Notes under the pieces: generated by a model
Databases searched by the model: none
What the model saw: the letters and a program-made list of their open reading frames with translations, nothing else
Told to the model about the DNA's origin: nothing
Program-made: the position numbers and the translations under genes
Sequence record: NC_070909
Direction: 5' to 3' (one strand)
DNA from: Escherichia phage Cartapus
Length of the DNA: 33,368 nt
Part shown: one piece after another, positions 1 to 33,368 of the stretch
Position numbering within the stretch: the stretch's first letter is position 1
How the letters are laid out: the number at the start of each line of letters is the position of its first letter

Positions 1-32
1 AGGCGCATGAAAACCACTACATAAAGCGGGCA

Positions 33-51
33 GGCGTGGCGGGGATACGAG
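33..51. other. cos: cos-like cohesive-end sequence (GGCGTGGCGGGGATACGAG)
   Basis: 19-nt GC-rich motif whose first 13 nt match the 186/P2-type cos end as I recall it (GGCG[T/A]GGCGGGGA...). It sits a short distance upstream of portal gene Q, as in P2. Confidence 0.35.
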
Positions 52-161
52 CGCGCGCTCATGGTTGAATTAATGAAATTATGGTGTTAAATAGGCTAGC
101 TTTTTAAGTCGTGAATATTCAATTTTTCAACTCATTTTTTTCATAGGGAGGAGTAATTGAC

Positions 162-860
162 ATGGTTATGTTAGTGGATGACTGTCCACGATGTGGATCA
201 CAAAAAATAGCGTTTGATGTTAATGGGCTGAATTGCACTAGGGTTTACAATGCATTGGGCGGGGGTAAAACATACGAGTACGAGGTCTATTGTGTTTGCC
301 GAGAGTGTCATAAAACGACAATGTTTCTTTGCAGACCTTTAACGAAAAATAAAACTTTAGATGGCTATAATTGGGAAAGTGGAATATTCGGCTTAAAGGA
401 AGTTGCAGAGGTTGTTAGGCCTATATCACCGGCAGACTTAGCAGTAGAGGAGCCACCAGAGTTCTTACCTGAGCATATCAATAGTGCATATGAGGAAGGG
501 GCGAAATGTTTGGCTATAGGTTGTTATAATGCAGCAGCAACCATGTTTAGGCTTTGCCTTGATTATGCCACAAAAGGACTTCTTCCTGATGGGGAGCAAG
601 GGCCTGCGCAAAAAATAAGGAGAAGCCTAGGGTTAAGAATGGAGTGGTTATTTGATAATCATCTACTGCCTGAAGCTTTAAGGGAACTAGCTGAATGCGT
701 TAAAGATGACGGAAATGATGGAGCGCATGAAGGTATTTTGGATAAAGCTGCTGCTGAGGATCTTGAAGATTTTACCTATCTTTTTTTAGAACGGCTTTAC
801 ACTGAACCTCAACGCCTTATCGAAGCCAAGACAAGGCGTGAACAAAGAAGAAACAAATAA
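162..860 (+). CDS. accessory protein with N-terminal zinc-ribbon (CPRC...CRECH) and C-terminal DUF4145-like region; function unknown
   Basis: ATG at 162 preceded by GGGAGGAG 8 nt upstream. 232-aa ORF convergent with Q, lying in the cos-Q moron slot. The Cys pairs and the C-terminal GAHEG...LERLY-type region recall DUF4145 (an Abi/restriction-associated domain), from memory only. Confidence 0.6.
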   Translation: MVMLVDDCPRCGSQKIAFDVNGLNCTRVYNALGGGKTYEYEVYCVCRECHKTTMFLCRPLTKNKTLDGYNWESGIFGLKEVAEVVRPISPADLAVEEPPEFLPEHINSAYEEGAKCLAIGCYNAAATMFRLCLDYATKGLLPDGEQGPAQKIRRSLGLRMEWLFDNHLLPEALRELAECVKDDGNDGAHEGILDKAAAEDLEDFTYLFLERLYTEPQRLIEAKTRREQRRNK

Positions 861-868
861 GTTCGGAA

Positions 869-1903
869 TTATTCTTCTGAAAGAATATAGGGCGTAAATT
901 TAATCACTTCTTCGCCCAGCCAGTCGTTCAGCTCTTGTAGCCTTTTTTGCAAGGGCGTTAATTCATTACGTACAAATACGCGACTAGCCTTCTCCACATC
1001 CCCAAACCCTCCAACATTATTAGGCATAATCCCCATCATTTGCGGCGGCACGCGGTGCGCAGCCATCATGTCGTCGCGGCTGACATTTTTGATATTCAAA
1101 AACTCATCCTTCGCCGCGACTTCTGACAATGGGATGATCTGAAGCCCGTCTTTTTTGCCGTTAGGCGAGTACATAAACAGGTTGCGGAAGTTGCCTGGAC
1201 CTTTGGCGCTTTTCATCGCATTGCGGAGGTTGTTCACATCCTCCTGGTTTTGCGCGGCATCGGTCATGTACATGATAAAGCCCGCATGACTGCCGTTAAT
1301 GTAATACTTGCGACGGAACAGCGTGGCGGACTCGTTGAGCAGGGCTGACGGAATGGCAGAAAGATAACCGGGCAGGCCGTAGATCTCCTGATTAATATCC
1401 GGTTCCATCAGATGAAAAATGCTGCCTTTCGTGAACTGATACGGCTGGGTTGTCATACCGTATTGCACAAACCAGTAGGTATCCAGGTCTAACCCGCGTC
1501 GGGTGTATTTTGCCAGTGCAGGCTCAAGGGCGATAACTTCACCGAAGCGGTTCGTGCGTTTCTCCAGGTAGGCGTTACCAAAAACCAGATAGTCCTGCAC
1601 AAAACGCGAAAAAGCCTGCTGGCTGAGCAGCGGGTGAGGGATGTAGGTGCTGGTCAGAATGTTGCACTTTACTGCAATCGGGGAACTATGATGCACGGCA
1701 GCGCGGAAGGTGCGCGCCAGTCCGTCAAAGCTGACGGGCGGCTCATACCAGCGGTCCATCTGTACGCATTCCACATAATCCAGCAGTTCTCGGCGGTCCA
1801 GAACAGGAACGGGATCGCCGAAGCTGAATGCTTCGGCTGTAGTTTGACTTTTAAGCTGGATCTGTTTCGTCGCCGCAGCGCGGTTCTTCTTACTCTTTCC
1901 CAT
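869..1903 (-). CDS. Q: portal protein (P2 gpQ-like)
   Basis: 344 aa from the ATG at 1903-1901 (the track ORF begins one codon earlier at a TTG). Length and sequence resemble P2 Q. Start ATG overlaps the stop of P (ATGA). Confidence 0.9.
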   Translation of the reverse strand: MGKSKKNRAAATKQIQLKSQTTAEAFSFGDPVPVLDRRELLDYVECVQMDRWYEPPVSFDGLARTFRAAVHHSSPIAVKCNILTSTYIPHPLLSQQAFSRFVQDYLVFGNAYLEKRTNRFGEVIALEPALAKYTRRGLDLDTYWFVQYGMTTQPYQFTKGSIFHLMEPDINQEIYGLPGYLSAIPSALLNESATLFRRKYYINGSHAGFIMYMTDAAQNQEDVNNLRNAMKSAKGPGNFRNLFMYSPNGKKDGLQIIPLSEVAAKDEFLNIKNVSRDDMMAAHRVPPQMMGIMPNNVGGFGDVEKASRVFVRNELTPLQKRLQELNDWLGEEVIKFTPYILSEE

Positions 1904-3669
1904 CAAAAAATCTCCACAATATTGCTGGTATTGGCGGATTCGCCCTGCAGCGGTTCGTTAAACAGTGCGTGCATCGTTGCCCAGGCCAGATCGGCGTGGC
2001 TGGCTTCTTCGCTGCGGCTGGCTTCATAGGTCGGGCGGTTGCCACTGGCGGTGGTGGCGCGACGGATTGCCATAAAGGACTGCGCTATGTCGGTGTGTCC
2101 GGCGTCAAACTCCAGACGGCGGTGGCTGATAATGTCGTAGGCCTTGAGTACCAGGGCGTTTTTAACGTTGGGGTTGTAGACAAACTCCCGGACGGCAGGA
2201 AAAAACGCTTTCACGTTCTCGTAAACCCCGTGACCAACGCCGGTTGAGTCGATACCGATATAGGTCACGTTGTACTGTTCGGTCAGTTTTTTGATGGCGT
2301 CAGCCTGGGCGCGGAAGTCCATTCCGCGCCACTGGTGACGCTCAAGAATGCGGAACTTACCGCCCGGCACGGCTGGCGGCGCCACCACCACGCATCCGGC
2401 GCTGTCGCCGTTCTGCGTACCTTTCGCCGGGTCATATCCGATCCACACTTCGCGCCAGCCAAACGGGCGCAGGGCCAGTGCATGAAAGTCGGTCCAGACT
2501 TCCCAACTGTCCACCATGCACGCCTGCAGCTCGCTGAGCGGGAACACGGACGCGAGATCGTCCACGAACTCGCACATCAGCAGGTTCTGGTATTCGTCCG
2601 GGCTGTACTCCATGCGCAACTGGTCAAGGTCGAACAGGTTACAGCCGCCGCGCACCGCATCTTCCACGGTGACTATCTGGCGGTACTGCCCGTCTGCGCA
2701 CAGCAGGCCGGGGGCCAGATTGCTGTGGGACAGGTCGATGTCCACCTTATCGGCTTTGTTGCGCCCTCGGTTGAACAGCGCACCGGACCAGAACGGATAA
2801 GCACTGTGTGTCAGGCTGGATGGCGTGGAAAAATAGGTTTGTCGCCATTTTTTGTGAATAGCCATACCGGAAGCCACTTTGCGCAGCTCCTGGAATTTCG
2901 GTATCCAGAAATATTCATCCAGATACAGGTTGCCGTGGTAACTCTGGGCCGTGCGGGCATTGGTGCCGAGGAAGTAAAGCGTGGCCCCGTTAGGAAGCAC
3001 CATCGGATCGCCTTTCAGTTCCACATCCACTTCTTTGGCGAAGTCGATGATGTACTGCTTAAAGACGTGGGCCTGTGCCTTACTGGCGGAAAGGAAAATC
3101 TGGTTACGTCCGGTCAGCAGGGCGTCAATCAGGGCTTCACGGGCAAAGTAAAAGGTCGCGCCGATCTGGCGAGACTTCAGCAGGTTGCGGATGCGATTGG
3201 TTTTTCCGGCTTCCCACCAGTGGCGCTGGTAGTTGAACATGGAGGAATGGAAGATTTCTTCCAGCTTCTCAATCTGTTCATCGGTGAAAACATTCTTTTC
3301 CGGCTGACGGCGCGGCCCTTTGTTGCGGTTGGCGACGTTAGGGTTTAAGTCGGCTTCGTTGCCGCCATTGTTAAACTTGCCGATCCGCGCGTGGCGCTCC
3401 GACTGGCGCGCCAGCAGGTCAATTTCTTTGAAATCTTTCCCTTCTTTGTGCTCCTTCATAATGAGCTGGCAGTAGCGGGCGGCGGTGGTGAGCTGCATCT
3501 GATCCAGCGGCCCATAGTCACCCCACTTGTCGCGTTTTTTCCAGCTGTGAACGGTTGCAACTTTCTCGCCCAGCATTTCAGCAATGCGGGCTACGCGGTA
3601 TCCCTGAAAGTACAGCAGCATGGCCTGCCGACGGGGATCGAGATCTGCGGGTGTCAGTGTGGTGTTCAT
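1903..3669 (-). CDS. P: terminase large (ATPase) subunit (P2 gpP-like)
   Basis: 588-aa ORF, ATG at 3669-3667, immediately upstream of and overlapping Q. Size and position as P2 P. Confidence 0.9.
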   Translation of the reverse strand: MNTTLTPADLDPRRQAMLLYFQGYRVARIAEMLGEKVATVHSWKKRDKWGDYGPLDQMQLTTAARYCQLIMKEHKEGKDFKEIDLLARQSERHARIGKFNNGGNEADLNPNVANRNKGPRRQPEKNVFTDEQIEKLEEIFHSSMFNYQRHWWEAGKTNRIRNLLKSRQIGATFYFAREALIDALLTGRNQIFLSASKAQAHVFKQYIIDFAKEVDVELKGDPMVLPNGATLYFLGTNARTAQSYHGNLYLDEYFWIPKFQELRKVASGMAIHKKWRQTYFSTPSSLTHSAYPFWSGALFNRGRNKADKVDIDLSHSNLAPGLLCADGQYRQIVTVEDAVRGGCNLFDLDQLRMEYSPDEYQNLLMCEFVDDLASVFPLSELQACMVDSWEVWTDFHALALRPFGWREVWIGYDPAKGTQNGDSAGCVVVAPPAVPGGKFRILERHQWRGMDFRAQADAIKKLTEQYNVTYIGIDSTGVGHGVYENVKAFFPAVREFVYNPNVKNALVLKAYDIISHRRLEFDAGHTDIAQSFMAIRRATTASGNRPTYEASRSEEASHADLAWATMHALFNEPLQGESANTSNIVEIF

Positions 3670-3715
3670 GGCACAAACCTACAGCCTTGAATGAAGGCTT
3701 TCCCCGCCTGCGGTT

Positions 3716-3733
3716 TGTGTGGTTGTCGGTACA
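3716..3733. promoter_or_regulatory. TGT-N12-ACA dyad (Ogr-type late-promoter activator site) in the divergent P/O promoter region
   Basis: tgtGTGGTTGTCGGTaca in the P-O intergenic region, roughly 80 nt upstream of the O start. P2 late promoters carry a TGT-N12-ACA element near -55. Confidence 0.4.
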
Positions 3734-3811
3734 AATACCGCGCATTGTTTCACTGCCCCCATCACCGCAACCATAAGGCTCCAGTAAGTTTTTTCTAACG
3801 GAGCACGGCTC

Positions 3812-4645
3812 ATGACAGTGAAAGCAAAGCGTTTTCGCATCGGGGTGGAAGGTGCCACTACCGACGGACGCGAAATCCAGCGTGAATGGCTGGAACAGAT
3901 GGCAGCCAGCTACAACCCGGCGGTGTATACCGCGCTGATTAACCTTGAGCACATTAAGTCTTATCTGCCGGACAGCACGTTTAACCGCTACGGCAAGGTG
4001 ACGGCGCTGTTTGCTGAAGAAATCGCGGAAGGTCCGCTGGCAGGCAAGATGGCACTGTATGCCGACGTTGAGCCAACGGAGTCCCTGGTGGAACTGGTGA
4101 AAAAAGGCCAGAAATTATTCACCTCTATGGAAGTCAGCCCGAAGTTTGCTGATACGGGCAAAGCCTACCTGGTCGGCCTGGCTGCCACTGATGATCCCGC
4201 CAGTCTGGGTACGGAAATGCTGACATTCAGCGCCAGTGCAGCCCATAACCCGCTGGCAAACCGCAAGCAGAATCCTGCCAATCTTTTTACCGCTGCAGAG
4301 GAAACGGTGATCGAACTGGAAGAAATCCAGGAGGACAAGCCGTCCCTGTTTGCCCGCGTCACGGCGCTGTTTACCAAAAAAGAGCAGTCCGATGACGTCC
4401 GGTTCTCTGATGTGCATAAGGCCGTGGAACTGGTCGCCACTGAGCAGCAGAACCTGAGCACGCGCACCGAAAAATCCCTGTCTGAGCAGGAAGAACGCCT
4501 GTCTGAGCTGGAGACTGCTCTGCAGGAGCAGCAAACCGCCTTTAACGAACTGGTGGATAAGCTGAGTCATGAAGACAGCCGCCAGGACTACCGCCAGCGT
4601 GCAACAGGCGGCAACGCCCCCGCTGACACTCTGACCAATTGCTGA
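3812..4645 (+). CDS. O: capsid scaffolding protein (P2 gpO-like)
   Basis: 277-aa ORF, ATG with ACGGAG RBS, divergent from P. Acidic coiled-coil-like C-terminus. Order P-O-N as in P2. Confidence 0.85.
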   Translation: MTVKAKRFRIGVEGATTDGREIQREWLEQMAASYNPAVYTALINLEHIKSYLPDSTFNRYGKVTALFAEEIAEGPLAGKMALYADVEPTESLVELVKKGQKLFTSMEVSPKFADTGKAYLVGLAATDDPASLGTEMLTFSASAAHNPLANRKQNPANLFTAAEETVIELEEIQEDKPSLFARVTALFTKKEQSDDVRFSDVHKAVELVATEQQNLSTRTEKSLSEQEERLSELETALQEQQTAFNELVDKLSHEDSRQDYRQRATGGNAPADTLTNC

Positions 4646-4661
4646 TGGAGCATAAAACCCA

Positions 4662-5720
4662 ATGAAGAAGAATACCCGTTTTGCTTTTAACGCTTACCTG
4701 CAGCAACTGGCGCGTCTGAACGGTGTGGCAGTTGAGGAACTGTCCAGCAAGTTCACCGTAGAGCCGTCTGTGCAGCAGACGCTGGAAGACCAGATCCAGC
4801 AGTCCGCCGCTTTCCTGACGCTGATTAACGTCACGCCAGTGACTGAGCAGTCCGGTCAGCTGCTTGGATTGGGTGTTGGCAGCACCATTGCCGGAACCAC
4901 TGACACCACCGCGAAAGAGCGTGAACCTGTCGATCCGACGCTGATGATCGATGTGGAATACAAATGCGAACAGACCAACTTTGACACGGTGCTGACCTAC
5001 GCGAAGCTGGACCTGTGGGCGAAGTTTCAGGATTTCCAGGTGCGTATCCGTGACGCCATCGTGAAACGCCAGGCACTGGACCGCATCATGATCGGCTTTA
5101 ACGGCGTGAAGCGTGCGAAAACCTCCAACCGTAGCGAAAACCCGCTGCTGCAGGATGTGAACAAAGGCTGGCTGCAGAAAATCCGTGAGGATGCACCGGA
5201 TCACGTCATGGGCAGCACCACCACGGGCGGTGAAACCACACCGGGTGCGGTGAAAGTCGGGAAAGGTGGCGAATATGCCAACCTGGACGCCGTGGTGATG
5301 GATGCGGTCAATGAGCTTATCGACGTGGTCTACCAGGACGATGACGATCTGGTGGTGATTTGCGGTCGTGAGCTGCTGTCTGACAAGTATTTCCCGCTGG
5401 TCAACAAAGAGCAGGAAAACAGTGAAAAACTGGCTGCCGATATGATCATCAGTCAGAAACGCATGGGTGGCCTGCAGGCCGTGCGTGCGCCGTTCTTCCC
5501 GCCGAATGCGCTGCTGATCACCCGTCTGGATAACCTGTCCATTTACTGGCAGGAAGACACCCGCCGCCGTTCGGTTATCGACAACCCGAAACGTGACCGG
5601 ATTGAAAATTTTGAATCCGTTAACGAAGCCTATGTGGTTGAGGACTACCGCTGCGCCGCACTGGTGGAAAACATCCAGATTGGCGACTTCAGCGCCGCCG
5701 CAGCAGAAACCGGAGCGTAA
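4662..5720 (+). CDS. N: major capsid protein precursor (P2 gpN-like)
   Basis: 352-aa ORF directly after O. Size and position match P2 N. Confidence 0.9.
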   Translation: MKKNTRFAFNAYLQQLARLNGVAVEELSSKFTVEPSVQQTLEDQIQQSAAFLTLINVTPVTEQSGQLLGLGVGSTIAGTTDTTAKEREPVDPTLMIDVEYKCEQTNFDTVLTYAKLDLWAKFQDFQVRIRDAIVKRQALDRIMIGFNGVKRAKTSNRSENPLLQDVNKGWLQKIREDAPDHVMGSTTTGGETTPGAVKVGKGGEYANLDAVVMDAVNELIDVVYQDDDDLVVICGRELLSDKYFPLVNKEQENSEKLAADMIISQKRMGGLQAVRAPFFPPNALLITRLDNLSIYWQEDTRRRSVIDNPKRDRIENFESVNEAYVVEDYRCAALVENIQIGDFSAAAAETGA

Positions 5721-5723
5721 ACC

Positions 5724-6374
5724 ATGAGCCTGAGTCCCGCACGGCAGCATCGCCTGCGCGTTCAGGCTGAACAGGCCGCCCGCGAGGGCGGCAGCGTTCG
5801 CCACGCGTCGGGCTATGACCTGATGCTGCTGCAACTGGCAGAAGACCGCCGCCGTCTCAAGGGCGTTCAGTCCACGGTCAAAAAAGCGGAAATCAAGGTG
5901 GAGCTGCTGCCGAAATACGCCGCCTGGGCGGAGGGTGTCCTGGCTGCCGGAGGCGCTCAACAGGATGACGTGCTGATGTACGTGATGCTGTGGCGCATTG
6001 ATGCCGGAGATTATGTCGGAGCGCTGGAGATCGGGCGTCATGCCCTGCGTCATGGCTGGGTGATGCCGCTGGGTAACCGCAACGTGCAGACCGTGCTGGC
6101 AGAGGAAATGGCAGACGCAGCGCAGAGCGCAATGCTTGCCACTACCGGCTTTGATGTCGATCTGCTGCTGCAGACGCTGGAGCTGACAGACGGTCTGGAT
6201 ATGCCGGACCAGTCACGGGCGCGTCTGCATAAAGCGATTGGCGCTGTCCTGAGTGAAAGTAATCCGGCTTCCGCCCTTAATCATCTCAACCATGCGTTAC
6301 AGCTCGATCCCCGCTGTGGCGTGAAAAAAGACAAACAGCAGCTGGAGCGCAGACTGCGCAATGACAGCCGCTGA
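5724..6374 (+). CDS. M: terminase small/endonuclease subunit (P2 gpM-like)
   Basis: 216-aa ORF 3 nt after N. Arg-rich N-terminus. Synteny with P2 M. Confidence 0.8.
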   Translation: MSLSPARQHRLRVQAEQAAREGGSVRHASGYDLMLLQLAEDRRRLKGVQSTVKKAEIKVELLPKYAAWAEGVLAAGGAQQDDVLMYVMLWRIDAGDYVGALEIGRHALRHGWVMPLGNRNVQTVLAEEMADAAQSAMLATTGFDVDLLLQTLELTDGLDMPDQSRARLHKAIGAVLSESNPASALNHLNHALQLDPRCGVKKDKQQLERRLRNDSR

Positions 6375-6469
6375 CAGAACGTGCCCCCGCGCACGGGCGG
6401 CACGGGGTGGCGAAAGGCACTGCCACATCAAAACCCCGTCCACCGCCCTTTATTTCAGGAGAAAGCAGC

Positions 6470-6934
6470 ATGAAGTTTGTTGCGCCAGAACAGGCACCGG
6501 AACAGGCGGAAATCATCAGAAATACGCCGTTCTGGCCTGATGTGGACCTGTCGGAGTTTCGCAGTGTCATGCGCACTGACGGCACGGTGACGCAGCCGCG
6601 TTTAAAGCAGGTTGCGCTGTCGGCAATTTCGGAGGTCAACGCAGAGCTGTATGAGTTTCGCAGACGCCAGCAGATGCTGGGGTATGCCTCGCTGGCAGAA
6701 GTCCCGGCGGAACAACTGGACGGCAAAAGCGAGCGCATTCAGCACTATTTCAACGCGGTTTACTGCTGGGCACGCGCCATGCTCAACGAACGTTACCAGG
6801 ACTATGACGCCACGGCATCCGGTGCGAAGCGAGGCGAGGAACTGGCGGAAGCAAGCGGTGATTTATGGCGTGACGCCCGCTGGGCCATCAGCCGGGTGCA
6901 GGATGCGCCGCACTGCACAGTGGAGCTTATCTGA
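6470..6934 (+). CDS. L: head completion/stabilisation protein (P2 gpL-like)
   Basis: Track ORF 6407-6934. I place the start at the ATG at 6470, preceded by CAGGAGA. Stop overlaps the X start (TGATG). Confidence 0.8.
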   Translation: MKFVAPEQAPEQAEIIRNTPFWPDVDLSEFRSVMRTDGTVTQPRLKQVALSAISEVNAELYEFRRRQQMLGYASLAEVPAEQLDGKSERIQHYFNAVYCWARAMLNERYQDYDATASGAKRGEELAEASGDLWRDARWAISRVQDAPHCTVELI

Positions 6935-7137
6935 TGAAAGTGCGTGCGCATCAGTATGACACGGTGGACGCACTTTGCTGGCGTCATTACGGGCGCACGC
7001 AGGGTGTCACGGAGCAGGTACTGAAGGCAAATCCGGGGCTTGCCGAATACGGCCCCTTTTTACCTCACGGGCTGCAGGTGGAGCTGCCGGACATTCCGAC
7101 AACCACCACCGTGCAGACCGTCCAGCTATGGGACTGA
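6934..7137 (+). CDS. X: tail protein X (P2 gpX-like)
   Basis: 67-aa ORF, the same length as P2 X, in the syntenic position. Confidence 0.75.
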   Translation: MKVRAHQYDTVDALCWRHYGRTQGVTEQVLKANPGLAEYGPFLPHGLQVELPDIPTTTTVQTVQLWD

Positions 7138-7140
7138 ATT

Positions 7141-7356
7141 ATGACGCTTGAGCGAATCAGCGCCTTTATCACGTATTGCATCGCCGTCGTGCTGGCCTGG
7201 CTGGGCGATTTGTCCATCAAGGATGCCTCAACGCTGGGCGGCCTGATGATTGGTGTGCTGATGCTGGCTATCAACTGGTACTACAAACACAAAGCCTACC
7301 AGCTTCTGCGCGACGGGCAGATTTCGCGGGAGGACTATGAATCCATCAATCGTTAA
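7141..7356 (+). CDS. holin (putative; two hydrophobic segments)
   Basis: 71-aa ORF with two hydrophobic stretches (ISAFITYCIAVVLAWLG, LGGLMIGVLMLAINWYY) and a charged C-terminus, directly upstream of and overlapping the endolysin gene. Confidence 0.6.
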   Translation: MTLERISAFITYCIAVVLAWLGDLSIKDASTLGGLMIGVLMLAINWYYKHKAYQLLRDGQISREDYESINR

Positions 7357-7852
7357 ACGCTGCCTTGTCGGGGCCGTGCTGGCTATTGCTGCCACGCTGC
7401 CGGGGTTTCAGCAGCTTCACACCTCCGTGGAGGGGCTGAAACTGATTGCCGATTACGAAGGTTGTCGTCTGCAGCCGTATCAGTGCAGCGCGGGTGTCTG
7501 GACCGACGGCATTGGAAATACGTCGGGCGTCATTCCCGGCAAAACAATCACGGAACGACAGGCAGCAGAAGGGCTTATTTCCAACGTGCTGCGTGTGGAG
7601 CGGGCGCTGGAAAGGTGTGTGAAGCAACAGCCGCCGCAGAAGGTATATGACGCTACGGTGTCGTTTGCCTTCAACGTGGGAACGGGCAATGCCTGCAGTT
7701 CTACGCTGGTGAAATTGCTCAATCAGCGGCGCTGGGCAGAAGCGTGCCGACAGTTGCCGCGCTGGGTTTATGTGAAAGGTGTGTTTAATCAGGGGCTGGA
7801 TAACCGCCGTGCGCGGGAGATGGCCTGGTGCCTTAAAGGAGCTGGATTATGA
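7337..7852 (+). CDS. endolysin, lysozyme-like (GH24-type) with N-terminal signal-anchor-release (SAR)-like segment
   Basis: 171 aa. Weakly hydrophobic Gly/Ala-rich N-terminus (CLVGAVLAIAATLPG) followed by a lysozyme-like EG...WTDGIGNT catalytic region. Follows the holin. Confidence 0.8.
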   Translation: MNPSIVKRCLVGAVLAIAATLPGFQQLHTSVEGLKLIADYEGCRLQPYQCSAGVWTDGIGNTSGVIPGKTITERQAAEGLISNVLRVERALERCVKQQPPQKVYDATVSFAFNVGTGNACSSTLVKLLNQRRWAEACRQLPRWVYVKGVFNQGLDNRRAREMAWCLKGAGL

Positions 7853-8277
7853 CGCGTGCGCTGGCGGTAGTGGCGGCGCTGGCACTCGTTGCGCTGGGCT
7901 GGCAGTCGTGGCGGCTTAACAGCGCCAGCCACACCATCGAAACGCAGCGCGCGGCGCTGAAAAGTAAAGCGCACGAACTGACGAAGAAAAATAGCCAGCT
8001 GATCAGTCTGTCCATTCTGGCTGAAACCAATAACCGGGAGCAGGCGCGGCTCTATGCCGAAGCAGAACAGACCAGCGCGCTGCTGAGACAACGACAACAC
8101 CGGATCGAGGAACTGAAACGTGAGAACGAGGATTTACGCCGCTGGGCTGATACTCCTTTGCCTGCTGACATTATCCGGCTGCGGGAACGTCCGGCACTCA
8201 CCGGAGGTGCAGCTTACCGTCAGTGGTTGTCCGCGAGTGACGCCGTGTCGGCTGGAGCAGGCAGCGCCGCGCACTAA
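7849..8277 (+). CDS. lysB: i-spanin (Rz/LysB-like)
   Basis: 142 aa with an N-terminal TM segment (VVAALALVALGW) and a coiled-coil-like periplasmic part. ATG with AGGAG RBS, overlapping the endolysin stop. Confidence 0.7.
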   Translation: MTRALAVVAALALVALGWQSWRLNSASHTIETQRAALKSKAHELTKKNSQLISLSILAETNNREQARLYAEAEQTSALLRQRQHRIEELKRENEDLRRWADTPLPADIIRLRERPALTGGAAYRQWLSASDAVSAGAGSAAH

Positions 8278-8410
8278 CGGTGATCTGAACGCATTGCTGG
8301 ATGAAACGGAGGCCGCCTGGGCGGTCTGTGCAGACAAAGTGGACATGATTATTGCGTGTCAGGAGCGAAACAGTGAACAAACCACAATCCCTGCGCCACG
8401 CCCTCAATAA
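8120..8410 (+). CDS. lysC: o-spanin lipoprotein (Rz1/LysC-like), starting inside lysB in another frame
   Basis: 96-aa ORF with a signal peptide and lipobox (LTLSGC). Begins within lysB in a different frame, as P2 lysB/lysC do. Confidence 0.6.
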   Translation: MRTRIYAAGLILLCLLTLSGCGNVRHSPEVQLTVSGCPRVTPCRLEQAAPRTNGDLNALLDETEAAWAVCADKVDMIIACQERNSEQTTIPAPRPQ

Positions 8411-8804
8411 AGCAGTGCCTTATGTCCGCAATAACCCGGATAAGCTGCATCTGTTTGTGGATAACGGTTCGCTGGTTGCCACGGGGGCCAGCTCCATGTC
8501 ATGGGAGTACCGTTATACCCTCAACGTGGTGATTGAGGATTTCAGCGGCGACCAGAATCTGCTGATGGCCCCGGTTTTGCTGTGGCTGCGTGATAACCAG
8601 CCCGATGCCATCAATAATCCGGCGTTACGGGAAAAGTTATTCACCTTTGAGGTGGATATTCTGCGCAACGATGTCTGTGATATCAGCCTCAACCTGCAAC
8701 TGACGGAACGTGTGCTGGTCAGCACTGACGGAAGTGTGTCGAGCGTTGAAGCAGTAGCGGAACCCGATGAACCTGAAGAAATGTGGACGGTGAAACGTGG
8801 CTGA
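8373..8804 (+). CDS. R: tail completion protein (P2 gpR-like)
   Basis: Track ORF starts at a TTG at 8352. The GTG at 8373 with an AGGAG RBS gives VNKPQSLRHALNKA..., which resembles the P2 R N-terminus as I recall it. Confidence 0.8.
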   Translation: MNKPQSLRHALNKAVPYVRNNPDKLHLFVDNGSLVATGASSMSWEYRYTLNVVIEDFSGDQNLLMAPVLLWLRDNQPDAINNPALREKLFTFEVDILRNDVCDISLNLQLTERVLVSTDGSVSSVEAVAEPDEPEEMWTVKRG

Positions 8805-9249
8805 ACTGCAGAAGGTGGACGACTGGCTGAGTGCTTTGCTGGCGAATCTGGAACCAGCCGCAAGAAGCCGAATGATGCGCCAGCTGGCGCAGGAACTGCG
8901 CCGGACACAGCAGCAGAATATCAGGATGCAGCGCAATCCAGATGGCAGCAGTTATGAGCCGCGCAGGGTAACAGCACGCAGCAAGAAGGGGCGCATCAAA
9001 CGTCAGATGTTTGCAAAGCTGCGCACCACAAAATACCTGAGAACTGCCGCCAGCGCGGATTCTGCCAGCGTACAGTTTGAAGGTAAGGTACAGCGTATTG
9101 CCCGTGTTCATCACTACGGTCTGCGCGATCGCGTCAGTCCAAAGGGGGGAGTCATTAAGTATCCATCCCGAAAATTGCTGGGTTTAAATGAACATACTGA
9201 AAATGAAGTAAGAGATTTACTTTTAAAGTATTTATTGATGAAAAATTAG
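8797..9249 (+). CDS. S: tail completion protein (P2 gpS-like)
   Basis: 150-aa ORF beginning with GTG; an in-frame stop lies 2 codons upstream, so no earlier start is possible. Synteny with P2 S. Confidence 0.8.
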   Translation: MAELQKVDDWLSALLANLEPAARSRMMRQLAQELRRTQQQNIRMQRNPDGSSYEPRRVTARSKKGRIKRQMFAKLRTTKYLRTAASADSASVQFEGKVQRIARVHHYGLRDRVSPKGGVIKYPSRKLLGLNEHTENEVRDLLLKYLLMKN

Positions 9250-9254
9250 AATGT

Positions 9255-9785
9255 TTACGCTCTTAATAAACTTAAATAACTTTTTATGCTTTGGCAAAAA
9301 GGGAAAAGGTCTATTTTAATTTTCCAGTTTTTTTTGTTTTGAACCCCAGAAGCAATAATAGAACCGTCCCAATATTTTATTCCATTTTTGCCGGTCTTTT
9401 TTGTTAACTCAAAACTTAATGCGTGAATAATTTTATTGCAGCATTCGCGTATAGAATCTTTAACATGACCATCTATAACAAAAAGTATATTTTCATGTTC
9501 TTCAAATGCTTCTTTCTCAGGTGAGTAATCTGGGTTCCACTCATGTTCACTAGTGTCTTGGAGAATTCGTAGTTTTGTACAAAGGCTAATAAGATTGTTG
9601 CTAATGGTATATTCCAACCATCCGTTGTACGATAACTCCTCCATTTCAAATTCAGTTACTATAGAACCATCATATACTTTCTGTGTGGAATATATACGCT
9701 GTAAATAAAATTCAGATGAACAGCATAATTGCTCAATTATTCTTGCGTGTTCTTCTATAGCGTAATAATCAATTGGATGGCTCAT
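9255..9785 (-). CDS. hypothetical accessory protein in the S-V (P2 orf30) moron slot
   Basis: AT-rich ORF opposite to the flanking late genes. Track ORF runs to 9824, but the ATG at 9785 has an AAAGG RBS (176 aa, MSHPIDYY...). No domain recognised. Confidence 0.5.
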   Translation of the reverse strand: MSHPIDYYAIEEHARIIEQLCCSSEFYLQRIYSTQKVYDGSIVTEFEMEELSYNGWLEYTISNNLISLCTKLRILQDTSEHEWNPDYSPEKEAFEEHENILFVIDGHVKDSIRECCNKIIHALSFELTKKTGKNGIKYWDGSIIASGVQNKKNWKIKIDLFPFCQSIKSYLSLLRA

Positions 9786-9816
9786 TCTTTTACCTTTCTT
9801 TGATTGGAATTGTATT

Positions 9817-9834
9817 TGTGTCATTTACCACACA
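9817..9834. promoter_or_regulatory. TGT-N12-ACA dyad (late promoter element upstream of V)
   Basis: tgtGTCATTTACCACaca about 50-60 nt upstream of the V start. Same element type as at 3716 and 15568. Confidence 0.35.
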
Positions 9835-9880
9835 AGGACGTATTGATGCCATAGATTCAAGGTCCGTGCAACCTAACCCT

Positions 9881-10459
9881 ATGAACGCACAACTAACCGA
9901 AATCATGCGCCTTATCACCAACCTGATCCGCACTGGTGTAGTCACCGAAGTGGACCGGGAAAACTGGCTTTGCCGGGTGAAAACGGGCGAGCTTGAAACC
10001 AACTGGATCAGCTGGCTGACGCTGCGTGCCGGGAATGCCCGCACATGGTGGCGACCATCGGAAGGTGAGCAGGTGGTGCTGCTGAGTCTGGGCGGCAATC
10101 TGGAAACTGCCTTTGCGCTGCCCGCTGTCTATTCGAATCAGTTCGCACCACCGTCGACGTCGGCAGACGCCTGCGTGACAGAACATCCTGACGGCGGCTG
10201 GTTTGAATACGAACCCACTACCGGGCGCTGGTATGTCAGGGGCATCAAATCAATGGTCATTGAGGCCGCTGACAACATCACCATGAAAACCAGTGAGTTT
10301 GTACTGGAGGCTGACCGCACGCGCATTAACAGCGAAGTGGTGATCAATGGTGGCGTTACCCAGGGCGGCGGAGCGATGAGTTCTAACGGGATCGTGGTTG
10401 ATGCGCATCAGCATACTGACGTCCTGAAAGGCGGCGACACAACCGGAGGCCCGGTATGA
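9881..10459 (+). CDS. V: baseplate spike/assembly protein (P2 gpV-like)
   Basis: Track ORF 9773-10459. I place the start at the ATG at 9881 (MNAQLTEIMRL...), giving 192 aa. Synteny V-W-J-I. Confidence 0.85.
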   Translation: MNAQLTEIMRLITNLIRTGVVTEVDRENWLCRVKTGELETNWISWLTLRAGNARTWWRPSEGEQVVLLSLGGNLETAFALPAVYSNQFAPPSTSADACVTEHPDGGWFEYEPTTGRWYVRGIKSMVIEAADNITMKTSEFVLEADRTRINSEVVINGGVTQGGGAMSSNGIVVDAHQHTDVLKGGDTTGGPV

Positions 10460-10815
10460 CGCTTTATAGCGGGATGAACAATACCAGCGGTAAAGCCATT
10501 ACTGATATTGATCATCTGCGCCAGTCGGTGCGGGACATTTTGCTGACGCCGCAGGGTAGCCGCATTGCCCGTCGGGAATATGGTTCCCTGCTGTCGGCAC
10601 TGATAGACCAGCCACAAAATCCGGCATTACGCCTGCAGGTCATGTCGGCAGTGTATGTGGCGCTGAGTCGCTGGGAGCCACGGCTGACGCTGGATTCCAT
10701 CACCATTAACAGCAATTTTGACGGTTCAATGGTGGTGGAGCTGACCGGGCGGCGTAATAACGGTGTGCCTGTTTCCCTTTCCGTATCAACAGGAGCAGAG
10801 AATGGCAGTGATTGA
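10456..10815 (+). CDS. W: baseplate wedge protein (P2 gpW-like)
   Basis: 119-aa ORF, GGAGG RBS, overlapping the V stop. Confidence 0.85.
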   Translation: MTLYSGMNNTSGKAITDIDHLRQSVRDILLTPQGSRIARREYGSLLSALIDQPQNPALRLQVMSAVYVALSRWEPRLTLDSITINSNFDGSMVVELTGRRNNGVPVSLSVSTGAENGSD

Positions 10816-11710
10816 CCTTTCGCAGTTGCCTGCGCCGCAGATTGTGGATGTGCCGGACTTTGAGACGCTGCTTGCCGAACGCAAGGCAGAATTTGTGGCG
10901 CTTCATCCGAAAGATGAGCAGGAAGCAGTGATCCGCACGCTGGAACTGGAATCTGAACCCGTCACCAAATTGTTGCAGGAGAATGCTTACCGTGAGTTGC
11001 TTCTGCGCCAGCGCATTAACGAAGCCGCGCAGGCGGTGATGGTGGCTTATGCCATAGGGGGCGATCTGGACCAGCTCGCCGCCAACTACAACGTGAAACG
11101 CCTGACGGTGACGCCTGCTGATAATGACGCTGTGCCGCCCGTTGCAGCTGTGATGGAAAGCGATGAAGCGTTACGCCTGCGTGTGCCTGCAGCCTTTGAA
11201 GGGCTTTCAGTTGCGGGGCCAACTGCAGCTTATGAATTTCATGCCCGAAGCGCCGACGGTCGGGTGGCGGATGCCAGTGCAACCAGCCCGGCACCTGCAG
11301 AGGTGGTGCTGACTGTCCTTAGCCGCGAAGGCGATGGAACTGCAGAAAAAGACCTGCTGGACGTGGTGGAAAAAGCTCTGAACAGTGAGAACGTCCGCCC
11401 GGTGGCTGACCGTCTTACGGTTCGCAGCGCAGAAATCATCCCGTATCGCGTGGAAGCCACCATTTTTCTCTATCCGGGACCGGAAGCAGAGCCGGTAATG
11501 GCAGCGGCAAAAGCCAGTCTGCAGAAGTACATTGCCAGCCAGACGAGGCTTGGTCGGGATATTCGCCGTAGCGCCATCTTTGCTGCTCTGCATGTTGAGG
11601 GTGTTCAACGTGTGGAACTGGCTTCTCCGCTGGCGGATGTGGTCCTGAACAAAACACAGGCGGCATCATGTACGCAGTGGAGCGTAACCAACGGAGGAAC
11701 GGATGAATAG
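10802..11710 (+). CDS. J: baseplate assembly protein (P2 gpJ-like)
   Basis: Start at ATG 10802 (MAVIDLSQLPAPQ...) closely resembles the P2 J N-terminus as recalled. About 302 aa. Confidence 0.9.
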   Translation: MAVIDLSQLPAPQIVDVPDFETLLAERKAEFVALHPKDEQEAVIRTLELESEPVTKLLQENAYRELLLRQRINEAAQAVMVAYAIGGDLDQLAANYNVKRLTVTPADNDAVPPVAAVMESDEALRLRVPAAFEGLSVAGPTAAYEFHARSADGRVADASATSPAPAEVVLTVLSREGDGTAEKDLLDVVEKALNSENVRPVADRLTVRSAEIIPYRVEATIFLYPGPEAEPVMAAAKASLQKYIASQTRLGRDIRRSAIFAALHVEGVQRVELASPLADVVLNKTQAASCTQWSVTNGGTDE

Positions 11711-12308
11711 TCTGCTGCCACCGGGTTCAACTTCACTGGAGCGCCGACTGGCGCAAACCTGTAGCGGGATTTCTGATCTGCAGGTGCCGCTGCGTGACTT
11801 GTGGAATCCGGCTACCTGTCCGGTCAGCTTCCTGCCTTATCTCGCCTGGGCGTTCTCTGTGGATCGCTGGGACGAGGGCTGGACAGAAAGCGTCAAACGC
11901 CAGGTAGTGAAGGATGCTTTTTATATTCATCAGCATAAAGGAACTACCAGTGCCGTGCGGCGGGTGGTGGAACCGTTCGGATTCCTGATCCGCATTATTG
12001 AGTGGTGGCAGACCGGAGAAACACCGGGCACGTTTCGCCTGGATATCGGCGTGCAGGACCAGGGCATCACTGAAGATACCTATCTGGAACTTGAGCGGCT
12101 GATAAGCGATGCCAAACCATGTAGCCGTCACATGATCGGCATGTCCATCAATCTGCAGACCAGCGGTCCGCATTGGGTGGGGGCCGCCAGCTATCTTGGC
12201 GAAGAAATCACGATCTATCCGTATATCAACGAAACAATTATTTCCGGCGGCACCGCGCATGAAGGCGGGGCGGTCCATGTTATTGACACAATGAGAGTGA
12301 ATCCATGA
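11703..12308 (+). CDS. I: baseplate protein (P2 gpI-like)
   Basis: 201-aa ORF, GGAGG RBS, overlapping the J stop and the H start. Confidence 0.85.
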
Positions 12309-13726
12309 GCACAAAATTTTATACCCTGCTGACGGATATTGGCGCGGCGAAACTTGCCAGCGCCGCCGCGCTCGGTGTGCCGCTAAAAATTACCCATATG
12401 GCGGTGGGCGATGGCGGCGGAACATTGCCAACGCCGGACGCCAAGCAGACAGCATTGGTAAATGAGAAACGCCGGGCTGCGCTGAATATGCTCTATATCG
12501 ACCCGCAGAACAGCAGCCAGATTATTGCTGAACAGGTGATCCCTGAAAACGAGGGCGGTTGGTGGATACGTGAAGTGGGCCTGTTTGATGAGTCCGGGGC
12601 ATTGATTGCCGTGGGCAACTGCCCGGAAAGCTATAAGCCGCAACTGGCTGAAGGCAGCGGGCGTACCCAGACCGTGCGCATGGTGCTGATTACCAGCAGC
12701 ACGGACAATATCACCCTGAAAATCGACCCTGCCGTAGTGCTGGCAACCCGCAAGTATGTGGATGACAAGGTACTGGAGCTGAAGGTGTACGTGGATGATC
12801 AGATGGCAAAACATCTTGCCGCACCGGACCCGCATTCACAGTATGCACCCAAAGAAAGTCCGACGTTTACCGGGACACCAAAAGCGCCAACTCCAGCGGC
12901 AGGGAATAACACCACGCAGGTTGCGACCACCGCGTTTGTTCAGGCGGCACTGACGGCTCTTATTAATGGTGCGCCAGCCACGCTGGACACGCTGAAAGAA
13001 ATAGCCGCAGCCATTAACAATGATCCGAATTTCAGTACCACCATTAACAATGCGCTGGCACTGAAAGCGCCGTTGTCGAGTCCGGCACTCACCGGAACGC
13101 CAACAGCCCCCACTGCTGCACAGTCGGTCAACAATACACAGATTGCCACCACGGCTTTTGTGAAATCGGCGATTGCAGCAATGGTAGGTTCTGCACCTGC
13201 GGCACTGGATACACTGAACGAACTGGCGTCGGCGTTGGGGAATGATCCGAACTTTGCCACGACAATGCTTAATGCGCTGGCAGGTAAACAACCGCTGGAC
13301 AATACGCTGACTAATTTGAGTGGAAAGGATGTCGCTGGTCTTCTCGCATACCTTGGTTTGGGAGAAGCGGCAAAACGGGACGTGGGAACAGGGGAAAATC
13401 AGATACCGGATATGGTTTCATTTAGTGGTGTGAGGGATTTTTATGGAAAACAACTTTTGCCAGGAGGGTTGATACTCCAGTGGCTGACGATTCCATCAAG
13501 TGCAGCAGTCAAAGCTGTAACACTGGATAATGGTAATTATCAGCTGTCAGGCTATAAATGGCCCCAGTCATTTGGTGTCCTGTTTGCTGTGTTTGCCACA
13601 AAAGTTTCTGGCTCGACTAACGAAGCATACGCAATCTCAGTTAATCGTCACTCTACCGATGTAATTGTCACCTGGAATGCCCGTAAGGCTGATGATGTCC
13701 ATATTTTAGGAATTGGGAAATTATGA
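12305..13726 (+). CDS. H: tail fibre protein (P2 gpH-like) with constant N-terminal part and invertible C-terminal part
   Basis: 473-aa ORF. The 25-bp crossover repeat lies inside it at 13353-13377; the C-terminal 116 aa are encoded inside the invertible segment. Confidence 0.85.
13353..13377. repeat. left 25-bp inverted repeat (recombination site of the tail-fibre inversion module)
   Basis: TTGGTTTGGGAGAAGCGGCAAAACG; its exact reverse complement is at 14862-14886. Confidence 0.8.
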
Positions 13727-14142
13727 AAATGAAATGGTCCCCATCTGTTCAGGGATTTTTCTCTGAAAACAACAGCGATATTCCCGATGATGCTTTCGAT
13801 ATTGAAGATGCTCTTTATTATGAACTTATGAATGGTCAGAGTACGGGGAAAATTATTATCAATAGCCCGGATAACTACCCTGTACTTACTGAATATCCAG
13901 CGAAGACACATGAACAGGAAATAGCTGAAGCGGAGGGAATGAAAAATATACTTATTGAACAGGCCAACGATTATATGAACAGTAAACAATGGCCTGGTAA
14001 AGCGGCTATTGGCCGGCTGAAAGGTGAGGAACTGGCACAATATAATTTGTGGCTGGATTACCTGGACGCACTGGAACTGGTCGATACTTCCGGTGCGCCA
14101 GATATTGAATGGCCTACACCTCCGGTAACTCAGGCCAGCTAA
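13723..14142 (+). CDS. G: tail fibre assembly chaperone (gpG/Tfa-like)
   Basis: 139-aa ORF directly after H, with an acidic N-terminus and conserved-looking C-terminal ...DIEWPTPP. Confidence 0.75.
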
Positions 14143-14509
14143 TCTCAGGAGCCGTCGAAGTGTCGACGGCTTTTACTTCTTTTTTGTAGTCCATCCAGGC
14201 AGATAGTTTTTCTTTATCTGTACTGCTGATATCACCAAGCATTAATTCCACCCGCCAGTCAGCTGTGACATTATCGGCATGAGCAAGTAACTGCATTCGC
14301 TGATTTTCAGCACGTGCGACATAATCAATCGCCGGAGATTTCAGTACCGGTAAACCATTTTCATCTGACGTGATTAATTTCCCCCCTTCCTGCTGTCCGG
14401 CAATTAATTCATTGTATAAGTCTGTACTTATCTCAACAATGTCAGCAGGCATGTCGCTGTTTATACCATCAAAGAAAAAACCATTAGTCGATTTTGAGAA
14501 ATAAATCAT
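14114..14509 (-). CDS. alternative tail fibre assembly chaperone (Tfa-like), inverted orientation
   Basis: Minus-strand ORF with ATG at 14509 (MIYFSKSTNGFFFDG...) ending in ...[10 protein letters not shown], parallel to the plus-strand Tfa. The 3-prime ends of the two Tfa genes overlap by 29 nt. Confidence 0.7.
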   Translation of the reverse strand: MIYFSKSTNGFFFDGINSDMPADIVEISTDLYNELIAGQQEGGKLITSDENGLPVLKSPAIDYVARAENQRMQLLAHADNVTADWRVELMLGDISSTDKEKLSAWMDYKKEVKAVDTSTAPEISWPELPEV

Positions 14510-14517
14510 AGATATAC

Positions 14518-14861
14518 CTATACACCGATTGCTACCCAAAAACAGGACCTTTCATATTTGACAATTTCTCCCTGAGATATACCGCCAACAATTATATAGA
14601 ACTGTGATTTGCTGATATCAGAACAGTTCGCTATGCCCATTGCAGATATACCAGCCACCGACGTTGTATGTGGCACAGCCAACAGCGCAAGTGAACGATT
14701 TGGGAATGTTACCGGGTAAGTCACCGTATAGTTTGATGCTCCACTGACAATACCCCACTGAATAATCAGACCTGAAGGGAGTTTTTGAAAACCCGTTGAT
14801 GAAAGTGAACTGGCAAACGCCGCCATATCCGGAATTTGGTTTTGCTCGTTACCCACATTTC
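14518..14861 (-). CDS. alternative tail-fibre C-terminal segment (no own start; would be fused to constant H after inversion)
   Basis: Minus-strand reading frame open across the right inverted repeat. Encodes ...LGEAAKRNVGNEQNQIPDM..., paralleling the H segment ...[19 protein letters not shown]... Confidence 0.6.
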
Positions 14862-14886
14862 GTTTTGCCGCTTCTCCCAAACCAAC
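14862..14886. repeat. right 25-bp inverted repeat (recombination site)
   Basis: CGTTTTGCCGCTTCTCCCAAACCAA, the exact reverse complement of 13353-13377. Confidence 0.8.
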
Positions 14887-14952
14887 GTTTATGAAAATGC
14901 AGAGATAACGGCTAACTGGCATCATCTCCGGTTTTTATTCAGGGGGATGATC

Positions 14953-15519
14953 ATGCTTATTGGCTATGTACGCGTGTCAACAAATGACCAGAACACCGAT
15001 TTGCAACGTAATGCACTGAACTGCGCGGGATGTGAGCGGATTTTTGAGGATAAAATCAGTGGCACTAAGTCCGACAGACCGGGGCTGAAAAAGCTGCTCA
15101 GGACACTATCGGCAGGAGACACGCTGGTTGTCTGGAAGCTGGACAGGTTGGGGCGCAGTATGCGGCATCTTGTTACGCTGATAGAGGAGTTGCGCCAGCG
15201 TGGTGTGAATTTCCGAAGCCTGACTGACAGTATTGATACCAGTACCCCAATGGGCCGTTTCTTTTTTCATGTCATGGGTGCCCTGGCTGAAATGGAACGC
15301 GAACTGATAGTTGAACGTACCAGGGCAGGGCTGGCTGCAGCTCGTGCCAAAGGCAGAGTAGGTGGACGCCGTCCTAAGTTGACCACCGAACAGTGGGCAC
15401 AGATTGGGCGTTTACTCGAGGCCGGAGAATCAAGACAGCGTATTGCACTGATTTTTGATGTGGGTGTTTCCACAATTTATAGAAAATTTCCGGCAAATAA
15501 GAGTAATGAATCCCCCTGA
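14953..15519 (+). CDS. serine DNA invertase (Gin/Pin/Hin/Cin family)
   Basis: Track ORF 14836-15519. The ATG at 14953 gives MLIGYVRVSTNDQNTDLQRNAL..., close to the Pin/Gin N-terminus with the catalytic Ser in YVRVS. 188 aa, next to the inverted-repeat-bounded segment. Confidence 0.9.
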   Translation: MLIGYVRVSTNDQNTDLQRNALNCAGCERIFEDKISGTKSDRPGLKKLLRTLSAGDTLVVWKLDRLGRSMRHLVTLIEELRQRGVNFRSLTDSIDTSTPMGRFFFHVMGALAEMERELIVERTRAGLAAARAKGRVGGRRPKLTTEQWAQIGRLLEAGESRQRIALIFDVGVSTIYRKFPANKSNESP

Positions 15520-15567
15520 ATCAGCATTATTTTGATTATCCCTGCAAGTAGACAAATACCGTCATTT

Positions 15568-15585
15568 TGTGTGAATAACGGTACA
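15568..15585. promoter_or_regulatory. TGT-N12-ACA dyad (late promoter element upstream of FI)
   Basis: tgtGTGAATAACGGTaca about 75 nt upstream of the FI start. Shares TGTGTG...GGTACA with the site at 3716. Confidence 0.4.
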
Positions 15586-15661
15586 ACTGCGCTTAGCTGT
15601 TTGTCAGGCACAATCACTTCAACATAGGGCGAAGCCTAATCCAATCAGGAGGTTCGCCACT

Positions 15662-16834
15662 ATGGCTCAGGATTACCACCACGGGGTGCGCGTTGTTGAA
15701 GTCAACGAAGGCACCCGATCCATTACCACGGTGAGCACCGCCATCGTGGGCATGGTCTGCACGGGCGATGATGCCGATGCAAAAATGTTTCCTCTTAACA
15801 AACCTGTGCTGATCACTGATGTGCTGACTGCCAGCGGTAAAGCGGGTGAGTCCGGCACGCTGGCCCGTTCGCTGGATGCCATCGCTGACCAGGCAAAACC
15901 CGTGACCGTTGTTGTGCGTGTGCCGCAGGGTGAAACGGAAGAAGAAACCACGACCAATATCATCGGCGCAGTGACTGCTGAAGGTAAAAAAACAGGCATG
16001 AAAGCTCTGTTATCTGCCCAGTCACAGCTCGGCGTTAAACCGCGCATTCTCGGCGTGCCAGGTCACGATAACAAAGCCGTTGCGACTGAGTTGCTGAGCG
16101 TGGCGCAAAGCCTGCGTGGGTTTGCTTACCTGTCAGCGTATGGCTGCAAGACGGTACAGGAGGCGATCACTTACCGTGAAAACTTCAGCCAGCGCGAAGG
16201 AATGCTGATCTGGCCCGACTTTACTGGCTGGGACACGGTGCTGAATGCCGAAGCAACGGCATATGCCACCGCCCGTGCACTTGGTCTGCGTGCCAAAATT
16301 GATGAGCAGACCGGGTGGCACAAAAGCCTGTCCAACGTGGGCGTGAACGGTGTCACCGGAATTTCTGCAGATGTGTTCTGGGATCTGCAGGACCCGGCAA
16401 CCGATGCAGGTCTGCTGAACCAGAACGACGTCACCACGCTTGTGCGTAAAGACGGTTTCCGCTTCTGGGGTTCCCGCTGTCTGAGCGATGATCCGCTTTT
16501 TGCCTTCGAAAACTACACCCGCACGGCGCAGGTGCTGACGGACACAATGGCAGAAGCACACATGTGGGCGGTGGATAAACCGCTTAACCCGTCGCTGGCC
16601 CGCGACATTATCGAAGGTATCCGCGCCAAAATACGCAGCCTGGTCAGTCAGGGCTATCTCATTGGTGGTGATTGCTGGCTGGATGAGTCGGTGAACGACA
16701 AAGACACGCTGAAAGCCGGAAAACTCACCATCGACTATGACTACACGCCAGTGCCGCCACTTGAAAATCTGATGCTGCGCCAGCGCATCACCGATCAGTA
16801 CCTGGTGAATTTCGCCAGCCAGGTCAGCGCGTAA
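15662..16834 (+). CDS. FI: tail sheath protein (P2 gpFI-like)
   Basis: 390-aa ORF with AGGAGG RBS. Size and sequence resemble P2 FI. Confidence 0.9.
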
Positions 16835-16843
16835 GGGGACAAC

Positions 16844-17359
16844 ATGGCTTTACCACGCAAATTAAAACATCTGAACCTGTTTAACGACGGGAACAACTGG
16901 CAGGGGATCGTTGAGTCGCTGACGCTGCCGAAATTCACCCGCAAATATGAGAAGTATCGCGGCGGCGGAATGCCGGGTGCAGTGGATGTGGATCTGGGGC
17001 TTGATGACAGTGCGCTGGACACAGAATTTTCCATTGGTGGTACTGAACTGCTGCTGTTTAAGCAGATGGGCAAAGCCACGGTAGATGGCATTCAGCTGCG
17101 CTTTACCGGCTCTATCCAGCGTGACGATACCGGGGAAGTGCAGGCCGTGGAGCTTGTGGTGCGTGGACGTCACAAAGAAGTGGATTCCGGCGAGTGGAAG
17201 ACGGGCGAAAGCAACACCACCAAAGTGACCAGTACCAACAGCTACGCGAAGCTGACCATCAATGGTGAGGTGCTCTATGAAGTGGACCTTATCAACATGG
17301 TGGAAATTGTGGACGGTGTGGACCTGATGGAAGCGCACCGCAACGCCCTCGGCCTCTGA
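16844..17359 (+). CDS. FII: tail tube protein (P2 gpFII-like)
   Basis: 171-aa ORF immediately after FI. Confidence 0.9.
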   Translation: MALPRKLKHLNLFNDGNNWQGIVESLTLPKFTRKYEKYRGGGMPGAVDVDLGLDDSALDTEFSIGGTELLLFKQMGKATVDGIQLRFTGSIQRDDTGEVQAVELVVRGRHKEVDSGEWKTGESNTTKVTSTNSYAKLTINGEVLYEVDLINMVEIVDGVDLMEAHRNALGL

Positions 17360-17413
17360 TGTATCTGAACGGCGCGGGATACCGCGCCAGAACCCAATTT
17401 ACAGGACAGCAAA

Positions 17414-17716
17414 ATGAGCGATAAGCAGACTGAAAAGACTATTCAACTGGATACCCCCATCAAGCGCGGTAAAACAGAAATCACCGAAATTGTGCTGCGT
17501 AAACCGCAGTCCGGTGCGCTGCGCGGTACACGCCTGCAGGCCATTATGGATATGGATGTGAACGCGATGATGACCGTGATCCCCCGTATCTCCAGTCCGG
17601 CACTGACTGCACAGGAAATTGCAGAGATGGACCCGGCAGATCTCACTGCCATGTCGGTTGAGGTTGTCACTTTTTTGTTGAAGAAGTCGGTGCTTGCCGG
17701 TTTACCGACAGCCTGA
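17414..17716 (+). CDS. E: tail assembly chaperone (P2 gpE-like)
   Basis: 100-aa ORF upstream of the tape measure gene. Contains the slippery heptamer near its 3-prime end. Confidence 0.8.
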   Translation: MSDKQTEKTIQLDTPIKRGKTEITEIVLRKPQSGALRGTRLQAIMDMDVNAMMTVIPRISSPALTAQEIAEMDPADLTAMSVEVVTFLLKKSVLAGLPTA

Positions 17717-17850
17717 CGGTTGACGATCTGGTGGCTGATATCGCCACCATCTTTCACTGGCCGCCATCCGTTACTGACGTTATGCCGCTGACCGAAGTGC
17801 TGGAATGGCGGTATAAAGCGATTCAGAGAAGCGGGGCCAACGATGAGTGA
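17414..17850 (+). CDS. E': tail assembly chaperone E+E' made by programmed -1 ribosomal frameshift at 17671-17677
   Basis: T TTT TTG heptamer at 17671-17677 in the E frame. The -1 frame is open from there to a TGA at 17848-17850 and encodes ...TVDDLVADIATIFHWPPSVTDVMPLTEVLEWRYKAIQRSGANDE, overlapping the T start. Confidence 0.7.
17671..17677 (+). other. slippery heptanucleotide TTTTTTG (-1 frameshift site)
   Basis: Read directly from the sequence. Same heptamer and position as the P2 E/E' frameshift. Confidence 0.7.
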
Positions 17851-20800
17851 TAACAACCTGCGGCTGCAGGTCATTCTTAATGCGGTTGACAAACTCACCC
17901 GCCCATTCCGTGTTGCACAGGCCAGTTCGAAAGAGCTGGCTGGCGCAATTCAGAATACCCGAAACAGCCTCAAAGAACTGAATAAGCAGGCTGGCAGAAT
18001 TGATGAATTTCGCAAGACGCGCTCGCAACTAGCCATAACAGCCAACAACCTGAACGCAGCCCGCGAAGAGGCGGCAAAACTCGCCACACAATTTGCTGCC
18101 ACTAACAGGCCAACCGCCGCGCAGGCAAAGTTATTCAGTCAGGCCAAAACACGAGTACAGGAACTTCAGCAGACCTATAACGGCTTGTTGGGGGCGGTCC
18201 AGAGACAACGTCAGGCACTTAAAGAATCAGGGATTGATACCAGACAACTCAGTAGTGCCCAGCGAGAACTTAAGAAAAATGCTGAAGAAACAAGGCAGGC
18301 AATGGAGGGCCAGCAAAAAGCACTTAAACGTCTGGGTGAACAACAGGCACGGATGAACGCTGCCAGAGAACAATACTCAAGACGGCTTGAAGTGCGCGAT
18401 CGCATCGCAGGAGCCGGAGCCACTACCACGGCTGCAGGGCTGGCAATGGGTGCGCCAGTGATGGCAGCAGTAAAAAGCTATACCAGCATGGAAGATGCCA
18501 TGAAAGGTGTGGCAAAGCAGGTCAATGGTCTGCGTGATGATAATGGCAACCGCACTGCGCGTTTTTACGAAATGCAGGATGCCATCAAGGCTGCCAGCGA
18601 ACAGTTGCCGATGGAAAACGGTGCTGTGGACTTTGCCGCACTGGTTGAAGGTGGTGCGCGCATGAACGTCGCAAATCCTGACGACAGCTGGGAAGACCAG
18701 AAACGTGACCTGCTGGCCTTCGCCAGCACGGCAGCAAAGGCGGCAACAGCCTTTGAGCTGCCAGCGGATGAACTGTCAGAAAGTCTGGGGAAAATCGCCC
18801 AGCTCTACAAAATCCCTACCCGCAATATTGAACAGCTCGGTGATGCGCTGAACTATCTGGATGATAACGCCATGTCGAAAGGGTCAGACATCATTGATGT
18901 CATGCAACGCCTGGGCGGTGTGGCAGATCGTCTGGATTATCGTAAAGCGGCGGCGCTGGGTTCCACCTTCCTGACACTGGGCGCTGCGCCGGAGGTTGCT
19001 GCCAGTGCAGCAAACGCGATGGTGCGTGAATTGTCCATTGCCACCATGCAAAGTAAGAGTTTCTTTGAAGGGATGAATCTGCTGAAACTCAATCCTGAAG
19101 TGATTGAAAAGCAGATGACGAAGGATGCGATGGGAACTATCCAGCGTGTGCTGGAGAAGGTGAACGCACTGCCGCAGGACAAGCGTCTGTCTGCCATGAC
19201 CATGTTGTTTGGTAAAGAGTTTGGTGATGATGCAGCGAAACTGGCAAACAACCTTCCGGAACTGCAGCGCCAGCTAAAACTGACAGCGGGCAATGATGCG
19301 CTCGGTTCCATGCAGAAAGAATCCGACATCAACAAAGACTCACTTTCCGCTCAGTGGTTGCTGGTCAAAACCGGAGCGCAGAACACCTTCAGCAGCCTGG
19401 GCGAAACGCTGCGCCAGCCGCTGATGGATATTCTGTACACGGTAAAAAGCATCACGGGGGCGTTGCGCCGCTGGGTGGAAGCTAACCCGGAACTGACAGG
19501 CACACTGATGAAAGTAGCGGCTGTTGTGGCTGCGGTTACCGTAGGCCTCGGCACCTTAGCGGTGGCGCTGGCTGCAGTGCTGGGGCCGCTGGCAGTCATC
19601 CGTCTGGGATTCTCTGTGCTGGGTATCAAAACGTTACCTTCCGTTACGGCAGCAGTAACACGAACCAGCAGCGCGTTGTCCTGGTTAGCTGGCGCTCCAC
19701 TGGCACTGCTGCGACGCGGGCTTGCTTCATCGGGCAACGCAGCGGGTTTACTTACTGCGCCGTTGTCGTCTTTGCGCCGCACCGCATCACTGACGGGGAA
19801 TGTCCTGAAAACTGTAGCAGGTGTGCCGGTTGCACTGTTGCGGTCTGGATTATCCGGTTTACGTGCGGTTGCTGTGATGTTTATGAATCCACTGGCAGCA
19901 CTACGCGGTGGACTGGCTGCCGCAGGCGCGGTGCTGCGTGTGCTGGCATCCGGTCCGCTGGCGATGCTGCGCGTTGCCCTGTATGCCGTATCTGGTCTGT
20001 TAGGTGCTCTGCTCAGTCCGATAGGTCTTGTGGTTACTGCACTGGCGGGCGTGGCGCTGGTTGTCTGGAAATACTGGCAACCCATCACCGCATTTCTCGG
20101 TGGCGTGGTGGAAGGATTCAAAGCGGCGGCAGGTCCCATCAGTGCTGCATTCGAACCGCTTAAGCCCGTGTTCCAGTGGATTGGCGACAAAGTACAGGCG
20201 TTGTGGGGCTGGTTTACTGATCTGCTGACGCCTGTTAAGTCGACCTCTGCCGAACTGCAGAGCGCAGCGGCAATGGGGCGACGATTCGGGGAGGCACTGG
20301 CGGAAGGGCTGAATATGGTCATGCATCCGTTGGACTCCCTGAAATCCGGCGTTTCCTGGTTGCTGGAGAAACTCGGTATTGTCAGTAAAGAGGCTGCAAA
20401 GGCGAAACTGCCGGAAAGCGTGACGCGTCAGCAACCTGCGACGGTGAATGCAGACGGTAAAGTGATGATGCCATCGGGTGGTTTTCCGTCATGGGGATAT
20501 GGCTTTGCGGGGATGTATGACAGCGGCGGCTATATCCCGCGCGGGCAGTTCGGCATTGTCGGTGAAAACGGGCCTGAAATTGTCAACGGTCCGGCAAACG
20601 TGACCAGTCGGAGAAATACAGCTGCACTGGCTGCCGTTGTTGCCGGAATGATGGGCGTTGCTGCCGCGCCTGCAGAGCTTCCGCCGTTACATCCTTTGGC
20701 ACTTCCCGCGAAAGGCGGCGAAGCGATGGTGAGTCGTGCAGCCACTGTGCCGCCCGCTCAACGGATTGAGGCACCGACGCAGATCATCATCCAGACGCAG

Positions 20801-20920
20801 CCAGGACAAAGTGCGCAGGATATTGCGCGGGAGGTGGCACGCCAGCTTGATGAACGTGAACGCAGGCTGAAGGCAAAAGCCAGGAGTAACTACAGCGATC
20901 AGGGGGGATACGACGCATGA
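17843..20920 (+). CDS. T: tail tape measure protein (P2 gpT-like)
   Basis: 1025-aa ORF. Coiled-coil-like N-terminal half and an Ala/Leu-rich repetitive hydrophobic central region. Position between E' and U. Confidence 0.9.
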   Translation: MSDNNLRLQVILNAVDKLTRPFRVAQASSKELAGAIQNTRNSLKELNKQAGRIDEFRKTRSQLAITANNLNAAREEAAKLATQFAATNRPTAAQAKLFSQAKTRVQELQQTYNGLLGAVQRQRQALKESGIDTRQLSSAQRELKKNAEETRQAMEGQQKALKRLGEQQARMNAAREQYSRRLEVRDRIAGAGATTTAAGLAMGAPVMAAVKSYTSMEDAMKGVAKQVNGLRDDNGNRTARFYEMQDAIKAASEQLPMENGAVDFAALVEGGARMNVANPDDSWEDQKRDLLAFASTAAKAATAFELPADELSESLGKIAQLYKIPTRNIEQLGDALNYLDDNAMSKGSDIIDVMQRLGGVADRLDYRKAAALGSTFLTLGAAPEVAASAANAMVRELSIATMQSKSFFEGMNLLKLNPEVIEKQMTKDAMGTIQRVLEKVNALPQDKRLSAMTMLFGKEFGDDAAKLANNLPELQRQLKLTAGNDALGSMQKESDINKDSLSAQWLLVKTGAQNTFSSLGETLRQPLMDILYTVKSITGALRRWVEANPELTGTLMKVAAVVAAVTVGLGTLAVALAAVLGPLAVIRLGFSVLGIKTLPSVTAAVTRTSSALSWLAGAPLALLRRGLASSGNAAGLLTAPLSSLRRTASLTGNVLKTVAGVPVALLRSGLSGLRAVAVMFMNPLAALRGGLAAAGAVLRVLASGPLAMLRVALYAVSGLLGALLSPIGLVVTALAGVALVVWKYWQPITAFLGGVVEGFKAAAGPISAAFEPLKPVFQWIGDKVQALWGWFTDLLTPVKSTSAELQSAAAMGRRFGEALAEGLNMVMHPLDSLKSGVSWLLEKLGIVSKEAAKAKLPESVTRQQPATVNADGKVMMPSGGFPSWGYGFAGMYDSGGYIPRGQFGIVGENGPEIVNGPANVTSRRNTAALAAVVAGMMGVAAAPAELPPLHPLALPAKGGEAMVSRAATVPPAQRIEAPTQIIIQTQPGQSAQDIAREVARQLDERERRLKAKARSNYSDQGGYDA

Positions 20921-21402
20921 TGATGGTGCTGGGATTGTACGTGTTTATGCTGCGCACTGTGCCGTATCAGGAACTGCAGTATCAACGCAGCTGGCGACAT
21001 GCGGCAAACAGCCGGGTCAACCGACGTCCGTCCACGCAGTTTCTGGGACCGGACAACGACATGCTGACGCTTTCTGGTGTTCTTATGCCGGAGATAACAG
21101 GCGGCAGGCTGTCGTTGCTGGTACTGGAGCAGATGGCAGAGCAGGGGAAAGCATGGCCCCTGATTGAAGGCAGCGGCACGATTTACGGCATGTATGTGAT
21201 TGAGGGACTGAATCAGACTAAAACGGAGTTTTTCCGCGACGGTATGCCGCGCCGGATTGAGTTCACCCTGTCGCTCAAACGGGTGGATGAATCCCTGTCC
21301 GATATGTTCGGTGATCTCAGTGCGCAACTGAATAATCTGCAGGACACGGCAACGTCTGCCTTAAGCGATATCAGTAAAACGGTGGGAGGGCTGCTGTCGT
21401 GA
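20917..21402 (+). CDS. U: tail protein (P2 gpU-like)
   Basis: 161-aa ORF; its ATG overlaps the T stop (ATGA). Confidence 0.85.
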   Translation: MMMVLGLYVFMLRTVPYQELQYQRSWRHAANSRVNRRPSTQFLGPDNDMLTLSGVLMPEITGGRLSLLVLEQMAEQGKAWPLIEGSGTIYGMYVIEGLNQTKTEFFRDGMPRRIEFTLSLKRVDESLSDMFGDLSAQLNNLQDTATSALSDISKTVGGLLS

Positions 21403-22499
21403 ATTTCAGCTCTGAACTGCTTAACAAAGGCAACAAAACTCCCGCATTCAGCATCAGTATTGAGGGCAGGGATATCACCACTGTGCTGGATAACCGCCTG
21501 ATGAGTTTGACGCTGACGGATAATCGGGGCTTTGAAGCAGACCAGCTTGATCTGGAGCTGGACGACGCCGACGGAAAAATCGTGCTGCCGCGCCGTGGTG
21601 CGGTTATTACGCTGGCGCTGGGCTGGAAGGGGCAGCCGCTTTTCCCGAAAGGGGCATTCACGGTGGACGAGATTGAACACACTGGCGCACCGGACCGCCT
21701 GACTATCCGGGCGCGAAGTGCTGATTTTCGTGAAACGCTGAATACCCGCCGTGAAAAGTCGTGGCACAAGACCACCGTTGGGGAAGTGGTGAAGGAAATA
21801 GCTGCGCGGCACAAACTGAAGATGGCATTGGGTAAAGACCTGTCAGATAAACCCGTGGAACATATAGACCAGACCAATGAGAGTGACGGCAGTTTTCTGA
21901 TGCGACTGGCGCGCCAGTACGGTGCTATTGCGTCGGTGAAAAATGGCAATCTGTTATTCATCCGGCAGGGACAGGGCAAAAGCGCCAGCGGTAAACCACT
22001 GCCGGTGATCACTATCACGCGTAAGGACGGCGACAGTCACCGCTTTACCCTGGCAGATCGCGGAGCCTATACGGGCGTCATTGCCAGCTGGTTGCATACC
22101 CGCGAACCCGCGAAGAAAGAAAGCACCACGGTGAAGCGTAAGCGCAGAACTAAGAAGCAGAAGAAAGAGCCGGAAGCGAAGCAGGGCGATTACCTGGTGG
22201 GGACGGATGAAAACGTGCTGGTACTTAATCGCACTTATGCCAACCGGAGCAACGCCGAACGAGCGGCGAAAATGCAGTGGGAACGCCTGCAACGCGGTGT
22301 TGCGTCATTCTCGCTACAACTGGCGGAAGGTCGGGCAGATCTCTACACGGAAATGCCTGTGAAGGTCAGTGGCTTTAAACAGCCAATAGATGATGCGGAA
22401 TGGACCATTACGACTCTGACACATACCGTCAGCCCGGATAACGGTTTTACGACCAGTATTGAACTTGAAGTGAAAATTGGTGATCTTGAAATGGAGTAA
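21399..22499 (+). CDS. D: tail protein D (P2 gpD-like)
   Basis: 366-aa ORF with a GTG start overlapping the U stop. Last gene of the tail operon before ogr. Confidence 0.85.
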   Translation: MNFSSELLNKGNKTPAFSISIEGRDITTVLDNRLMSLTLTDNRGFEADQLDLELDDADGKIVLPRRGAVITLALGWKGQPLFPKGAFTVDEIEHTGAPDRLTIRARSADFRETLNTRREKSWHKTTVGEVVKEIAARHKLKMALGKDLSDKPVEHIDQTNESDGSFLMRLARQYGAIASVKNGNLLFIRQGQGKSASGKPLPVITITRKDGDSHRFTLADRGAYTGVIASWLHTREPAKKESTTVKRKRRTKKQKKEPEAKQGDYLVGTDENVLVLNRTYANRSNAERAAKMQWERLQRGVASFSLQLAEGRADLYTEMPVKVSGFKQPIDDAEWTITTLTHTVSPDNGFTTSIELEVKIGDLEME

Positions 22500-22567
22500 A
22501 TGGTTCTCAATATTGATATTTTGTGTATCATTGCAATGATTCTGATAGCAAAGGTAGGGATCTGGAT

Positions 22568-22786
22568 ATGATGAATTGTCCAAAGTGTGGTCATGCGGCG
22601 CACACAAGGAGCAGTTTTCAAGTAACAGAAAGCACCAAAGAGCGTTACTGCCAGTGCCAAAATATTAACTGCGGGAGCACTTTTGTTACCCATGAAACAG
22701 TGGTCCGGTTTATTGTGACACCTGCAGTGATTGCCACAGCCCCTCCACATCCATTGCCAGGTGGTCAGGGCCATATGAATTTTTAA
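22568..22786 (+). CDS. ogr: late gene transcriptional activator, Ogr/Delta-type zinc finger
   Basis: Track ORF 22523-22786. The ATG at 22568 gives MMNCPKCGHAAHTRSSFQVTESTKERYCQCQNINCGSTF..., matching the C-x2-C...C-x4-C Ogr zinc finger as recalled. Confidence 0.85.
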   Translation: MMNCPKCGHAAHTRSSFQVTESTKERYCQCQNINCGSTFVTHETVVRFIVTPAVIATAPPHPLPGGQGHMNF

Positions 22787-22793
22787 GAAAGAG

Positions 22794-22817
22794 AACCTGC
22801 TACGGCAGGTTTTTATT
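22794..22817. terminator. hairpin plus T-tract between convergent ogr and the WYL/BRCT gene
   Basis: AACCTGC-TACG-GCAGGTT followed by TTTTATT, 8 nt after the ogr stop. It overlaps the 3-prime end of the minus-strand gene, so it may act in both directions. Confidence 0.6.
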
Positions 22818-23295
22818 CATCTGGGATCTCACCCGTTTCAAGAAAATGTATAAAGCCAGGCTCATCTATGATGATAGTGCCTTTCATCCTGGCTGCCGAT
22901 ACTTTTGATGGGCCTGCATTGTAACCGCAACAGAGCATCTGAAGGTTTTGGGTTACAGATGTTCTTACCGTTAATCCTTGTTCATTCGCCTTATCAACCA
23001 ACCTTTCTTTATCTGCTTTCTTAAATCCGGTGAAACACACATCGAATGTATTTTTTTTCGGACCTGACTGCTTAGTGAGATGTGAGTAGTTTTCGGGGAG
23101 GAATGACGCGCATTCCTGAATGGCTTGTTCTTGTGAATCGTATTGTTTAAGAATGCGGTCTTTTCGGAAGGTTTTTATTCGATCGGTGTTCTTACAAATG
23201 CCCTGTATGTGATTTTCGCTATAACTGATGCTCTGTATTGAGTGAACACCGATACGACCATTTGCATTGATGTAAACAAAGTGAAGTTCTTCCAT
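22813..23295 (-). CDS. small protein with WYL-like N-terminal region and C-terminal BRCT-like domain; function unknown
   Basis: 160-aa ORF, ATG at 23295 with an AAGAGG RBS. C-terminus (DVCFTGF...GLTVRTSVTQNL...GPSK...IIIDEPGFIHFL) resembles the BRCT domain of NAD-dependent ligases. N-terminus (GRIGVHSIQ...IKTFRKDRI) resembles a WYL domain. Both by recalled motifs only. Confidence 0.5.
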   Translation of the reverse strand: MEELHFVYINANGRIGVHSIQSISYSENHIQGICKNTDRIKTFRKDRILKQYDSQEQAIQECASFLPENYSHLTKQSGPKKNTFDVCFTGFKKADKERLVDKANEQGLTVRTSVTQNLQMLCCGYNAGPSKVSAARMKGTIIIDEPGFIHFLETGEIPDE

Positions 23296-23321
23296 GTCAA
23301 ACCTCTTTGCATGATTTCAAG

Positions 23322-23360
23322 ATGGCGACAGGCAAGATGGACGCAAAAGTCTGTCGCCAT
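23322..23360. promoter_or_regulatory. 10-bp perfect inverted repeat with 19-nt spacer (ATGGCGACAG-N19-CTGTCGCCAT) upstream of the WYL/BRCT gene
   Basis: Read directly. Lies between the minus-strand gene start (23295) and attP. Candidate operator or integrase arm-type site. Confidence 0.4.
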
Positions 23361-23376
23361 TTTGCCGCCACTACCT

Positions 23377-23408
23377 AAGAAAAAGGGGCTACGCTTTCAC
23401 GTAACCCC
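23377..23408 (-). terminator. rho-independent terminator on the minus strand immediately after the ssrA-derived core
   Basis: Minus-strand reading gives a 9-bp stem (GGGGUUACG/CGUAGCCCC, one G-U pair), a 6-nt loop and a TTTTTCTT tract, directly downstream of the tmRNA-like 3-prime end. Confidence 0.5.
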
Positions 23409-23418
23409 TTGATTTATT

Positions 23419-23463
23419 TGGTGGAGCTGGCGGGAGTTGAACCCGCGTCCGAAATTCCTACAT
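23419..23463 (-). other. attP: attP core: 45 nt identical to the 3-prime end of ssrA (tmRNA)
   Basis: The reverse complement reads ...ATGTAGGAATTTCGGACGCGGGTTCAACTCCCGCCAGCTCCACCA, the tmRNA T-arm and acceptor end including CCA, as I recall E. coli ssrA. Identity stops abruptly at 23463. Confidence 0.8.
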
Positions 23464-23582
23464 ACCATTTTTACTATAACAAAAACAGTAAATTTCGTTT
23501 GAAAACATATTGTTAATGTTATTTGGTGTTTGTCCGTTTTATAGGTTTTTAATGCTCTGCCGCCAAAATGTCGCCATTACTA

Positions 23583-24788
23583 TCATGGTTTAATATGGGC
23601 ATATACTTGAATTTCATCCATACAAGTTTCGAGTTTATAAAAGTCAGTTAAATTATAGATGTTCAAAATTTCATCATCTATGCTTCCTGTTAGCTCACGA
23701 TTTTTTCTTCTTCGTAGCCTTCTGCTGAGATTCTCTCGATCGGATTGTGCAACTGATTCAGGCACGTACTCAACTGTTTTTAGGACCTGCCAAGATACAG
23801 GCAATGTGAATTTGAAAATTTTCGCTAGATTTGGACAAAATTCATTATTGGCCATCTCCTCGTAACGCACTTTTGGAGGAAGTACCACATTTATTCCTCT
23901 GCTACCTAAGGCATTAGCAGGTAATTTTGTTGAGCGGTAGGCTATACCAACAACATTCTCATTGCTGTTCCGACTGATCCATTGCATCAAAAGATTGGGG
24001 ATAATATATTCTTGTACAAAGGAAGCATTGTCATATTTTTTTAAATAATTGCATGCAATTATCAAAGGCCAAAGTGCTAAATATGAGAGTTTGGTATTGA
24101 AATCATATTTGTTCTTTCTTTTTGACTCTAATATAGATCTCTGTTTATATAAAAAATCAGGTCCTATATTTAGTACCTTTGAGTCATTATTTTTATCGAT
24201 CTTGTAGGCAGATATATATAGCTTATCAAAATCTGGCTTATCCATTTCTCTCCAGCATATATAAAGAGATGTTCCTAAATATAAACAGGGTAGACCAGCA
24301 ACTGAAAATCTCTGTGCTCTAACAAAGTGACGCTGACTGAACGGAATATGAAACATATCTCTTCTTGATGTAAGTGGCGTATCAGATTTTCTAACGCGGA
24401 ATAATGGTTTATCTTCATTACATAAGTCAGAAAGAGGTATGCATATATTTTCAATATGACGAGATATAGTTCGTGGCTCTAGCATACTTTCAAATGAGTC
24501 ATATGCCGACTTAATATCCCCTGATAAAAAACACTCTAAACACGAGACGATTTCTTTCTGCATGATATCTACAGCTCTAAGTCTATTGCGCAAGCGTAAA
24601 CTTAACCTGTTATCATTTTCCTGGATGTAATCTACTAAACAACCCCGGAATTTACTGCATTTTAGAGCGAAGTCATCTATCAAAGTAAGGTTTTTTTCAA
24701 TCTCAATTGGTGGTCGAATACTTGATTTTTTTCTAATAGTGTCAAAAAGATTATTAAGTTCTTCATCGAGTTCTTGTTGAATATGCAT
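23583..24788 (-). CDS. large accessory protein with a RES-domain-like core (possible NAD+-targeting toxin-type fold); function unknown
   Basis: 401-aa AT-rich ORF, 9 nt downstream of the int stop. The central segment ...FRVRKSD...QRFSVAGLPCLYLGTSLYICWRE... parallels the Arg / Tyr-x-x-x-Ser / Glu core of RES toxins (MbcT/ParT type) as recalled. No adjacent antitoxin-like ORF. Confidence 0.5.
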   Translation of the reverse strand: MHIQQELDEELNNLFDTIRKKSSIRPPIEIEKNLTLIDDFALKCSKFRGCLVDYIQENDNRLSLRLRNRLRAVDIMQKEIVSCLECFLSGDIKSAYDSFESMLEPRTISRHIENICIPLSDLCNEDKPLFRVRKSDTPLTSRRDMFHIPFSQRHFVRAQRFSVAGLPCLYLGTSLYICWREMDKPDFDKLYISAYKIDKNNDSKVLNIGPDFLYKQRSILESKRKNKYDFNTKLSYLALWPLIIACNYLKKYDNASFVQEYIIPNLLMQWISRNSNENVVGIAYRSTKLPANALGSRGINVVLPPKVRYEEMANNEFCPNLAKIFKFTLPVSWQVLKTVEYVPESVAQSDRENLSRRLRRRKNRELTGSIDDEILNIYNLTDFYKLETCMDEIQVYAHIKP

Positions 24789-24797
24789 TTTTATTTA

Positions 24798-25814
24798 TCA
24801 CTTTAAGTTAAATAAGGGGTTTTTAGTAACAGCATCTTCAAGATGTTCTGGTGCGAAATGGGCATAGACCATTGTCATTTTTATATCTGAGTGCCCTAAA
24901 ATATCTCTCAATACAAGAATATTTCCGCCATTCATCATAAAGTGACTAGCGAATGTATGGCGCAATACATGCGTGCACTGGCCCTCTGGCAAGTCAATAC
25001 CTGCTCTTTTTACTGCACGCTCAAAAGATTTTCTGCATGGCGTGAATAACTTCCCTCTGTTTTTGGGGAGTTCGTGATACAGATCTTGAGATATTGGTAC
25101 TGTTCTGTTTTTCTTGCCCTTTGTCTTTGTATAAGTAATTCGGTATTTCGATATTTGGTGGCCCTGAAGGTTTTCGGCTTCACTCCACCGTGCGCCGGTA
25201 GCTAAGCATATTTTTGCAATCATTAGTAGGCTCGGGCTTTGAGATTCAGCACATGCAGCCAACAGGCGCTTGATTTCGTCCACGGAAAGAAAAGCCAGCT
25301 CACCTTCGGTAATTTTGAAGGTCGGAAGTCCTGCCAGCGGGTTTGGTGCTGACCAGTGTCCTAGTTTTTTTAATGTACCGAACACCGATGATAGATTGCG
25401 CTGTTCAAGGTTTACCGTGCGGGGCTTAACGGGCGACATAAGCGTGCCATCTTCATTTCGTACTTCACCTTTTAACCGTGCTTCGCGGTATTTCGTAAAG
25501 TCACCGGCTGTTAGTTCTGAGGCGATGGGATCGCCTAGACCATTACAGATAATTCTAAGTTTCGCCATGAGGCGCTTGGGGTCTGCGAGTGTTTGACCAT
25601 ACAGGGAATACCACTGCTCAATTAATTCTGATAGGTGTCGCCGATCTTCCTTTTCCCCCAGCCATGGTTTTTTGTTCACTTCTTCCATTGTGAAGCTTTC
25701 AAAAGCAATGGCTTCGCCTTTCGTAGCAAATTGCTTACGCACGCGCTTGCCATTGCGTCCATTGGGATAGCACTCGCACAACCATTTACCGTTTGGCTGT
25801 TTTCTGACAGTCAT
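24798..25814 (-). CDS. int: tyrosine integrase (phage integrase family)
   Basis: 338 aa. C-terminal ...HVLRHTFASHF...LGHSDIKMTMVYAHF carries the R-H-R-Y catalytic signature. Adjacent to attP and the repressor gene. Confidence 0.9.
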   Translation of the reverse strand: MTVRKQPNGKWLCECYPNGRNGKRVRKQFATKGEAIAFESFTMEEVNKKPWLGEKEDRRHLSELIEQWYSLYGQTLADPKRLMAKLRIICNGLGDPIASELTAGDFTKYREARLKGEVRNEDGTLMSPVKPRTVNLEQRNLSSVFGTLKKLGHWSAPNPLAGLPTFKITEGELAFLSVDEIKRLLAACAESQSPSLLMIAKICLATGARWSEAENLQGHQISKYRITYTKTKGKKNRTVPISQDLYHELPKNRGKLFTPCRKSFERAVKRAGIDLPEGQCTHVLRHTFASHFMMNGGNILVLRDILGHSDIKMTMVYAHFAPEHLEDAVTKNPLFNLK

Positions 25815-25816
25815 GT

Positions 25817-26449
25817 TTAGATACTCTTTATTACTTTGACTGCACGCCCAATAACTTCCACATCATCAGTAGAGCACTCGAAAGACGCTTCATCTTGATT
25901 TACTACAATCTTATTGCCGGGAATCCGCATGATTTTTGCAACAATAATCATTCCATCAATATTGATAAGCCAGAATCCATTGCTGACCTGTTTAATTGAT
26001 TTATCGATGAGATAACAATCAGTAGGGGTTTCTAAGAACATCGATTCTTCATAATCTGCAGGTAATATGCTGTGGTCTAGGAAAATCTCTTCATCAATAC
26101 TGAGTTGTCCATTCTCCAGGGTTCCTTTAGGAATAGCTGGAGTTATGAGTTTGGATAACGGTTTAATTGCTTGTTTGTTCTCATTATGAGAACTTTTCTC
26201 AGGCTCAGCTCCTCCTTTCATGCTTCCCTGTCCTGTAGCTAACCAAAGCAACGAAACACCGGTTTCTAGTGCGCACTGAATTATCCAGTCAGCAGGAAAG
26301 CTGTCACGTAACACTCTGTTTGCCATAGTGCTTTTTGAGACATTCAGGTGCTCGCTTAATGCCTGCTTAGTTGTGAATCCATAAGCCTCAAGCAGCCTTT
26401 CAATAGCTGCCTTACCTCCCGTATCGGAACCCATTCTGATGTTTAACAT
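25817..26449 (-). CDS. cI: CI-like immunity repressor (N-terminal HTH)
   Basis: 210-aa ORF upstream of and co-oriented with int, divergent from the apl/cII operon. HTH-like region TTKQALSEHLNVSKSTMANRV. GGAG RBS. Confidence 0.7.
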   Translation of the reverse strand: MLNIRMGSDTGGKAAIERLLEAYGFTTKQALSEHLNVSKSTMANRVLRDSFPADWIIQCALETGVSLLWLATGQGSMKGGAEPEKSSHNENKQAIKPLSKLITPAIPKGTLENGQLSIDEEIFLDHSILPADYEESMFLETPTDCYLIDKSIKQVSNGFWLINIDGMIIVAKIMRIPGNKIVVNQDEASFECSTDDVEVIGRAVKVIKSI

Positions 26450-26462
26450 TGGTAATCTCCAT

Positions 26463-26491
26463 TTGACAATCTTGAATCAAGATCGTAATGT
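26463..26491 (+). promoter_or_regulatory. candidate rightward early promoter (TTGACA-N17-TAATGT) with an embedded palindromic operator
   Basis: TTGACA at 26463-26468, TAATGT at 26486-26491, and the palindrome ATCTTGA-A-TCAAGAT at 26469-26483 between them. Further TCTTGA half-sites lie downstream. Confidence 0.4.
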
Positions 26492-26570
26492 CTTCATGTC
26501 TCTTGATGTGAGAGTTTAAGAGACGGGCTAAAACGAACTAACACGCACACAAAGTAAGAGATACTGCACT

Positions 26571-26813
26571 ATGAGTACTGATATTTCAATTCGTGTACCA
26601 AAAGAGATGGCTACGCCTGCAGAGTTCGCAGAGTGGGAGGGTATTTCCCGCGGCTCTGTTTACCAAAAAATTCACCATGGTCAACTTGCTAAGTACATGG
26701 TCAAGAAAGAAAAAAACAAAGGTCGCGTAAGCCTGCGTTATCTGATGTACAAAACCGATCAGGTCCGTGAATCCCTCGGTCATTCCAACTTCCGAGTCAT
26801 TGTTGGTAAGTAA
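26571..26813 (+). CDS. Apl/Cox-like small HTH protein (excisionase/transcription switch)
   Basis: 80-aa first gene of the rightward operon, with HTH-like FAEWEGISRGSVYQKIHHGQL. Coordinates taken from the ORF track; my own base count put the start codon one position earlier. Confidence 0.6.
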   Translation: MSTDISIRVPKEMATPAEFAEWEGISRGSVYQKIHHGQLAKYMVKKEKNKGRVSLRYLMYKTDQVRESLGHSNFRVIVGK

Positions 26814-26846
26814 GTTCAATTATGGGAACTTTCTAAGGGGGGCACC

Positions 26847-27356
26847 ATGTTTGATTACAAGATTTCCAAACATCCGCATTTCGATGAAGCCTGTAGGGCT
26901 TTTGCACTGCGCCACAACCTGGTGCAACTGGCAGAACGTGCAGGCATGAATGTGCAGATTCTGCGGAACAAGCTGAACCCAGCTCAACCTCATTTATTAA
27001 CTGCACCAGAAATCTGGTTGCTTACCGATCTGACTGAAGATTCAACGCTGGTAGATGGTTTTCTGGCTCAGATTCACTGCCTGCCATGTGTACCGATTAA
27101 TGAGGTGGCAAAAGAGAAACTGCCACATTACGTCATGAGTGCAACCGCAGAGATCGGGCGTGTTGCTGCAGGTGCGGTATCTGGCGATGTAAAAACCAGT
27201 GCAGGTCGTCGTGATGCTATCAGCAGCATTAACTCTGTAACACGACTGATGGCGCTGGCTGCTGTTTCATTGCAGGCCCGTTTACAGGCTAACCCTGCGA
27301 TGGCGAGTGCAGTTGATACCGTGACTGGCCTCGGTGCTTCATTCGGTTTGCTGTGA
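26847..27356 (+). CDS. cII: CII-like establishment regulator (186 CII family)
   Basis: 169-aa ORF immediately after apl, in the order cI-apl-cII typical of 186-like phages. Confidence 0.65.
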
Positions 27357-27363
27357 GGTGCTT

Positions 27364-27564
27364 ATGCTGACGAAAGAACCATCATTTGCATCGCTGCTGG
27401 TAAAACAAAGTCCGGCAATGCACTACGGTCACGGCTGGATAATGGGTAAGGATGGTAAACGCTGGCATCCGTGCCGTTCACAAGATGAATTGCTGGCAGA
27501 ACTATCAACGAAAAAACGGGGGAACAAATGGCTATTGAAGGCGCTGCGGCGACTGTTCCATTAA
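27364..27564 (+). CDS. hypothetical small early protein
   Basis: Track ORF 27334-27564. ATG at 27364 (MLTKEPSF...), 66 aa, basic C-terminus. Confidence 0.4.
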   Translation: MLTKEPSFASLLVKQSPAMHYGHGWIMGKDGKRWHPCRSQDELLAELSTKKRGNKWLLKALRRLFH

Positions 27565-27664
27565 GCCCCGGCGAACGCCTGAATGGACTTAATCACATTG
27601 CGGAATTAAGGGCGAAAGTTTTGGCCTTAATATTGAGTCAGAGCTTGAGCGGTTTATTAAAGAT

Positions 27665-27868
27665 ATGCGTGATCCACGGGATATCAATAATGAACAAAAT
27701 AAACGGGCACTGGCTGCCATATTCTTTATGGCAAAAATTCCAGCTGAACGTCATAGCATCAGCATTAGTGAGCTGACCACTGATGAAAAGCGGGAGTTGA
27801 TTAAAGCAATGAATCATTTTCGTGCAGTGGTGAGCTTATTTCCAAGACGGCTAACCATGCCGAATTAA
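27665..27868 (+). CDS. hypothetical small early protein
   Basis: 67-aa ORF. Alternative overlapping ORF 27528-27776 makes gene choice here uncertain. Confidence 0.3.
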   Translation: MRDPRDINNEQNKRALAAIFFMAKIPAERHSISISELTTDEKRELIKAMNHFRAVVSLFPRRLTMPN

Positions 27869-27935
27869 CCAACTAATGAAATTAATGGCGTAAACCCGCC
27901 GGGCATCCCTTTATCTAAATTCAGGAGAATTGATT

Positions 27936-28169
27936 ATGCGTAATATTGAAACCCTCACAACCAAAGCCGGACCGGATGACGCAGGGCTTAATATTTTACT
28001 GACAGAGGCTCGTCTGGAAGAACGCCGGGCAAGGGCTGAAGCAATGGCAGCTCGCCTTGATAGCCTGGCGTGTCATATCACATCCCGCCAGCTAAACCAC
28101 GTCGAAGCGGCAGAACTACTGCGTGTAACTGCTGAAGCAATCCAGAACGAAGCGCAGGAGATCCACTAA
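27936..28169 (+). CDS. hypothetical small early protein
   Basis: ATG at 27936 with AGGAGA RBS (MRNIETLTTKAG...), 77 aa. Stop overlaps the next gene start (TAATG). Confidence 0.45.
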   Translation: MRNIETLTTKAGPDDAGLNILLTEARLEERRARAEAMAARLDSLACHITSRQLNHVEAAELLRVTAEAIQNEAQEIH

Positions 28170-28396
28170 TGGCTGATGCAATGGATCTCGTACAGCAGCG
28201 CGTTGAAGAAGAACGCCAGCGCCATATTCGTGCTGCCCGTGCCAAAACACCGGGCGTGTCTCGCGTGCTTTGTATTGAATGTGAAGCGCCAATTCCGCCG
28301 GCACGACGCCGCGCCATTCCGGGAGTGCAGCTTTGCATTACCTGCCAGGAAATCGCAGAGCTGAAAGGCAAACATTACAACGGAGGTGCTGTATGA
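28169..28396 (+). CDS. TraR/DksA-family C4 zinc-finger protein
   Basis: 75 aa with C-x2-C...C-x2-C (CIECEAP...CITCQE), typical of phage TraR/DksA-like proteins. Confidence 0.65.
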   Translation: MADAMDLVQQRVEEERQRHIRAARAKTPGVSRVLCIECEAPIPPARRRAIPGVQLCITCQEIAELKGKHYNGGAV

Positions 28397-29250
28397 GCAC
28401 CATCCTGAAATGGGCGGGAAATAAAACCGCCAATATGTCCGAACTGAAAAAACACCTTCCTGCTGGCCCGCGACTGGTTGAACCTTTCGCGGGTTCCTGT
28501 GCTGTGATGATGGAGACGGATTACCCCAGCTATCTGGTTGCGGATATTAATCCTGATTTAATCAACCTCTATAAAAAGGTTGCCGCTGATTGTGAATCGT
28601 TTATATCTCGCGCCAGAGTTTTATTTGAGATCGCAAACAGGGAGGTGGCTTATTACAACATAAGGCAGGAGTTTAATTACTCCACTGAAATTACTGATTT
28701 CATGAAAGCGGTATATTTCCTGTATCTCAATCGTCACGGTTACCGTGGTTTATGTCGTTATAACAAGAGCGGGCATTTCAACATTCCCTACGGTAATTAT
28801 AAAAATCCGTATTTCCCTGAAAAAGAAATTCGTGCATTTGCAGAAAAAGCCCAGCGGGCAACATTTATCTGCGCCAGCTTCGATGAAACGCTGGCAATGT
28901 TGCACGCGGGAGATGTGGTGTATTGCGATCCGCCGTATGACGGTACGTTTTCCGGCTATCACACTGATGGTTTCACTGAAGATGACCAGTATCACCTGGC
29001 ATCCGTTCTTGAACATCGGTCATCAGAAGGACATCCAGTCATTGTTTCTAACAGTGACACATCCCTGATCCGTTCGCTGTATCGCAATTTTACTCACCAC
29101 TATATCAAGGTAAAACGCAGCATCGGTGTGGCAGCTGGCGAGGGTAAATCAGCAACAGAAATCATTGCTGTTTCCGGGCCGTGCTGCTGGATGGGATTTG
29201 ATTATTCGCGTGGCGTGGATAGTTCTGCCGTGTACGGAGTACGTGCATGA
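28393..29250 (+). CDS. dam: DNA adenine methyltransferase (Dam-like, N6-adenine, DPPY motif)
   Basis: Track ORF 28333-29250. ATG at 28393 with GGAGG RBS gives [11 protein letters not shown]..., like the Dam N-terminus. Catalytic DPPY is present (VYCDPPYDG). Confidence 0.85.
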
Positions 29251-31661
29251 CTCATGCCGATATGAACAACTGCTGCGGCTTTAACGAGGCTGCCGCAGCA
29301 TTCTCATGGAACAGCCCGAAAAAGGCCATTAACCCTTATCTGGACCCGGCGGAAGTTGCGCCGGTTTCTACGCTTTCAAACCTGATCACTCTGTACGCTG
29401 CCGATAACGAGCAGGAACAGTTGCGCCGCGAGGCACTGAGTGATCAGGTCTGGGAGCGTTATTTCTTTAATGAATCACGTGATCCTGTCCAGCGCGAAAT
29501 GGAGCAGGATAAGCTCATTAGCCGGGCAAAGCTGGCGCATGAGCAGCAGCGTTTTAATTCAGACATGGTCATTCTGGCGGACGTCAACGCCCAGCCTTCC
29601 CATATCAGCAAGCCGCTGATGCAACGTATTGAATACTTCAGCAGCCTGGGCAGGCCAAAGGCTTATTCCCGCTATTTACGTGAGACGATTAAGCCATGTC
29701 TGGAACGACTGGAGCATGTACGCGACAGTCAGCTATCTGCATCTTTTCGCTTTATGGCAAGCCATGAAGGGCTGGACGGCCTGCTGATCCTGCCTGAAAT
29801 GAGTCAGGATCAGGTGAAACGCCTGTCCACCCTGGTAGCTGCGCATATGAGTATGTGCCTTGATGCAGCTTGTGGTGATTTGTATGCCACCGATGACGTT
29901 AAGCCAGAAGAAATCCGCAAGACATGGGAAAAGGTGGCAGCGGAAACCCTGCGTCTGGATGTCATCCCACCTGCGTTTGAGCAACTCCGTCGGAAAAGAA
30001 ACCGCCGTAAACCCGTGCCCTATGAACTCATTCCGGGTTCGCTGGCGCGTATGTTGTGCGCCGACTGGTGGTATCGGAAATTATGGAAGATGCGTTGCGA
30101 ATGGCGGGAAGAGCAGTTGCGCGCTGTTTGCCTGGTCAGCAAAAAAGCATCTCCTTATGTCAGCTATGAAGCCGTGATGCATAAACGTGAGCAGCGCCGT
30201 AAGTCGCTGGAGTTTTTCCGTTCTCATGAACTGGTGAACGAAGACGGCGACACGCTGGACATGGAGGATGTGGTAAACGCCAGCAGCAGCAACCCTGCGC
30301 ATCGCCGCAATGAGATGATGGCCTGTGTTAAAGGTCTGGAGCTTATCGCGGAAATGCGCGGTGACTGCGCCGTTTTCTACACTATCACCTGTCCGTCGCG
30401 TTTCCATTCCACGCTAAATAACGGCAGACCAAACCCGACCTGGACAAACGCGACGGTAAGACAAAGCAGCGATTATCTGGTCGGCATGTTTGCTGCATTT
30501 CGTAAGGCGATGCACAAAGCCGGGTTGCGCTGGTATGGCGTGCGGGTGGCTGAGCCGCATCATGATGGCACAGTTCACTGGCACCTGTTGTGTTTCATGC
30601 GCAAAAAAGACCGCCGTGCCATCACTGCATTACTGCGTAAGTTTGCCATCCGTGAAGACCGCGAGGAGCTGGGCAATAACACTGGGCCGCGCTTTAAGTC
30701 TGAGTTGATTAACCCGCGCAAAGGAACGCCGACAAGCTACATCGCGAAATATATCAGTAAGAACATTGACGGTCGTGGTCTGGCTGGCGAGATCAGCAAG
30801 GAAACGGGTAAATCTCTGCGTGATAACGCTGAATACGTGAATGCCTGGGCGTCTTTGCATCGTGTTCAGCAATTCCGCTTCTTTGGCATTCCGGGGCGTC
30901 AGGCTTACCGTGAACTGCGATTGTTGGCTGGTCAGGCGGCAAGGCAACAGGGGGACAAAAATGCAGGTGCGCCGGTACTGGATAACCCGCGTCTTGATGC
31001 CATTCTGGCTGCTGCTGATGCTGGTTGTTTTGCCACCTACATCATGAAGCAGGGCGGCGTACTGGTTCCCCGTAAATATCACCTCATCAGAACCGCTTAT
31101 GAAATCAACGAAGAGCCGACCGCCTATGGCGATCACGGCATTCGTATTTATGGCATCTGGTCACCCATTGCAGAGGGCAAGATCTGCACTCATGCAGTGA
31201 AGTGGAAAATGGTTCGTAAAGCCGTTGACGTTCAGGAGGCGGCAGCCGACCAGGGCGCTTGCGCCCCTTGGACTCGTGGCAATAACTGTCCCCTTGCTGA
31301 AAATTTGAACCAACAAGGGAAAGACAAATCAGCTGATGGGGATACCAGAACGGAAATCACCCGCATGGATGACAAGGAATTGCACGATTACCTGCACAGT
31401 ATGAGCAAAAAAGAGCGCCGGGAACTGGCAGCAAGGTTACGCCTGGTTAAACCGAAACGGCGTAAAGACTACAAACAGCGAATTACAGATCATCAGCGAC
31501 AGCAGCTCGTCTATGAACTGAAGTCCAGAGGATTTGATGGCAGCGAGAAAGAGGTCGATTTACTCCTTCGCGGCGGCAGTATTCCGTCAGGAGCAGGCCT
31601 GCGTATCTTCTATCGGAACCAGCGTCTGCAGGAGGATGATAAATGGCGGAACCTGTATTAA
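29247..31661 (+). CDS. A: replication initiation endonuclease (P2 gpA-like rolling-circle initiator)
   Basis: 804-aa ORF overlapping the dam stop. Contains a [13 protein letters not shown] active-site tyrosine motif. Size and position as P2 A. Confidence 0.9.
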
Positions 31662-31753
31662 TTACGCAGGTTAACAATTCGTGCTCTTAATAATACCAGG
31701 CATATCAGGCTGATGAGCGTAAAAAAACGTTTTACATCAGTAAGATTATTATA

Positions 31754-31773
31754 TACTGTAAATATAAACAGTG
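31754..31773. promoter_or_regulatory. LexA (SOS) box TACTGTAAATATAAACAGTG
   Basis: CTGT-N8-ACAG with an AT-rich spacer, about 40 nt upstream of the tum-like ORF start. Confidence 0.6.
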
Positions 31774-31813
31774 GTTATGTATACAGTGTTGCTTTGGTGT
31801 CATAGGAGGAAAG

Positions 31814-32002
31814 ATGCAGGACTATTTTTTGGAGTCTTTGAAGCTCCAGCGCATTGATTTTTTTCTTAAGCTTGTAGCGGCTAGTGAGTGTAGTGATGAA
31901 GAGAAGGGGCTGGCCCTGCAGTGGGTTTCTGAACTGACAGATGAACTCATGGCAAAAATCAGAACCCACGAATACAACCGCTCAATGGATGTCATCAGCT
32001 GA
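31814..32002 (+). CDS. tum: Tum-like SOS-inducible antirepressor (putative)
   Basis: 62-aa ORF with AGGAGGA RBS directly downstream of the LexA box, followed by a DinI-like ORF, as at the phage 186 tum locus. Confidence 0.45.
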   Translation: MQDYFLESLKLQRIDFFLKLVAASECSDEEKGLALQWVSELTDELMAKIRTHEYNRSMDVIS

Positions 32003-32012
32003 GGTGACTTTT

Positions 32013-32246
32013 ATGCGCATTGAAATAATGATCGATAAAGAGCAGAAGATTAGCCAGTCTACCCTGGACGCTCTGGAGTCCGAGCTTTACCGCAACCTGC
32101 AACCCATCTATCCCAAGACAGCTATCCGCATCCGTAAAGGGTCGGCAAACGGCGTTGAGCTGAGTGGCTTAAAGCTTGATGAAGACAAAAAGCGGGTGAT
32201 GGAAATTATGCAGCAGGTTTGGGAAGACGACAGCTGGCTGCACTAA
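32013..32246 (+). CDS. DinI-like protein
   Basis: Track ORF 31941-32246. The ATG at 32013 gives MRIEIMIDKEQKISQSTLDALESELYRNLQ..., closely parallel to E. coli DinI as recalled. 77 aa. Confidence 0.75.
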   Translation: MRIEIMIDKEQKISQSTLDALESELYRNLQPIYPKTAIRIRKGSANGVELSGLKLDEDKKRVMEIMQQVWEDDSWLH

Positions 32247-32319
32247 GGAACGTTCCTGATGTAAGAACTTGATTCTGACGTCAGCAAGGTTGAACAACGA
32301 GAGTAGCGAGGCGTTAGCC

Positions 32320-32580
32320 ATGGGTAAAAAAGACAGTAATCACCAGATTATTTATCGGGGCCAGGTGCTGGAACGGTTTACCCCTGGCGGCTGGGTCTTC
32401 TTTCAACGCCCAAAGGAGTGTGGCGGAGGTTTTTGGTTGGGCCGCACCTATGAAGACTGCTTCTGGCTTGAGCTGGAATTCCCCGTTTCGCTATATGACG
32501 GCCTGGAGTTTTTGATGGAAGTCACCAGGGTAGAGCAGAGAAGTGATGAGGTTGACGCGAATTATTCCCTGTTTGATTAA
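32320..32580 (+). CDS. hypothetical protein (accessory, cos-proximal)
   Basis: Track ORF 32269-32580. ATG at 32320 (MGKKDSNHQIIYRGQ...), 86 aa. No domain recognised. Confidence 0.4.
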   Translation: MGKKDSNHQIIYRGQVLERFTPGGWVFFQRPKECGGGFWLGRTYEDCFWLELEFPVSLYDGLEFLMEVTRVEQRSDEVDANYSLFD

Positions 32581-32628
32581 AAATGTATTAGCTTATAATG
32601 GAATACTATTTTTGCAGGTGGGGGCGCA

Positions 32629-33240
32629 ATGGATTTAGTCTTTAAAATTCTGGCTTCGTTGGGTGGGGTGTCTTTTGTTGCATCTGGCATATTTGTTTGG
32701 ATCGGGAAAGTTTATTTAGAAAGATATAAGTCGCGGCTAAACAAAGATATTGCTGAATTTCAATCACAACTGAGTGCAACTAATGAAAGAATAAAGGCTA
32801 AGTTAGACAATTCTGTTTATGTAACGAAAGCGTATTTTGATAAGGAGTTATCAGCATATAGTCTCATTTGGAATTCGATGTTTGAAACCAGAGAAAGCGT
32901 GCTTAAGCTGAGGCCTGCGCTGGATCATTTTGACCCCAACGAACCATTTGAAGAGAGAAAATTTAGAAGGTTGAAAGTTTTTTTCGATGCATTTAATACT
33001 TTTGTTACAAGTGTTGAGTCTAACAAACCGTTCATCTCACCAGAGGTTTATATAATCTTGGACCGTTTCCGGAAGGAATGCCTTTCAGAGTCAATATCGT
33101 TTCAGCATGGCGATCCAGAATTTGACTGGCAAAATTATTGGAAAGAGGCAGAGTTGAACCGTACAACCATCACCAAGCTTTTTGATGAGACGTGTGATGC
33201 AATTCGAGACAGGATGCACACATTAACTGTGGTTACGTAG
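32629..33240 (+). CDS. hypothetical membrane-anchored protein (accessory, cos-proximal moron)
   Basis: 203-aa AT-rich ORF with one N-terminal hydrophobic helix (LVFKILASLGGVSFVASGIFVWIG), then a charged, probably helical region. Followed by a terminator. Confidence 0.5.
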   Translation: MDLVFKILASLGGVSFVASGIFVWIGKVYLERYKSRLNKDIAEFQSQLSATNERIKAKLDNSVYVTKAYFDKELSAYSLIWNSMFETRESVLKLRPALDHFDPNEPFEERKFRRLKVFFDAFNTFVTSVESNKPFISPEVYIILDRFRKECLSESISFQHGDPEFDWQNYWKEAELNRTTITKLFDETCDAIRDRMHTLTVVT

Positions 33241-33330
33241 TTTTCCAAAAAGTCTCGATGCCCGCTTTGGCGATTGTGCATGTCTATGCCGCATGAATCC
33301 GCATGATCGTTTGAGGATCGTTTTAGCTGA

Positions 33331-33356
33331 GGCCCGCTAGGAATGGCGGGCTTTTG
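33331..33356 (+). terminator. rho-independent terminator
   Basis: GGCCCGC-TAGGAATG-GCGGGC followed by TTTTGC, about 90 nt after the stop of the 203-aa ORF. Confidence 0.55.
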
Positions 33357-33368
33357 CTTATGTCATGC

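Follow-up and report, generated by a model that had tools for sequence, protein, structure and literature searches.

The anti-phage protein closest to the gene described here is PD-T7-4 of E. coli UMB1727 (RRL46918.1; PDB 9Y9C/9Y6U; Zhang et al., PMC13017515; Vassallo et al. 2022, PMC9519451), which is now named RAZR, for ring-activated zinc-finger HEPN RNase (Zhang et al., Nature 2026, PMC13017515). RAZR consists of a Cys4 zinc-finger domain, which is its most variable region and determines its specificity, and of DUF4145, with residues R146 and H154 being essential. The linker between the two is short (14 residues), conserved and required for oligomerisation, and D179, D180 and R184 mediate dimer-dimer contacts; activation takes place through higher-order oligomers around phage ring proteins (the portal and the Erf-like Gp77), and the outcome is non-specific cleavage of single-stranded RNA and abortive infection (Zhang et al., PMC13017515). 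More broadly, DUF4145 has been assigned to the HEPN superfamily, whose domains are common toxins of toxin-antitoxin systems, and its fusions with zinc ribbons as well as with type I restriction-modification and restriction endonuclease proteins have been catalogued (Anantharaman 2013, PMC3710099). A further validated defence protein of E. coli, DS-38, also combines HEPN and zinc-finger domains (DefensePredictor, PMC13092281).

The locus in question is well known too. The gpA-gpQ interval of P2-like prophages is a defence hotspot that holds old, tin and about 169 curated systems (Rousset et al. 2022, PMC9122126), and corresponds to 'hotspot #1' of Vassallo et al. (2022, PMC9519451). In fact, the exact protein studied here, WP_000245245, is already catalogued as 'DUF4145' in Table S5A of the former study, in the arrangement hypothetical+DinI+hypothetical+hypothetical+DUF4145 (Rousset et al. 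2022, PMC9122126), so the gene is no new find as hotspot cargo. The tested systems named in the searchable supplementary files of that study (PMC9122126) did not include it, and the literature searched contained no experimental report on WP_000245245 or its clade.

The gene and its place in the hotspot

The window, that is, the whole stretch of 33,368 nucleotides that was analysed (NC_070909), is prophage Cartapus (P2 family) of E. coli strain LF82. ORF calling on the window gave a reading frame at 162..860 on the plus strand, with an ATG start, that encodes a zinc-ribbon and DUF4145/HEPN protein of 232 aa (CARTA_1; LF82_788; WP_000245245.1). Its homologues fall into at least 603 clusters when grouped at 90% identity, and matches at E<=1e-3 grouped at 50% identity make up 927 clusters; given these counts, 162..860 is not a chance ORF. 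The N-termini of the homologues begin at an equivalent M-x-x-L-V-x-D-C-P-R-C. The composition of the gene looks foreign, with a GC content of 41.8% vs. 51% for the window, and GC3 of 31.8% vs. 60.9% for the portal gene.

The gene order is A, orf62, DinI, orf86, orf203, cos, DUF4145, Q. The slot of the DUF4145 gene is bounded on its right by the portal gene Q (869..1903, minus strand), which is convergent with it, the two stop codons lying 8 bp apart, and on its left by a conserved block that flanks cos (1..64). The first 58-64 nt are 94-98% identical to P2-family phages (Fels-2 as well as Klebsiella, Salmonella and E. coli phages), and the similarity then ends, the upstream alignment stopping near position 64. 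Accordingly, the first-pass annotation was right to describe a 232-aa ORF convergent with Q in the old/tin accessory locus of P2-like phages, which is the gpA-gpQ hotspot of both surveys cited above (Rousset 2022; Vassallo 2022). Like other cargo of this hotspot, the gene is a single short system, AT-rich and foreign in composition, whose presence at the locus varies; it sits on the Q side of cos, and separate cargo (DinI, orf86 and orf203) lies on the gpA side.

Old is an ABC ATPase with TOPRIM, and old and tin are the exclusion genes of P2. That the slot holds neither of them, as originally proposed, was borne out: none of the hotspot ORFs gave such a match, and the protein itself is without homology to either, its Pfam and PADLOC matches being DUF4145 and PD-T7-4 only. 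The expectation that the slot would be variably occupied in related genomes also held. The DUF4145 gene was detected in 43 of 5426 E. coli genomes, compared to 1245 genomes with a related portal; about 97% of the E. coli prophages with a related portal are without it, and it was absent from the P2, 186 and Fels-2-type records of the phage collection. In sibling prophages, the slot is occupied instead by an AIPR protein or by a TIGR04255+XRE+hypothetical set. The gene is, therefore, variable cargo of the gpA-gpQ hotspot and not a core gene. It is found in thousands of assemblies from varied hosts and sources.

The neighbours on the gpA side do not appear to be part of the same system. For instance, orf203 (LF82_789; 32629..33240, plus strand), an independent cargo gene that is expressed in lysogens according to published LF82 RNA-seq data, is present without the DUF4145 gene in strain N47 and is absent or replaced in other prophages that carry the DUF4145 gene. 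Neither orf203 nor the other hotspot ORFs gave a match to PADLOC or other defence models, and orf203 was without a Pfam match as well. We considered orf203 and orf86 as possible partners of the gene and rejected both, since each occurs without it and vice versa. The DUF4145 gene is autonomous: its left neighbours vary and its distance to Q is fixed at 8 bp.

The association with the portal gene is also seen at larger phylogenetic distances. A convergent P2-type portal was located 14-192 bp downstream (14-48 bp in all cases but one) for 47 of 76 homologues on viral contigs, and the pairing (convergent, 8-48 bp) holds even for elements whose gpA is only 32-35% identical. Divergence of the gene tracks that of the portal (rho 0.85-0.90, n=14). 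However, the co-variation of the zinc-ribbon with the portal was no stronger than that of the HEPN domain (rho 0.85 vs. 0.90, n=14), and hence provides no support for special portal co-evolution.

Upstream signals and expression in the lysogen

The region directly upstream of the gene (61-161) has only 28.7% GC. Manual reading identified a weak candidate promoter at 65..93 on the plus strand (TTGAAT, 17 nt, TAAATA, with a TG that precedes the -10 element by two bases), the position of which is kept in the closest alleles; we regard it as a putative signal, inferred from the letters. A strict sigma-70 consensus scan of 1-161 returned no promoter on the plus strand. Thus, the suggestion of the first-pass annotation that the gene has its own AT-rich, promoter-like region stands with respect to base composition and transcription in the lysogen, but not as a match to the strict consensus, and rests on AT-richness and the published RNA-seq data. 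The strong ribosome-binding site that was also suggested is indeed present, as a Shine-Dalgarno sequence (GGGAGGAG) at 146..153 on the plus strand, 8 nt ahead of the ATG at 162.

Between orf203 and cos, RNAfold predicts a terminator-like hairpin at 33331..33357 on the plus strand (GGCCCGC...GCGGGC followed by TTTTGCTT; dG -22.9 kcal/mol), which is conserved at related loci, although it is not among the calls of a rule-based terminator scan. When the DNA is circular or present as a prophage, this predicted hairpin would insulate the DUF4145 gene from upstream transcription.

Published RNA-seq data of LF82 lysogens show that the DUF4145 gene is transcribed in the lysogen with the late genes silent. 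Its log2(fpkm+5) values were 4.7 in LB, 7.0-7.6 in the B1/B6 samples and 9.2-9.6 in macrophages, a rise of the transcript of about 30-fold from LB to macrophages, and the values for portal, terminase, capsid and gpA remained at 2.3-3.1. We read the B1/B6 samples as DMEM medium controls, in which case the rise is already there and is common to orf203. The LF82 study did not count the gene among the morons, the cut-off used there being 5-fold; by our estimate from its table, the gene lies about 4-fold above the local background in LB, which is below that cut-off.

Domain architecture and conservation

Three regions can be distinguished in the protein, all encoded on the plus strand. The N-terminal region (residues 1-60; 162..341) carries a Cys4 zinc-ribbon, C8-P-R-C11 and C46-R-E-C49-H50 (cysteine codons at 183-185, 192-194, 297-299 and 306-308), and is the presumed sensor. 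The four cysteines (C8-x2-C11...C46-x2-C49) are invariant in both alignments examined (36/36 and 73/73 homologues); no zinc-ribbon model of Pfam matches the protein and, for this reason, the assignment of the ribbon rests on the motif, not on fold. It is followed by a hypervariable inter-domain region (residues 61-96; 342..449) and by a C-terminal DUF4145/HEPN-like RNase domain (residues 97-232; 450..857), for which Pfam DUF4145 (PF13643) matches residues 114-203 at 30.3 bits (E=4.5e-7), above the gathering cut-off of 23.1. Mean identity across 61 non-identical homologues was 47% for residues 1-60, 34% for residues 61-96, the lowest of the three, and 70% for the HEPN domain. The Cys4 ribbon (CPRC...CRECH) and the DUF4145-like C-terminus noted in the first reading are, therefore, both confirmed. 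NCBIfam has no model for the protein, and the PHROG family that matches it, phrog_1305, is labelled 'DNA binding protein', which is an annotation only.

Within the C-terminal domain, R130, R159, N185 and H189 are invariant among homologues, and T214, E215 and R218 are invariant or almost so. The putative active site is the loop K181-D-D-G-N-D-G-A-H189 (702..728), which is invariant in the P2-associated clade. While members of the HEPN superfamily (Pfam clan KNTase_C, CL0291) carry a motif of the type Rx4-6H, the protein carries K-x7-H; K181 is invariant in the P2-associated clade, R occupies the position in distant homologues, and the residue is K or R in 238 of the 252 proteins with a locatable motif. 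A helical fold is predicted only by a single-sequence structure model of low confidence (pLDDT 39.5).

Comparison with RAZR and other DUF4145 proteins

The sole PADLOC model to match the protein was PD-T7-4, that is, a defence protein of like architecture, and the match was weak (26.1 bits, E=1.2e-6; residues 36-200 against model positions 39-165 of 211). The same model matches 81 of 111 diverse representatives of the family (best E=3.4e-11). The matches are colinear from the first CxxC through the end of the HEPN domain. Such scores indicate superfamily-level homology, not family membership. The protein is a distant relative of RAZR and probably belongs to a sister clade of RAZR/PD-T7-4. Searches for a closer link returned nothing more specific: PDB sequence searches with the protein, the family profile and a distant member gave TPR-like noise only and no RAZR chain, tblastn against phage and plasmid records yielded no RAZR either, and the best of 266 retrieved proteins had 4 of the 14 residues of a RAZR fingerprint taken from the paper (V21, R29, Y31, R35, T41, E43, AGN68-70, R146, H154, D179, D180 and R184).

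The likenesses to RAZR are several. Both are single proteins of similar size (219 aa for RAZR vs. 232 aa here) on mobile elements, with an N-terminal Cys4 ribbon preceding a C-terminal DUF4145/HEPN domain, and with a variable sensor region and a conserved effector. The spacing of K181...H189 equals that of R146...H154 (8 positions), with a GN-containing loop in both; judging from this motif spacing and from HMM coordinates, K181 probably maps to R146. The differences are that the catalytic arginine is replaced by an invariant lysine in the P2-associated clade, a conservative change, and that the hypervariable inter-domain region has about 35 additional residues, which account for the 35-residue offset of the catalytic pair relative to RAZR. 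With this offset, T214, E215 and R218 would fall beside the dimer-dimer contact residues D179, D180 and R184 of RAZR, which is suggestive only.

The phrog_1305 family and the full-length homologues in Stx phages (POCJ13 gp20) and Burkholderia phage phi644-2 share 25-32% identity and the Cys4 plus HEPN layout, but, unlike the protein here, have the canonical arginine (VRIDANKAVH and VRLDGNDALH) and shorter linkers. They are found in accessory regions, e.g., in Stx phages, where the gene is flanked by replication genes and by ninB and has HigBA and a Ren-like exclusion gene next to it; further distant homologues occupy accessory slots of Mu-like phages and other mobile elements. BxaP (BREX-associated, PMC10799925) and Ishtar1 (anti-plasmid, bioRxiv 10.64898/2026.07.06.735840) likewise employ DUF4145 as a HEPN-type effector domain in conflict systems, but have the domain at the N-terminus, fused to a HEAT-like or beta/alpha domain, and no zinc ribbon. 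DS-38 (WP_001313577.1) was considered as the possible identity of the protein and rejected based on its supplement sequence: it has 366 aa, and its HEPN domain is N-terminal with multiple zinc fingers at the C-terminus, the reverse of the order seen here.

Proposed function and alternative explanations

As a distant relative of anti-phage RAZR, the gene is very probably an abortive-infection defence gene, and not one of a new kind. The more specific hypothesis that we favor, and consider reasonably probable, is that it represents a one-gene prophage abortive-infection module of the zinc-ribbon plus DUF4145 (HEPN) class, in the sister clade of RAZR/PD-T7-4. In its favor stand the domain architecture, the homology to a validated defence protein, the conservation pattern shared with RAZR, the place as autonomous, foreign-looking cargo of a defence hotspot where an AIPR gene can replace it, and the transcription in lysogens with silent late genes. 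The first-pass annotation had proposed a stand-alone defence gene of unknown mechanism; the former part is supported, and the latter is outdated, as the distant homologue RAZR, of like architecture, was characterised mechanistically in 2026. By analogy with RAZR, the protein would be inactive in the lysogen until a heterologous phage infects and one of its proteins is bound by the N-terminal zinc-ribbon region, which evolves fast; the triggers of RAZR are large ring-forming proteins, e.g., portals or an Erf-like recombinase. Binding would reposition the paired HEPN domains, the K181/H189 site would then cleave single-stranded RNA (mRNA, tRNA, rRNA) non-specifically, translation would halt, and the infected cell would release no phage. 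In this way, the lysogen population and, therefore, the prophage would be protected.

It is important to note that the weak similarity to PD-T7-4, the lysine in place of arginine and the inter-domain region longer by about 35 residues all speak against this hypothesis, as does the level in LB below the moron cut-off of the LF82 study. The first three features favor an alternative that we deem unlikely but worth serious attention, namely a HEPN RNase defence protein with a different activation mode, in which the ribbon and the long linker might recognize either a nucleic acid or a phage protein that forms no ring, with the defence protein working as a simple dimer, free of ring-templated polymerisation. 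The linker of RAZR is short and conserved as opposed to the hypervariable one here, the mode of DS-38 is probably unlike that of PD-T7-4 according to the DefensePredictor authors (PMC13092281), and the partner domains of BxaP and Ishtar1 are unrelated; however, both domains match PD-T7-4 in order and colinearity, the split between variable sensor and conserved effector is that of RAZR, and the position of T214, E215 and R218 is suggestive, though no more than that, of RAZR-like contacts. Distinctly less probable to us is a moron expressed in the lysogen, whose RNase would serve host or prophage physiology, e.g., control of stress or persistence in macrophages, or toxin-like addiction. The rise of the transcript in macrophages, the frequent role of HEPN domains as toxins and the background of LF82, an adherent-invasive strain studied for its macrophage survival, are in line with this scenario. 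Yet there is no adjoining antitoxin-like partner, the neighbours vary, the gene is spread over thousands of assemblies of varied host and source, diverse phages across many taxa carry homologues as cargo, the sensor region shows the fast evolution typical of an arms race, and the induction is already seen in what we read as medium controls and is common to orf203.

Finally, the phrog_1305 label, the position beside cos and Q in 47 of 76 viral loci, divergent P2-like phages included, and the correlation with portal divergence could point to a phage housekeeping or regulatory protein, e.g., a DNA-binding zinc-finger packaging factor. We consider this highly improbable: most prophages with a related portal, as well as the P2, 186 and Fels-2-type records, do without the gene, unrelated defence-type genes take its slot, the active-site histidine loop is invariant, expression occurs in the lysogen and not with the late genes, homologues exist in non-P2 elements, and the label is annotation only. 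Returning to the abortive-infection hypothesis, a further point against it concerns self-recognition. The protein is present in the lysogen at the time when the prophage produces its dodecameric portal, and would thus defeat its own purpose if its specificity did not exclude gpQ. As a long shot, the tight and old gene-portal pairing might be functional, with the protein being a sensor of the portal rings of competing phages (including other P2-like ones) that is blind to, or checked by, the resident gpQ; late transcription from Q that reads into the gene could silence it while the phage goes through its own lytic cycle, and the lysine and long linker would characterize a distinct branch of ring-activated RNases.

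Implications

If the protein turns out to be inactive, it would be one more uncharacterised hotspot gene. If active, it would be one more defined system among those inventoried for the P2 hotspot in E. coli and related bacteria, a matter of relevance to the prediction of host range in phage therapy. The gene is carried by LF82, an adherent-invasive strain from Crohn's disease, and is strongly transcribed inside macrophages. It would also raise a self/non-self question, that is, how a prophage that assembles its own portal can at the same time express what may be a suicide RNase sensing portals. Most broadly, activity would mean that the RAZR principle, in which an RNase is triggered as it wraps around a ring-forming phage protein, also applies to a phage-borne sister clade of far greater size (927 clusters at 50% identity), which has a lysine for the canonical HEPN arginine and a longer sensor region.

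Results

The window is the complete cos-to-cos genome (33,368 bp) of a P2-family, Fels-2-like phage, with the same length as the Cartapus prophage named by Misson et al. 2023 (33,368 bp). Its first gene, CARTA_1 (LF82_788; WP_000245245.1), lies in a stretch that the E. coli LF82 chromosome carries unchanged. The ORF (162..860, plus strand) encodes 232 aa, is preceded by GGGAGGAG (146-153, plus strand; ATG 8 nt further on), and converges with the portal gene Q (869..1903, minus strand), the stop codon of which is 8 bp from the CARTA_1 end. Its GC content is 41.8% vs. 51.0% for the window, and its GC3 31.8% vs. 60.9% for the portal gene, consistent with horizontally acquired cargo.

The protein combines an N-terminal zinc ribbon with a C-terminal HEPN domain. 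Both cysteine motifs quoted in the first-pass annotation (C8-P-R-C11 and C46-R-E-C49-H) are present as stated, and the DUF4145 domain it had proposed was recovered by Pfam at residues 114-203 (E=4.5e-7), with 30.3 bits exceeding the curated cut-off of 23.1 bits. DUF4145 belongs to the HEPN RNase superfamily, for which zinc-ribbon fusions are among the listed architectures (Anantharaman et al. 2013, PMC3710099). An NCBIfam search with the protein returned no model, and PHROGs assigned its entire length to phrog_1305 (E=9.5e-53), labelled "DNA binding protein". The suspected link to a defence system was recovered by PADLOC as a single match, to PD-T7-4, although a weak one (E=1.2e-6, 26 bits).

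PD-T7-4 was discovered, and annotated "Zn finger-HEPN", by Vassallo et al. 2022 (PMC9519451), and was renamed RAZR and characterised by Zhang et al., Nature 2026 (PMC13017515). According to the latter study, inactive RAZR forms linear oligomers and active RAZR is a 24-mer ring, formed by wrapping around phage ring proteins, such as the portals of T7, T3 and SECphi18 or the Erf-like Gp77 of SECphi27. Activated RAZR cleaves single-stranded RNA non-specifically, leading to translation block and aborted infection; R146 and H154 are essential, and the zinc-finger domain, the most variable part of the protein, sets specificity (PMC13017515).

The CARTA_1 family is large and uniform: clustering at 90% identity gives no fewer than 603 groups, almost all of ~230 aa, and clustering at 50% identity gives 927 groups at E<=1e-3 and 137 at E<=1e-30. 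Of 111 diverse representatives, 81 matched PD-T7-4 (best E=3.4e-11) and essentially no other PADLOC model; matches of family members align colinearly, starting at the first CxxC and extending through the HEPN domain. Among 36 diverse members, and likewise among 73 viral-contig homologues, the four cysteines, H189, N185 and R130 do not vary, and the clade of P2-like phages has an essentially fixed loop, C-[VI]-K-D-D-G-N-D-G-A-H-E-G. The 61 non-identical viral homologues have a mean identity of 47% in the zinc-ribbon region (residues 1-60), 34% in the inter-domain region (61-96) and 70% in the HEPN region (97-232), that is, a sensor/effector asymmetry as reported for RAZR. Further, K181 and H189 are 8 positions apart, the same spacing as R146 and H154 of RAZR in a residue-level mapping based on motif spacing and HMM coordinates.

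However, the family resembles RAZR at the superfamily level only. All proteins of the P2-associated clade have lysine at the catalytic arginine position, with arginine found in remoter homologues (Stx phage POCJ13 gp20, Burkholderia phi644-2 and non-P2 viral contigs); among the 252 of 266 retrieved proteins with a locatable motif, 165 have K at position 181, 73 have R, 6 have Q and 3 have H. In addition, the catalytic pair is displaced by 35 residues, which map to the long, hypervariable inter-domain region, as opposed to the short, conserved 14-residue linker of RAZR. Hence, we treat CARTA_1 as part of a sister clade with a probably RAZR-like mode of action rather than as a RAZR member in the strict sense.

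Circular (prophage) gene order is gpA, orf62, DinI, orf86, orf203, cos, CARTA_1 and then Q in opposite orientation, which places CARTA_1 in the gpA-gpQ hotspot, the site of old and tin in P2 and home to many defence systems (Rousset et al. 2022, PMC9122126; Vassallo et al. 2022, PMC9519451), in agreement with the accessory locus proposed initially. The exact protein is listed there, as "DUF4145" and in the exact same arrangement, in Table S5A of Rousset 2022 (PMC9122126); it was not found among the tested systems in the searchable supplementary files of that study. The gene is variable cargo rather than core, as had been anticipated: of 5426 complete E. coli genomes, 1245 have a related portal gene and 43 have the DUF4145 gene. 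The slot is filled by an AIPR-family (abortive infection) protein in strain N47, where orf86 and orf203 are retained, by TIGR04255, XRE and a hypothetical protein in isolate 07-4299, and by a 1.7-kb frameshifted ORF in record CP019275. Across thousands of assemblies with the exact protein, its gene invariably lies 8 bp from Q, while the far side of cos is empty or carries orf86 and orf203, a 239-aa protein, or an IS element and a 433-aa protein; this combination supports an autonomous, one-gene module. DNA matches to relatives' portal genes start 39-122 nt into the Q 3' end (869-990, minus strand), meaning that the last 13-40 codons diverge along with the cargo, which places the apparent recombination boundary of the hotspot within the portal C-terminus.

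Several other genes are also accessory. In some DUF4145-bearing prophages, the gpA side of cos carries the 239-aa protein (5970-6690, plus strand, in the compared loci L010 and L012; faint HNH match only) as cargo instead of orf86 and orf203. In Cartapus, orf86 (LF82_790; 32320-32580) and orf203 (LF82_789; 32629-33240), both on the plus strand on that side, had no match in Pfam and PADLOC searches. orf203, one of two Cartapus "morons" scored by Misson 2023, is kept where AIPR takes the place of DUF4145, and other DUF4145-bearing prophages lack it or carry a replacement; being thus uncoupled from CARTA_1, it is an independent module and may be another hotspot cargo gene. Two accessory ORFs flank attP (22813-23295 and 23583-24788, both minus strand): orf160 (LF82_783, annotated "putative exonuclease"), with a sub-threshold BRCT (E=9e-4) and a weak PADLOC PDC-S48 (E=1.7e-7) match, is the highest-expressed Cartapus gene in the examined portion of the Misson 2023 expression table, and orf401, which lies between attP and the integrase gene, gave no match of any kind.

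A strict sigma-70 scan of 1-161 found no plus-strand promoter; the only candidate in the promoter-like region described earlier is a weak one just beyond the conserved cos block (TTGAAT-17-TAAATA with a TG extension; 65-93, plus strand). A strong terminator-like hairpin between orf203 and cos, just upstream of cos (GGCCCGC...GCGGGC followed by TTTTGCTT; 33331-33357, plus strand; dG -22.9 kcal/mol), missed by a rule-based terminator scan, is conserved in related phages and argues for CARTA_1 having its own promoter. In published LF82 RNA-seq (Misson et al. 2023, S1 Table; log2(fpkm+5)), LF82_788 reaches 4.65/4.71 in stationary LB, 7.0/7.2 in B1 and 7.6/7.6 in B6 (both probably DMEM cultures), and 9.2/9.2 and 9.5/9.6 in THP-1 macrophages at 1 h (MB1) and 6 h (MB6), while portal, terminase, capsid and lysis genes and gpA never leave the range 2.3-3.1 under any condition. 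Transcription in the lysogen is therefore independent of the lytic programme, as expected of a defence moron. The LB level, an estimated ~4-fold above local background, is just below the 5-fold cut-off of the authors, which accounts for the absence of LF82_788 from their moron list. Expression of orf203 climbs in parallel, with both genes already raised in B1/B6; orf62 (LF82_791) and the DinI-family gene (31814-32246, plus strand) are near background in LB and B1/B6 and reach log2 8-11 in macrophages only, so the two pairs appear differently regulated. The macrophage rise of the latter pair would suit SOS control, by analogy with the tum region of phage 186.

Scanning IMG/VR with the family alignment gave 76 loci, 47 of which have a convergent P2-type portal 14-192 bp downstream (all but one at 14-48 bp). 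The pairing extends to homologues of 49% identity, with portals 62-68% and gpA only 32-35% identical, and is thus old within P2-like phages. Family divergence follows portal divergence in both the zinc-ribbon (rho 0.85) and the HEPN half (0.90; n=14); since the former tracks no more strongly than the latter, there is no sign of specific co-evolution with the portal. Homologues below ~50% identity occur in other mobile elements (beside Mu-like Mor/GemA, Zot, integrases, methylases, Abi_alpha and ResIII) and in the nin region of Stx phages, adjoining HigBA and a Ren-like exclusion gene. For instance, the Stx-type lambdoid phages Shigella phage POCJ13 (gp20; 4040-4714 of locus L003) and Escherichia phage PhiR5_2 carry in this region a 224-aa zinc-ribbon and HEPN homologue (25-26% identity, canonical arginine kept), encoded on the opposite strand and annotated just "DNA binding protein", with the HigB/HigA pair and Ren-like gene alongside, probably another small defence cluster.

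Discussion

The homology to PD-T7-4, the hotspot-cargo status and the autonomy of the gene support its initial reading as a putative stand-alone defence gene. By comparison with RAZR, CARTA_1 would bind zinc, be activated by a phage protein via its N-terminal region, assemble on a ring template and cleave RNA through K181/H189, with abortive infection as the predicted outcome. No phenotype of this clade was found in the searchable literature. It is possible, though we consider it rather unlikely, that the effector is the same as in RAZR and the trigger or assembly mode differs; less likely still is a physiological or addiction RNase carried as a moron. A housekeeping DNA-binding or packaging factor is highly improbable, given that the gene is absent from most relatives and replaced by defence-type genes.

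We favor CARTA_1 being a putative divergent variant, homologous to a validated member, of a mechanistically characterised class of defence proteins, at an already described hotspot. CARTA_1 is made in the lysogen before the prophage's own dodecameric portal, so a RAZR-like sensor would have to discriminate against gpQ.

What the first reader, a model, noticed from the sequence alone, without database searches (positions are those of the whole stretch)
9255..9785. AT-rich opposite-strand moron in the S-V slot, overlapping the V late-promoter element
A 176-aa ORF (MSHPIDYY...) lies between tail-completion gene S and baseplate gene V on the opposite strand. This is the position of the non-essential orf30 moron in P2, but the sequence is not one I recognise. 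Its composition is markedly AT-rich against GC-rich neighbours. Its 5-prime region overlaps the TGT-N12-ACA element of the V late promoter, so its expression and late transcription are physically entangled.
Basis: partly seen in the sequence, partly recalled or inferred. Interest (0 to 1): 0.5.

Follow-up and report, generated by a model that had tools for sequence, protein, structure and literature searches.

The report
Uncharacterised accessory gene in P2-like phage
A real, strongly conserved 176-residue gene of unknown function sits backwards between two tail genes of a P2-like phage, in a slot where sister phages carry known anti-phage defence genes. This makes it a good but untested candidate for a new one-gene defence protein.

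Summary
The ORF is real. It runs 9255..9785 on the minus strand and encodes 176 aa starting MSHPIDYY. It has 32% GC against 55-60% flanks and a conserved Shine-Dalgarno. dN/dS is 0.09 against its Salmonella allele.

It lies between tail genes S and V, where P2 carries the unrelated, also reversed, orf30.

Of the 80 phage contigs with the most similar V protein, 52 have an empty slot and 5 carry this gene. Twenty carry 15 other AT-rich single-gene cargos. At least 7 of these match defence or candidate-defence models: AbiU, ApeA-like, OLD/Gabija-like, GmrSD-like, PDC-S15/S59/S66.

The TGT-N12-ACA box (9817-9834) is genuine. Its centre is 55.5 nt from the V ATG, exactly as in P2, and all 36 distinct V-upstream sequences keep it. 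It lies 31 bp upstream of the conserved start codon, so it overlaps the gene's control region, not its coding sequence.

The protein has no Pfam, NCBIfam, PADLOC or PDB match. It belongs to a family of about 431 clusters in many phyla, always stand-alone and often a single-gene integron cassette. H3, R73, D77, R113, N117, K118 and H121 are conserved (motif RExCNKIIHA).

Best guess: a lysogen-expressed single-protein defence, possibly a HEPN-like nuclease. Function is untested.

The parts
8797..9249 (+). Tail-completion gene S (150 aa), the last gene of the O operon
   Evidence: ORF. PF05069 Phage_tail_S lies at the same position in related loci. RefSeq calls it 'phage virion morphogenesis protein' in E. 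coli LF82.
9141..9249 (+). Cargo-specific, AT-rich 3' tail of S (last ~36 codons); left part of the exchanged block
   Evidence: Similarity to relatives with an empty slot stops after ...RDRVS. This tail has 34% GC, against 58% in empty-slot phages. Each cargo type has its own S tail.
9255..9785 (-). The accessory gene: 176 aa, MSHPIDYY...SLLRA. Conserved residues are H3, R73, D77, R113, N117, K118, H121, G147 and W154 (motif RECCNKIIHA at 113-122).
   Evidence: (WP_000019234.1, hypothetical protein). AlphaFold2 gives pLDDT 90 and pTM 0.85.
9793..9797 (-). Shine-Dalgarno (AAAGG read on the minus strand), about 7 nt before ATG 9785
   Evidence: Sequence. A purine-rich AGG/GAGGA is kept at the same place in the Salmonella, Enterobacter and Pantoea alleles.
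9809..9814 (-). Candidate -10 hexamer TACAAT for the gene (unverified). A possible -35, TTGTGT, would lie inside the activator box.
   Evidence: Read from the sequence. It is not conserved across alleles and the promoter scan did not report it. This is inference only.
9822..9824 (-). Upstream in-frame ATG that would give the 189-aa reading; probably not used
   Evidence: Listed and used in the old LF82 annotation CBY17605.1. Its frame is not conserved in other alleles. RefSeq and all homologues use the 176-aa start.
9817..9834 (.). TGT-N12-ACA activator (Ogr-type) binding site of the V late promoter, centred 55.5 nt before the V ATG
   Evidence: P2 annotation geometry; kept at -64 in all 36 distinct upstream variants.
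9786..9880 (.). 95-bp divergent control region shared by the accessory gene (leftward) and V (rightward). It is part of the exchanged block.
9881..10459 (+). Baseplate gene V (192 aa). Its mRNA is probably leaderless, as annotated in P2.
   Evidence: (PF04717).

Best explanation
The feature is a genuine, selectively maintained single-gene accessory cassette in the S-V slot of a P2-like temperate phage.

The exchanged module runs from inside the 3' end of S (about 9141) to the V start codon (9881). It holds three things: a cargo-specific S tail, the reversed 176-aa gene, and a private copy of the V late promoter with its activator box. Such modules appear to be swapped between P2-like phages by recombination in the conserved S and V genes (inferred).

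The protein is soluble and belongs to a widespread, unannotated family that always occurs as a stand-alone mobile gene.

Most likely (inferred, not shown), it is made in the lysogen from a promoter in the 95-bp divergent region. It would act alone as an anti-phage, abortive-infection-type defence protein.

Its conserved H/R/D/R/N/K/H set on a helical-bundle core suggests a metal-independent, HEPN-like nuclease that is held inactive until infection.

The activator box lies 31 bp upstream of its start codon, and no terminator separates it from S. Binding of the late activator and read-through from the O operon could therefore dampen it during the phage's own late phase (speculative).
For: Real gene:
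- ORF, conserved Shine-Dalgarno and conserved start.
- dN/dS 0.09.
- 431 family clusters at E<=1e-3.
- Confident fold, pLDDT 90.

Insertion:
- Absent from 95-96% identical Klebsiella and E. coli phages, where the S-V gap is 68 bp.
- The slot is empty in 52 of 80 nearest relatives.
- The block is 99.9-100% identical in 22 of 5426 complete E. coli genomes, including LF82.

Long association with the slot:
- Alleles at 51-74% identity in Salmonella, Enterobacter and Pantoea prophages are all reversed between S and V.

The slot is a defence hotspot:
- There are 15 other cargo types, all at 30-37% GC. All are a single reversed gene (one is split into two ORFs), except two that are co-oriented with the late genes.
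- They include AbiU (1.7e-24), ApeA-like (1e-13), an OLD/Gabija/AriA-like ATPase-Toprim (1e-25) and a NsnA/PD-T4-2-like GmrSD protein (3e-23).
- They also include PDC-S59 (2e-197) and PDC-S15 (8e-32), plus Pfam AIPR, TIR_2, Schlafen AlbA_2 and FRG.

Stand-alone function:
- No conserved neighbour in 80 distant loci.
- It is a single-gene integron cassette between attC-like repeats in Aliivibrio and Vibrio.
- Flanking direct repeats occur in 11 of 80 loci.
- Neighbours elsewhere include integrases, AbiEii, AbiH, TIR and Gabija/Septu-like ATPases.

Enzyme-like:
- R73, R113, N117, K118 and H121 are 94-99% conserved. H3 is kept even in members with N-terminal extensions.

Promoter geometry.
Against: - There is no functional or expression data of any kind.
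- No PADLOC, Pfam or NCBIfam model matches any of 120 family members.
- HEPN is not demonstrated. The motif spacing is R-x7-H, not R-x4-6-H, and the residue before N117 is Cys, not Arg.
- Foldseek finds nothing in PDB or BFVD.
- hhalign against the ApeA-like and AbiU cargos is negative.
- Guilt by location is only probabilistic. About half of the other cargo types have no PADLOC hit either.
- No promoter or terminator for the gene could be identified.
- The enrichment of defence genes around distant homologues was not quantified against a background.
Confidence: 0.5

Rival explanations
1. It is an accessory gene that benefits the lysogen or itself in some way other than phage defence. Examples are a stress or growth-control enzyme, a selfish toxin-like element, or an immunity protein against a bacterial toxin.
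For: - The family is spread through chromosomes of many phyla and in integron cassettes, which carry many kinds of adaptive genes.
- There is no match to any defence model.
- About half of the other slot cargos are also unassigned by PADLOC.
Against: - Where the cargos in the same slot are recognisable, they are defence proteins.
- A set of conserved Arg/His/Asn/Lys/Asp residues fits an enzyme better than an immunity or binding protein.
- No partner toxin or antitoxin is conserved next to it.
Confidence: 0.25
2. It is a counter-defence protein that the phage uses to neutralise a host immune system during infection or induction.
For: - Phage variable regions also carry anti-defence genes.
- The protein is small and soluble, with no known domain.
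Against: - The family occurs mostly outside phages. It is found in chromosomal integron arrays and in cyanobacterial, Chloroflexota and archaeal genomes.
- It is oriented against both late operons, like the lysogen-expressed cargos of this slot.
- The 2026 survey of P2-like prophages found anti-defence genes in only 28 P2 elements (PMC13586616).
Confidence: 0.1
3. It is a tail or baseplate assembly accessory protein tied to S and V.
For: - It sits between two tail genes.
- The C-terminal tail of S co-varies with the cargo.
Against: - It is absent from 52 of 80 nearest relatives, which have near-identical V proteins.
- In other phages the slot holds unrelated enzymes instead.
- Homologues occur in non-phage contexts.
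- It is on the opposite strand to the late operons.
- It has no similarity to structural proteins.
Confidence: 0.03
4. It is a spurious or decaying reading frame in foreign AT-rich DNA.
For: Only that it is annotated as 'hypothetical protein' everywhere and that no function is known.
Against: - dN/dS is 0.09, and synonymous sites are saturated between alleles that keep 51-74% protein identity.
- There are hundreds of homologue clusters with near-invariant residues.
- The structure prediction is confident.
- A 176-codon open frame in 32% GC DNA is itself unlikely by chance.
Confidence: 0.02

Closest known systems
Phage P2 orf30 (NP_046770.1), the non-essential gene between S and V
   Same: - Same slot and same reversed orientation.
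- It is AT-rich foreign DNA.
- Its start codon lies a few bp from the pV activator site (15 bp in P2, 31 bp here).
   Different: - No sequence similarity (BLASTP E 0.22); 261 aa against 176 aa.
- P2 has an annotated terminator between S and orf30. Here the two stop codons are 5 bp apart and no terminator is detectable.
P2 lysogen-expressed exclusion genes old, tin and Z/fun, and the P2/P4 defence hotspots (Rousset et al. 2022, PMC9122126; NAR 2026, PMC13586616)
   Same: - Foreign, AT-rich cargo at a fixed site between conserved phage genes.
- Rapid swapping of unrelated cargos between near-identical phages.
- Many cargos are defence genes.
   Different: - Those papers centre on the gpA-gpQ locus, and the Z/fun locus is the other classical one. 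The S-V slot is mentioned at most as 'within the tail genes'.
- This cargo has no known defence domain and is untested.
Single-protein HEPN abortive-infection systems (AbiU, ApeA, AbiD/F, AbiV, AbiJ)
   Same: - A stand-alone protein with no partner gene.
- AbiU and ApeA-like proteins occupy this very slot in sister phages.
- A conserved Arg...Asn-x3-His on one short helix.
   Different: - It is much smaller (176 aa) and has no separate sensor domain.
- Motif spacing is R-x7-H, with Cys where HEPN has Arg before Asn.
- A three-strand beta insert follows the motif helix.
- No HEPN Pfam model hits it, and hhalign to the ApeA-like and AbiU cargos is negative.
Single-gene anti-phage cassettes of sedentary chromosomal integrons (Darracq et al., bioRxiv 10.1101/2024.07.02.601686), for example 'Esos' (HEPN-like only) and 'Belenos' (no domain)
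   Same: - Relatives of this gene are single-gene cassettes between attC-like repeats in Vibrionaceae.
- That paper shows that many such small cassettes of unknown function are defences, and that some recur in Escherichia or Salmonella prophages.
   Different: - Identity with any of the 16 named systems could not be tested, because no sequences are in the held text.
- The only system that paper places in Escherichia prophages, Cernunnos, has Pfam PF21784, which this protein lacks.
'Moron' as defined for lambdoid phages (an autonomous transcription unit inserted between genes that are adjacent in relatives; my own knowledge of the Hendrix-group definition)
   Same: - It is inserted between genes that are adjacent in relatives.
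- Its base composition is distinct.
   Different: - Its own promoter and terminator were not found.
- The exchanged unit also replaces part of S and the whole V promoter, so it behaves more like an allelic module than a clean insertion.

Membership tests
P2 orf30 family | Sequence homology to P2 Orf30 | tested here: not met
   BLASTP E 0.22 over 27 residues.
P2 orf30 family | Reversed gene between S and V, next to the pV activator site | tested here: met
   P2 annotation compared with window coordinates.
Moron (inserted autonomous accessory unit) | Lies between genes that are adjacent in close relatives | tested here: met
   The S-V gap is 68 bp in phages 500465-1 and 4LV2017. The slot is empty in 52 of 80 IMG/VR relatives.
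Moron (inserted autonomous accessory unit) | Base composition distinct from the flanks | tested here: met
   27-37% GC against 55-62%; the gene itself is 32% GC.
Moron (inserted autonomous accessory unit) | Own promoter and terminator | tested here: inconclusive
   The scan reports no minus-strand promoter or terminator. There is only an unconserved TACAAT candidate. The S/ORF junction has no stable hairpin, with z about 0.
P2-type late promoter (Ogr/Delta-activated) | TGT-N12-ACA dyad centred about 55 nt upstream of the transcription start | tested here: met
   The centre at 9825.5 is 55.5 nt from the V ATG. P2 has the same distance from its annotated site to its annotated start, which is the V ATG.
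P2-type late promoter (Ogr/Delta-activated) | Conservation of the dyad where the surrounding sequence varies | tested here: met
   All 36 distinct upstream variants keep it at -63 to -66. The four alleles of this gene also keep it.
P2-type late promoter (Ogr/Delta-activated) | Activator-dependent late transcription | not testable with these tools
   This needs transcript mapping or reporter assays.
HEPN superfamily nuclease | R-x4-6-H motif at the start of the last core helix | tested here: not met
   The motif is R113-ECCNKII-H121, with 7 residues between R and H. N-x3-H is present, but Cys (82%) replaces the usual Arg before Asn. R113 does sit at the start of a helix.
HEPN superfamily nuclease | Four-helix up-down bundle core | tested here: inconclusive
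HEPN superfamily nuclease | Match to a curated HEPN family profile | tested here: not met
   No Pfam hit at E<=0.1 to any HEPN family for any of 120 members. hhalign to the ApeA-like and AbiU cargos gives probability below 1%.
HEPN superfamily nuclease | Metal-independent RNA cleavage | not testable with these tools
   This needs biochemical assays.
Known anti-phage defence systems (PADLOC-DB v2) | Match to a defence-protein model | tested here: not met
   No hit for this protein. Among 120 family members there were only scattered single hits at E>=7e-4.
Known anti-phage defence systems (PADLOC-DB v2) | Location in a defence hotspot | tested here: met
   At least 7 of the 15 other cargo types in the same slot hit defence or candidate-defence models, one of them only weakly. 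Pfam adds AIPR, TIR, Schlafen and FRG domains.
Known anti-phage defence systems (PADLOC-DB v2) | Protection against phage infection | not testable with these tools
   This needs phage challenge assays.
Integron gene cassette (for the Vibrionaceae relatives, not for the window copy) | Single ORF bounded by attC-type repeats within a co-oriented array | tested here: met
   In L035 the gene at 7920-8456 lies between ~129-nt repeats at 7780-7908 and 8474-8602. L042 is similar. Eleven of 80 loci have flanking direct repeats. One cluster member is annotated DUF3265.

The most novel reading that the evidence does not exclude
The gene is the phage-borne founder of a new family of minimal single-protein abortive-infection nucleases of about 180 aa. 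The family would be a divergent HEPN-like fold with an R-x3-N-K-x2-H catalytic helix and a beta insert. It has spread as a one-gene cassette between P2-like prophage slots and chromosomal integrons.

Its expression would be wired to the phage cycle. It would be on in the lysogen from a promoter overlapping the Ogr box. It would be shut off during the phage's own late phase, by activator occupancy of the shared 95-bp region and by antisense read-through from the unterminated O operon. The phage would thereby avoid killing itself.
Probability: 0.12. Interest if true: 0.7.

Novelty: new member of a known kind. Interest (0 to 1): 0.5.

Why it matters
If the gene protects lysogens, it adds a very small, domain-less, one-protein defence with a simple set of testable catalytic residues. 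It occurs in at least 22 complete E. coli genomes, including the Crohn's-associated strain LF82. It is also found in Salmonella, Enterobacter, Pantoea, Vibrio integrons and many environmental phyla.

The survey also shows that the S-V junction of P2-like phages is a defence hotspot of its own. This slot has had little attention. Each cargo travels with a private copy of the V late promoter and a private C-terminal tail of S.

That is a clean natural system for two questions. One is how cargo exchange is reconciled with essential late-gene control. The other is how a prophage keeps a potentially suicidal gene quiet during its own lytic growth.

Tried and rejected
Searches that found nothing:
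- Pfam, NCBIfam and PADLOC on the protein, and Pfam and PADLOC on 120 family members, gave nothing meaningful. PHROGs gave only phrog_18838, 'unknown function'.
- tblastn against 50,697 GenBank phage records gave no match.
- A profile search of PDB sequences gave one chance hit, E 0.3.
- Foldseek against PDB and BFVD gave nothing at E<=0.001. The AFDB libraries were unavailable.
- A profile search of the 5.8-billion-protein set at E<=1 gave 79 hits, all 'hypothetical' and none with a Pfam domain.
- Rfam on the whole window gave no RNA family.

Ideas tested and dropped:
- Homology to P2 orf30 was rejected.
- A conserved operon partner, such as a toxin-antitoxin or two-gene system, was rejected. 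No neighbour family recurs beyond integrase-like proteins in 5 of 80 loci.
- hhalign of the family profile against the ApeA-like and AbiU cargos of the same slot was negative.
- The 189-aa start at 9824 was rejected, because the frame is not conserved.
- An N-terminal metal-binding (X-X-His) idea for the conserved H3 was rejected, because the His is kept inside longer N-terminal extensions.
- A terminator between S and the gene was not found on either strand.

Literature:
- A search for WP_000019234 found no paper.
- Identity with the integron systems 'Esos' or 'Belenos' could not be checked.
- The second match at 3658-3675 is not a separate late-promoter box. P2 uses one shared site for pP and pO.

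Full report
**1. What is in the sequence**

The window is a complete P2-like (Peduoviridae) phage genome in virion order. The order is portal and terminase, then O-N-M-L, lysis genes, R-S, V-W-J-I-H, tail sheath and tube, integrase and replication gene.

S ends at 9249. A minus-strand ORF runs from its stop at 9255 to ATG 9785 (176 aa, MSHPIDYY...). An in-frame ATG at 9824 would give 189 aa. V starts at 9881.

GC falls to 27-37% between about 9150 and 9870, against 55-62% on both sides. This is the most AT-rich island of the genome, which averages 51% GC.

**2. The ORF is a real gene, and its start is 9785**

- RefSeq annotates exactly 9255-9785 in E. coli LF82 (WP_000019234.1, hypothetical protein).
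- The block 9141-9870 is 99.9-100% identical in 22 of 5426 complete E. coli genomes.
- The exact protein is on record from at least 1000 contigs of Enterobacteriaceae.
- Alleles at 74%, 60% and 51% identity occur in Salmonella, Enterobacter and Pantoea. All start at the MSHP position, and the Salmonella one uses TTG.
- A purine-rich Shine-Dalgarno is conserved. The stretch up to ATG 9824 suffers frame-breaking indels between alleles.
- Against the Salmonella allele, pS is 0.66, pN is 0.14 and dN/dS is 0.09. Against the others, synonymous sites are saturated while pN stays at 0.27-0.33.

**3. It is an insertion, and the inserted block is bigger than the ORF**

The closest sequenced phages are Klebsiella Kp48xx, KP12 and 4LV2017 and Escherichia 500465-1. 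They are 95-96% identical in the flanks and lack the gene. There, S and V are 68 bp apart.

Similarity to them stops inside S, after ...RDRVS at about 9140, and resumes only about 12 nt before the V ATG. The foreign block therefore holds three parts:
- a recoded, AT-rich version of the last ~36 codons of S;
- the reversed gene;
- essentially the whole V promoter region.

**4. The S-V slot is a variable, defence-rich locus**

I fetched the 80 IMG/VR contigs whose V protein is closest, at 96-100% identity. Their slot contents were as follows:

| Slot content | Contigs |
|---|---|
| Empty | 52 |
| This gene | 5 |
| One of 15 other cargo types | 20 |
| Truncated or rearranged | 3 |

All other cargos have 30-37% GC. 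All are a single reversed gene (one is split into two ORFs), except two that are co-oriented with the late genes.

Recognisable cargos:

| Cargo match | E-value |
|---|---|
| AbiU | 1.7e-24 |
| ApeA-like (one intact, one split) | 1e-13 |
| OLD/Gabija/AriA-like ATPase-Toprim | 1e-25 |
| NsnA/PD-T4-2-like protein with a GmrSD N-domain | 3e-23 |
| PDC-S59 | 2e-197 |
| PDC-S15 | 8e-32 |
| PDC-S66 (weak) | 9e-7 |

Pfam adds AIPR, TIR_2, Schlafen AlbA_2 and FRG domains.

The literature centres on the gpA-gpQ and Z/fun loci. It mentions further hotspots 'within the tail genes' only in passing.

**5. Each cargo brings its own S tail and its own V promoter, but the activator box is invariant**

Each cargo type has a different C-terminal 20-35 residues of S. 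Each also has an unrelated sequence upstream of V. Yet all 36 distinct upstream sequences contain TGT-N12-ACA starting at -63 to -66 from the V ATG.

In P2 the annotated pV activator site (10239-10266) is centred 55.5 nt from the annotated V transcription start at 10308. That base is also the first base of the V coding sequence. In the window the box at 9817-9834 is centred 55.5 nt from the V ATG at 9881.

The genome-wide count of the pattern (8) is what chance gives (8.9). This copy is nevertheless certainly functional. Two other copies sit where P2 has its other activator sites:
- 3716-3733 lies between P and O. It is one shared site, as in P2.
- 15568-15585 lies 94 nt before the sheath gene ATG.

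**6. Relation of the gene to the box**

The conserved start codon is 31 bp from the box. The distance is 23-35 bp in the other alleles and 15 bp for P2 orf30. The coding sequence does not overlap the box.

The whole spacer to V is 95 bp, so the gene's promoter must lie over or beside the box and the V core promoter. A TACAAT at 9809-9814 (minus strand), with TTGTGT inside the box as a possible -35, is a candidate. It is not conserved, and the scan did not report it.

S and the gene end 5 bp apart with no detectable terminator on either strand. P2 has an annotated terminator at this point. Late transcripts from the O operon may therefore run antisense through the gene. These regulatory consequences are inference only.

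**7. The protein**

No Pfam, NCBIfam or PADLOC model matches. PHROGs places it in phrog_18838, 'unknown function'.

Exhaustive HMMER with a 13-sequence profile finds 431 clusters at E<=1e-3 and 131 at E<=1e-10. Nearly all are 170-210 aa and match end to end.

The family occurs in Proteobacteria, Cyanobacteria, Chloroflexota, Bacteroidota, Nitrospirota and a Methanosarcinales MAG. Every named member is 'hypothetical protein'.

Across about 120 full-length members:
- R73, R113, N117, K118, H121, G147 and W154 are 94-99% conserved.
- D77 is 87% conserved and H3 84%.
- The signature is R-E-x-C-N-K-I-I-H-A.
- H3 is retained as K-P-H in members with longer N-termini.

AlphaFold2 gives a confident model, with pLDDT 90 and pTM 0.85. 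It has two long helices, then a short helix that carries the motif. A three-strand meander and a C-terminal helix follow.

The HEPN motif is not met strictly: the spacing is R-x7-H, and Cys replaces the Arg that normally precedes Asn. No HEPN profile matches.

I therefore treat 'HEPN-like metal-independent nuclease' as a hypothesis at roughly 30%.

**8. The gene works alone and is mobile**

In 80 distant loci no neighbouring family recurs, and intergenic gaps are typical of separate genes.

In Aliivibrio and Vibrio the gene is a single-gene cassette between ~129-nt attC-type repeats within co-oriented arrays. Eleven of 80 loci show flanking direct repeats, including Chloroflexia, Stutzerimonas, Pseudoalteromonas and Xanthomonadales loci. 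One Vibrio member carries the attC-derived DUF3265 label.

Other neighbours include integrases, resolvases, IS200, AbiEii, AbiH, TIR, HEPN/Toprim and Gabija/Septu-like ATPases.

A preprint shows that many small integron cassettes of unknown function are anti-phage systems, some of which recur in enterobacterial prophages. I could not test whether this family is one of them.

**9. Conclusion**

Shown:
- It is a real, purifying-selected, stand-alone gene.
- It is part of an exchangeable module (S tail, cargo, private V promoter) in a defence-rich slot.
- The activator box is genuine and lies 31 bp upstream of the gene.

Inferred:
- It is expressed in the lysogen and protects against other phages (about 0.5).
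- It acts through a HEPN-like nuclease activity (about 0.3).
- It is possibly silenced during the phage's own late phase (speculative).

Rivals are another accessory function (0.25), counter-defence (0.1), a tail accessory (0.03) and a spurious ORF (0.02).

The kind of thing is known: prophage hotspot cargo. The family itself is uncharacterised.

Noticed in passing
window 9141-9249, and S genes of loci L090-L169: The last 20-35 residues of tail-completion protein S differ with every cargo type in the S-V slot and are encoded in the AT-rich foreign DNA. The left recombination junction is usually just after ...RRLLG; in this window it is earlier, after ...DRVS. Either S tolerates any C-terminal tail, or the tail region doubles as the cargo's 3' end.
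   Followed up: partly
window 9249-9255: S and the reversed gene end 5 bp apart, with no terminator-like hairpin on either strand. P2 has an annotated rho-independent terminator between S and orf30. O-operon transcripts may read antisense through the cargo.
   Followed up: partly
window 3658-3733: TGT-N12-ACA at 3716-3733 is centred 55.5 nt from the terminase P ATG (3669, minus strand) and about 55 nt from a predicted O start near 3780. This matches P2's single shared pP/pO activator site. It would make the P mRNA leaderless here, unlike P2, which has a 23-nt leader. A second match at 3658-3675 overlaps the P start codon and is probably chance.
   Followed up: partly
window 23583-24788 (minus strand): A 401-aa ORF lies in a second strongly AT-rich island (minimum 29% GC), directly beside the HP1/P2-type integrase (24798-25814). 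It has no PADLOC or PDB sequence match. It may be another hotspot cargo.
   Followed up: partly
window 162-860 and 32629-33240: Two AT-rich ORFs (232 aa and 203 aa) lie in the classical gpA-gpQ hotspot. The first has a weak PADLOC hit to PD-T7-4 (E 1.2e-6) and the second has none.
   Followed up: partly
L158 2591-3397 (also L094, L159): One alternative S-V cargo is a 268-aa predicted multi-pass membrane protein whose 3' end overlaps the end of S by 59 nt.
   Followed up: no
L007 3183-3800: A distant 205-aa family member (26-30% identity) lies on a metagenomic contig. About 1.3 kb downstream is a 435-aa AAA_21 ATPase, a domain common in OLD/Gabija-type defence proteins.
   Followed up: no
L129 1668-3420 versus L130 1666-3420: The ApeA-like cargo is intact (584 aa) in one phage and split into 372-aa and 195-aa ORFs in a near-identical one. 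This is a likely recent inactivation of a slot cargo.
   Followed up: no

Follow-up and report, generated by a model that had tools for sequence, protein, structure and literature searches.

A Gin-type invertible tail-fibre module in Cartapus, a P2-like prophage of Escherichia coli LF82

The tail-fibre locus of Cartapus, a prophage of E. coli LF82 related to P2 and Fels-2, carries what we regard as a functional DNA inversion switch of the Gin/Cin/Pin/Hin type (estimated probability, about 0.9), by which the fibre tip and its chaperone are exchanged between two versions. The anatomy of the switch, the family membership of its enzyme and sites, the in-frame fusion of the fibre parts and the existence of both orientations in nature are established, and we infer Fis dependence, the LF82 switching rate and differing host ranges. 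Comparison of the LF82 annotation with P2 and Fels-2 showed that the window (the whole stretch of Cartapus DNA analysed, 33 kb) has a P2-like tail synteny of the Fels-2 type, V-W-J-I-H-G ... FI-FII-E-T-U-D. As in P2-like H/G pairs, H has a tail-collar fibre N-terminal domain and G is a Caudo_TAP chaperone (Pfam). The paper that named Cartapus (Misson 2023, PMC9928086) described it as close to Fels-2 and as producing virions, and does not mention the switch. The LF82 matches in Rousset 2022 were set aside, as they concern the virulent phage LF82_P8, which is unrelated to Cartapus.

The first-pass annotation had placed exact 25-bp inverted repeats around the variable part of the fibre gene, and these are indeed present: the 25-mer TTGGTTTGGGAGAAGCGGCAAAACG occurs once per strand, at 13353–13377 (+) and 14861–14885 (−). 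The left arm takes in the core and the inner half-site together with conserved coding sequence for LGLGEAAKR, and the right arm matches the 25-mer exactly. Both sit within a 75-nt inverted repeat of 79% identity, the longest in the window. The longest exact inverted repeat, at 25 nt, compares with a median of 14 nt in shuffled sequences (13–22 nt in the mononucleotide-shuffle control, in which we suspect the upper values to be self-overlapping palindromes), and about 5e-7 chance inverted pairs of 25-mers are expected analytically in 33 kb. The repeats form the inner ends of the segment, their first bases being the central TT of 26-bp sites resembling gix and cix. The left site (13341–13366) reads TTCTCGCATACC-TT-GGTTTGGGAGAA, with crossover at the TT at 13353–13354, and the right site (14872–14897) reads TTCTCCCAAACC-AA-CGTTTATGAAAA, with the core AA at 14884–14885; both align with Mu gix and P1 cix, and the outer half-sites of both are imperfect. 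The locus has the arrangement typical of the family, two inverted 26-bp sites with 12-bp imperfect half-sites and the same 2-bp core; the hix site is likewise defined as 26 bp (PMC3798978). In its outer half-site and flank, the right site shows homology to the site that lies upstream of fin in Fels-2. The family site pattern matched only the left and right sites in the window, the pattern being a loose one that misses the Fels-2 sites, which were recovered by inverted-repeat search. A shufflon-like multi-site system was rejected because the window holds only two family-pattern sites and only two exact inner half-sites, and a third candidate site was dismissed because its three mismatches are at chance level. 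The invertible segment spans 13355–14883, with 1,529 bp between the core dinucleotides.

Analysis of ORFs and Pfam domains bore out the proposal that this segment of approximately 1.5 kb holds two convergent cassettes, the C-terminus of H with a Tfa chaperone on the plus strand and a second fibre tip with its own Tfa on the minus strand. The full H ORF (12305–13726, +) encodes 473 aa with a Phage_tail_fib N-terminal domain. Its constant part, Hc (350 aa; 12305–13354, +), belongs to the late V-W-J-I-H-G operon, from which it is transcribed, and is supported by Pfam Phage_tail_fib (E=3e-65) and by synteny with P2. The tip now fused to it in frame, Hv(+) (13355–13726, +), matches PHROG 2557 at the C-terminus (E=1.5e-35), and a relaxed Pfam search gave a weak, sub-threshold match to Gp53-like_C (E=0.003); its distal 107 aa had no tblastn match among 50,697 phage records. 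Paired with this tip is Tfa(+) (13723–14142, +), a gpG-like chaperone (Caudo_TAP, E=3e-22; PHROG 188). On the opposite strand lie a silent, promoterless alternative tip, Hv'(−) (14518–14883, with the ORF extending to about 14885; Gp53-like_C, E=2e-15), and a silent second chaperone, Tfa'(−) (14114–14509; Caudo_TAP, E=2e-24), which is 33% identical to Tfa(+) by BLASTP. In a search of NCBIfam, no family was above cutoff for any of the five module proteins. The two tips share the peptides LGEAAKR and NQIPDM, as noted earlier, and are 59% identical over their first 44 aa and unalignable beyond. When the segment was inverted in silico, Hc was joined in frame to Hv', yielding a 471-aa H', for which E. 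coli G3 and N24 both have an intact annotated gene. The tfa genes converge and share 29 nt at their 3' ends (14114–14142), again as first described; a rather doubtful possibility is that this conserved tail-to-tail overlap serves as a recombination joint for half-cassette swaps between P2-like and Mu-like-tail/e14-type prophages.

Genome comparison also upheld the claim that the module occupies the position of Z/fun, the interval between G and FI carrying fun(Z) in P2. A consensus scan identified a terminator-like hairpin with a T-run at 14147–14174 (+), directly 3' of tfa(+); with the segment oriented as it is now, the V-operon transcript is likely to end at this predicted hairpin, and a terminator occupies the corresponding position in P2. 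A TGT-N12-ACA dyad (15568–15585, +), 94 nt upstream of the FI start codon, marks where the slot ends on the right and is likely to be an Ogr-type activator site for the late promoter of the F operon; the annotated P2 activator site begins 97 nt upstream of FI.

A serine invertase gene of the Gin/Cin/Pin/Hin family (14953–15519, +; 188 aa) lies just outside the segment, as the first-pass annotation had it, starting 68 bp from the boundary and reading away from it as in Mu. The protein contains a Resolvase domain (PF00239, E=2e-53) at residues 3–135 and an HTH_7 domain (PF02796, E=1e-15) at residues 138–181, and it matches the PHROG 125 "DNA invertase" family (E=9e-101) and the structure of Mu Gin (PDB 3UJ3, E=8e-93). 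It is 84.9% identical to Fels-2 Fin, 78.0% to Cin and 73.9% to Gin; characterised Gin/Cin/Pin/Hin invertases are mutually interchangeable at >60% identity. Loss of the catalytic serine had been named as a finding that would speak against the switch, but Ser9 is present and aligns with Gin S9, and the conserved catalytic set (Y5, R7, S9, D33, R42, D64, R65 and R68) is in place.

A putative recombinational enhancer is located at 14975–15037, about 97 bp from the right core, and consists of two Fis-consensus 15-mers (14975–14989 and 15023–15037) spaced 48 bp centre to centre; the consensus is that of Hübner and Arber, and 48 bp is the spacing known for enhancer sites. The search of the 5' part of the invertase gene for Fis sites, suggested earlier, gave these two KNNYRNNWNNYRNNM matches; the window contains three such pairs against two expected, and a single 15-mer match occurs by chance approximately once per 128 nt. 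The matches, at gene nucleotides 23 and 71, are at the same positions in Mu gin and P1 cin, and in P1 the equivalent positions fall within the annotated cin enhancer. Because the coding sequence here is itself strongly conserved, protein constraint may account for part of this agreement. The hin enhancer is 65 bp long, with one Fis site at each end, and lies about 100 bp from hixL, a description with which the geometry predicted for Cartapus agrees.

Presence of only one orientation in sequence data would have counted against the switch, but both were found in public assemblies, in LF82 versus G3 and in N17 versus N24. The in-silico flipped construct was 100.0% identical to E. coli G3 over 2661 nt, the segment itself being inverted there with 0 mismatches, and 99.9% identical to FDAARGOS_1372; six full-length records were flipped and about 11 were unflipped. 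Over 8,661 bp the near-isogenic N17 and N24 show 0 mismatches, a clean inversion of the segment being their one difference. LF82 and G3, which have opposite orientations, carry the same invertase protein (WP_000905033.1) and the same 1,533-bp segment. A sibling module with an invertase 98.4% identical to that of Cartapus is present in ATCC 8739; between two assemblies of this strain a stretch of 1,831 bp is cleanly inverted, with 0 mismatches. At the ATCC 8739 junctions, identity extends over 13–14 bp and starts exactly at the central TT of the site, confining the crossover to 13 bp from the TT onwards. As judged from the comparison of assemblies, the segment inverts precisely at the sites.

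We propose that invertase dimers would bind the two 26-bp sites in inverted orientation (13341–13366 and 14872–14897), assisted by host Fis on the enhancer in the 5' end of the invertase gene itself, and that cleavage at the central TT/AA dinucleotides followed by strand rotation would flip the 1.5-kb segment. Recombination by enzymes of this subfamily depends on Fis and on negative supercoiling. Hc and the late promoter remain outside the segment, so that each orientation fuses Hc in frame to one of two different receptor-binding tips of about 120 aa. In each case the matching Tfa chaperone is placed directly downstream of the fused tip, and the other tip and chaperone are left promoterless on the opposite strand. 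Virions of two types, differing in receptor specificity, are therefore to be expected from a population of lysogens.

It is conceivable, albeit quite unlikely, that the switch, though real in the lineage, is effectively locked in LF82 or flips very slowly there, in which case virions of essentially a single type would be released. The same orientation is seen in both independent assemblies of LF82 (NC_011993.1 and NZ_CP082771.1), and a sigma-70 consensus scan gave no convincing promoter candidate for the invertase, promoter-like matches being rarer in the region than in shuffles. However, a consensus assembly reports the majority orientation only, the sites and the enzyme carry no disabling change, and the oppositely oriented G3 has an identical invertase and segment. 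An inversion arising from RecA-dependent homologous recombination between the repeats, with the invertase irrelevant, is very improbable. The 75-nt inverted repeat with its 25-bp exact core speaks for it, but the junction identity in ATCC 8739 is only 13–14 bp from the central TT, which is too short for efficient RecA recombination and on which we excluded this route; moreover, the locus has a Gin-family enzyme that is intact, together with its sites and an enhancer-like element.

The main benefit of the locus might instead go to the lysogen, either through a chimeric fibre that blocks adsorption of other phages or through an invertase acting in trans. There are precedents for both: inversion of the e14 P segment by PinQ (PinQ/StfE2) blocks T2 adsorption (PMC12529663), and Fin can substitute for Hin, acting on the Salmonella H segment (PMC4122451). 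The same cassette pair as in Cartapus also adjoins pinE in another prophage type. Nevertheless, the prophage is intact and produces virions, H and G are among its late genes, and P2 biology leads one to expect no expression of such genes in the lysogen. The Cartapus genes expressed above background do not include those for the fibre (Misson 2023, PMC9928086), and a search of LF82 found no second invertase target, which leaves this explanation with hardly any weight beside a switch serving the virion.

By analogy with Mu and P1, the two orientations of such a switch would be expected to confer different host ranges, and each of the tips, fully divergent past residue 44, has its own chaperone. 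No indicator strain or propagation host was found for Cartapus (Misson 2023, PMC9928086). A tentative and rather doubtful explanation is that LF82 releases mostly Hv(+) virions and that the minority with the gp53-like Hv' infects different strains; on this explanation the receptor of the majority would be unknown, because the distal 107 aa of Hv(+) have no homologue in about 50,000 phages. Knowledge of the two fibre states could aid the search for a propagation host, and it is relevant to host-range engineering with LF82 prophages or P2-like fibres. The value of the present analysis is local, in that it gives a correct annotation of the Cartapus prophage in a Crohn's-associated strain: in RefSeq the silent tip appears as a separate "gp53-like domain-containing protein", and the invertase goes under the unspecific name "recombinase family protein". 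The general understanding of invertible host-range switches is unchanged by this module.

The Cartapus switch is an ordinary one of the textbook type. It resembles the Mu G segment with Gin in that the constant part (Sc in Mu) is outside, the two convergent cassettes (Sv-U/U'-Sv') are inside and the invertase is outside reading away, with gin starting 67 bp from the boundary as compared to 68 bp in Cartapus; the 26-bp sites follow the same consensus and the Fis-consensus sites occupy the same gene positions. In contrast to Mu, the Cartapus segment measures 1.5 kb rather than 3 kb, its tips of about 120 aa are unrelated to Mu Sv, its core is TT rather than TC, its convergent tfa genes overlap by 29 nt where a hairpin separates those of Mu, and its tail module is of the P2 type. 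The P1 C segment with Cin shares the TT core, and its annotated enhancer (cin nt 19–90) aligns with Cartapus 14971–15042; however, cin reads towards its segment, cixL overlaps the 3' end of cin, and the segment, at 4.2 kb, has long inverted repeats. The e14 P segment with PinE is a switch of the same type, although neither its constant fibre part nor its tail module is that of Cartapus, and the K-12 e14 is defective; a cassette pair 99.4% identical to that of Cartapus adjoins pinE in a Mu-like-tail prophage of E. coli DAM.

This kind of switch is already known for the P2-like phage group. Tail-fibre inversion was demonstrated by sequencing and PCR in P2-like prophages of EPEC E2348/69 (Goldberg 2014, PMC4272514), where one locus has three repeats and four variants, unlike the two sites and two states of Cartapus, and a 2024 preprint (iLund4u) reported that the Z/fun hotspot of P2 frequently carries invertases, together with inversion of the adjacent genes. 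Salmonella Fels-2 (Felsduovirus), which belongs to the same phage group, has the same order in the same slot, H, G, inverted G'/H', invertase and FI, and Fin is a proven invertase that can replace Hin (PMC4122451). Fels-2 differs in its tip and chaperone cassettes, in a GA/TC core and in tfa genes that do not overlap. The Cartapus module is not new: its arrangement is already on record, in annotation or in print, for Fels-2 and for other P2-like prophages.

The G–FI interval of P2 contains fun(Z), and the first-pass annotation had placed a tail-fibre inversion module in the corresponding slot of Cartapus, at 13353–15519. The observation of the module was confirmed and its interpretation as a tail-fibre inversion switch was supported; ORF and domain searches bore out all of the proposed genes and domains. 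Gene H (12305–13726, + strand), with a tail-collar fibre N-terminal domain, is followed by the chaperone gene tfa(+) (13723–14142, +; Caudo_TAP), and the opposite strand carries a second chaperone gene, tfa′ (14114–14509, −; Caudo_TAP), and an alternative fibre C-terminus, Hv′ (14518–~14885, −; Gp53-like_C). The constant part of H, Hc, has two copies of a ~45-aa motif (12950–13300, +), typical fibre shaft repeats. A strong terminator-like hairpin right after tfa(+) (14147–14174, +) marks the left edge of the interval; at its right edge, 94 nt upstream of FI, is a TGT-N12-ACA dyad, in the position of the P2 P_F activator site. The left hairpin is part of the coding sequence of tfa′; after a flip it is read in reverse, without a T-run, and late transcripts might then extend in the direction of the invertase. 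Between the right recombination site and the invertase start there is a second, weak hairpin (14914–14933, +).

As proposed, the exact 25-bp inverted repeat TTGGTTTGGGAGAAGCGGCAAAACG occurs once per strand, at 13353–13377 and 14861–14885, and it sits within a longer inverted repeat (75 nt, 79%), the best one in the whole window. To place the crossover, the junctions were aligned with P1 cixL/cixR and with the boundaries annotated for the Mu G segment. By this alignment, the actual sites of crossover are 26-bp sequences of gix/cix type, at 13341–13366 (TTCTCGCATACC-TT-GGTTTGGGAGAA) and 14872–14897 (TTCTCCCAAACC-AA-CGTTTATGAAAA); the perfect 25-bp repeat starts at the central dinucleotide and extends inward, and the outer half-sites are imperfect. 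Because the window holds only these two 26-bp sites, a shufflon was rejected in favour of a two-state switch.

The invertase gene (14953–15519, +) lies outside the segment, as originally described, and encodes a 188-aa protein with Resolvase and HTH_7 domains. It matched the Gin structures 3UJ3 and 4M6F (E~1e-92, 184 residues) and shared 73.9% identity with Gin, 78.0% with Cin and 84.9% with the Fels-2 invertase. The catalytic serine is in place (Ser9, aligned to Gin Ser9), together with Y5, R7, D33, R42, D64, R65 and R68. A search for Fis sites in the 5′ part of the gene, recommended in the first-pass annotation and based on the degenerate consensus KNNYRNNWNNYRNNM and the 48-bp spacing rule, gave two matches, at 14975–14989 and 15023–15037, 48 bp apart centre to centre. 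Such a single 15-mer consensus is weak (three pairs in the window versus two expected), and it is therefore the conserved positions that give the match its value: in all three genes, the Cartapus invertase gene, Mu gin and P1 cin, the two matches begin at nt 23 and 71. These positions are also protein-constrained. In the P1 record, the Cin enhancer is annotated at cin nt 19–90. The putative enhancer spans 63 bp, ~97 bp from the right core, which agrees with the hin enhancer, described as 65 bp with a Fis site at either end, ~100 bp from hixL (PMC3798978). The sequence at 14975–15037 is thus consistent with, but not proven to be, a Fis enhancer.

As the first reading had noted, the two tips share peptide stretches and then diverge: LGLGEAAKR...NQIPDM...LPxGLIxQW is common to both, with 59% identity over the first 44 residues, and the tips are unalignable beyond. 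Both match the C-terminal end of one and the same PHROG. The chaperones Tfa(+) and Tfa′ are 33% identical. Phage vB_EcoM-613R3 has a tip 100% identical to Hv′, and phage Midge has one with 67% identity. A tblastn search of 50,697 phage records with the distal 107 aa of the tip now expressed (13403–13723, +) gave no match at E<=1e-3, and the only Gp53-like_C match was sub-threshold. In RefSeq, the silent tip is a free-standing CDS (14518–14925, −; “gp53-like domain-containing protein”, WP_015912538.1); since its ATG falls beyond the right recombination site, outside the invertible segment, this CDS is probably a mis-annotation, the cassette being promoterless. The convergent tfa genes overlap by 29 nt (14114–14142), as reported earlier, and the C-terminal WPxxP motif of each chaperone is read from the strand opposite the tail of the other. 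The overlap is kept in sibling modules with another partner cassette (L001, 3283–3311; L002, 3627–3655; L011, 2615–2643), whereas in Mu and P1 the chaperone genes are 28 nt apart and share a hairpin in the gap. It could be a joint for the exchange of half-cassettes.

The flipped configuration was made in silico, with crossover at the central TT, and used as the query in a search of 5,426 complete genomes of E. coli. With the flip, the second tip continues the reading frame of Hc, giving a 471-aa protein. Single-piece, full-length matches to the flipped construct were found in strains G3 (100.0%), FDAARGOS_1372 (99.9%) and H15, MS20657, N24 and LD91-1 (98.3–98.5%); ~11 full-length records had the native configuration. 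In E. coli LF82 (NC_011993.1, reverse strand), whose annotation has a complete P2-type prophage adjoining ssrA, positions 13000–15660 of the window are found with 100% identity. The G3 segment is the exact reverse complement of that of LF82 (0 mismatches in 1,533 nt), and both strains share one accession for the invertase protein. Two CSF isolates, N17 and N24, differ over 8,661 bp solely by a clean inversion. Two independent assemblies of ATCC 8739, whose sibling module has the Hv(+)/Tfa(+) cassette of Cartapus with another partner cassette, and whose invertase is 98.4% identical, are a clean 1,831-bp inversion apart. Here the identity at the junctions is only 13–14 bp long and begins at the central TT, so that the crossover maps to the site; this speaks against RecA-mediated exchange. 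The first-pass annotation would have been contradicted by a single orientation; because of the G3, N17/N24 and ATCC 8739 assemblies, both orientations are on record at the lineage level. The evidence supports an active Gin-family switch, which would alternate two fibre tips, each with its cognate chaperone.

Strain Combat13F7 carries the module on a separate 45-kb record, matched in the native orientation, and on the chromosome, matched in the flipped one. The 37-kb circular “plasmid” p13P477T-2 of E. coli 13P477T (L001, CP019275.1) is a P2-like phage genome with the same module and a frameshifted invertase (4461–5019), and may be a naturally locked variant.

In E. coli DAM (L013, NZ_CM129523.1, 5715–8157), the same cassette pair follows a short fibre gene and is next to pinE, and the prophage has a Mu-like baseplate (gp46/gp47/YmfQ). 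Its two Tfa proteins are those of Cartapus, without a difference (WP_000782984.1, WP_000639074.1), and identity at the DNA level is ~99%. The whole invertible segment therefore moves between unrelated tail modules. Klebsiella phage KP12 (L002) and the OK4903xx–OK4904xx phages are P2-like, with a constant fibre part ~96% and an invertase protein 99.5% identical to those of Cartapus and with different cassettes, a pattern that suggests that invertible tips are exchanged between genera while the chassis is conserved.

Misson et al. (2023; PMC9928086) described Cartapus as a P2-related phage close to Fels-2, with virions produced at a low level and no recipient strain found; their paper makes no mention of an invertase, inversion or tail fibres, and their primer JC101 (“Cartapus tail”) matches window 13200–13219. 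By analogy with Mu and P1, and because the distal tips diverge completely, the two tip states would differ in host range. In practical terms, the Cartapus annotation is corrected and a possible route to its host is provided.

The layout of the Cartapus module is that of Mu, with the constant fibre part and the invertase outside, [tip-chaperone / chaperone′-tip′] inside, and an invertase that reads away from the segment, starting 68 bp from the core (67 bp in Mu). In P1, by contrast, cin reads into the segment. Fels-2 has the gene order and slot of Cartapus. A homologous outer half-site precedes the gene for its invertase, Fin, which is able to replace Hin (PMC4122451). Phase variation by inversion was demonstrated in two EPEC P2-like prophages, a two-state and a four-state one, by Goldberg et al. 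(2014; PMC4272514). Parts of the module are common to 68 phage records; many have the annotation “tail fiber assembly protein (x2) / DNA invertase”, and among them are Klebsiella phages with a 96–99% identical constant fibre part and invertase and other cassettes. Parts of the query match 2,786 of the 5,426 complete E. coli genomes. The Cartapus module therefore belongs to a well-described, already known kind.

What the first reader, a model, noticed from the sequence alone, without database searches (positions are those of the whole stretch)
22527..22540. Perfect 14-bp palindrome in the ogr promoter region
ATCATTGCAATGAT lies about 30 nt upstream of the ogr start, between D and ogr. It is not followed by a T-tract, so it is more likely a protein-binding site (possible control of ogr expression) than a terminator.
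Basis: seen in the sequence. Interest (0 to 1): 0.2.

Follow-up and report, generated by a model that had tools for sequence, protein, structure and literature searches.

The report
Palindrome overlapping the ogr promoter −10
The 14-bp palindrome is real, but it is most likely just the core of the promoter of the phage's late-gene activator (its −10 box plus the start-site region), made perfectly symmetric by one base change that most related phages lack, so it is ordinary rather than a dedicated repressor site.

Summary
ATCATTGCAATGAT is at 22527-22540, 27 nt upstream of the ogr/B start codon (22568), in a 186-like phage genome. A 14-bp perfect palindrome is not unusual here: the window has 4, against about 2-2.5 expected.

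The left arm is the −10 hexamer TATCAT (22526-22531). This hexamer is invariant in all relatives and aligns with the annotated −10 of phage 186 promoter pB. The right arm is specific to this lineage and lies over the predicted transcription start.

Perfect symmetry is a minority allele. Position 22533 is G in 12 of 56 viral contigs and 27 of 173 E. coli genomes; most carry A, as do the outgroups. The right arm plus centre is more polymorphic than the rest of the promoter and leader, and no change is compensated.

The sequence does not follow the immunity repressor. Phage RE2010 has a 100% identical CI but no palindrome. CP019275 has a 46% identical CI and a different switch, yet carries the near-palindrome.

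The sequence matches none of the window's candidate CI operators and forms no RNA hairpin.

Verdict: this is the core of a pB-type ogr promoter. "Not a terminator" is correct. A dedicated operator is unsupported but not excluded. Interest is low.

The parts
22527..22540 (.). The reported perfect 14-bp palindrome ATCATTG|CAATGAT. It spans roughly −12 to +3 of the predicted ogr promoter.
   Evidence: Read directly. It is one of 4 such palindromes in the window. Position 22533 is polymorphic G/A in relatives.
22504..22509 (+). Predicted −35 hexamer TTCTCA of the ogr promoter (P1). It is positionally homologous to the 186 pB −35, TTCACA.
   Evidence: Promoter scan (TTCTCA-16-TATCAT). Alignment to annotated 186 pB. 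It lies within the block GTTCTCAATATTGA, which is conserved in the Fels-2/Wadgaonvirus-type relatives aligned; 186 differs here.
22526..22531 (+). Predicted −10 hexamer TATCAT. It supplies the left arm of the palindrome.
   Evidence: TATCATT is invariant in all 7 aligned lineages, including 186, where TATCAT is the annotated pB −10. It shows no variation in 30 haplotypes.
22513..22540 (+). Alternative overlapping promoter-like arrangement P2: TTGATA-16-(TGc)AATGAT. Its −10-like hexamer is the right arm of the palindrome.
   Evidence: 9/12 match, with TG upstream of the second hexamer. It is not conserved outside the window's own lineage, so it is weaker than P1.
22537..22539 (+). Predicted transcription start of ogr. 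This is an inference, not a mapped site.
   Evidence: The annotated 186 pB feature ends 7 nt after its −10. The same spacing from 22531 gives about 22538.
22541..22567 (+). ogr 5' leader with a Shine-Dalgarno-like AAAGGTAGGG (22550-22559).
   Evidence: It is completely invariant in 30 haplotypes of close relatives.
22568..22786 (+). ogr/B late-gene activator (72 aa, Ogr/Delta zinc finger).
   Evidence: Pfam PF04606, E = 9e-21. 67% identical to 186 B.
22794..22811 (.). Stem-loop AACCTGC-TACG-GCAGGTT with T-runs on both sides. It is a likely bidirectional terminator after ogr, corresponding to 186 tB.
   Evidence: One search flagged it on the − strand. On the + strand it is followed by TTTATT. 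186 has tB at the same place.
21399..22499 (+). Tail gene D, the last gene of the late tail operon. No terminator separates it from ogr, so read-through into ogr is possible.
   Evidence: The 186 annotation says tB ends transcripts both from pB and from the late promoter.

Best explanation
The palindrome is not a separate regulatory element. It is the core of the sigma-70 promoter of the late-activator gene ogr, the counterpart of phage 186 pB.

The left arm (ATCATTG) is the conserved −10 hexamer TATCAT plus two bases. The right arm (CAATGAT) is a lineage-specific stretch over the discriminator and transcription start. The right arm is itself −10-like (TGcAATGAT). A motif of the form ATNAT is self-complementary, so two neighbouring −10-like hexamers read as a dyad.

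Perfect symmetry comes from a single A-to-G change at 22533. Most relatives and the outgroups carry A there. RNA polymerase holoenzyme is the protein this DNA is built to bind, and ogr transcripts from this promoter would start at about 22538, inside the right arm.

Shown here: the homology and invariance of the −10, the minority status of the perfect dyad, the lack of selection for symmetry, and independence from the CI type. Inferred: promoter activity and the start site.
For: Family and promoter homology
- The window is a 186-like genome with CI (PF07022/PF16452), a Cox/Apl-like gene, CII and an Ogr/Delta protein.
- In the 186 record, pB lies between D and B with −35 TTCACA and −10 TATCAT.
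- In the 7-lineage alignment TATCATT is invariant and falls on 22526-22532.
- The scan finds TTCTCA-16-TATCAT there.

The right arm differs between lineages
- Window: GCAATGAT.
- RE2010 and Fels-2: ATTGCGAT.
- MLG42: ATTGAGAT.
- Contig L080: ATTGAGAA.

Allele counts
- 56 close viral contigs: 12 perfect, 38 ATCATTACAATGAT, 6 other.
- Complete E. coli genomes: 27 perfect and 132 with A, out of 173 carrying the region.

Polymorphism in 30 haplotypes
- −10 hexamer: 0 of 6 sites vary.
- Leader: 0 of 27 sites vary.
- Right arm plus centre: 4 of 8 sites vary. Every change breaks the symmetry and none is compensated (Fisher p = 0.024 against the rest of the promoter and leader).

Independence from the repressor
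- RE2010 has a 100% identical CI and an almost identical switch (one base differs in the stretch compared), but has ATCATTATTGCGAT at this position.
- CP019275 and contig L016 have a 46%-identical CI type with an unrelated pR region, yet carry ATCATTACAATGAT and ATCATTACGATGAT.
- Contigs with the window-type switch carry G, A and other alleles.

No RNA structure and no relevant Rfam family.
Against: - No transcription data exist for this phage, so the promoter and the start site are inferred by homology.
- The palindrome sits where a repressor would be most effective (−10 to +1). It also sits where 186 has its second CI operator.
- The outer 6+6 dyad ATCATT..AATGAT is kept in both main alleles. 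A change at the centre of an operator need not abolish binding.
- A 5-nt or longer inverted partner of the −10 sequence occurs near it in 5 of the 6 lineage sequences compared. Only 13-21% is expected per lineage, although side and spacing differ each time. This hints at something more than chance.
- Many E. coli copies are prophage remnants in which regulatory sites may be decaying.
Confidence: 0.62

Rival explanations
1. The palindrome is an operator for the phage's own CI repressor. CI would block the −10 and start site of the ogr promoter in lysogens, as 186 CI does at pB.
For: - 186 pB carries two CI sites, one over the −35 and one just downstream of the −10. The window's palindrome plus TCTGATAGC occupies the place of the second one.
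- The window's CI belongs to the same family (30% identity, same two Pfam domains).
- A 186-like phage needs some way to keep its late activator off in lysogens. This point rests on established knowledge of 186 and is not tested here.
Against: - RE2010, with an identical CI, has no palindrome. CP019275 and L016, with a different CI and switch, have the near-palindrome.
- Only 5 of 27 E. coli genomes with the perfect allele carry the window-type switch. Some of the other 22 are remnants.
- The sequence matches none of the window's candidate CI sites: the pR palindrome ATCTTGAATCAAGAT, the FL-like GTTCTCATTATGAGAAC, or the FR-like GTTC-N8-GAAC.
- The equivalent pattern search in 186 recovers pB (both sites), FL and FR with 1 mismatch or fewer, so the method can detect such sites.
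- The architecture is 7-0-7 (14 bp), not the 6-5-6 (17 bp) of 186.
- Symmetry-breaking polymorphisms are uncompensated.
Confidence: 0.15
2. The dyad ATCATT..AATGAT is bound by a factor that does not depend on immunity type. This could be a host protein or a phage protein inherited with the late-gene module, and it would modulate ogr expression.
For: - The D-ogr spacer travels with the late genes and not with the immunity region, as such a site would.
- The 6+6 dyad is present in both main alleles.
- Inverted partners of the −10 sequence recur in other lineages more often than shuffles predict: RE2010 AATGAT-N5-ATCATT and 186 ATGAT-T-ATCAT.
Against: - The partner lies on different sides and at different spacings in different lineages, which one dimeric protein could not accommodate.
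- Lineages with the same ogr (88-93% identical) have a quite different sequence here.
- From my own knowledge, and untested here, the sequence fits none of the E. coli operator consensus sequences I recalled (CRP, FNR, Fur, IHF, LexA and LacI-family sites).
- The right arm is the most variable part of the promoter.
Confidence: 0.12
3. The palindrome acts in RNA, as a hairpin in D-to-ogr read-through transcripts that terminates, attenuates or directs processing.
For: No terminator separates D from ogr, so late-operon read-through transcripts would contain the palindrome. The 186 annotation says tB ends late-promoter transcripts too.
Against: - The best local fold is −1.5 kcal/mol with z = 0.73.
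- The whole spacer folds no better than shuffles (z = 0.80), and the palindrome is not paired with itself in the minimum-energy fold.
- There is no T-tract and no Rfam match.
- Changes in relatives are not compensatory.
Confidence: 0.03

Closest known systems
Phage 186 promoter pB (promoter of the late activator gene B) with its two CI operators
   Same: - Same genomic slot, between tail gene D and the Ogr/Delta-family activator, with a terminator after the activator.
- Same −10 hexamer TATCAT and a similar −35 (TTCACA in 186, TTCTCA here).
- Similar distance from the −10 to the AAAGG ribosome-binding motif that precedes the start codon.
   Different: - 186 has two 17-bp 6-5-6 inverted repeats, ATTCAC-N5-GTGAAT, that recur at FL and FR.
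- The window has a 14-bp 7-0-7 palindrome of unrelated sequence that recurs nowhere.
- The window's own FL-like site, GTTCTC-N5-GAGAAC, has no full counterpart at the ogr promoter. Only the half-site-like GTTCTC overlaps the −35.
- In this lineage the spacer does not co-vary with the CI type.
Phage P2 ogr promoter
   Same: Both are promoters dedicated to the zinc-finger late activator, placed at the end of the tail operon. The gene can therefore also be read through from the late promoter. This is from my own recollection of the P2 literature, which I could not retrieve here.
   Different: P2 has a C/Cox-type switch without CII, whereas the window has the 186-type set of CI, a Cox/Apl-like gene and CII. 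I could not check the P2 promoter sequence or its regulation with the tools, so no sequence comparison was made.
Ogr-promoter regions of Salmonella phages RE2010 and Fels-2 and Yersinia phage MLG42
   Same: They share the conserved GTTCTCAA(T/C)ATTG block over the −35 and the invariant GTATCATT −10. RE2010 even shares a 100% identical CI.
   Different: After the −10 they read ATTGCGAT or ATTGAGAT instead of GCAATGAT, so no palindrome is formed. RE2010 instead has AATGAT-GATGT-ATCATT upstream of and overlapping the −10. More distant contigs have 11-12-nt arms, (A/G)AGTTCTCAATA / TATTGAGAACTT, flanking the whole promoter.

Membership tests
186-type CI operator at the late-activator promoter (B-type site) | A 17-bp inverted repeat with 6-nt arms and a 5-nt spacer | tested here: not met
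   The palindrome is 14 bp with 7-nt arms and no spacer. Searching the window for the analogue of its FL-like site, GTTCTC-N5-GAGAAC, with up to 3 mismatches finds nothing between D and ogr.
186-type CI operator at the late-activator promoter (B-type site) | The same recognition sequence recurs at the sites flanking the switch (FL, FR) in the same genome | tested here: not met
   In 186 the pattern recovers pB (both sites), FL and FR with 1 mismatch or fewer. In the window the palindrome has no second copy with 2 or fewer mismatches. The FL/FR-like sites at 26177-26193 and 26812-26831 have a different sequence.
186-type CI operator at the late-activator promoter (B-type site) | Overlaps core promoter elements so that bound repressor excludes RNA polymerase | tested here: met
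   The palindrome covers the −10 hexamer and the predicted start. The position is compatible with repression, but it is equally explained by the sequence being the promoter itself.
186-type CI operator at the late-activator promoter (B-type site) | Operator sequence co-varies with the repressor (immunity) type | tested here: not met
   Identical CI in RE2010, no palindrome. A 46%-identical CI with an unrelated pR region in CP019275 and L016, near-palindrome present. The window-type switch occurs with G, A and other alleles.
186-type CI operator at the late-activator promoter (B-type site) | Physical binding by CI and repression in vivo | not testable with these tools
   This needs EMSA or footprinting with purified CI, and reporter assays.
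Sigma-70 promoter of the Ogr/B late activator (pB / ogr-promoter type) | −35 and −10 hexamers at 16-18 bp spacing, immediately upstream of the activator gene and downstream of D | tested here: met
   TTCTCA-16-TATCAT at 22504-22531. 186 pB is TTCACA-17-TATCAT in the same slot.
Sigma-70 promoter of the Ogr/B late activator (pB / ogr-promoter type) | Core elements conserved across relatives | tested here: met
   TATCATT is invariant in 7 lineages. Across 30 close haplotypes the −10 never varies, and the −35 varies in only 2 singletons.
Sigma-70 promoter of the Ogr/B late activator (pB / ogr-promoter type) | A mapped transcription start | not testable with these tools
   No transcript data are available. 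The start at about 22538 is inferred from the 186 annotation.
Intrinsic (Rho-independent) terminator | A stable GC-rich hairpin followed by a T-tract | tested here: not met
   The hairpin is −1.5 kcal/mol with z = 0.73. The following sequence is TCTGATAGC. The scan reports only the site after ogr at 22794-22811.

The most novel reading that the evidence does not exclude
In this Fels-2/Wadgaonvirus-like branch of the 186-like phages, the late-activator promoter has lost the immunity-specific CI operators seen at 186 pB. In this reading the dyad ATCATT..AATGAT over the −10 and start site is the operator of a different, immunity-independent regulator, which keeps ogr silent in lysogens or times its expression. 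That regulator would be inherited with the late-gene module, which would explain why the same spacer serves prophages with different CI types.
Probability: 0.1. Interest if true: 0.4.

Novelty: already known. Interest (0 to 1): 0.08.

Why it matters
As read here it matters little. It is the expected promoter of the late activator in a 186-like phage, and the symmetry is incidental.

The one point of wider interest is indirect. In this lineage the ogr-promoter spacer assorts independently of the immunity repressor type, and it carries no full copy of the candidate CI sites found around the switch. In 186, by contrast, CI represses pB directly.

If ogr in these phages is not under direct CI control, how lysogens keep the late genes silent becomes a small open question. 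A few reporter and binding assays could settle it.

Tried and rejected
- Second copies of the palindrome in the window: none beyond chance.
- Similarity to the pR palindrome ATCTTGAATCAAGAT: none.
- A 186-style B-type site at the ogr promoter. The 186 positive control works. The window analogue occurs only at the FL-like position inside cI.
- RNA hairpin, terminator or Rfam family: rejected.
- P2/186 activator box TGT-N12-ACA and 186 CII half-sites ATGTTTG/CAAACAT: checked by eye, absent from 22500-22567.
- Host-factor consensus sequences (CRP, FNR, Fur, IHF, LexA, LacI-family, CytR): compared from memory only. There was no convincing fit and I make no claim.
- Shared 12-mer TCAATATTGATA between the ogr promoter (22507-22518) and the cI coding region (25956-25967), with TTGCAA at a similar offset. 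Judged to be chance, because about 66 shared 12-mers are expected in a window of this size (my arithmetic).
- Literature. Full-text searches found no paper on the ogr promoter. The Birkeland 1991 paper on P2 ogr transcription is not held. What I use about 186 comes from the annotated record and PMC3675496.
- An intact prophage with the perfect allele and a non-window CI. The two genomes I opened (FORC_042, NCTC9038) turned out to be remnants or shorter elements without the immunity region at the expected distance. That cell of the cross-table stays unverified.

Full report
**Observation**

ATCATTGCAATGAT is at 22527-22540. It lies in the 68-bp spacer between the stop codon of tail gene D (22497-22499) and the ATG of a 72-aa Ogr/Delta zinc-finger protein at 22568-22786. 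The gap to the ATG is 27 nt. No T-tract follows the palindrome.

The window contains four perfect 14-bp palindromes. About 2 to 2.5 are expected, and 92% of Markov simulations have at least one. Size alone is therefore not remarkable. Only the position in a short regulatory spacer is, and that is a post-hoc criterion. No other copy with 2 or fewer mismatches exists in the window.

**Context**

The window is a 186-like phage genome of the family Peduoviridae. The closest record is the Wadgaonvirus phage 500465-1. Its features are:

- an integrase at 24798-25814;
- a CI repressor at 25817-26449, with both CI Pfam domains and 30% identity to 186 CI;
- a Cox/Apl-like gene;
- a 169-aa CII;
- an Ogr/B protein 67% identical to 186 B.

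The annotated 186 record places promoter pB between D and B. It has −35 TTCACA, −10 TATCAT, and "two CI binding sites for repression of pB". These sites are ATTCAC-N5-GTGAAT and ATTCAC-N5-GAGAAT. PMC3675496 describes the rest of the 186 CI system: three operators at pR, and single 17-bp operators FL and FR about 300 bp away.

**What the palindrome is made of**

The D-ogr spacers of the window, CP019275, RE2010, Fels-2, MLG42, an IMG/VR contig and 186 were aligned. TATCATT is invariant in all seven, and it falls on window 22526-22532. This is the annotated −10 of 186 pB.

The consensus scan independently finds TTCTCA-16-TATCAT at 22504-22531. It also finds an overlapping arrangement, TTGATA-16-TGcAATGAT.

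The left arm of the palindrome is therefore the −10 hexamer plus two bases. The right arm lies over the predicted start, about 22538 by analogy with 186. The right arm differs between lineages: GCAATGAT here, ATTGCGAT in RE2010 and Fels-2, ATTGAGAT in MLG42, and ATTGAGAA in the aligned contig L080.

Both arms fit the pattern nATnAT. That pattern is self-complementary, so two adjacent −10-like hexamers look like a dyad.

**Is the symmetry selected?**

Allele counts at position 22533:

| Data set | Perfect (G) | ATCATTACAATGAT (A) | Other or unassigned |
|---|---|---|---|
| 56 close IMG/VR contigs | 12 | 38 | 6 |
| 173 complete E. coli genomes with the region | 27 | 132 | 14 |

The "other" contig forms are ACAATAAT, GCATTGAT, ACGATGAT and one deletion. 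The outgroups also have A at the aligned column, so G is probably the derived state.

Variation across 30 distinct haplotypes:

| Segment | Variable sites |
|---|---|
| −10 hexamer | 0 of 6 |
| 27-nt leader | 0 of 27 |
| Right arm plus central base | 4 of 8 |

Every change in the right arm and centre breaks the symmetry, and none is compensated. Against the rest of the promoter and leader, the excess gives Fisher p = 0.024. This is the opposite of what a conserved dyad operator would show.

**Does it follow the repressor?**

Two natural experiments say no.

- Salmonella phage RE2010 encodes a CI 100% identical to the window's and has an almost identical switch region (one base differs in the stretch compared). 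Its D-ogr spacer reads ...GTATCATTATTGCGATTACGG..., with no palindrome.
- The prophage in record CP019275 has a D-ogr segment 96% identical to the window, with ATCATTACAATGAT. Its CI is only 46% identical and its pR region is unrelated. Contig L016 combines that second switch type with ATCATTACGATGAT.

Other observations point the same way.

- Ten contigs with the window-type switch carry the G, A and other alleles.
- In complete E. coli genomes the window-type switch is present in 61 genomes. Only 5 of the 27 perfect-allele genomes have it, each 28-31 kb from the palindrome.
- Caveat: at least two perfect-allele genomes (FORC_042, NCTC9038) have no immunity region at the expected distance; FORC_042 is a remnant fused to another prophage.
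- RE2010 and Fels-2 share nearly the same spacer although their CIs are only about 58% identical.

The spacer is therefore inherited with the late genes and not with the immunity region.

**Comparison with the window's own candidate CI sites**

The pR region has a perfect 15-bp palindrome, ATCTTGAATCAAGAT, between a TTGACA −35 and a TAATGT −10.

Inside cI, about 285 bp from pR, lies a perfect 17-bp palindrome, GTTCTC-ATTAT-GAGAAC, at 26177-26193. It has the same 6-5-6 architecture as 186 FL. Between apl and cII lies AAGTTCAATTATGGGAACTT at 26812-26831, at the position of 186 FR.

The ogr palindrome resembles none of these. The same kind of pattern search in 186 recovers pB (both sites), FL and FR. 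The only link is that the −35 region, GTTCTCA, contains one FL-like half-site.

**RNA-level readings**

The palindrome folds to −1.5 kcal/mol (z = 0.73). The whole spacer folds no better than shuffles (z = 0.80). There is no relevant Rfam match. The real terminator-like stem-loop is after ogr, at 22794-22811.

**A residual oddity**

A 5-nt or longer inverted partner of the −10 sequence occurs within 9 nt in 5 of the 6 lineage sequences compared:

- window: downstream;
- RE2010: AATGAT-N5-ATCATT, upstream;
- Fels-2: TAATG-N6-CATTA;
- contig L080: CATTA-N9-TAATG;
- 186: ATGAT-T-ATCAT.

Each is expected in only 13-21% of shuffles. Side and spacing differ every time, and some of these lineages share ancestry. 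I read this as enrichment of −10-like motifs in a promoter, not as a protein site. It does keep the operator readings from being excluded.

**Verdict**

"Not a terminator" is right. "In the ogr promoter" is right and can be sharpened: the palindrome spans the −10 hexamer and the start-site region of a pB-type promoter. "Protein-binding site controlling ogr" is not supported beyond RNA polymerase itself.

| Reading | Confidence |
|---|---|
| Promoter core with incidental symmetry | about 0.6 |
| CI operator | about 0.15 |
| Immunity-independent factor | about 0.12 |
| RNA element | about 0.03 |

Novelty: nothing beyond the known pB/ogr-promoter kind. Interest is low.

Noticed in passing
window 26177-26193: A perfect 17-bp palindrome, GTTCTC-ATTAT-GAGAAC, lies inside the cI coding region about 285 bp left of the pR −35. 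It has the same 6-5-6 architecture and relative position as the 186 flanking CI operator FL. It is a good candidate for the FL site of this immunity type and is also present in RE2010.
   Followed up: partly
window 26812-26831: AAGTTCAATTATGGGAACTT lies between apl and cII, at the position of 186 FR (AATTCACTTTATGTGAATT). Near-identical versions occur in prophages with different CI types: CP019275 has ...ATGAGAACTT and MLG42 has ...ATGTGAACTT. Either these repressors share this class of site, or the element serves something else, such as the pE region.
   Followed up: partly
window 26463-26514: The pR-like promoter is TTGACA-17-TAATGT, with a perfect 15-bp palindrome, ATCTTGAATCAAGAT (26469-26483), between the hexamers. 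A second dyad, CTCT-TGATGTG-AGAG, is centred 31 bp to the right. These are likely the main CI operators of this immunity type.
   Followed up: partly
loci L059-L082 and L122 (MLG42), just upstream of ogr: In relatives whose Ogr is 88-93% identical, the promoter is bracketed by a long inverted repeat. The arms are (A/G)AGTTCTCAATA and TATTGAGAACTT (11-12 nt), with about 19-20 nt between them that contain the −10. The window keeps only the left arm (GGTTCTCAATA). The function is unknown; it could be a pair of repressor half-sites or a stem-loop in read-through RNA.
   Followed up: no
window 22533-22537 compared with L083 (RE2010), D-ogr spacer (33669-33737 record coordinates): The window's ATCATT-GCAAT-GAT and RE2010's ATCATT-ATTGC-GAT differ by what looks like a 5-bp inversion, since GCAAT is the reverse complement of ATTGC. 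The derived A-to-G change at 22533 perfects a quasi-palindrome. Both are the kind of change that template switching at inverted repeats produces, but this may be coincidence.
   Followed up: no
window 23402-23446 (and a weaker match extending to 23700), − strand: A partial tmRNA (ssrA) 3' match, below the Rfam gathering score. It fits an attP core for integration at ssrA. Related prophages sit next to ssrA and smpB in E. coli.
   Followed up: partly
window 22813-23295 (−) and 23583-24788 (−): Two cargo genes lie on either side of the tmRNA-like (attP) segment, in the stretch between ogr and int. One is a 160-aa protein with a BRCT-like C-terminus (PHROG 'DNA ligase' family, weak PADLOC PDC-S48 match). 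The other is a 401-aa protein of unknown function (phrog_7835, no Pfam or PADLOC hit). RE2010 has a hypothetical gene of the same size and strand next to int, which I did not compare by sequence.
   Followed up: partly
window 162-860 (+) and 31941-33240 (+): Accessory genes lie near the window ends: a 232-aa 'DNA binding protein' PHROG with a weak PD-T7-4 defence-model match, a DinI/Tum-like 101-aa protein, and two proteins of unknown function. A further GTTC-N9-GAAC dyad sits at 32252-32268, between the DinI-like gene and the next ORF.
   Followed up: no
E. coli genomes NZ_CP025318.1 (L124), NZ_LR134082.1 (L125) and NZ_CP032986.1; contig L003: Some copies of the D-ogr end are prophage remnants. 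In FORC_042 the tail-to-ogr segment is fused to a Mu-like prophage. NCTC9038 has no immunity region at the expected distance. In BE2-5 the switch and the ogr promoter are only about 0.9 kb apart. In L003 a deletion joins tape-measure sequence directly to the −10 region. This shows how often this prophage decays at ssrA.
   Followed up: partly
window 22400-22499 compared with loci L004-L058: The last 100 nt of gene D vary at 47% of sites among otherwise close relatives, against 10% in ogr. This suggests a mosaic junction close to the D stop codon.
   Followed up: no

What the first reader, a model, noticed from the sequence alone, without database searches (positions are those of the whole stretch)
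22813..23295. Small WYL-like + BRCT-like protein between ogr and attP
A 160-aa ORF convergent with ogr combines an N-terminal region with a WYL-like signature (IKTFRKDRI after a beta-rich segment) and a C-terminal region that reads like a BRCT domain (TGF...SV...GPSK...IIDE...F). WYL domains are ligand or nucleic-acid sensors that often regulate defence loci or DNA-damage responses. BRCT domains bind DNA ends, phosphopeptides or ADP-ribose-containing ligands. The gene has no HTH, sits at what becomes the opposite prophage end from int, and has a perfect 10-bp inverted repeat in its upstream region. It could be a sensor or regulator, or an anti-defence factor. Its closeness, on the circular map, to a RES-like putative NAD+-utilising protein is suggestive but speculative.
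Basis: partly seen in the sequence, partly recalled or inferred. Interest (0 to 1): 0.65.

Follow-up and report, generated by a model that had tools for sequence, protein, structure and literature searches.

The report
Small WYL-BRCT protein of P2-like prophages
This is a real 160-residue phage gene, with no enzyme domain, that joins a WYL-type ligand-sensing barrel to a DNA-ligase-type BRCT domain; related phages carry it in the operon that stays on in the dormant prophage, so it is probably an uncharacterised factor that protects the lysogen against other phages, but its function is untested.

Summary
The ORF at 22813-23295 (-) is a real gene under purifying selection (dN/dS 0.06-0.18).

**Domains.**
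- Residues 84-154 are a BRCT of the LigA/RFC1 DNA-binding class. The T-G...K phosphate pocket is invariant.
- There is no HTH and no catalytic domain, so the "DNA ligase" label in RefSeq phage records is wrong.

- In phage records the gene occurs only in temperate P2-like phages.
- In at least 19 of 60 species-level loci it lies directly downstream of the phage repressor, often just before int.
- The window's position (across attP, co-oriented with cI-int, 123 bp downstream of ssrA in lysogens) is a derived enterobacterial variant. It sits in a slot that is empty or holds a retron RT in sister phages.
- Outside prophages it neighbours Mrr, GmrSD, McrB-HNH and Abi genes, and integron integrases.
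- About 31% of family representatives carry membrane anchors.

**What failed.**
- The 10-bp inverted repeat belongs to probable Int arm sites and is not conserved.
- The RES-like gene is not a partner.

**Best reading (inferred):** a lysogen-expressed, non-enzymatic sensor of ssDNA and 5'-phosphate DNA structures that acts in exclusion or defence.

The parts
22813..23295 (-). CDS of the 160-aa WYL-BRCT protein (PHROG 2561)
   Evidence: ORF. PHROG 2561 at 2.5e-77. 122 homologues. dN/dS 0.06-0.18.
23098..23295 (-). Residues 1-66: WYL-type (Sm-like) five-stranded beta-barrel plus a helix. It carries the KTFRKDRI motif but lacks the W-Y-L triplet.
22834..23046 (-). Residues 84-154: BRCT domain of the LigA/RFC1 class, with invariant T89-G90 and K131 (phosphate pocket) and a basic K92/K93/K96 cluster
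22794..22811 (.). Hairpin terminator between the convergent ogr and WYL-BRCT genes
   Evidence: 7-bp stem, 4 GC pairs.
23383..23410 (-). Phage-supplied terminator that follows the reconstituted ssrA 3' end. It lies between ssrA (or, in the circular phage, the cI-int-RES-like transcription unit) and the WYL-BRCT gene.
   Evidence: 12-bp stem. It is conserved in ssrA-integrating relatives. Lysogen map.
23419..23463 (-). attP core: 45 nt identical to the 3' end of the host tmRNA gene ssrA
   Evidence: Sequence. Comparison with lysogen junctions. Matches to the ssrA 3' end in other phage and prophage records.
23352..23370 (.). Tandem pair of TG(T/C)CGCCA octamers, 11 bp apart, on the gene-proximal att arm. 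Probably Int arm-type sites.
   Evidence: family D1. The pair is conserved and co-varies in relatives that use other att sites.
23558..23576 (.). Second tandem pair of the same octamers, on the other att arm
   Evidence: family D1, pairs I1 and I3.
23322..23331 (.). Inverted fifth copy of the octamer, forming the other arm of the 10-bp inverted repeat. Present only in the window's E. coli-type clade.
23583..26449 (-). Context: the RES-like ORF, int and the 186-type cI lie on the same strand as the WYL-BRCT gene. On the circular phage all four are co-directional across attP.

Best explanation
**What it is (well supported).** A soluble two-domain protein with no enzyme domain. An N-terminal WYL-type ligand-binding barrel is joined by a flexible linker to a C-terminal BRCT of the DNA-binding LigA/RFC1 class, whose phosphate pocket is intact. 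It is an accessory gene of temperate P2-like phages and belongs to the lysogenic (repressor-side) transcription unit.

**Expression (inferred).**
- In most lineages the gene is co-transcribed with the repressor.
- In this window it is reached either by cI-int-RES-like transcription across attP, in the circular phage, or by read-through of the strongly transcribed ssrA gene in the lysogen.
- Either way the lysogen would hold a low constitutive level.

**How it most likely works (inferred).**
1. The WYL barrel binds single-stranded DNA or a related anionic ligand.
2. The BRCT pocket binds a 5'-phosphate at a nick or recessed end.
3. Together they recognise ss/ds junctions such as cohesive ends, gaps and rolling-circle or replication intermediates of incoming DNA.
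4. By occupying these structures, in about a third of relatives while tethered to the inner membrane, the protein blocks end-joining, ligation or replication of a superinfecting phage or other mobile element.

This would be exclusion or defence without an enzymatic effector. P2 Tin, from my own knowledge, is a precedent for non-enzymatic interference.
For: **Domains.**. Alignment of family FTGF and GpsK onto LigA "LTGE...PG-SK" and yeast Rfc1 "FTGV...AGPKK" is. Rfc1 K208 lines the 5'-end cavity, and isolated RFC1 BRCT binds 5'-P recessed DNA at about 10 nM (PMC9293004). WYL domains of CapW, DriD and PafBC bind ssDNA (PMC11662680; titles).

**No catalytic domain.** 160 aa; only BRCT and WYL matches.

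**Lysogenic-operon membership.**
- The gene directly follows the repressor in Xenorhabdus and an unnamed P2-like contig, in Mannheimia PHL101 with a 3-bp gap and in Vibrio PV94.
- One ORF intervenes in Serratia and Burkholderia.
- A TM-anchored form follows a P2-like CI and another follows a lambda-type S24 CI.
- In 19 of 60 species-level loci the repressor ORF ends within 150 bp upstream on the same strand. Seven more have it slightly further away.

**Window arrangement.**
- The gene is co-oriented with cI-int and lies 123 bp downstream of ssrA in a lysogen.
- No sigma-70-like promoter of its own was found.

**Link to defence.**
- The cI-int position is a described defence hotspot of Vibrio P2-related phages (PMC9122126).
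- The ogr-attP slot is empty, or holds a retron-type RT (PADLOC RT_VI 1e-17) or membrane or secreted proteins, in sister phages.
- Non-prophage copies sit next to Mrr (twice), GmrSD_N+HNH, MrcB_N+HNH, AbiGi/AbiTii and putAbiC, and next to integron integrases.

**Other.**
- 47 of 150 representative clusters have TM segments outside the module.
- In phage records the gene occurs only in temperate P2-like phages.
Against: - No experiment exists. No paper in the searchable library describes the family.
- It matches no complete PADLOC defence model.
- The protein is not basic overall, by my own residue count, so DNA binding is not guaranteed.
- By strand register, the CapW ssDNA-contact arginines (RWHVR motif) appear to be absent from the H-I-Q-G-I-C strand. 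This is my inference without a structural superposition. The WYL ligand may therefore differ from ssDNA.
- The gene co-diverges with gpD and ogr over a wide range. It keeps the same place next to the repressor in very distant P2-like phages. That looks more like a phage-intrinsic lysogeny function than like swappable defence cargo.
- Expression in lysogens is inferred from gene order only.
Confidence: 0.42

Rival explanations
1. Lysogeny or induction regulator. The WYL domain senses DNA damage (ssDNA). The BRCT domain passes this signal to the phage switch or to the recombination machinery (repressor, Int, Cox/Apl). This would tune induction, excision or establishment of lysogeny independently of LexA and Tum.
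For: - The gene sits next to the repressor, often 3-22 bp before int, or next to attP.
- Known WYL proteins are ssDNA-triggered damage sensors.
- The gene co-diverges with core phage genes.
- Its GC content (0.41) matches cI (0.41) and int (0.45).
Against: - It is paired with at least three unrelated repressor types: 186-type CI, XRE/P2 C-type, and lambda-type S24 CI. A specific protein partner is therefore unlikely.
- Membrane-anchored forms occupy the same position.
- The gene also occurs outside prophages, beside restriction and Abi genes and in integrons.
- This phage already has a DinI/Tum-like ORF at 31941-32246.
- It has no HTH.
Confidence: 0.2
2. Counter-defence or signal sponge. The protein sequesters ssDNA or DNA ends produced during infection or induction. 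Host sensors (CapW/BrxR-type WYL repressors, RecBCD-linked or end-sensing systems) would then not be triggered. Alternatively, it reads ADP-ribosylated DNA.
For: - Its WYL fold is the same as that of host ssDNA sensors that switch on CBASS and BREX. CapW-controlled CBASS restricts prophage induction.
- From my own knowledge, BRCT pockets in other proteins bind phosphate or ADP-ribose ligands.
- The gene is phage-borne.
Against: - It lies in, or is co-oriented with, the repressor operon rather than the early lytic operon.
- It is absent from virulent phages in 50,697 phage records.
- It is also found in bacterial defence-gene neighbourhoods and integron cassettes.
- Membrane anchoring does not fit a soluble sponge.
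Confidence: 0.12
3. DNA-joining helper. The protein binds nicks or cohesive ends and recruits or assists host LigA, for example in sealing the annealed cos ends of the infecting genome. It would act as a BRCT supplied in trans.
For: - The BRCT is closest to LigA and RFC1 BRCTs.
- A phage heterodimeric NAD ligase with its BRCT on a separate subunit has a solved structure (9hu3_B).
- One homologue lies just downstream of a full ligA-type gene (L203).
- RefSeq records label the gene "DNA ligase".
Against: - It has none of the adenylation, OB, Zn or HhH domains, so it cannot ligate.
- P2, 186, Fels-2 and RE-2010 do without it.
- The L203 ligase has its own BRCT.
- Lysogenic-operon placement and membrane-anchored relatives do not fit a function at genome entry.
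Confidence: 0.1

Closest known systems
wHTH-WYL-WCX transcription factors (CapW, BrxR, DriD, PafBC)
   Same: - It has the R/K-x-F-R-x-D-R-I strand motif (my own knowledge of the WYL consensus).
- It shares the association with phage-bacterium conflict.
   Different: - It has no wHTH and no WCX domain, so it cannot act as a DNA-sequence-specific regulator.
- The W-Y-L triplet is replaced by H-I-Q.
- The RWHVR arginines of CapW are apparently missing (and inspection).
- It is fused to a BRCT instead.
BRCT domains of NAD+-dependent DNA ligase LigA and of RFC1 (the 'ligase homology region')
   Same: - The fold is the same and the sequence is closest to these.
- The TG loop and the lysine of the phosphate pocket are conserved.
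- RFC1 BRCT binds 5'-phosphorylated recessed DNA.
   Different: - It stands without any ligase or clamp-loader module.
- It has an extra conserved basic cluster (K92, K93, K96).
- It has a family-specific C-terminal T-G-E-I-P tail.
Lysogen-expressed exclusion or defence genes of P2-like phages (P2 old, tin, fun(Z); K139 glo; cargo of the cI-int and cos-proximal hotspots)
   Same: - It is an accessory gene with lower GC content.
- It is carried in the repressor-int region or at a prophage end, and related phages vary in whether they have it.
- Tin is a precedent for non-enzymatic interference with ssDNA-bound replication proteins (my own knowledge).
   Different: - It has no sequence or fold relation to these genes.
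- Its position is far more conserved across genera than that of typical hotspot cargo.
- No phenotype is known.
WYL+BRCT domain fusion listed in the 2014 CARF/WYL survey (PMC4012209)
   Same: The same two-domain combination is mentioned among WYL architectures.
   Different: The survey gives only a one-word catalogue entry. It offers no family definition, no phage or lysogeny context and no function.
PADLOC candidate PDC-S48
   Same: The BRCT part aligns with the C-terminal 70 residues of the 411-aa model (1.7e-7).
   Different: Only the BRCT matches. The rest of the model is not covered, so this is not the same protein.

Membership tests
BRCT domain (PF00533) | Profile match at or above Pfam's gathering score | tested here: inconclusive
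   The window protein scores 19.9 bits against a cutoff of 21.3 (E=9e-4). 37 of 50 family members match at E<=0.01, best 2.1e-6. The family profile matches LigA and RFC1 BRCT chains at about 4e-5.
BRCT domain (PF00533) | Beta-alpha-beta-beta-alpha-beta-alpha fold | tested here: met
   [not shown]
BRCT domain, phosphate-binding class | S/T-G in the beta1-alpha1 loop and Lys at the start of alpha2 | tested here: met
   T89, G90 and K131 are invariant in 50 sequences. They align with LigA TG/SK and Rfc1 TG/PKK.
WYL domain (PF13280) | Profile match | tested here: inconclusive
   The window protein has no Pfam hit. PADLOC WYL E=0.027. 4 of 50 members hit PF13280, best 1.5e-5. P0141 scores 28.5 bits, above the 21.8 cutoff.
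WYL domain (PF13280) | Sm-like five-stranded barrel that superposes on solved WYL domains | tested here: met
   [not shown]
WYL domain (PF13280) | Eponymous W-Y-L motif and ssDNA-contact arginines (CapW S144, R164, R168, R184) | tested here: not met
   The corresponding strand reads H-I-Q-G-I-C. Only the K/R41 position in [KR]TFR is plausibly retained. The register was inferred from secondary structure, not from a superposition.
wHTH-WYL-WCX regulators (CapW/BrxR/DriD/PafBC) | N-terminal winged HTH and C-terminal WCX domain | tested here: not met
   The protein is 160 aa. It has no HTH by Pfam and none in the model. The WYL barrel starts at residue 3.
NAD+-dependent DNA ligase (LigA), as annotated in RefSeq phage records | Adenylation domain with KxDG, OB fold, Zn finger, HhH | tested here: not met
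   Only LigA positions around 547-664 (the BRCT) align, at 12-21 bits against cutoffs of 369-1051. No other ligase domain was found.
Known anti-phage defence systems (PADLOC-DB v2) | Match to a full system protein model | tested here: not met
   Only partial, domain-level hits were found: the PDC-S48 C-terminal 70 residues, WYL, and the SspE tail.
Prophage lysogenic-conversion (moron) genes | Accessory gene in a variable slot, with atypical composition, transcribed in the lysogen | tested here: inconclusive
   The slot is variable, GC is 0.41 against 0.51 for the window, and the gene is in or co-oriented with the repressor operon. Transcription in lysogens cannot be tested with these tools.

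The most novel reading that the evidence does not exclude
The WYL-BRCT module is a new kind of effector-less immunity protein. It reads a DNA structure, an ssDNA/dsDNA junction with a 5'-phosphate such as a cohesive end, a gap or a rolling-circle intermediate. It neutralises incoming phages or plasmids simply by capping that structure, either from the cytoplasm (as here) or tethered at the inner membrane (about a third of the family). This would explain why temperate P2-like phages across Gammaproteobacteria and Betaproteobacteria keep it in the repressor operon.
Probability: 0.3. Interest if true: 0.75.

Novelty: new variant of a known kind. Interest (0 to 1): 0.55.

Why it matters
WYL domains are so far understood as ssDNA-sensing switches attached to HTH regulators. 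Bacterial BRCT domains are known mainly as appendages of ligases and exonucleases.

Here the two are joined with nothing else. The family has thousands of members and a very consistent place right after the repressor of P2-like prophages.

If the protein protects lysogens by binding DNA intermediates, it would add a defence principle that needs no enzyme. It would also explain a conserved, unannotated or mis-annotated ("DNA ligase") gene in many prophages of Escherichia, Klebsiella, Yersinia, Mannheimia, Vibrio, Burkholderia and Pseudomonas.

If it instead tunes induction, it would be a LexA-independent damage input into a phage switch.

Either outcome can be tested directly with one small gene and three point mutants.

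Tried and rejected
1. **RES-like neighbour as a partner: rejected.** Each gene occurs without the other (RE-2010 and Yersinia MLG42). RES-like was detected in only 4 of 80 IMG/VR loci. Most of those loci end before the int side, so that count is weak evidence. The RES label itself rests on E=0.23.

2. **The 10-bp inverted repeat as an operator: rejected.**
   - It is built from the octamer family TG(T/C)CGCCA. These octamers flank the att core as 11-bp-spaced tandem pairs.
   - The pairs co-vary with the phage lineage (TGGCAGCA x2 in a tRNA-integrating relative).
   - The inverted copy is absent in the 74%-identity clade.

3. **A promoter of its own.** None was found on the minus strand between 23296 and 23410. 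No conserved -35/-10 appears in the upstream sequences of diverse relatives.

4. **"DNA ligase": rejected**.

5. **Extra domains in longer relatives.**
   - Pfam finds nothing in the extensions.
   - They are TM helices, extra BRCT copies, or an unknown "EGDVFY...WL-TG-P" domain. That domain equals the C-terminal half of phrog_36782 and is a separate adjacent gene in integron locus L191.
   - It has no convincing PDB relative and is absent from this window.

6. **Rfam and tRNA scans of the window** found nothing. The att core is too short a piece of ssrA.

7. **Literature.** Eight full-text searches found no functional study. The only mention is the 2014 listing of a WYL+BRCT fusion.

8. **Structure-based mapping of WYL ligand residues** could not be done.

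Full report
**1. The observation**

The window is a P2-like (Peduoviridae) temperate phage genome.
- gpD lies at 21399-22499 and ogr at 22568-22786, both on the plus strand.
- The 160-aa ORF lies on the minus strand at 22813-23295.
- An attP region follows, and then a 401-aa ORF, int and a 186-type cI, all on the minus strand.

The ORF has a Shine-Dalgarno sequence. It is convergent with ogr across a hairpin terminator at 22794-22811.

It is a real gene.
- There are 122 homologues in the word-indexed search.
- A profile search of 1.84 billion representatives gave 2758 clusters at E<=1e-3, 889 at <=1e-10 and 204 at <=1e-30.
- dN/dS is 0.06 and 0.18 against relatives that are 97-99% identical.
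- Nine columns are invariant in a 50-sequence alignment that goes down to 31% identity: Y8, T42, T89, G90, F91, L99, L121, G124, K131.

**2. Domains**

*BRCT (residues 84-154).*
- The window protein is just under Pfam's BRCT threshold, at 19.9 bits against 21.3. 37 of 50 members match.
- PHROG 2561 (labelled "DNA ligase") matches at 2.5e-77. NCBIfam matches only the last ~100 residues of LigA and of a DEDDh exonuclease.
- The family profile hits the LigA BRCT (1dgs) and the RFC1 BRCT at about 4e-5. Family FTGF and GpsK fall on LigA LTGE/PG-SK and Rfc1 FTGV/AGPKK.
- RFC1's BRCT ("ligase homology region") binds 5'-phosphorylated recessed DNA. Rfc1 K208, in the aligned AGPKK loop, lines the 5'-end cavity (PMC9293004).

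*WYL (residues 1-66).*
- Modelled alone, this part reaches pLDDT 95.
- Pfam WYL matches 4 of 50 members, best 1.5e-5.
- The KTFRKDRI strand fits the WYL consensus tail. This comparison rests on my own knowledge.
- The W-Y-L triplet is replaced by H-I-Q. The CapW ssDNA-contact arginines of the RWHVR motif seem to be missing. The ligand is therefore not settled.

*What is absent.* There is no HTH and no catalytic domain. The RefSeq label "DNA ligase" is wrong. A WYL+BRCT fusion is mentioned once in the 2014 CARF/WYL survey, with no further analysis.

**3. attP and the inverted repeat**

- The 45 nt at 23419-23463 are the reverse complement of the ssrA 3' end. A phage-supplied terminator follows at 23410-23383.
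- In lysogen NZ_CP027462, ssrA ends 123 bp upstream of the gene on the same strand.
- The octamer TG(T/C)CGCCA occurs as two tandem pairs with 11-bp spacing, one pair on each side of the core. A fifth, inverted copy also exists.
- Relatives that integrate elsewhere (a tRNA, another gene's 3' end) keep the tandem pair, and it co-varies (TGGCAGCA x2). The 74%-identity clade lacks the inverted copy.
- These octamers are therefore most probably Int arm-type sites, by inference, and not an operator of this gene.
- No sigma-70-like promoter lies between the terminator and the ATG.

**4. Where the gene lives**

*In phage and viral records.*
- In all 80 IMG/VR loci recovered with the family profile, the gene is convergent with, and next to, ogr (with gpD beyond, detected in 79) and lies near the end of the recovered contig.
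- This is the arrangement of one enterobacterial clade only.
- In annotated phage records the gene occurs solely in temperate P2-like phages of Escherichia, Yersinia, Mannheimia, Burkholderia, Vibrio and Pseudomonas.

*After the repressor.* In most other lineages the gene sits after the repressor, on the same strand.

| Phage or locus | Arrangement |
|---|---|
| Mannheimia PHL101 | CI, 3-bp gap, gene |
| Vibrio PV94 | repressor, gene, ORF, int |
| Burkholderia vB_FUB5a | XRE repressor, ORF, gene |
| Xenorhabdus and an unnamed contig | CI, gene, int with a 2-15 bp gap |
| Serratia | repressor, Flk_N ORF, gene, int |
| TM-anchored two-BRCT form | directly after a P2-like CI |
| TM-anchored form | directly after a lambda-type S24 CI |

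*Across species.* I examined 60 of the 63 loci returned by a scan of one genome per species.
- Six have the ogr-type arrangement.
- In 19 a recognisable phage repressor ends within 150 bp upstream on the same strand.
- In seven more the repressor is slightly further away.

On the circular form of the window's phage, cI, int, the RES-like ORF, attP and this gene are all co-directional. The window variant therefore looks like the same unit with the gene moved across attP.

**5. Links to defence**

- Rousset et al. describe the cI-int interval of Vibrio P2-related phages as a defence hotspot.
- The ogr-attP slot of sister phages varies. It is empty (118-121 bp), or holds a small secreted protein, a 237-aa membrane protein, or a retron-type RT (PADLOC RT_VI 1e-17).
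- Copies outside P2-like prophages lie beside Mrr (two lineages), GmrSD_N+HNH, and MrcB_N+HNH with a 3-bp gap. One copy lies between AbiGi and AbiTii.
- The TM-anchored form in a P2-like prophage (L169) has putAbiC nearby.
- Two copies lie next to integron integrases (TIGR02249, 468-480 bits).
- 47 of 150 top representative clusters carry hydrophobic TM-like segments outside the module, mostly N-terminal and followed by a disordered linker.
- Some relatives add a second BRCT or an unknown "EGDVFY...WL-TG-P" domain. That domain equals the C-terminal half of phrog_36782 and is a separate adjacent gene in integron locus L191. It is absent from this window.

**6. Interpretation**

*Shown.*
- The fold and domain identities.
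- The conserved phosphate pocket.
- The lack of any enzyme or HTH domain.
- The restriction to temperate P2-like phages among phage records.
- The placement in, or co-oriented with, the repressor operon.
- The neighbourhoods outside prophages.

*Inferred.*
- Constitutive low expression in lysogens.
- Binding of ssDNA by the WYL barrel and of a 5'-phosphate end by the BRCT.
- The outcome, exclusion or defence by occupying DNA intermediates of incoming elements.

I put 0.42 on the full model. The anatomical part alone deserves about 0.85.

*Main rival (0.2): a role in the lysogeny or induction switch.* The conserved position and co-divergence with core genes favour it. Against it are the pairing with three unrelated repressor types, the membrane-anchored forms in the same position, and the non-prophage contexts.

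*Counter-defence (0.12) and ligation helper (0.1).* Both fit less well with the operon position and with the family's distribution.

*The RES-like ORF* is independent of this gene.

**7. Novelty**

The domains are known, and the fusion was catalogued in 2014. No functional study was found in eight full-text searches.

Three things are new here:
- the definition of a large family;
- its consistent place after the repressor of P2-like prophages;
- the membrane-anchored third of the family, together with the defence-gene neighbourhoods.

I rate it a new variant of a known kind, with interest 0.55.

Noticed in passing
window 22787-23418; loci L095, L133, L143, L146-L148, L151: The interval between ogr and the ssrA att core is a variable cargo slot in sister phages. 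It is 118-121 bp when empty, 636 bp with the WYL-BRCT gene, and 523-563 bp with a small secreted protein. It is 1020 bp with a 237-aa membrane protein and 1319 bp with a retron-type reverse transcriptase plus a small TM ORF.
   Followed up: partly
window 23583-24788 (-): A 401-aa ORF lies between int and attP. It matches PHROG 7835 (unknown function) at 1.4e-198 and has very low GC (0.35). Pfam RES matches only at E=0.23, so the "RES-like" label is unsupported. The attP-ORF-int segment is 99.5% identical to Salmonella phage RE-2010.
   Followed up: partly
window 23322-23576: Five copies of the octamer TG(T/C)CGCCA surround the att core. Two tandem pairs have 11-bp spacing, and there is one inverted copy. 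They are probably Int arm-type sites. The tandem pair co-varies in relatives that use other att sites.
   Followed up: partly
window 21399-25814: The window is a mosaic. gpD-ogr-WYL-BRCT is 97-100% identical to E. coli prophages. The attP-RES-like-int side is 99.5% identical to Salmonella phage RE-2010, which lacks the WYL-BRCT gene.
   Followed up: no
window 31941-32246 (+), 28333-29250 (+), 28169-28396 (+): A DinI/Tum-like ORF (phrog_189), a DNA methyltransferase (phrog_56) and a DksA/TraR-like zinc-finger ORF (phrog_54) lie in the early region.
   Followed up: no
window 32269-33240 (+) and 162-860 (+): ORFs of unknown function (phrog_2100, phrog_26391) and a "DNA binding protein" (phrog_1305) lie near the window ends. 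If the window ends are cos ends, these ORFs could lie in the cos-adjacent hotspot that Rousset et al. (PMC9122126) describe in P2-like phages.
   Followed up: no
family members P0158, P0207, P0171, P0141, P0181, P0205 and others: 47 of 150 representative clusters of the WYL-BRCT family have TM-like segments outside the module, mostly N-terminal and followed by a disordered linker. Two examined cases sit directly after a phage repressor.
   Followed up: partly
P0121 N-terminus; P0160, P0173, P0175, P0187, P0189, P0197, P0240, P0247, P0262 C-termini; L191:5592-6098: An uncharacterised domain with the motifs "(F/H)-E-G-D-V-F-Y" and "F-x-x-W-L-x-T-G-x-x-P" is fused on either side of the WYL-BRCT module. 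In integron locus L191 it is encoded by the next gene. It equals the C-terminal half of phrog_36782. Its tail motif resembles the FLETGEIP end of the window protein. It has no convincing PDB relative.
   Followed up: partly
L191 and L200 (genome contigs): WYL-BRCT genes lie about 0.5 kb from integron integrases (TIGR02249, 468-480 bits). They are therefore probably integron cassettes.
   Followed up: partly
NC_049342.1 gp44, NC_008201.1 ORF34, NC_028898.1, NC_047750.1: RefSeq phage records call this 160-172-aa protein "DNA ligase". The label probably spread from the PHROG 2561 name. The protein has only the BRCT part of a ligase.
   Followed up: yes
L052:6001-6480: One of the 80 IMG/VR copies (96% identical) gave an in-frame TGA in the codon comparison. 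It may be a pseudogene or a sequencing error.
   Followed up: no

What the first reader, a model, noticed from the sequence alone, without database searches (positions are those of the whole stretch)
23296..23582. attP architecture: ssrA 3-prime core, phage-supplied terminator and repeated TGTCGCCAT motifs
A 45-nt stretch (23419-23463, minus strand) matches the 3-prime end of tmRNA (ssrA) including CCA, so integration at ssrA would rebuild the gene with the phage-supplied 3-prime end. Immediately after it on the minus strand is a hairpin plus T-tract, so the phage would also supply the ssrA terminator. The 9-mer TGTCGCCAT occurs three times around the core: inverted at 23322-23330, direct at 23352-23360 and direct at 23569-23577. 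These are candidate integrase arm-type sites, or an operator for the adjacent gene. The core sits mid-window flanked by phage genes on both sides, which shows the sequence is in phage order, not integrated-prophage order.
Basis: partly seen in the sequence, partly recalled or inferred. Interest (0 to 1): 0.45.

Follow-up and report, generated by a model that had tools for sequence, protein, structure and literature searches.

The report
Phage attachment site in tmRNA gene
This is the ordinary, already described kind of attachment site by which a Fels-2/186-like temperate phage (Cartapus of E. coli LF82) inserts into the 3' end of the tmRNA gene; the repeated motif is the known binding-site consensus for this class of integrase.

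Summary
The window is phage Cartapus, prophage 4 of E. coli LF82, 33,368 bp, written in virion order. Bases 23419-23463 (minus strand) are the last 45 nt of ssrA. In the LF82 chromosome both halves of the window meet host DNA exactly at this core, so integration at ssrA is shown directly.

A 12-bp hairpin plus U-tract follows the CCA end after an 8-nt spacer. Across 33 distinct relatives it is fully paired in the ssrA-sense RNA, with compensatory changes.

TGTCGCCAT is part of a larger pattern. TGYCGCCA-N3-TGYCGCCA tandem pairs, 11 bp start to start, sit on both sides of the core (23352/23363 and 23558/23569), plus one inverted copy (23322-23330). This matches the published 186-type integrase arm-site consensus (tgccGCCActt; YAYCGCCAYTY) and the phage 186 layout of three sites on one side and two on the other.

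The int-side pair lies exactly 95 nt from the core in 83 of 90 distinct relatives. The motif type follows the integrase N-terminal domain type, not the neighbouring genes. The inverted copy is lineage-specific and its role is uncertain.

Verdict: observation confirmed, interpretation supported, kind already known. Integrase binding itself was not tested.

The parts
23419..23463 (-). attP core: the last 45 nt of ssrA (tmRNA), covering the T-arm, the 3' strand of the acceptor stem and CCA. Identity with the host attB is 23418-23463.
   Evidence: Rfam tmRNA partial match; 45/45 identical to E. coli ssrA at both LF82 junctions.
23464..23470 (+). ACCATTT, the first phage-specific bases next to the core. 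Candidate extension of a core-type integrase half-site (inferred).
   Evidence: Invariant in all 9 aligned relatives, whereas the next roughly 90 nt diverge.
23377..23410 (-). Intrinsic terminator supplied by the phage: a 12-bp hairpin (23383-23410) plus a U-tract. It ends ssrA in the lysogen and probably ends the cI-int transcript in the unintegrated phage.
   Evidence: Fold and terminator scan. In 33 distinct relatives, 100% of cells are paired in the ssrA-sense RNA, and 2 pairs show compensatory changes. The equivalent element is annotated in phage 186.
23402..23414 (-). Candidate IHF site AATCAAGGGGTTA, a perfect match to WATCAANNNNTTR.
   Evidence: Consensus scan. The sequences of the relatives, as read, differ from it by one base. 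Phage 186 has an IHF footprint at the same relative position. Inference only.
23352..23373 (+). Terminator-side tandem pair of integrase arm-type sites: TGTCGCCATTT and TGCCGCCACTA, 11 bp start to start.
   Evidence: Invariant in 8 relatives. Lies at a fixed 47 nt (46 nt in 3) from the CCA end in all 54 distinct IMG/VR sequences that carry the ssrA core. Matches the 186-type consensus.
23322..23330 (-). Third, inverted copy TGTCGCCAT. A possible third arm-type site, specific to this lineage.
   Evidence: Phage 186 also has an inverted third site. Only 6 of 49 distinct relatives have it; 9 have a direct third site and 34 have none. Phage 500465-1 carries a mismatch here.
23337..23345 (-). Degenerate copy TGCGTCCAT, 15 bp from the inverted copy. 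Of doubtful significance.
   Evidence: Direct repeat CAAGATGG x2 (family D12). It has 2 mismatches to TGYCGCCA and is polymorphic in relatives.
23558..23579 (+). int-side tandem pair of integrase arm-type sites: TGCCGCCAAAA and TGTCGCCATTA, 11 bp start to start.
   Evidence: 83 of 90 distinct IMG/VR arms have the strict pair, always at offset 95 from the core; the other 7 listed arms have near-matches at the same place, as read from their sequences.
23519..23557 (-). Candidate Apl/Cox boxes: T/A-rich blocks phased at 10-11 bp (TAAAAAC, TAAAACG, CAAACAC on the minus strand).
   Evidence: The GTTTTA and TTTTA blocks are invariant in 9 relatives. A similar CTAAAACGAA/CTAACACGCA sequence lies upstream of apl. 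Phage 186 has 5 Apl sites at the same relative position. Inference only.
24798..25814 (-). int: a 186/Fels-2-type tyrosine integrase, 338 aa.
   Evidence: Pfam Int_N plus Phage_integrase. 89-95% identical to Fels-2 Int by segment, with N-terminal W/E/Y discriminator residues as in phage 186.
26571..26813 (+). apl: a Cox-like excisionase and repressor, the directionality factor.
   Evidence: phrog_575 and phrog_6912, excisionase families.
23583..24788 (-). 401-aa cargo ORF inserted between the int-side arm sites and int. Not part of the recombination machinery.
   Evidence: phrog_7835, unknown function. 47% identical to SopEPhi orfY. Absent from this position in Fels-2, SEN8 and MLG42.
22813..23295 (-). 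160-aa BRCT-only gene (CARTA_32 / LF82_783). In the lysogen it is the first gene after ssrA and the phage terminator.
   Evidence: Weak BRCT match; phrog_2561. LF82 coordinates 2736109-2736591.

Best explanation
The 287-bp intergenic region 23296-23582 is the attP site of the Fels-2/186-type temperate phage Cartapus.

Shown:
- The core is the last 45 nt of the host tmRNA gene.
- In the LF82 lysogen, recombination within it has split the phage. The host 5' part of ssrA now continues into the phage copy of the 3' end and the phage hairpin/U-tract terminator. The displaced host copy of the 3' end sits at the int end of the prophage.

Inferred from homology and conservation:
- The integrase (24798-25814) is a heterobivalent tyrosine recombinase.
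- Its N-terminal domain binds the arm-type sites TGYCGCCA(Y)(T)(T). These are arranged as 11-bp tandem pairs 47 nt beyond the CCA end on the terminator side and 95 nt from the core on the int side. An extra inverted copy at 23322-23330 is specific to this lineage.
- Its core-binding and catalytic domains act on the ssrA sequence.
- DNA bending lets one integrase bridge arm and core to build the intasome that captures attB. IHF would supply the bending; there is one consensus site at 23402-23414.
- Excision would need the Cox-like Apl protein (26571-26813) bound to phased boxes between the core and the int-side pair.
- By analogy with phage 186, where the crossover is in the anticodon loop at the int-proximal end of the identity block, strand exchange probably lies near 23445-23463. 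This was not determined.
For: - Core: Rfam; exact junctions in LF82 at smpB-ssrA and at glaH.
- Identity of the phage: (Cartapus boundaries, 33,368 bp, 'closely similar to Fels2').
- Terminator.
- Arm sites in the literature: (Nilsson et al. [quoted passage not shown] (GenBank record of phage 186) annotates consensus YAYCGCCAYTY, 3 sites to the left and 2 to the right, a terminator, IHF footprints and Apl sites in the same order.
- Matching layout in phage 186.
- Enrichment in the window.
- Conservation of sequence and spacing although the flanks diverge: 9 relatives; 83 of 90 distinct arms at offset 95, while the intervening 94 nt are a median 72% identical; fixed 47 nt.
- The motif type follows the integrase N-domain type. 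The window and 186 have W/E/Y with CGCCA-type sites. Wphi has Y/D/R with TGTGGACA pairs. ESSI-2 has the same ssrA core and terminator but D/R residues and GTGGAC pairs.
- The same pair occurs with other cores, such as tRNA-Ile.
- The motif is absent from the cI-apl switch.
Against: - No binding or recombination experiment exists for this phage. Even in the phage 186 record the Int arm sites are labelled 'predicted'.
- The inverted copy is not conserved.
- The IHF and Apl sites are only consensus or periodicity matches.
- The crossover position is not determined.
- The terminator's activity is inferred from sequence alone.
Confidence: 0.9

Rival explanations
1. The TGTCGCCAT copies are operators for the adjacent genes. 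The inverted repeat 23318-23331 / 23351-23364 would control the promoter of the BRCT gene, and the copy at 23569 would act on the 401-aa ORF.
For: The 14-nt inverted repeat, 93% complementary, lies 27-70 nt upstream of the BRCT start codon (pair I3). That gene is the most expressed Cartapus gene in the lysogen, so some regulatory signal must lie nearby.
Against: - No sigma-70-like promoter is found at 23296-23380.
- The terminator-side pair is invariant in Fels-2, SopEPhi, RE-2010 and SEN8, which lack the BRCT gene and have the ogr terminator there instead.
- The int-side pair is invariant whether the next gene is int, orfY or another ORF, and it lies at the 3' end of that gene.
- The inverted copy that makes the palindrome is missing in most relatives.
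Confidence: 0.05
2. The repeats bind another phage regulator (CI, Apl/Cox or Ogr) rather than the integrase.
For: Phage 186 Apl does bind attP, and CI has distal sites. Phased direct repeats are typical of Cox/Apl proteins.
Against: - TGYCGCCA is absent from the cI-apl switch region, where CI and Apl must bind.
- In phage 186 the Apl and IHF footprints are annotated separately from the CGCCA repeats.
- The motif type switches together with the integrase N-terminal residues (Wphi and ESSI-2).
Confidence: 0.03
3. The inverted copy at 23322-23330 is not a functional arm site. It would be a lineage-specific by-product of the insertion of the BRCT gene, and only the two tandem pairs matter.
For: 34 of 49 distinct ssrA-type arms have no third site, and 9 have a direct one at a different spacing. 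The close relatives 500465-1 and 503440 carry AGGGCGACA.
Against: Phage 186 also has one inverted site beyond its left tandem pair. An exact 9-mer within 21 nt of the pair is unlikely by chance: there are only 4 exact copies in 33 kb.
Confidence: 0.4

Closest known systems
attP of Salmonella phages Fels-2, SopEPhi and RE-2010 (Felsduovirus), which integrate in ssrA
   Same: Same 45-nt ssrA core. Same terminator hairpin. Same tandem pairs at the same distances. Integrase 89-95% identical by segment to Fels-2 Int, and the int region 99.5% identical in DNA to RE-2010.
   Different: The Fels-2 group has a third, direct site 19 nt from the pair, next to the ogr terminator. The window instead has a BRCT gene there and an inverted third copy. 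The window and SopEPhi carry a roughly 400-aa cargo ORF between the arm sites and int, which Fels-2 lacks.
attP of coliphage 186 (Eganvirus), as annotated in NC_001317
   Same: Same order of parts: ogr-like gene, arm sites (1 inverted plus 2 tandem), terminator, IHF site, 3' fragment of an RNA gene on the int strand, Apl sites, tandem arm sites, a small ORF, then int. Same arm consensus (Y)CGCCA(Y) at 11-bp spacing. Same W/E/Y residues in the Int N-domain.
   Different: The 186 core is the 3' part of tRNA-Ile, not ssrA. The core-binding segment of Int is only 40% identical. 186 has three int-side sites, and its spacings to the core differ.
attP of P2 and Wphi (Peduovirus)
   Same: Same overall design: a tandem pair of arm sites 11 bp apart on each side of the core, with int adjacent.
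   Different: The arm motif is TGTGGACA, not TGYCGCCA. The Int N-domain has Y/D/R. The targets are not tRNA or tmRNA genes.
CP4-57 and other islands at ssrA
   Same: They use the 3' end of ssrA as attB and supply a replacement 3' end.
   Different: The integrase families are different. CP4-57 excision leaves a defective ssrA lacking U357. The copy left behind by this phage in LF82 is intact.

Membership tests
186/Fels-2-type attP (heterobivalent tyrosine integrase site of Peduoviridae) | An adjacent tyrosine integrase with an arm-binding N-terminal domain of the 186 type | tested here: met
   Pfam Int_N (9.4e-29) and Phage_integrase (5.6e-24). N-terminal sequence GKWLCECYPNG carries the W/E/Y discriminators named in PMC3448106.
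186/Fels-2-type attP (heterobivalent tyrosine integrase site of Peduoviridae) | A core identical to the 3' end of a host tRNA or tmRNA gene, so that the gene is rebuilt on integration | tested here: met
   45/45 nt identical to ssrA. The LF82 junctions are exact.
186/Fels-2-type attP (heterobivalent tyrosine integrase site of Peduoviridae) | At least two direct repeats matching tgccGCCActt / YAYCGCCAYTY on each side of the core | tested here: met
   23352/23363 and 23558/23569, 11 bp apart. Conserved in relatives.
186/Fels-2-type attP (heterobivalent tyrosine integrase site of Peduoviridae) | Lysogens carry the phage between two junctions at the predicted attB | tested here: met
   E. coli LF82, prophage 500465-1 and the published Cartapus boundaries.
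186/Fels-2-type attP (heterobivalent tyrosine integrase site of Peduoviridae) | The integrase physically binds the arm repeats, and they are required for recombination | not testable with these tools
   Needs EMSA or footprinting and mutant attP recombination assays.
186/Fels-2-type attP (heterobivalent tyrosine integrase site of Peduoviridae) | Accessory sites: IHF sites, and Apl/Cox boxes in the int-side arm with an Apl/Cox gene in the phage | tested here: inconclusive
   The Cox-like excisionase gene is present. There is one perfect IHF consensus at 23402-23414, and phased T/A blocks at 23519-23557. No binding data exist.
Intrinsic (Rho-independent) terminator | A G+C-rich hairpin immediately followed by a U-tract on the transcribed strand | tested here: met
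   12-bp stem, GAAA loop, then TTTTTCTT. 100% pairing in 33 distinct relatives, with compensatory changes and strand-specific G.U pairs.
Intrinsic (Rho-independent) terminator | Transcripts actually end there | not testable with these tools
   Needs Term-seq or 3' RACE in the LF82 lysogen.
Complete tmRNA gene | A full tRNA-like domain plus a tag reading frame | tested here: not met
   ARAGORN finds none in the window. The Rfam score is 34.5, below the gathering score of 47, and only the 3' end aligns. It is a fragment, as expected for attP.
P2-type arm sites | Direct repeats matching tgTGGaCa | tested here: not met
   No GTGGA(C/T) in 23296-23582, whereas Wphi has four.

The most novel reading that the evidence does not exclude
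The phage-supplied ssrA terminator may be deliberately leaky, so that the BRCT-only gene just downstream (CARTA_32) is expressed in lysogens by read-through from the very strongly transcribed ssrA. In that case the integrase arm sites between terminator and gene (23322-23373) would double as a roadblock or regulatory element, coupling expression of a phage cargo gene to the host tmRNA promoter. The supporting facts are that this gene is the most expressed Cartapus gene in LF82 (about 15-fold above background), that it is co-oriented with ssrA, and that no promoter-like site was found upstream of it.
Probability: 0.2. Interest if true: 0.35.

Novelty: already known. Interest (0 to 1): 0.1.

Why it matters
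It matters little beyond correct annotation. It fixes the attP anatomy of phage Cartapus: the core, the terminator, five arm-type sites, and candidate IHF and Apl sites. It also shows that the window is a published LF82 prophage.

The comparison across IMG/VR contigs (90 distinct int-side arms and 88 distinct terminator-side sequences) gives a cleaner picture of the 186-type arm sites. They are an invariant 11-bp tandem pair at fixed distances of 95 nt and 47 nt from the ssrA core. That could help automatic attP and prophage-boundary calling for Peduoviridae.

Tried and rejected
- Operator hypothesis. Rejected because the neighbouring genes vary while the pairs do not, and no promoter-like site was found.
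- Host origin of the terminator. RE-2010's 84-bp terminal repeat first suggested that the Salmonella host's own ssrA terminator is identical to the phage hairpin. The host-side copy carries the 'gttatatt' variant, which is linked to P2-type arm repeats like those of ESSI-2. It is therefore more likely a leftover from an earlier element than a native terminator.
- Locating the crossover from natural polymorphisms in the displaced host copies. Variants at core positions 1-8 and 13-26 are retained at the int-proximal junction, which is compatible with a crossover nearer the int side. It is not conclusive, because the matching phage cores are unknown.
- Apl boxes. Only two 7-mers are shared between the int-side arm and the cI-apl switch, which is too weak to call.
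- Pelludat et al. 2003 (PMC181011) is not held in the library, and the supplement of PMC3448106 with the repeat alignments is not held.
- The 401-aa ORF has no match in Pfam (at E up to 0.001), NCBIfam, PADLOC or PDB sequences. At a relaxed threshold there is only a sub-threshold RES-domain hit (E 0.23).

Full report
**What the window is.** The genes around the finding are those of a P2/186-like phage:
- gpD (21399-22499)
- an Ogr/Delta zinc-finger activator (22523-22786)
- a 160-aa BRCT-only ORF (22813-23295, minus strand)
- the 287-bp intergenic region of the finding
- a 401-aa unknown ORF (23583-24788, minus)
- a tyrosine integrase with Int_N and catalytic domains (24798-25814, minus)
- a 186-type CI repressor (25817-26449, minus)

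The next ORF (26571-26813) is a Cox-like excisionase.

A cos-like sequence, GGCGTGGCGGGGATACGAG, lies at 33-51. Its first 12 nt match the phage 186 cohesive end.

The E. coli LF82 chromosome contains window 22700-23463 exactly, next to smpB and ssrA. About 33 kb away it contains window 23419-24900 exactly, next to glaH.

The LF82 paper gives prophage Cartapus the boundaries 2,735,987-2,769,354 and a size of 33,368 bp, which is the window length. It calls the phage 'closely similar to Fels2' (PMC9928086). The window is therefore Cartapus written in phage order.

**The core.** Window 23419-23463 on the minus strand is the last 45 nt of ssrA, including CCA. Rfam aligns it to the 3' end of the tmRNA model (E 6.5e-12) but below the gathering score. 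ARAGORN finds no gene, as expected for a fragment.

Comparing the two LF82 junctions gives a 46-nt identity block, 23418-23463.

Integration of Fels-2-like phages in ssrA has been known since SopEPhi and Fels-2 (cited in PMC3448106, and PMC10107115).

**The terminator.** After an 8-nt spacer past the CCA, the minus strand forms a 12-bp hairpin (23410->23383) with a GAAA loop, followed by UUUUUCUU.

In 33 distinct sequences of this element from IMG/VR contigs, all 396 base-pair cells are standard pairs in the ssrA-sense RNA. Two pairs show double compensatory changes. Several positions alternate between G.U and A-U or G-C, and these would be C.A mismatches in the opposite strand. The constraint is therefore on the ssrA-sense transcript.

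In the lysogen this hairpin directly follows the rebuilt ssrA. On the host side of the LF82 int-proximal junction, the first terminator-like hairpin in the ssrA direction lies about 130-150 nt beyond the CCA.

The phage 186 record annotates the equivalent hairpin as 'predicted terminator of lysogenic operon'. Before integration it probably also stops cI-int transcripts. Termination activity itself is inferred.

**The repeats.** The three TGTCGCCAT copies are real, but they are part of a larger pattern.

TGYCGCCA occurs as tandem pairs 11 bp apart, start to start, at 23352/23363 and at 23558/23569, both on the plus strand. There is also an inverted copy at 23322-23330. The full pair pattern occurs nowhere else in the window without mismatches. 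Five of the 11 TGYCGCCA copies in the window lie in the 287-bp region, where 0.05 are expected.

This is the known arm-type site of 186-type integrases:
- Nilsson et al. [quoted passage not shown]
- The GenBank record of phage 186 annotates 'predicted Int arm-type recognition sequences; consensus YAYCGCCAYTY; 3 sites to left of attP and 2 sites to right'.
- The 186 sequence shows one inverted site plus a tandem pair on the ogr side and tandem sites on the int side. This is the arrangement seen in the window.

**Comparative support.**
- *Named relatives.* In nine relatives the int-side pair is invariant except for the Y position, while the 94 nt between it and the core diverge. These are RE-2010, Fels-2, SEN8, SopEPhi, Yersinia MLG42, two Klebsiella phages, an E. 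coli tandem lysogen and the window.
- *int-side arm in IMG/VR.* A scan for the core-arm junction gave 118 loci with 90 distinct arms. Of these, 83 have the strict pair, always starting 95 nt from the end of the ssrA identity. The other 7 listed arms show near-matches at the same place. The intervening sequence is a median 72% identical.
- *Terminator-side arm in IMG/VR.* The pair lies 47 nt (51 sequences) or 46 nt (3 sequences) from the CCA end in all 54 distinct sequences with the ssrA core. The same 17-mer also occurs next to other cores, such as a 186-like tRNA-Ile fragment.

**Motif type follows integrase type.**
- The window integrase has the W/E/Y residues proposed to discriminate the 186 type from the P2 type.
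- Wphi has Y/D/R and TGTGGACA pairs at the same 11-bp spacing.
- Cronobacter phage ESSI-2 has the same ssrA core and the same terminator. However, it has GTGGAC-type pairs and D/R at two of the three discriminator positions.

TGYCGCCA is absent from the cI-apl switch, which argues against CI or Apl as the binding protein. The genes next to the pairs differ among relatives, which argues against an operator role. No promoter-like site was found.

**The inverted copy.** Of 49 distinct ssrA-type terminator-side arms:
- 34 have no third exact site within 80 nt
- 9 have a direct one 19-20 nt away (the Fels-2 type)
- 6 have the inverted one 21 nt away (the window type)

The close E. coli relatives 500465-1 and 503440 carry a mismatch in it. 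It may be a third arm site, as in phage 186, or it may have no function.

**Other candidate parts (all inferred).**
- ACCATTT (23464-23470), next to the core, is invariant in the relatives.
- A perfect IHF consensus lies at 23402-23414 on the minus strand, where phage 186 has an IHF footprint.
- Phased T/A-rich blocks at 23519-23557 lie where phage 186 has five Apl sites.
- The crossover point was not determined. By analogy with phage 186 it should lie near the int-proximal end of the identity block.

**Verdict.** The feature is a textbook 186/Fels-2-type attP in a phage that has already been published, so both novelty and interest are low. What remains untested is biochemical: integrase binding, the crossover position and terminator activity.

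Noticed in passing
window 22813-23295 (-): The 160-aa BRCT-only gene next to the phage terminator is LF82_783/CARTA_32. It is the most highly expressed Cartapus gene in the LF82 lysogen (about 107 normalised counts against a background of 6.9). It is co-oriented with ssrA, and no sigma-70-like promoter was found upstream, so read-through from ssrA is possible.
   Followed up: partly
window 23583-24788 (-): A 401-aa ORF of unknown function (phrog_7835) sits between the arm sites and int. It is 47% identical to SopEPhi orfY. It has a motif resembling the RES-domain signature (my own recollection) and only a sub-threshold Pfam RES hit (E 0.23). In relatives this slot is empty or holds unrelated ORFs, so it looks like a variable cargo position.
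   Followed up: partly
L014 (Cronobacter phage ESSI-2) 2018-2914: ESSI-2 has the same ssrA core and the same terminator hairpin as the window. Its arm repeats are of the P2 type (GTGGAC tandem pairs) and its Int N-domain reads W/D/R, a natural hybrid. A 186-type TGCCGCC pair in inverted orientation also lies further out on its terminator side.
   Followed up: partly
L001 1-84 and L017 1135-1218 (Salmonella phage RE-2010): The 84-bp terminal repeat of RE-2010 covers the ssrA core plus the terminator hairpin. The host-side copy carries a 'gttatatt' variant, which in an IMG/VR locus is linked to P2-type arm repeats. The phage therefore probably integrated next to the remnant of an earlier ssrA element.
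   Followed up: partly
IMG/VR loci L020-L139, int-proximal junctions: In 17 of 115 junctions the displaced host copy of the ssrA 3' end is defective, either through a one-base deletion in the acceptor strand or through loss of the acceptor/CCA end. In those hosts, excision of the prophage would leave a damaged tmRNA gene, as described for CP4-57.
   Followed up: no
L005 4096-4349 (E. coli 503440, NZ_CP025881.1): An attP-like junction lies inside a chromosome, with a terminator-side arm, the core and an int-side arm contiguous (92% identical to the window) between two sets of phage genes. This suggests two related prophages in tandem at ssrA. The core here lacks one G.
   Followed up: no
window 23455-23462 and L011 1032-1039: The 8-mer TTCCTACA lies at the int-proximal edge of the core in both the window and phage 186, where it immediately follows the predicted crossover. 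The two cores are otherwise unrelated. It could be a shared core-type half-site or a chance match.
   Followed up: no
window 33-51: A cos-like sequence, GGCGTGGCGGGGATACGAG. Its first 12 nt are identical to the phage 186 cohesive end. The window starts 32 nt upstream of it.
   Followed up: partly
L004 2853-2874 (-): On the host side of the LF82 int-proximal junction, the first terminator-like hairpin in the ssrA direction lies about 130-150 nt beyond the CCA. The phage-supplied terminator starts after only 8 nt. The tmRNA precursor of lysogens and non-lysogens should therefore differ in its 3' trailer.
   Followed up: no

What the first reader, a model, noticed from the sequence alone, without database searches (positions are those of the whole stretch)
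23583..24788. 401-aa protein with a RES-like core wedged between attP and the integrase gene
An AT-rich 401-aa ORF sits 9 nt downstream of int, in a slot that is empty in P2. Its central region (...QRFSVAGLPCLYLGTSLYICWRE...) has the Arg / Tyr-x-x-x-Ser / Glu arrangement I associate with RES-domain toxins, which in characterised cases degrade or transfer from NAD+. It is about twice the length of a typical RES toxin, with unrecognised extensions of roughly 120 aa at each end. No Xre/ParS-type antitoxin ORF lies beside it. In the lysogen it would sit at the prophage end near ssrA. A long, solitary RES-like protein carried at the att end of a temperate phage is a plausible single-gene abortive-infection or superinfection-exclusion effector, and I do not know of a described system of this architecture.
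Basis: partly seen in the sequence, partly recalled or inferred. Interest (0 to 1): 0.78.

Follow-up and report, generated by a model that had tools for sequence, protein, structure and literature searches.

The report
Stand-alone RES enzyme gene beside integrase
A P2-like prophage carries, right after its integrase gene, a 401-aa protein whose core matches recently described stand-alone "aRES" anti-phage enzymes that destroy NAD+, but with a different front domain, so it is probably an untested sister family of that defence.

Summary
The ORF is real: 23583-24788 on the minus strand, 401 aa, AT-rich, 9 nt after int and 119 nt from the ssrA-type attP. It belongs to a large uncharacterised family of 2,689 clusters that includes SPbeta YopC and SopEPhi OrfY. 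Pfam RES stays below threshold for this protein (11.9 bits). RES is nevertheless the recurrent hit across relatives: 24 of 81 members at E<=0.01.

The decisive result is a profile-profile match of residues 126-306 to the RES domain of aRES (probability 87-91%, P 4e-6 to 9e-7). aRES proteins are stand-alone RES anti-phage proteins from a January 2026 preprint. All six residues whose mutation abolishes aRES defence align with R131, R133, R160, Y170, E181 and S286. These are invariant or nearly so in the family.

The N-terminal domain, a predicted four-helix bundle, shows no similarity to the aRES N-domain. No antitoxin or conserved partner gene exists. In 77 of 80 viral loci the gene sits directly after a Fels-2-type integrase.

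Fold searches were uninformative, and function is inferred only.

The parts
23583..24788 (-). orf401: 401-aa stand-alone RES-domain protein of the YopC/OrfY family (phrog_7835)
   Evidence: ORF. phrog_7835 E 1.4e-198. 100% identical to the RE-2010 gene ELphiS00001c, annotated 'unknown', and to E. coli LF82 WP_001429732. BLASTP to SPbeta YopC E 2e-43.
24444..24788 (-). N-terminal domain, aa 1-115: predicted four-helix bundle, a candidate regulatory or sensor module
   Evidence: AF2 model 2 has pLDDT above 90 here, with helices 2-20, 36-57, 61-88 and 92-115. Foldseek top hits are cytochrome b562-type bundles, not significant. It is one of the least conserved parts: 37% mean pairwise identity against 62-74% for the core, with the 201-240 stretch at 34%. 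No similarity to the aRES N-domain, P 0.21.
23754..24443 (-). RES-type catalytic core, aa 116-345, with R131, R133, R160, Y170, E181, S286 and N300
   Evidence: hhalign against aRES: probability 87-91%, P 4e-6 to 9e-7, 169-170 columns; the best of 30 column-shuffle controls scored 17.4 against 47.7. Residue map to aRES R182, R184, R215, Y225, E236, S334. Conservation across 81 sequences: R160, Y170 and E181 invariant; R131 79/81 with 2 Lys; R133 79/81; N300 79/81; S286 73 Ser plus 8 Thr.
23586..23753 (-). C-terminal helical extension, aa 346-401
   Evidence: Helices 348-362, 370-374 and 382-393 in AF2 model 2, with pLDDT 65-95. 43% mean identity among enterobacterial members.
24798..25814 (-). 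Tyrosine integrase (Fels-2/186 type), immediately upstream on the same strand
   Evidence: Pfam Int_N 9e-29 and Phage_integrase 6e-24. Directly upstream of the family member in 77 of 80 viral loci.
25817..26449 (-). 186-type CI repressor, first gene of the tightly packed cI-int-orf401 string
   Evidence: Pfam Phage_CI_repr 2e-30 and Phage_CI_C 4e-30. No terminator-like site between cI, int and orf401.
23414..23463 (.). attP core, identical to the 3' end of ssrA (reverse complement on the + strand)
   Evidence: Sequence read. Matches annotated ssrA in 5,426 of 5,426 E. coli genomes. The 84-bp terminal repeat of the RE-2010 record ends here.
23383..23410 (-). Intrinsic terminator that follows the reconstituted ssrA after integration
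   Evidence: 12-bp stem followed by a T run on the - strand.

Best explanation
orf401 encodes a stand-alone RES-domain enzyme with no antitoxin. It belongs to the uncharacterised YopC/OrfY family, a sister group of the recently described aRES anti-phage proteins.

The most likely mechanism has four steps.
1. The gene is the last one in the tight cI-int-orf401 string on the minus strand, so it is probably transcribed with the repressor and present in lysogens. This is inferred.
2. The enzyme is held inactive in uninfected cells, presumably by its own N-terminal four-helix bundle and/or C-terminal helices, because no separate antitoxin exists. This is inferred.
3. Infection by another phage activates it, and the RES core cleaves NAD+. 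By analogy with aRES and MbcT this would be phosphorolysis to nicotinamide plus ADPR-1''-phosphate. This is inferred from conservation of all residues required in aRES.
4. NAD+ loss arrests the cell and aborts the infection, protecting the lysogen population and so the prophage. This is inferred.

Shown here: the gene is real and constrained; it is homologous to the aRES RES domain with a conserved active site; it has no partner gene; it is linked to int in Felsduovirus-type prophages; and its N-terminal domain differs from that of aRES.
For: RES homology. Pfam RES is the only recurrent hit: 24 of 81 family members at E<=0.01, best 1.5e-5. YopC scores 22.4 bits over profile positions 17-126 of 157. 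RES is listed for 8 of 10 divergent members, 11-19 bits, and is the only hit or the lowest-E hit in 7 of them. hhalign against aRES gives probability 87-91% and P 4e-6 to 9e-7 over residues 126-306; shuffled controls reach at most 17.4 against 47.7. The six aRES residues whose Ala mutants abolish defence map one-to-one onto residues that are invariant or nearly so here.

Calibration. Validated aRES itself matches canonical RES only locally (53 columns, P 2.8e-5) and misses the MbcT clade (P 0.06). The weak canonical-RES signals for this family (P 4e-4 to 9e-4) are therefore in the expected range.

Solitary gene. No conserved neighbour in 80 genomes from many phyla and no small HTH partner.

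Defence context. The int-att slot is a minor P2 defence hotspot (PMC13586616). Seven Bacteroidota loci place a family member in an operon next to Septu and a methyltransferase. Several immediate neighbours elsewhere are Avs2, DrmD, type I/III R-M, IetA, BrxH and HmaA. One member is fused to an LlaMI restriction endonuclease domain.

Functional precedent. aRES depletes NAD+ to ADPR-1P on infection and protects E. coli.

Operon layout and gene reality. There is a 9-nt gap to int and no terminator before attP. Purifying selection, omega 0.10-0.28.
Against: There is no experimental datum for any member of this family. This protein is below the Pfam RES gathering score (11.9 bits against 23.2) and has no PADLOC or NCBIfam hit. 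Foldseek of a confident model (pLDDT 92) found no RES structure in the PDB and nothing significant in BFVD. Only non-significant ART-fold hits appeared: cholera toxin and LT-A at E 3.6-5.2, DarT at E 3.7.

The N-terminal domain that defines aRES (PF18870) is absent. The trigger and the autoinhibition mechanism are pure inference. RES enzymes can also be protein ADP-ribosyltransferases (ParT), so the chemistry is not fixed by homology. Many family members sit among housekeeping genes rather than in defence islands. Co-transcription with cI-int is inferred from spacing alone.
Confidence: 0.55

Rival explanations
1. The RES core is a macromolecule ADP-ribosyltransferase, like ParT, which modifies Prs. 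It would modify a host or phage protein or nucleic acid rather than deplete NAD+. The outcome could still be exclusion of other phages, or manipulation of the host by the prophage.
For: ParT (6D0H/6D0I) is a bona fide RES-domain ADP-ribosyltransferase. It shares the same R-x10-Y-x11-E spacing seen here (residues). RES belongs to the ART superfamily (PMC9503650). The weak Foldseek hits are all ADP-ribosyltransferases: cholera toxin, LT-A, DarT.
Against: The closest detectable relative by far is aRES (P about 1e-6), which was shown to be an NAD+ phosphorylase making ADPR-1P. Similarity to ParT-type RES is no better than to other TA RES clades.
Confidence: 0.15
2. It is a selfish stabilisation or stress module: a single-chain toxin-antitoxin in which the helical extensions replace the Xre antitoxin. 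It would promote prophage maintenance or persistence rather than phage defence.
For: Canonical RES proteins are TA toxins linked to persistence (NatT, MbcT). The gene lies at the extreme prophage end next to int. SPbeta yopC is preceded by a 75-aa Cro/C1 HTH gene, yopB.
Against: No separate labile antitoxin exists in 80 loci, so classical post-segregational killing is hard to implement. The sister family aRES is a proven defence without TA behaviour. Part of the family has defence-island neighbours.
Confidence: 0.1
3. It serves the phage's own lytic or counter-defence programme. For example, it could consume NAD+-derived immune signals or remodel host metabolism, rather than protect the lysogen.
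For: It is carried on a phage. NAD+/ADPR-processing enzymes are common phage counter-defence tools (PMC9503650).
Against: It sits on the repressor/integrase (lysogenic) strand, not in the early or late lytic operons. Most family members are chromosomal in non-phage contexts across many phyla. Only 7 of 50,697 phage records carry a homologue.
Confidence: 0.07
4. The RES resemblance is misleading. The protein would have another fold or activity, or be catalytically dead with a structural or regulatory role.
For: Below the Pfam threshold. No PDB sequence hits with the family profiles. Foldseek found no RES structure with a high-confidence model.
Against: The hhalign match to aRES far exceeds shuffled controls and covers the whole domain. 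Seven active-site positions are conserved across 81 sequences from many phyla. Bona fide RES clades are equally hard to link by sequence.
Confidence: 0.07

Closest known systems
aRES, antiphage RES-domain proteins (Osterman et al., bioRxiv 2026, doi 10.64898/2026.01.28.702374)
   Same: Stand-alone protein of about 400 aa with no operon partner, found in Enterobacterales. The RES core is homologous over about 170 columns, including the long stretch between the Glu and Ser motifs. All six residues required for aRES defence are conserved.
   Different: The N-terminal domain is unrelated. Here it is a four-helix bundle. aRES has a Cys-rich HEPN_RES_NTD1 (PF18870) domain, which is part of its definition. 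Full-length BLASTP similarity is only a 45-aa patch (E 8e-4). The aRES gene list contains no Bacillus subtilis (host of the SPbeta yopC prophage) and no E. coli LF82 entry, so this family seems not to have been captured. There is no phenotype for this family. Here the gene is fixed to the int-attP slot of a prophage.
RES-Xre type II toxin-antitoxin toxins (MbcT 6FKG, ParT 6D0H, Vibrio RES 8GUG, NatT, P. putida Res)
   Same: Same motif logic and spacing: hhR, then x20-29, then R-[WF]-[NS], then x10 to Y, x11 to E, then S and N. Same ART-derived superfamily.
   Different: These toxins are 150-190 aa and are always preceded by an Xre/MbcA/ParS antitoxin gene. orf401 is 401 aa with extra N- and C-terminal domains and no antitoxin. 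Sequence similarity is only local (P 4e-4 to 9e-4).
SPbeta YopC and SopEPhi OrfY (uncharacterised)
   Same: True family members. YopC is 30% identical over 287 aa (E 2e-43). OrfY is 47% identical and sits in the same slot after int. RefSeq already labels YopC 'RES domain-containing protein'.
   Different: yopC lies inside a 134-kb Bacillus phage, after a small HTH gene (yopB), not next to an integrase. No function has been reported for either.
Prophage exclusion genes expressed in the lysogen (lambda rexAB, P2 old and tin) and single-protein NADase defences (DSR1/DSR2, SIR2 and TIR effectors)
   Same: Works-like analogy only: a prophage-borne gene, plausibly expressed in the lysogen, that aborts infection by other phages, here by NAD+ depletion. 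The lambda and P2 examples are from established knowledge; the NADase list is.
   Different: No sequence or fold relationship. Different hotspot: old and tin lie between A and Q in P2.

Membership tests
Pfam RES domain (PF08808) | Scores above the curated gathering threshold (23.2 bits) | tested here: not met
   orf401 scores 11.9 bits, E 0.23, aa 146-182 against profile positions 11-48. Relatives: 24 of 81 at E<=0.01, best 1.5e-5. YopC scores 22.4 bits over profile 17-126.
Pfam RES domain (PF08808) | Conserved Arg, Glu and Ser, plus the Tyr and Asn that replace the S and E of R-S-E ARTs | tested here: met
   R160, Y170 and E181 are invariant in 81 of 81 sequences. S286 is 73 Ser plus 8 Thr. 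N300 is 79 of 81. The spacing R-x10-Y-x11-E is identical to ParT and 8GUG. The R-Y-N description is from PMC9503650.
Pfam RES domain (PF08808) | ART-like alpha/beta fold superposable on solved RES toxins | tested here: inconclusive
Pfam RES domain (PF08808) | NAD+ cleavage or ADP-ribosyl transfer activity | not testable with these tools
   Needs biochemistry.
RES-Xre type II toxin-antitoxin module | Adjacent Xre/MbcA/ParS antitoxin gene with a toxin-binding domain | tested here: not met
   The neighbours are int and attP. No conserved partner in 80 genomes and no small HTH ORF. Canonical RES loci fetched as controls all have the antitoxin.
RES-Xre type II toxin-antitoxin module | Single-domain toxin of about 150-230 aa | tested here: not met
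   401 aa with three predicted regions.
aRES (stand-alone antiphage RES proteins) | Stand-alone gene, 300-600 aa, not in an operon with a partner | tested here: met
   401 aa, no conserved partner. Definition.
aRES (stand-alone antiphage RES proteins) | RES domain with the residues required for defence (R182, R184, R215, Y225, E236, S334 in E. coli UC5) | tested here: met
   hhalign probability 87-91%, P 4e-6 to 9e-7. The residues align with R131, R133, R160, Y170, E181 and S286.
aRES (stand-alone antiphage RES proteins) | N-terminal HEPN_RES_NTD1 domain (PF18870, HHsearch probability >80%) | tested here: not met
   No PF18870 hit at E<=1 for orf401, and none among the families listed for 81 relatives. 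N-domain against aRES N-domain by hhalign: P 0.21. Caveat: HHsearch against Pfam itself could not be run.
aRES (stand-alone antiphage RES proteins) | Phage resistance with NAD+ depletion to ADPR-1P | not testable with these tools
   Needs plaque assays and LC-MS.
aRES (stand-alone antiphage RES proteins) | Enrichment in defence islands | tested here: inconclusive
   Among 135 immediate neighbours, PADLOC names several distinct defence proteins (Avs2, DrmD, type I REase, type III MTase, IetA, BrxH, HmaA, PbeA, PDC-S39). Seven Bacteroidota loci lie next to Septu. Many loci are flanked by housekeeping genes. No background rate was computed.
YopC/OrfY family (phrog_7835) | Full-length similarity to family members | tested here: met
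   phrog_7835 E 1.4e-198, aa 1-400. OrfY 47% identity over 98% of the length, YopC E 2e-43. 2,689 clusters matched the family profile.

The most novel reading that the evidence does not exclude
The YopC/OrfY family is a second, independent lineage of stand-alone RES immune enzymes. Its N-terminal four-helix bundle would be a previously unrecognised phage-sensing or autoinhibitory module that responds to different cues from the aRES N-domain. The same enzyme would be reused as the effector of a three-gene system in Bacteroidota (GHKL ATPase, a 220-aa protein, and the RES protein) and as a fusion partner of a restriction endonuclease. In Felsduovirus prophages it would be a long-standing lysogenic-conversion defence gene tied to int.
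Probability: 0.3. Interest if true: 0.65.

Novelty: new variant of a known kind. Interest (0 to 1): 0.5.

Why it matters
If the family is active, NAD+-depleting RES immunity is much wider than the aRES set. This family has 2,689 clusters at 50% identity across many phyla. It is very common in Salmonella, E. coli, Klebsiella and Enterobacter P2-like prophages, including the model pathobiont E. coli LF82, the sopE-converting phage SopEPhi and Bacillus phage SPbeta.

It would give a function to yopC and orfY, which have been unknown since the SPBc2 and SopEPhi (AY319521) records. It would add a defence gene to the little-studied int-att slot of P2-like phages. It would also offer a natural experiment in sensor-domain swapping on a common RES effector.

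It further predicts that phage ADPR-1P phosphatases and aRad-like inhibitors have more targets than is now appreciated.

Tried and rejected
Approaches that led nowhere:
- PDB sequence searches with the family profiles A1 and A2 found no RES chain, only designed helical bundles.
- The first AF2 model, built from a 30-sequence alignment, was poor in the core (pLDDT 68), and its Foldseek hits were meaningless.
- Foldseek of the good model against PDB and BFVD gave no significant hit. The N-terminal bundle dominates the alignment.
- Model coordinates cannot be reached from the sandbox, so active-site occlusion by the N-domain could not be examined.
- A search with a 50-aa 8GUG fragment to build a second RES clade returned only 4 partial proteins.
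- PADLOC and NCBIfam gave no hit.
- A search for a conserved partner, antitoxin or YopB-like HTH found none.
- Literature searches on yopC, orfY and RES in prophage defence found no functional study of this family.

Interpretations considered and rejected:
- Hotspot swapping as the reason int is 87-100% identical while orf401 is 44-100% identical. The dN/dS analysis shows int dS is already above 1 with omega 0.03, against omega 0.10-0.28 for orf401. The contrast therefore mostly reflects weaker constraint, not proven exchange or positive selection.
- Functional linkage with the 160-aa BRCT ORF across attP. That ORF occurs without orf401 in E. coli phage 500465-1.
Full report
**1. What is there**

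The window is a Felsduovirus (P2/186-like) genome. The finding's region (window 23380-25900) is 99.7% identical to Salmonella phage RE-2010. Window 23418-25814 is 100.0% identical to a prophage of E. coli LF82.

On the minus strand three ORFs are tightly packed. They are a 186-type CI repressor (25817-26449), a tyrosine integrase (24798-25814) and the 401-aa ORF (23583-24788). The gap between the int stop and the ATG is 9 nt, with no clear Shine-Dalgarno sequence. No terminator-like site lies between cI, int and orf401. The first one on that strand is at 23410-23383, beyond attP.

The attP core (23414-23463) is the reverse complement of the 3' end of ssrA and matches annotated ssrA in all 5,426 complete E. 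coli genomes. In P2 the attP core lies about 78 bp from the int stop, so the slot is empty there.

The ORF is AT-rich, with GC 0.32-0.38 against about 0.55 in the late genes. After integration, the intact ssrA ends up next to the 160-aa ORF on the ogr side. orf401 lies at the opposite prophage end, beside the duplicated ssrA fragment and host genes such as glaH in LF82.

**2. It is a real, widespread gene family**

A word-indexed search found 298 close homologues of 395-420 aa in Enterobacterales. An exhaustive profile search found 2,689 clusters at 50% identity, 963 of them at E<=1e-30, mostly 340-440 aa. A scan of one genome per species found 293 genomes in Proteobacteria, Bacteroidota, Acidobacteriota, Planctomycetota, Spirochaetota, Firmicutes and Verrucomicrobiota.

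The protein matches phrog_7835 (unknown function) end to end. Only seven phage records carry a homologue. They include SopEPhi 'orfY' (47% identity, same slot after int) and Bacillus phage SPbeta yopC (30% identity over 287 aa, E 2e-43). RefSeq labels yopC 'RES domain-containing protein'. In the one pair with unsaturated synonymous sites, dN/dS is 0.15 for the N-domain, 0.10 for the core and 0.28 for the C-terminus, against 0.03 for int.

**3. Is the core a RES domain?**

For this protein alone, Pfam RES is sub-threshold: 11.9 bits against 23.2, E 0.23. Across the family RES is the only recurrent Pfam hit. 24 of 81 diverse members reach E<=0.01, with a best value of 1.5e-5. RES is listed for 8 of 10 divergent members at 11-19 bits, and some of these hits span profile positions 14-137 of 157. 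YopC reaches 22.4 bits over positions 17-126.

Profile-profile comparison with canonical TA-type RES toxins gives only a local match. I built two such profiles: an MbcT-clade alignment, and a 71-sequence alignment drawn from plasmids and metagenomes. The match is gapless, R160-D186 against RES R28-D54, with P 4e-4 to 9e-4.

This weakness is normal for RES. An MbcT-clade profile finds the solved RES toxins ParT and 8GUG only over the same roughly 40 residues, at 20-24 bits. The experimentally validated aRES core matches my canonical RES profile over 53 columns at P 2.8e-5, and misses the MbcT clade altogether at P 0.06.

**4. The decisive comparison**

A literature search found a January 2026 preprint (Osterman et al., doi 10.64898/2026.01.28.702374) that describes aRES. 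These are stand-alone RES-domain proteins from E. coli UC5, K. pneumoniae and Enterobacter chengduensis. They protect against diverse phages, cause growth arrest, deplete NAD+ during infection and produce ADPR-1''-phosphate. Ala mutants of R182, R184, R215, Y225, E236 and S334 were constructed, and mutations in predicted active-site residues abolished defence.

I took the three protein sequences from Supplementary Table S4 (first ~400 aa as shown; the entries are cut). hhalign of the family alignment against them gives probability 87% and P 4.1e-6 over 170 columns, residues 126-306 against aRES 177-355. Core against core gives probability 91.4%, P 9e-7 and score 47.7. Thirty column-shuffled controls reach at most 17.4.

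The alignment places R131, R133, R160, Y170, E181 and S286 on aRES R182, R184, R215, Y225, E236 and S334. N300 falls on N349. The internal spacings are the same (i+2, +10, +11), and the Glu-to-Ser stretch is similarly long at 105 against 98 residues. In 81 family sequences from many phyla, R160, Y170 and E181 are invariant. R131 is 79 of 81 with 2 Lys, R133 is 79 of 81, N300 is 79 of 81, and S286 is 73 Ser plus 8 Thr.

I take RES homology and an intact active site as established at about 90% confidence.

**5. What differs from aRES**

aRES is defined by RES plus PF18870 (HEPN_RES_NTD1), and its N-terminus is Cys-rich (CHKC...CSYC).

orf401 has no PF18870 hit. Its residues 1-115 are predicted with pLDDT above 90 to form a four-helix bundle. 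hhalign of this N-domain against the aRES N-domain gives P 0.21, which is no similarity.

The aRES gene list in Supplementary Table S2 contains no Bacillus subtilis and no LF82 entry. It has only a handful of Salmonella entries, although this family is very common there. The family therefore seems to lie outside the published aRES set. That is an inference, because IMG gene identifiers could not be resolved.

**6. Structure**

With the deep alignment, AF2 gave pLDDT 92.4 and pTM 0.92. The model has an N-terminal bundle (helices 2-20, 36-57, 61-88, 92-115), a mixed alpha/beta core (116-345) and C-terminal helices (348-393).

**7. Context**

In Salmonella and E. coli the gene always follows int at the prophage end. 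Often another ssrA-targeting island is integrated in tandem beyond it. In IMG/VR, 77 of the 80 best loci have the Fels-2-type int directly upstream. Int is 87-100% identical (median 92%), whereas the ORF is 44-100% identical (median 49%), with the N-domain lowest. Because int dS is already above 1, this contrast mostly reflects weaker constraint on the ORF rather than demonstrated cassette exchange.

Outside enterobacteria there is no universal neighbour and no small HTH partner. Seven Bacteroidota loci have an overlapping three-gene operon: a GHKL ATPase of about 507 aa (weakly MzaB-like), an unknown 220-aa protein, and the family member. This operon lies next to Septu (PtuAB) and a DNA methyltransferase.

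Among 135 immediate neighbours elsewhere, PADLOC recognises Avs2, DrmD, type I and type III R-M, IetA, BrxH, HmaA and PbeA. Housekeeping genes are also common. One family member is fused to an LlaMI restriction endonuclease domain. A 2026 survey reports the int-att region as a minor defence hotspot of P2-like prophages, with 3% of systems (PMC13586616).

**8. Mechanism and confidence**

Shown here:
- a real, constrained gene;
- a RES core homologous to aRES with a conserved active site;
- no antitoxin or partner gene;
- physical linkage to cI-int.

Inferred:
- expression in the lysogen from the repressor/integrase transcript;
- autoinhibition by the protein's own helical domains;
- activation by infecting phages;
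- NAD+ phosphorolysis and abortive infection.

I put the whole chain at about 0.55. The main rivals are ADP-ribosyltransferase chemistry (0.15), a single-chain addiction or persistence module (0.10), a phage-benefit role (0.07) and a misleading RES resemblance (0.07).

**9. Novelty and verdict**

The idea of a solitary RES defence protein has since been described as aRES. orf401 fails one defining feature of aRES, the N-terminal domain, so I do not file it as a member. It is a new variant of a known kind: an untested, very widespread sister family (YopC/OrfY) with a different putative sensor module, fixed in the int-attP slot of Felsduovirus prophages.

Interest is moderate (0.5). It is not very surprising after aRES. 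It is directly testable, it assigns a likely function to long-standing unknowns (yopC, orfY and the LF82 prophage gene), and it broadens RES-based immunity.

Noticed in passing
window 22813-23295 (-): A 160-aa ORF on the ogr side of attP. It has a C-terminal BRCT domain (Pfam E 9e-4) and a weak WYL-like N-terminus. It matches phrog_2561, which is labelled 'DNA ligase'. It also matches the C-terminus of the PADLOC candidate PDC-S48 (E 1.7e-7). In lysogens it lies immediately downstream of the reconstituted ssrA. It occurs without orf401 in E. coli phage 500465-1.
   Followed up: partly
window 162-860 (+), 32629-33240 (+), 31941-32246 (+): AT-rich cargo between replication gene A and the portal gene, the classical P2 tin/old hotspot. 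It holds a 232-aa DUF4145 protein (E 4.5e-7), a 203-aa ORF with no family, and a DinI-like protein (E 3.9e-24).
   Followed up: partly
window 13723-15519: A Hin/Gin-type serine invertase (14836-15519: Resolvase 4e-53 plus HTH_7) lies next to opposed tail-fibre C-terminus and assembly-chaperone cassettes (13723-14142 on +, 14114-14539 and 14518-14925 on -). This looks like an invertible host-range segment.
   Followed up: no
window 9255-9824 (-): A 189-aa ORF with no Pfam family sits in an AT-rich island (GC 0.37) on the opposite strand to the surrounding late genes.
   Followed up: no
L041 3737-6996 (also L047, L050, L053, L058, L062, L070): Bacteroidota loci carry a conserved, overlapping three-gene operon: a GHKL ATPase (HATPase_c_3, 507 aa, weakly MzaB-like), an unknown 220-aa protein and a YopC-like RES protein. 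In L041 the genes just upstream are Septu PtuA and PtuB and a D12 methyltransferase. This may be an undescribed multi-gene defence system that uses the same effector.
   Followed up: partly
protein P0149 (611 aa): A family member is fused at its C-terminus to an LlaMI/MvaI-type restriction endonuclease domain (Pfam E 2.8e-42).
   Followed up: no
L091 3276-4939 (Bacillus phage SPbeta yopB-yopC): yopC is preceded, 108 nt upstream on the same strand, by yopB, a 75-aa Cro/C1-type HTH protein (HTH_26, E 3.6e-17). It could be a regulator or antitoxin-like partner specific to the Bacillus branch. No YopB-like ORF was found next to family members elsewhere.
   Followed up: partly
window 23418-25814; L094: This stretch is 100.0% identical to the E. 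coli LF82 chromosome. 12 of 5,426 complete E. coli genomes carry at least 80% of it. RefSeq annotates the gene there as 'hypothetical protein' (WP_001429732).
   Followed up: yes
L187 versus window (int and orf401): Between the window and locus L187, int has dS 1.08 but the adjacent orf401 has dS 0.20-0.52. The two neighbouring genes therefore have different histories in this pair, which suggests a recombination junction near the int/orf401 boundary.
   Followed up: no
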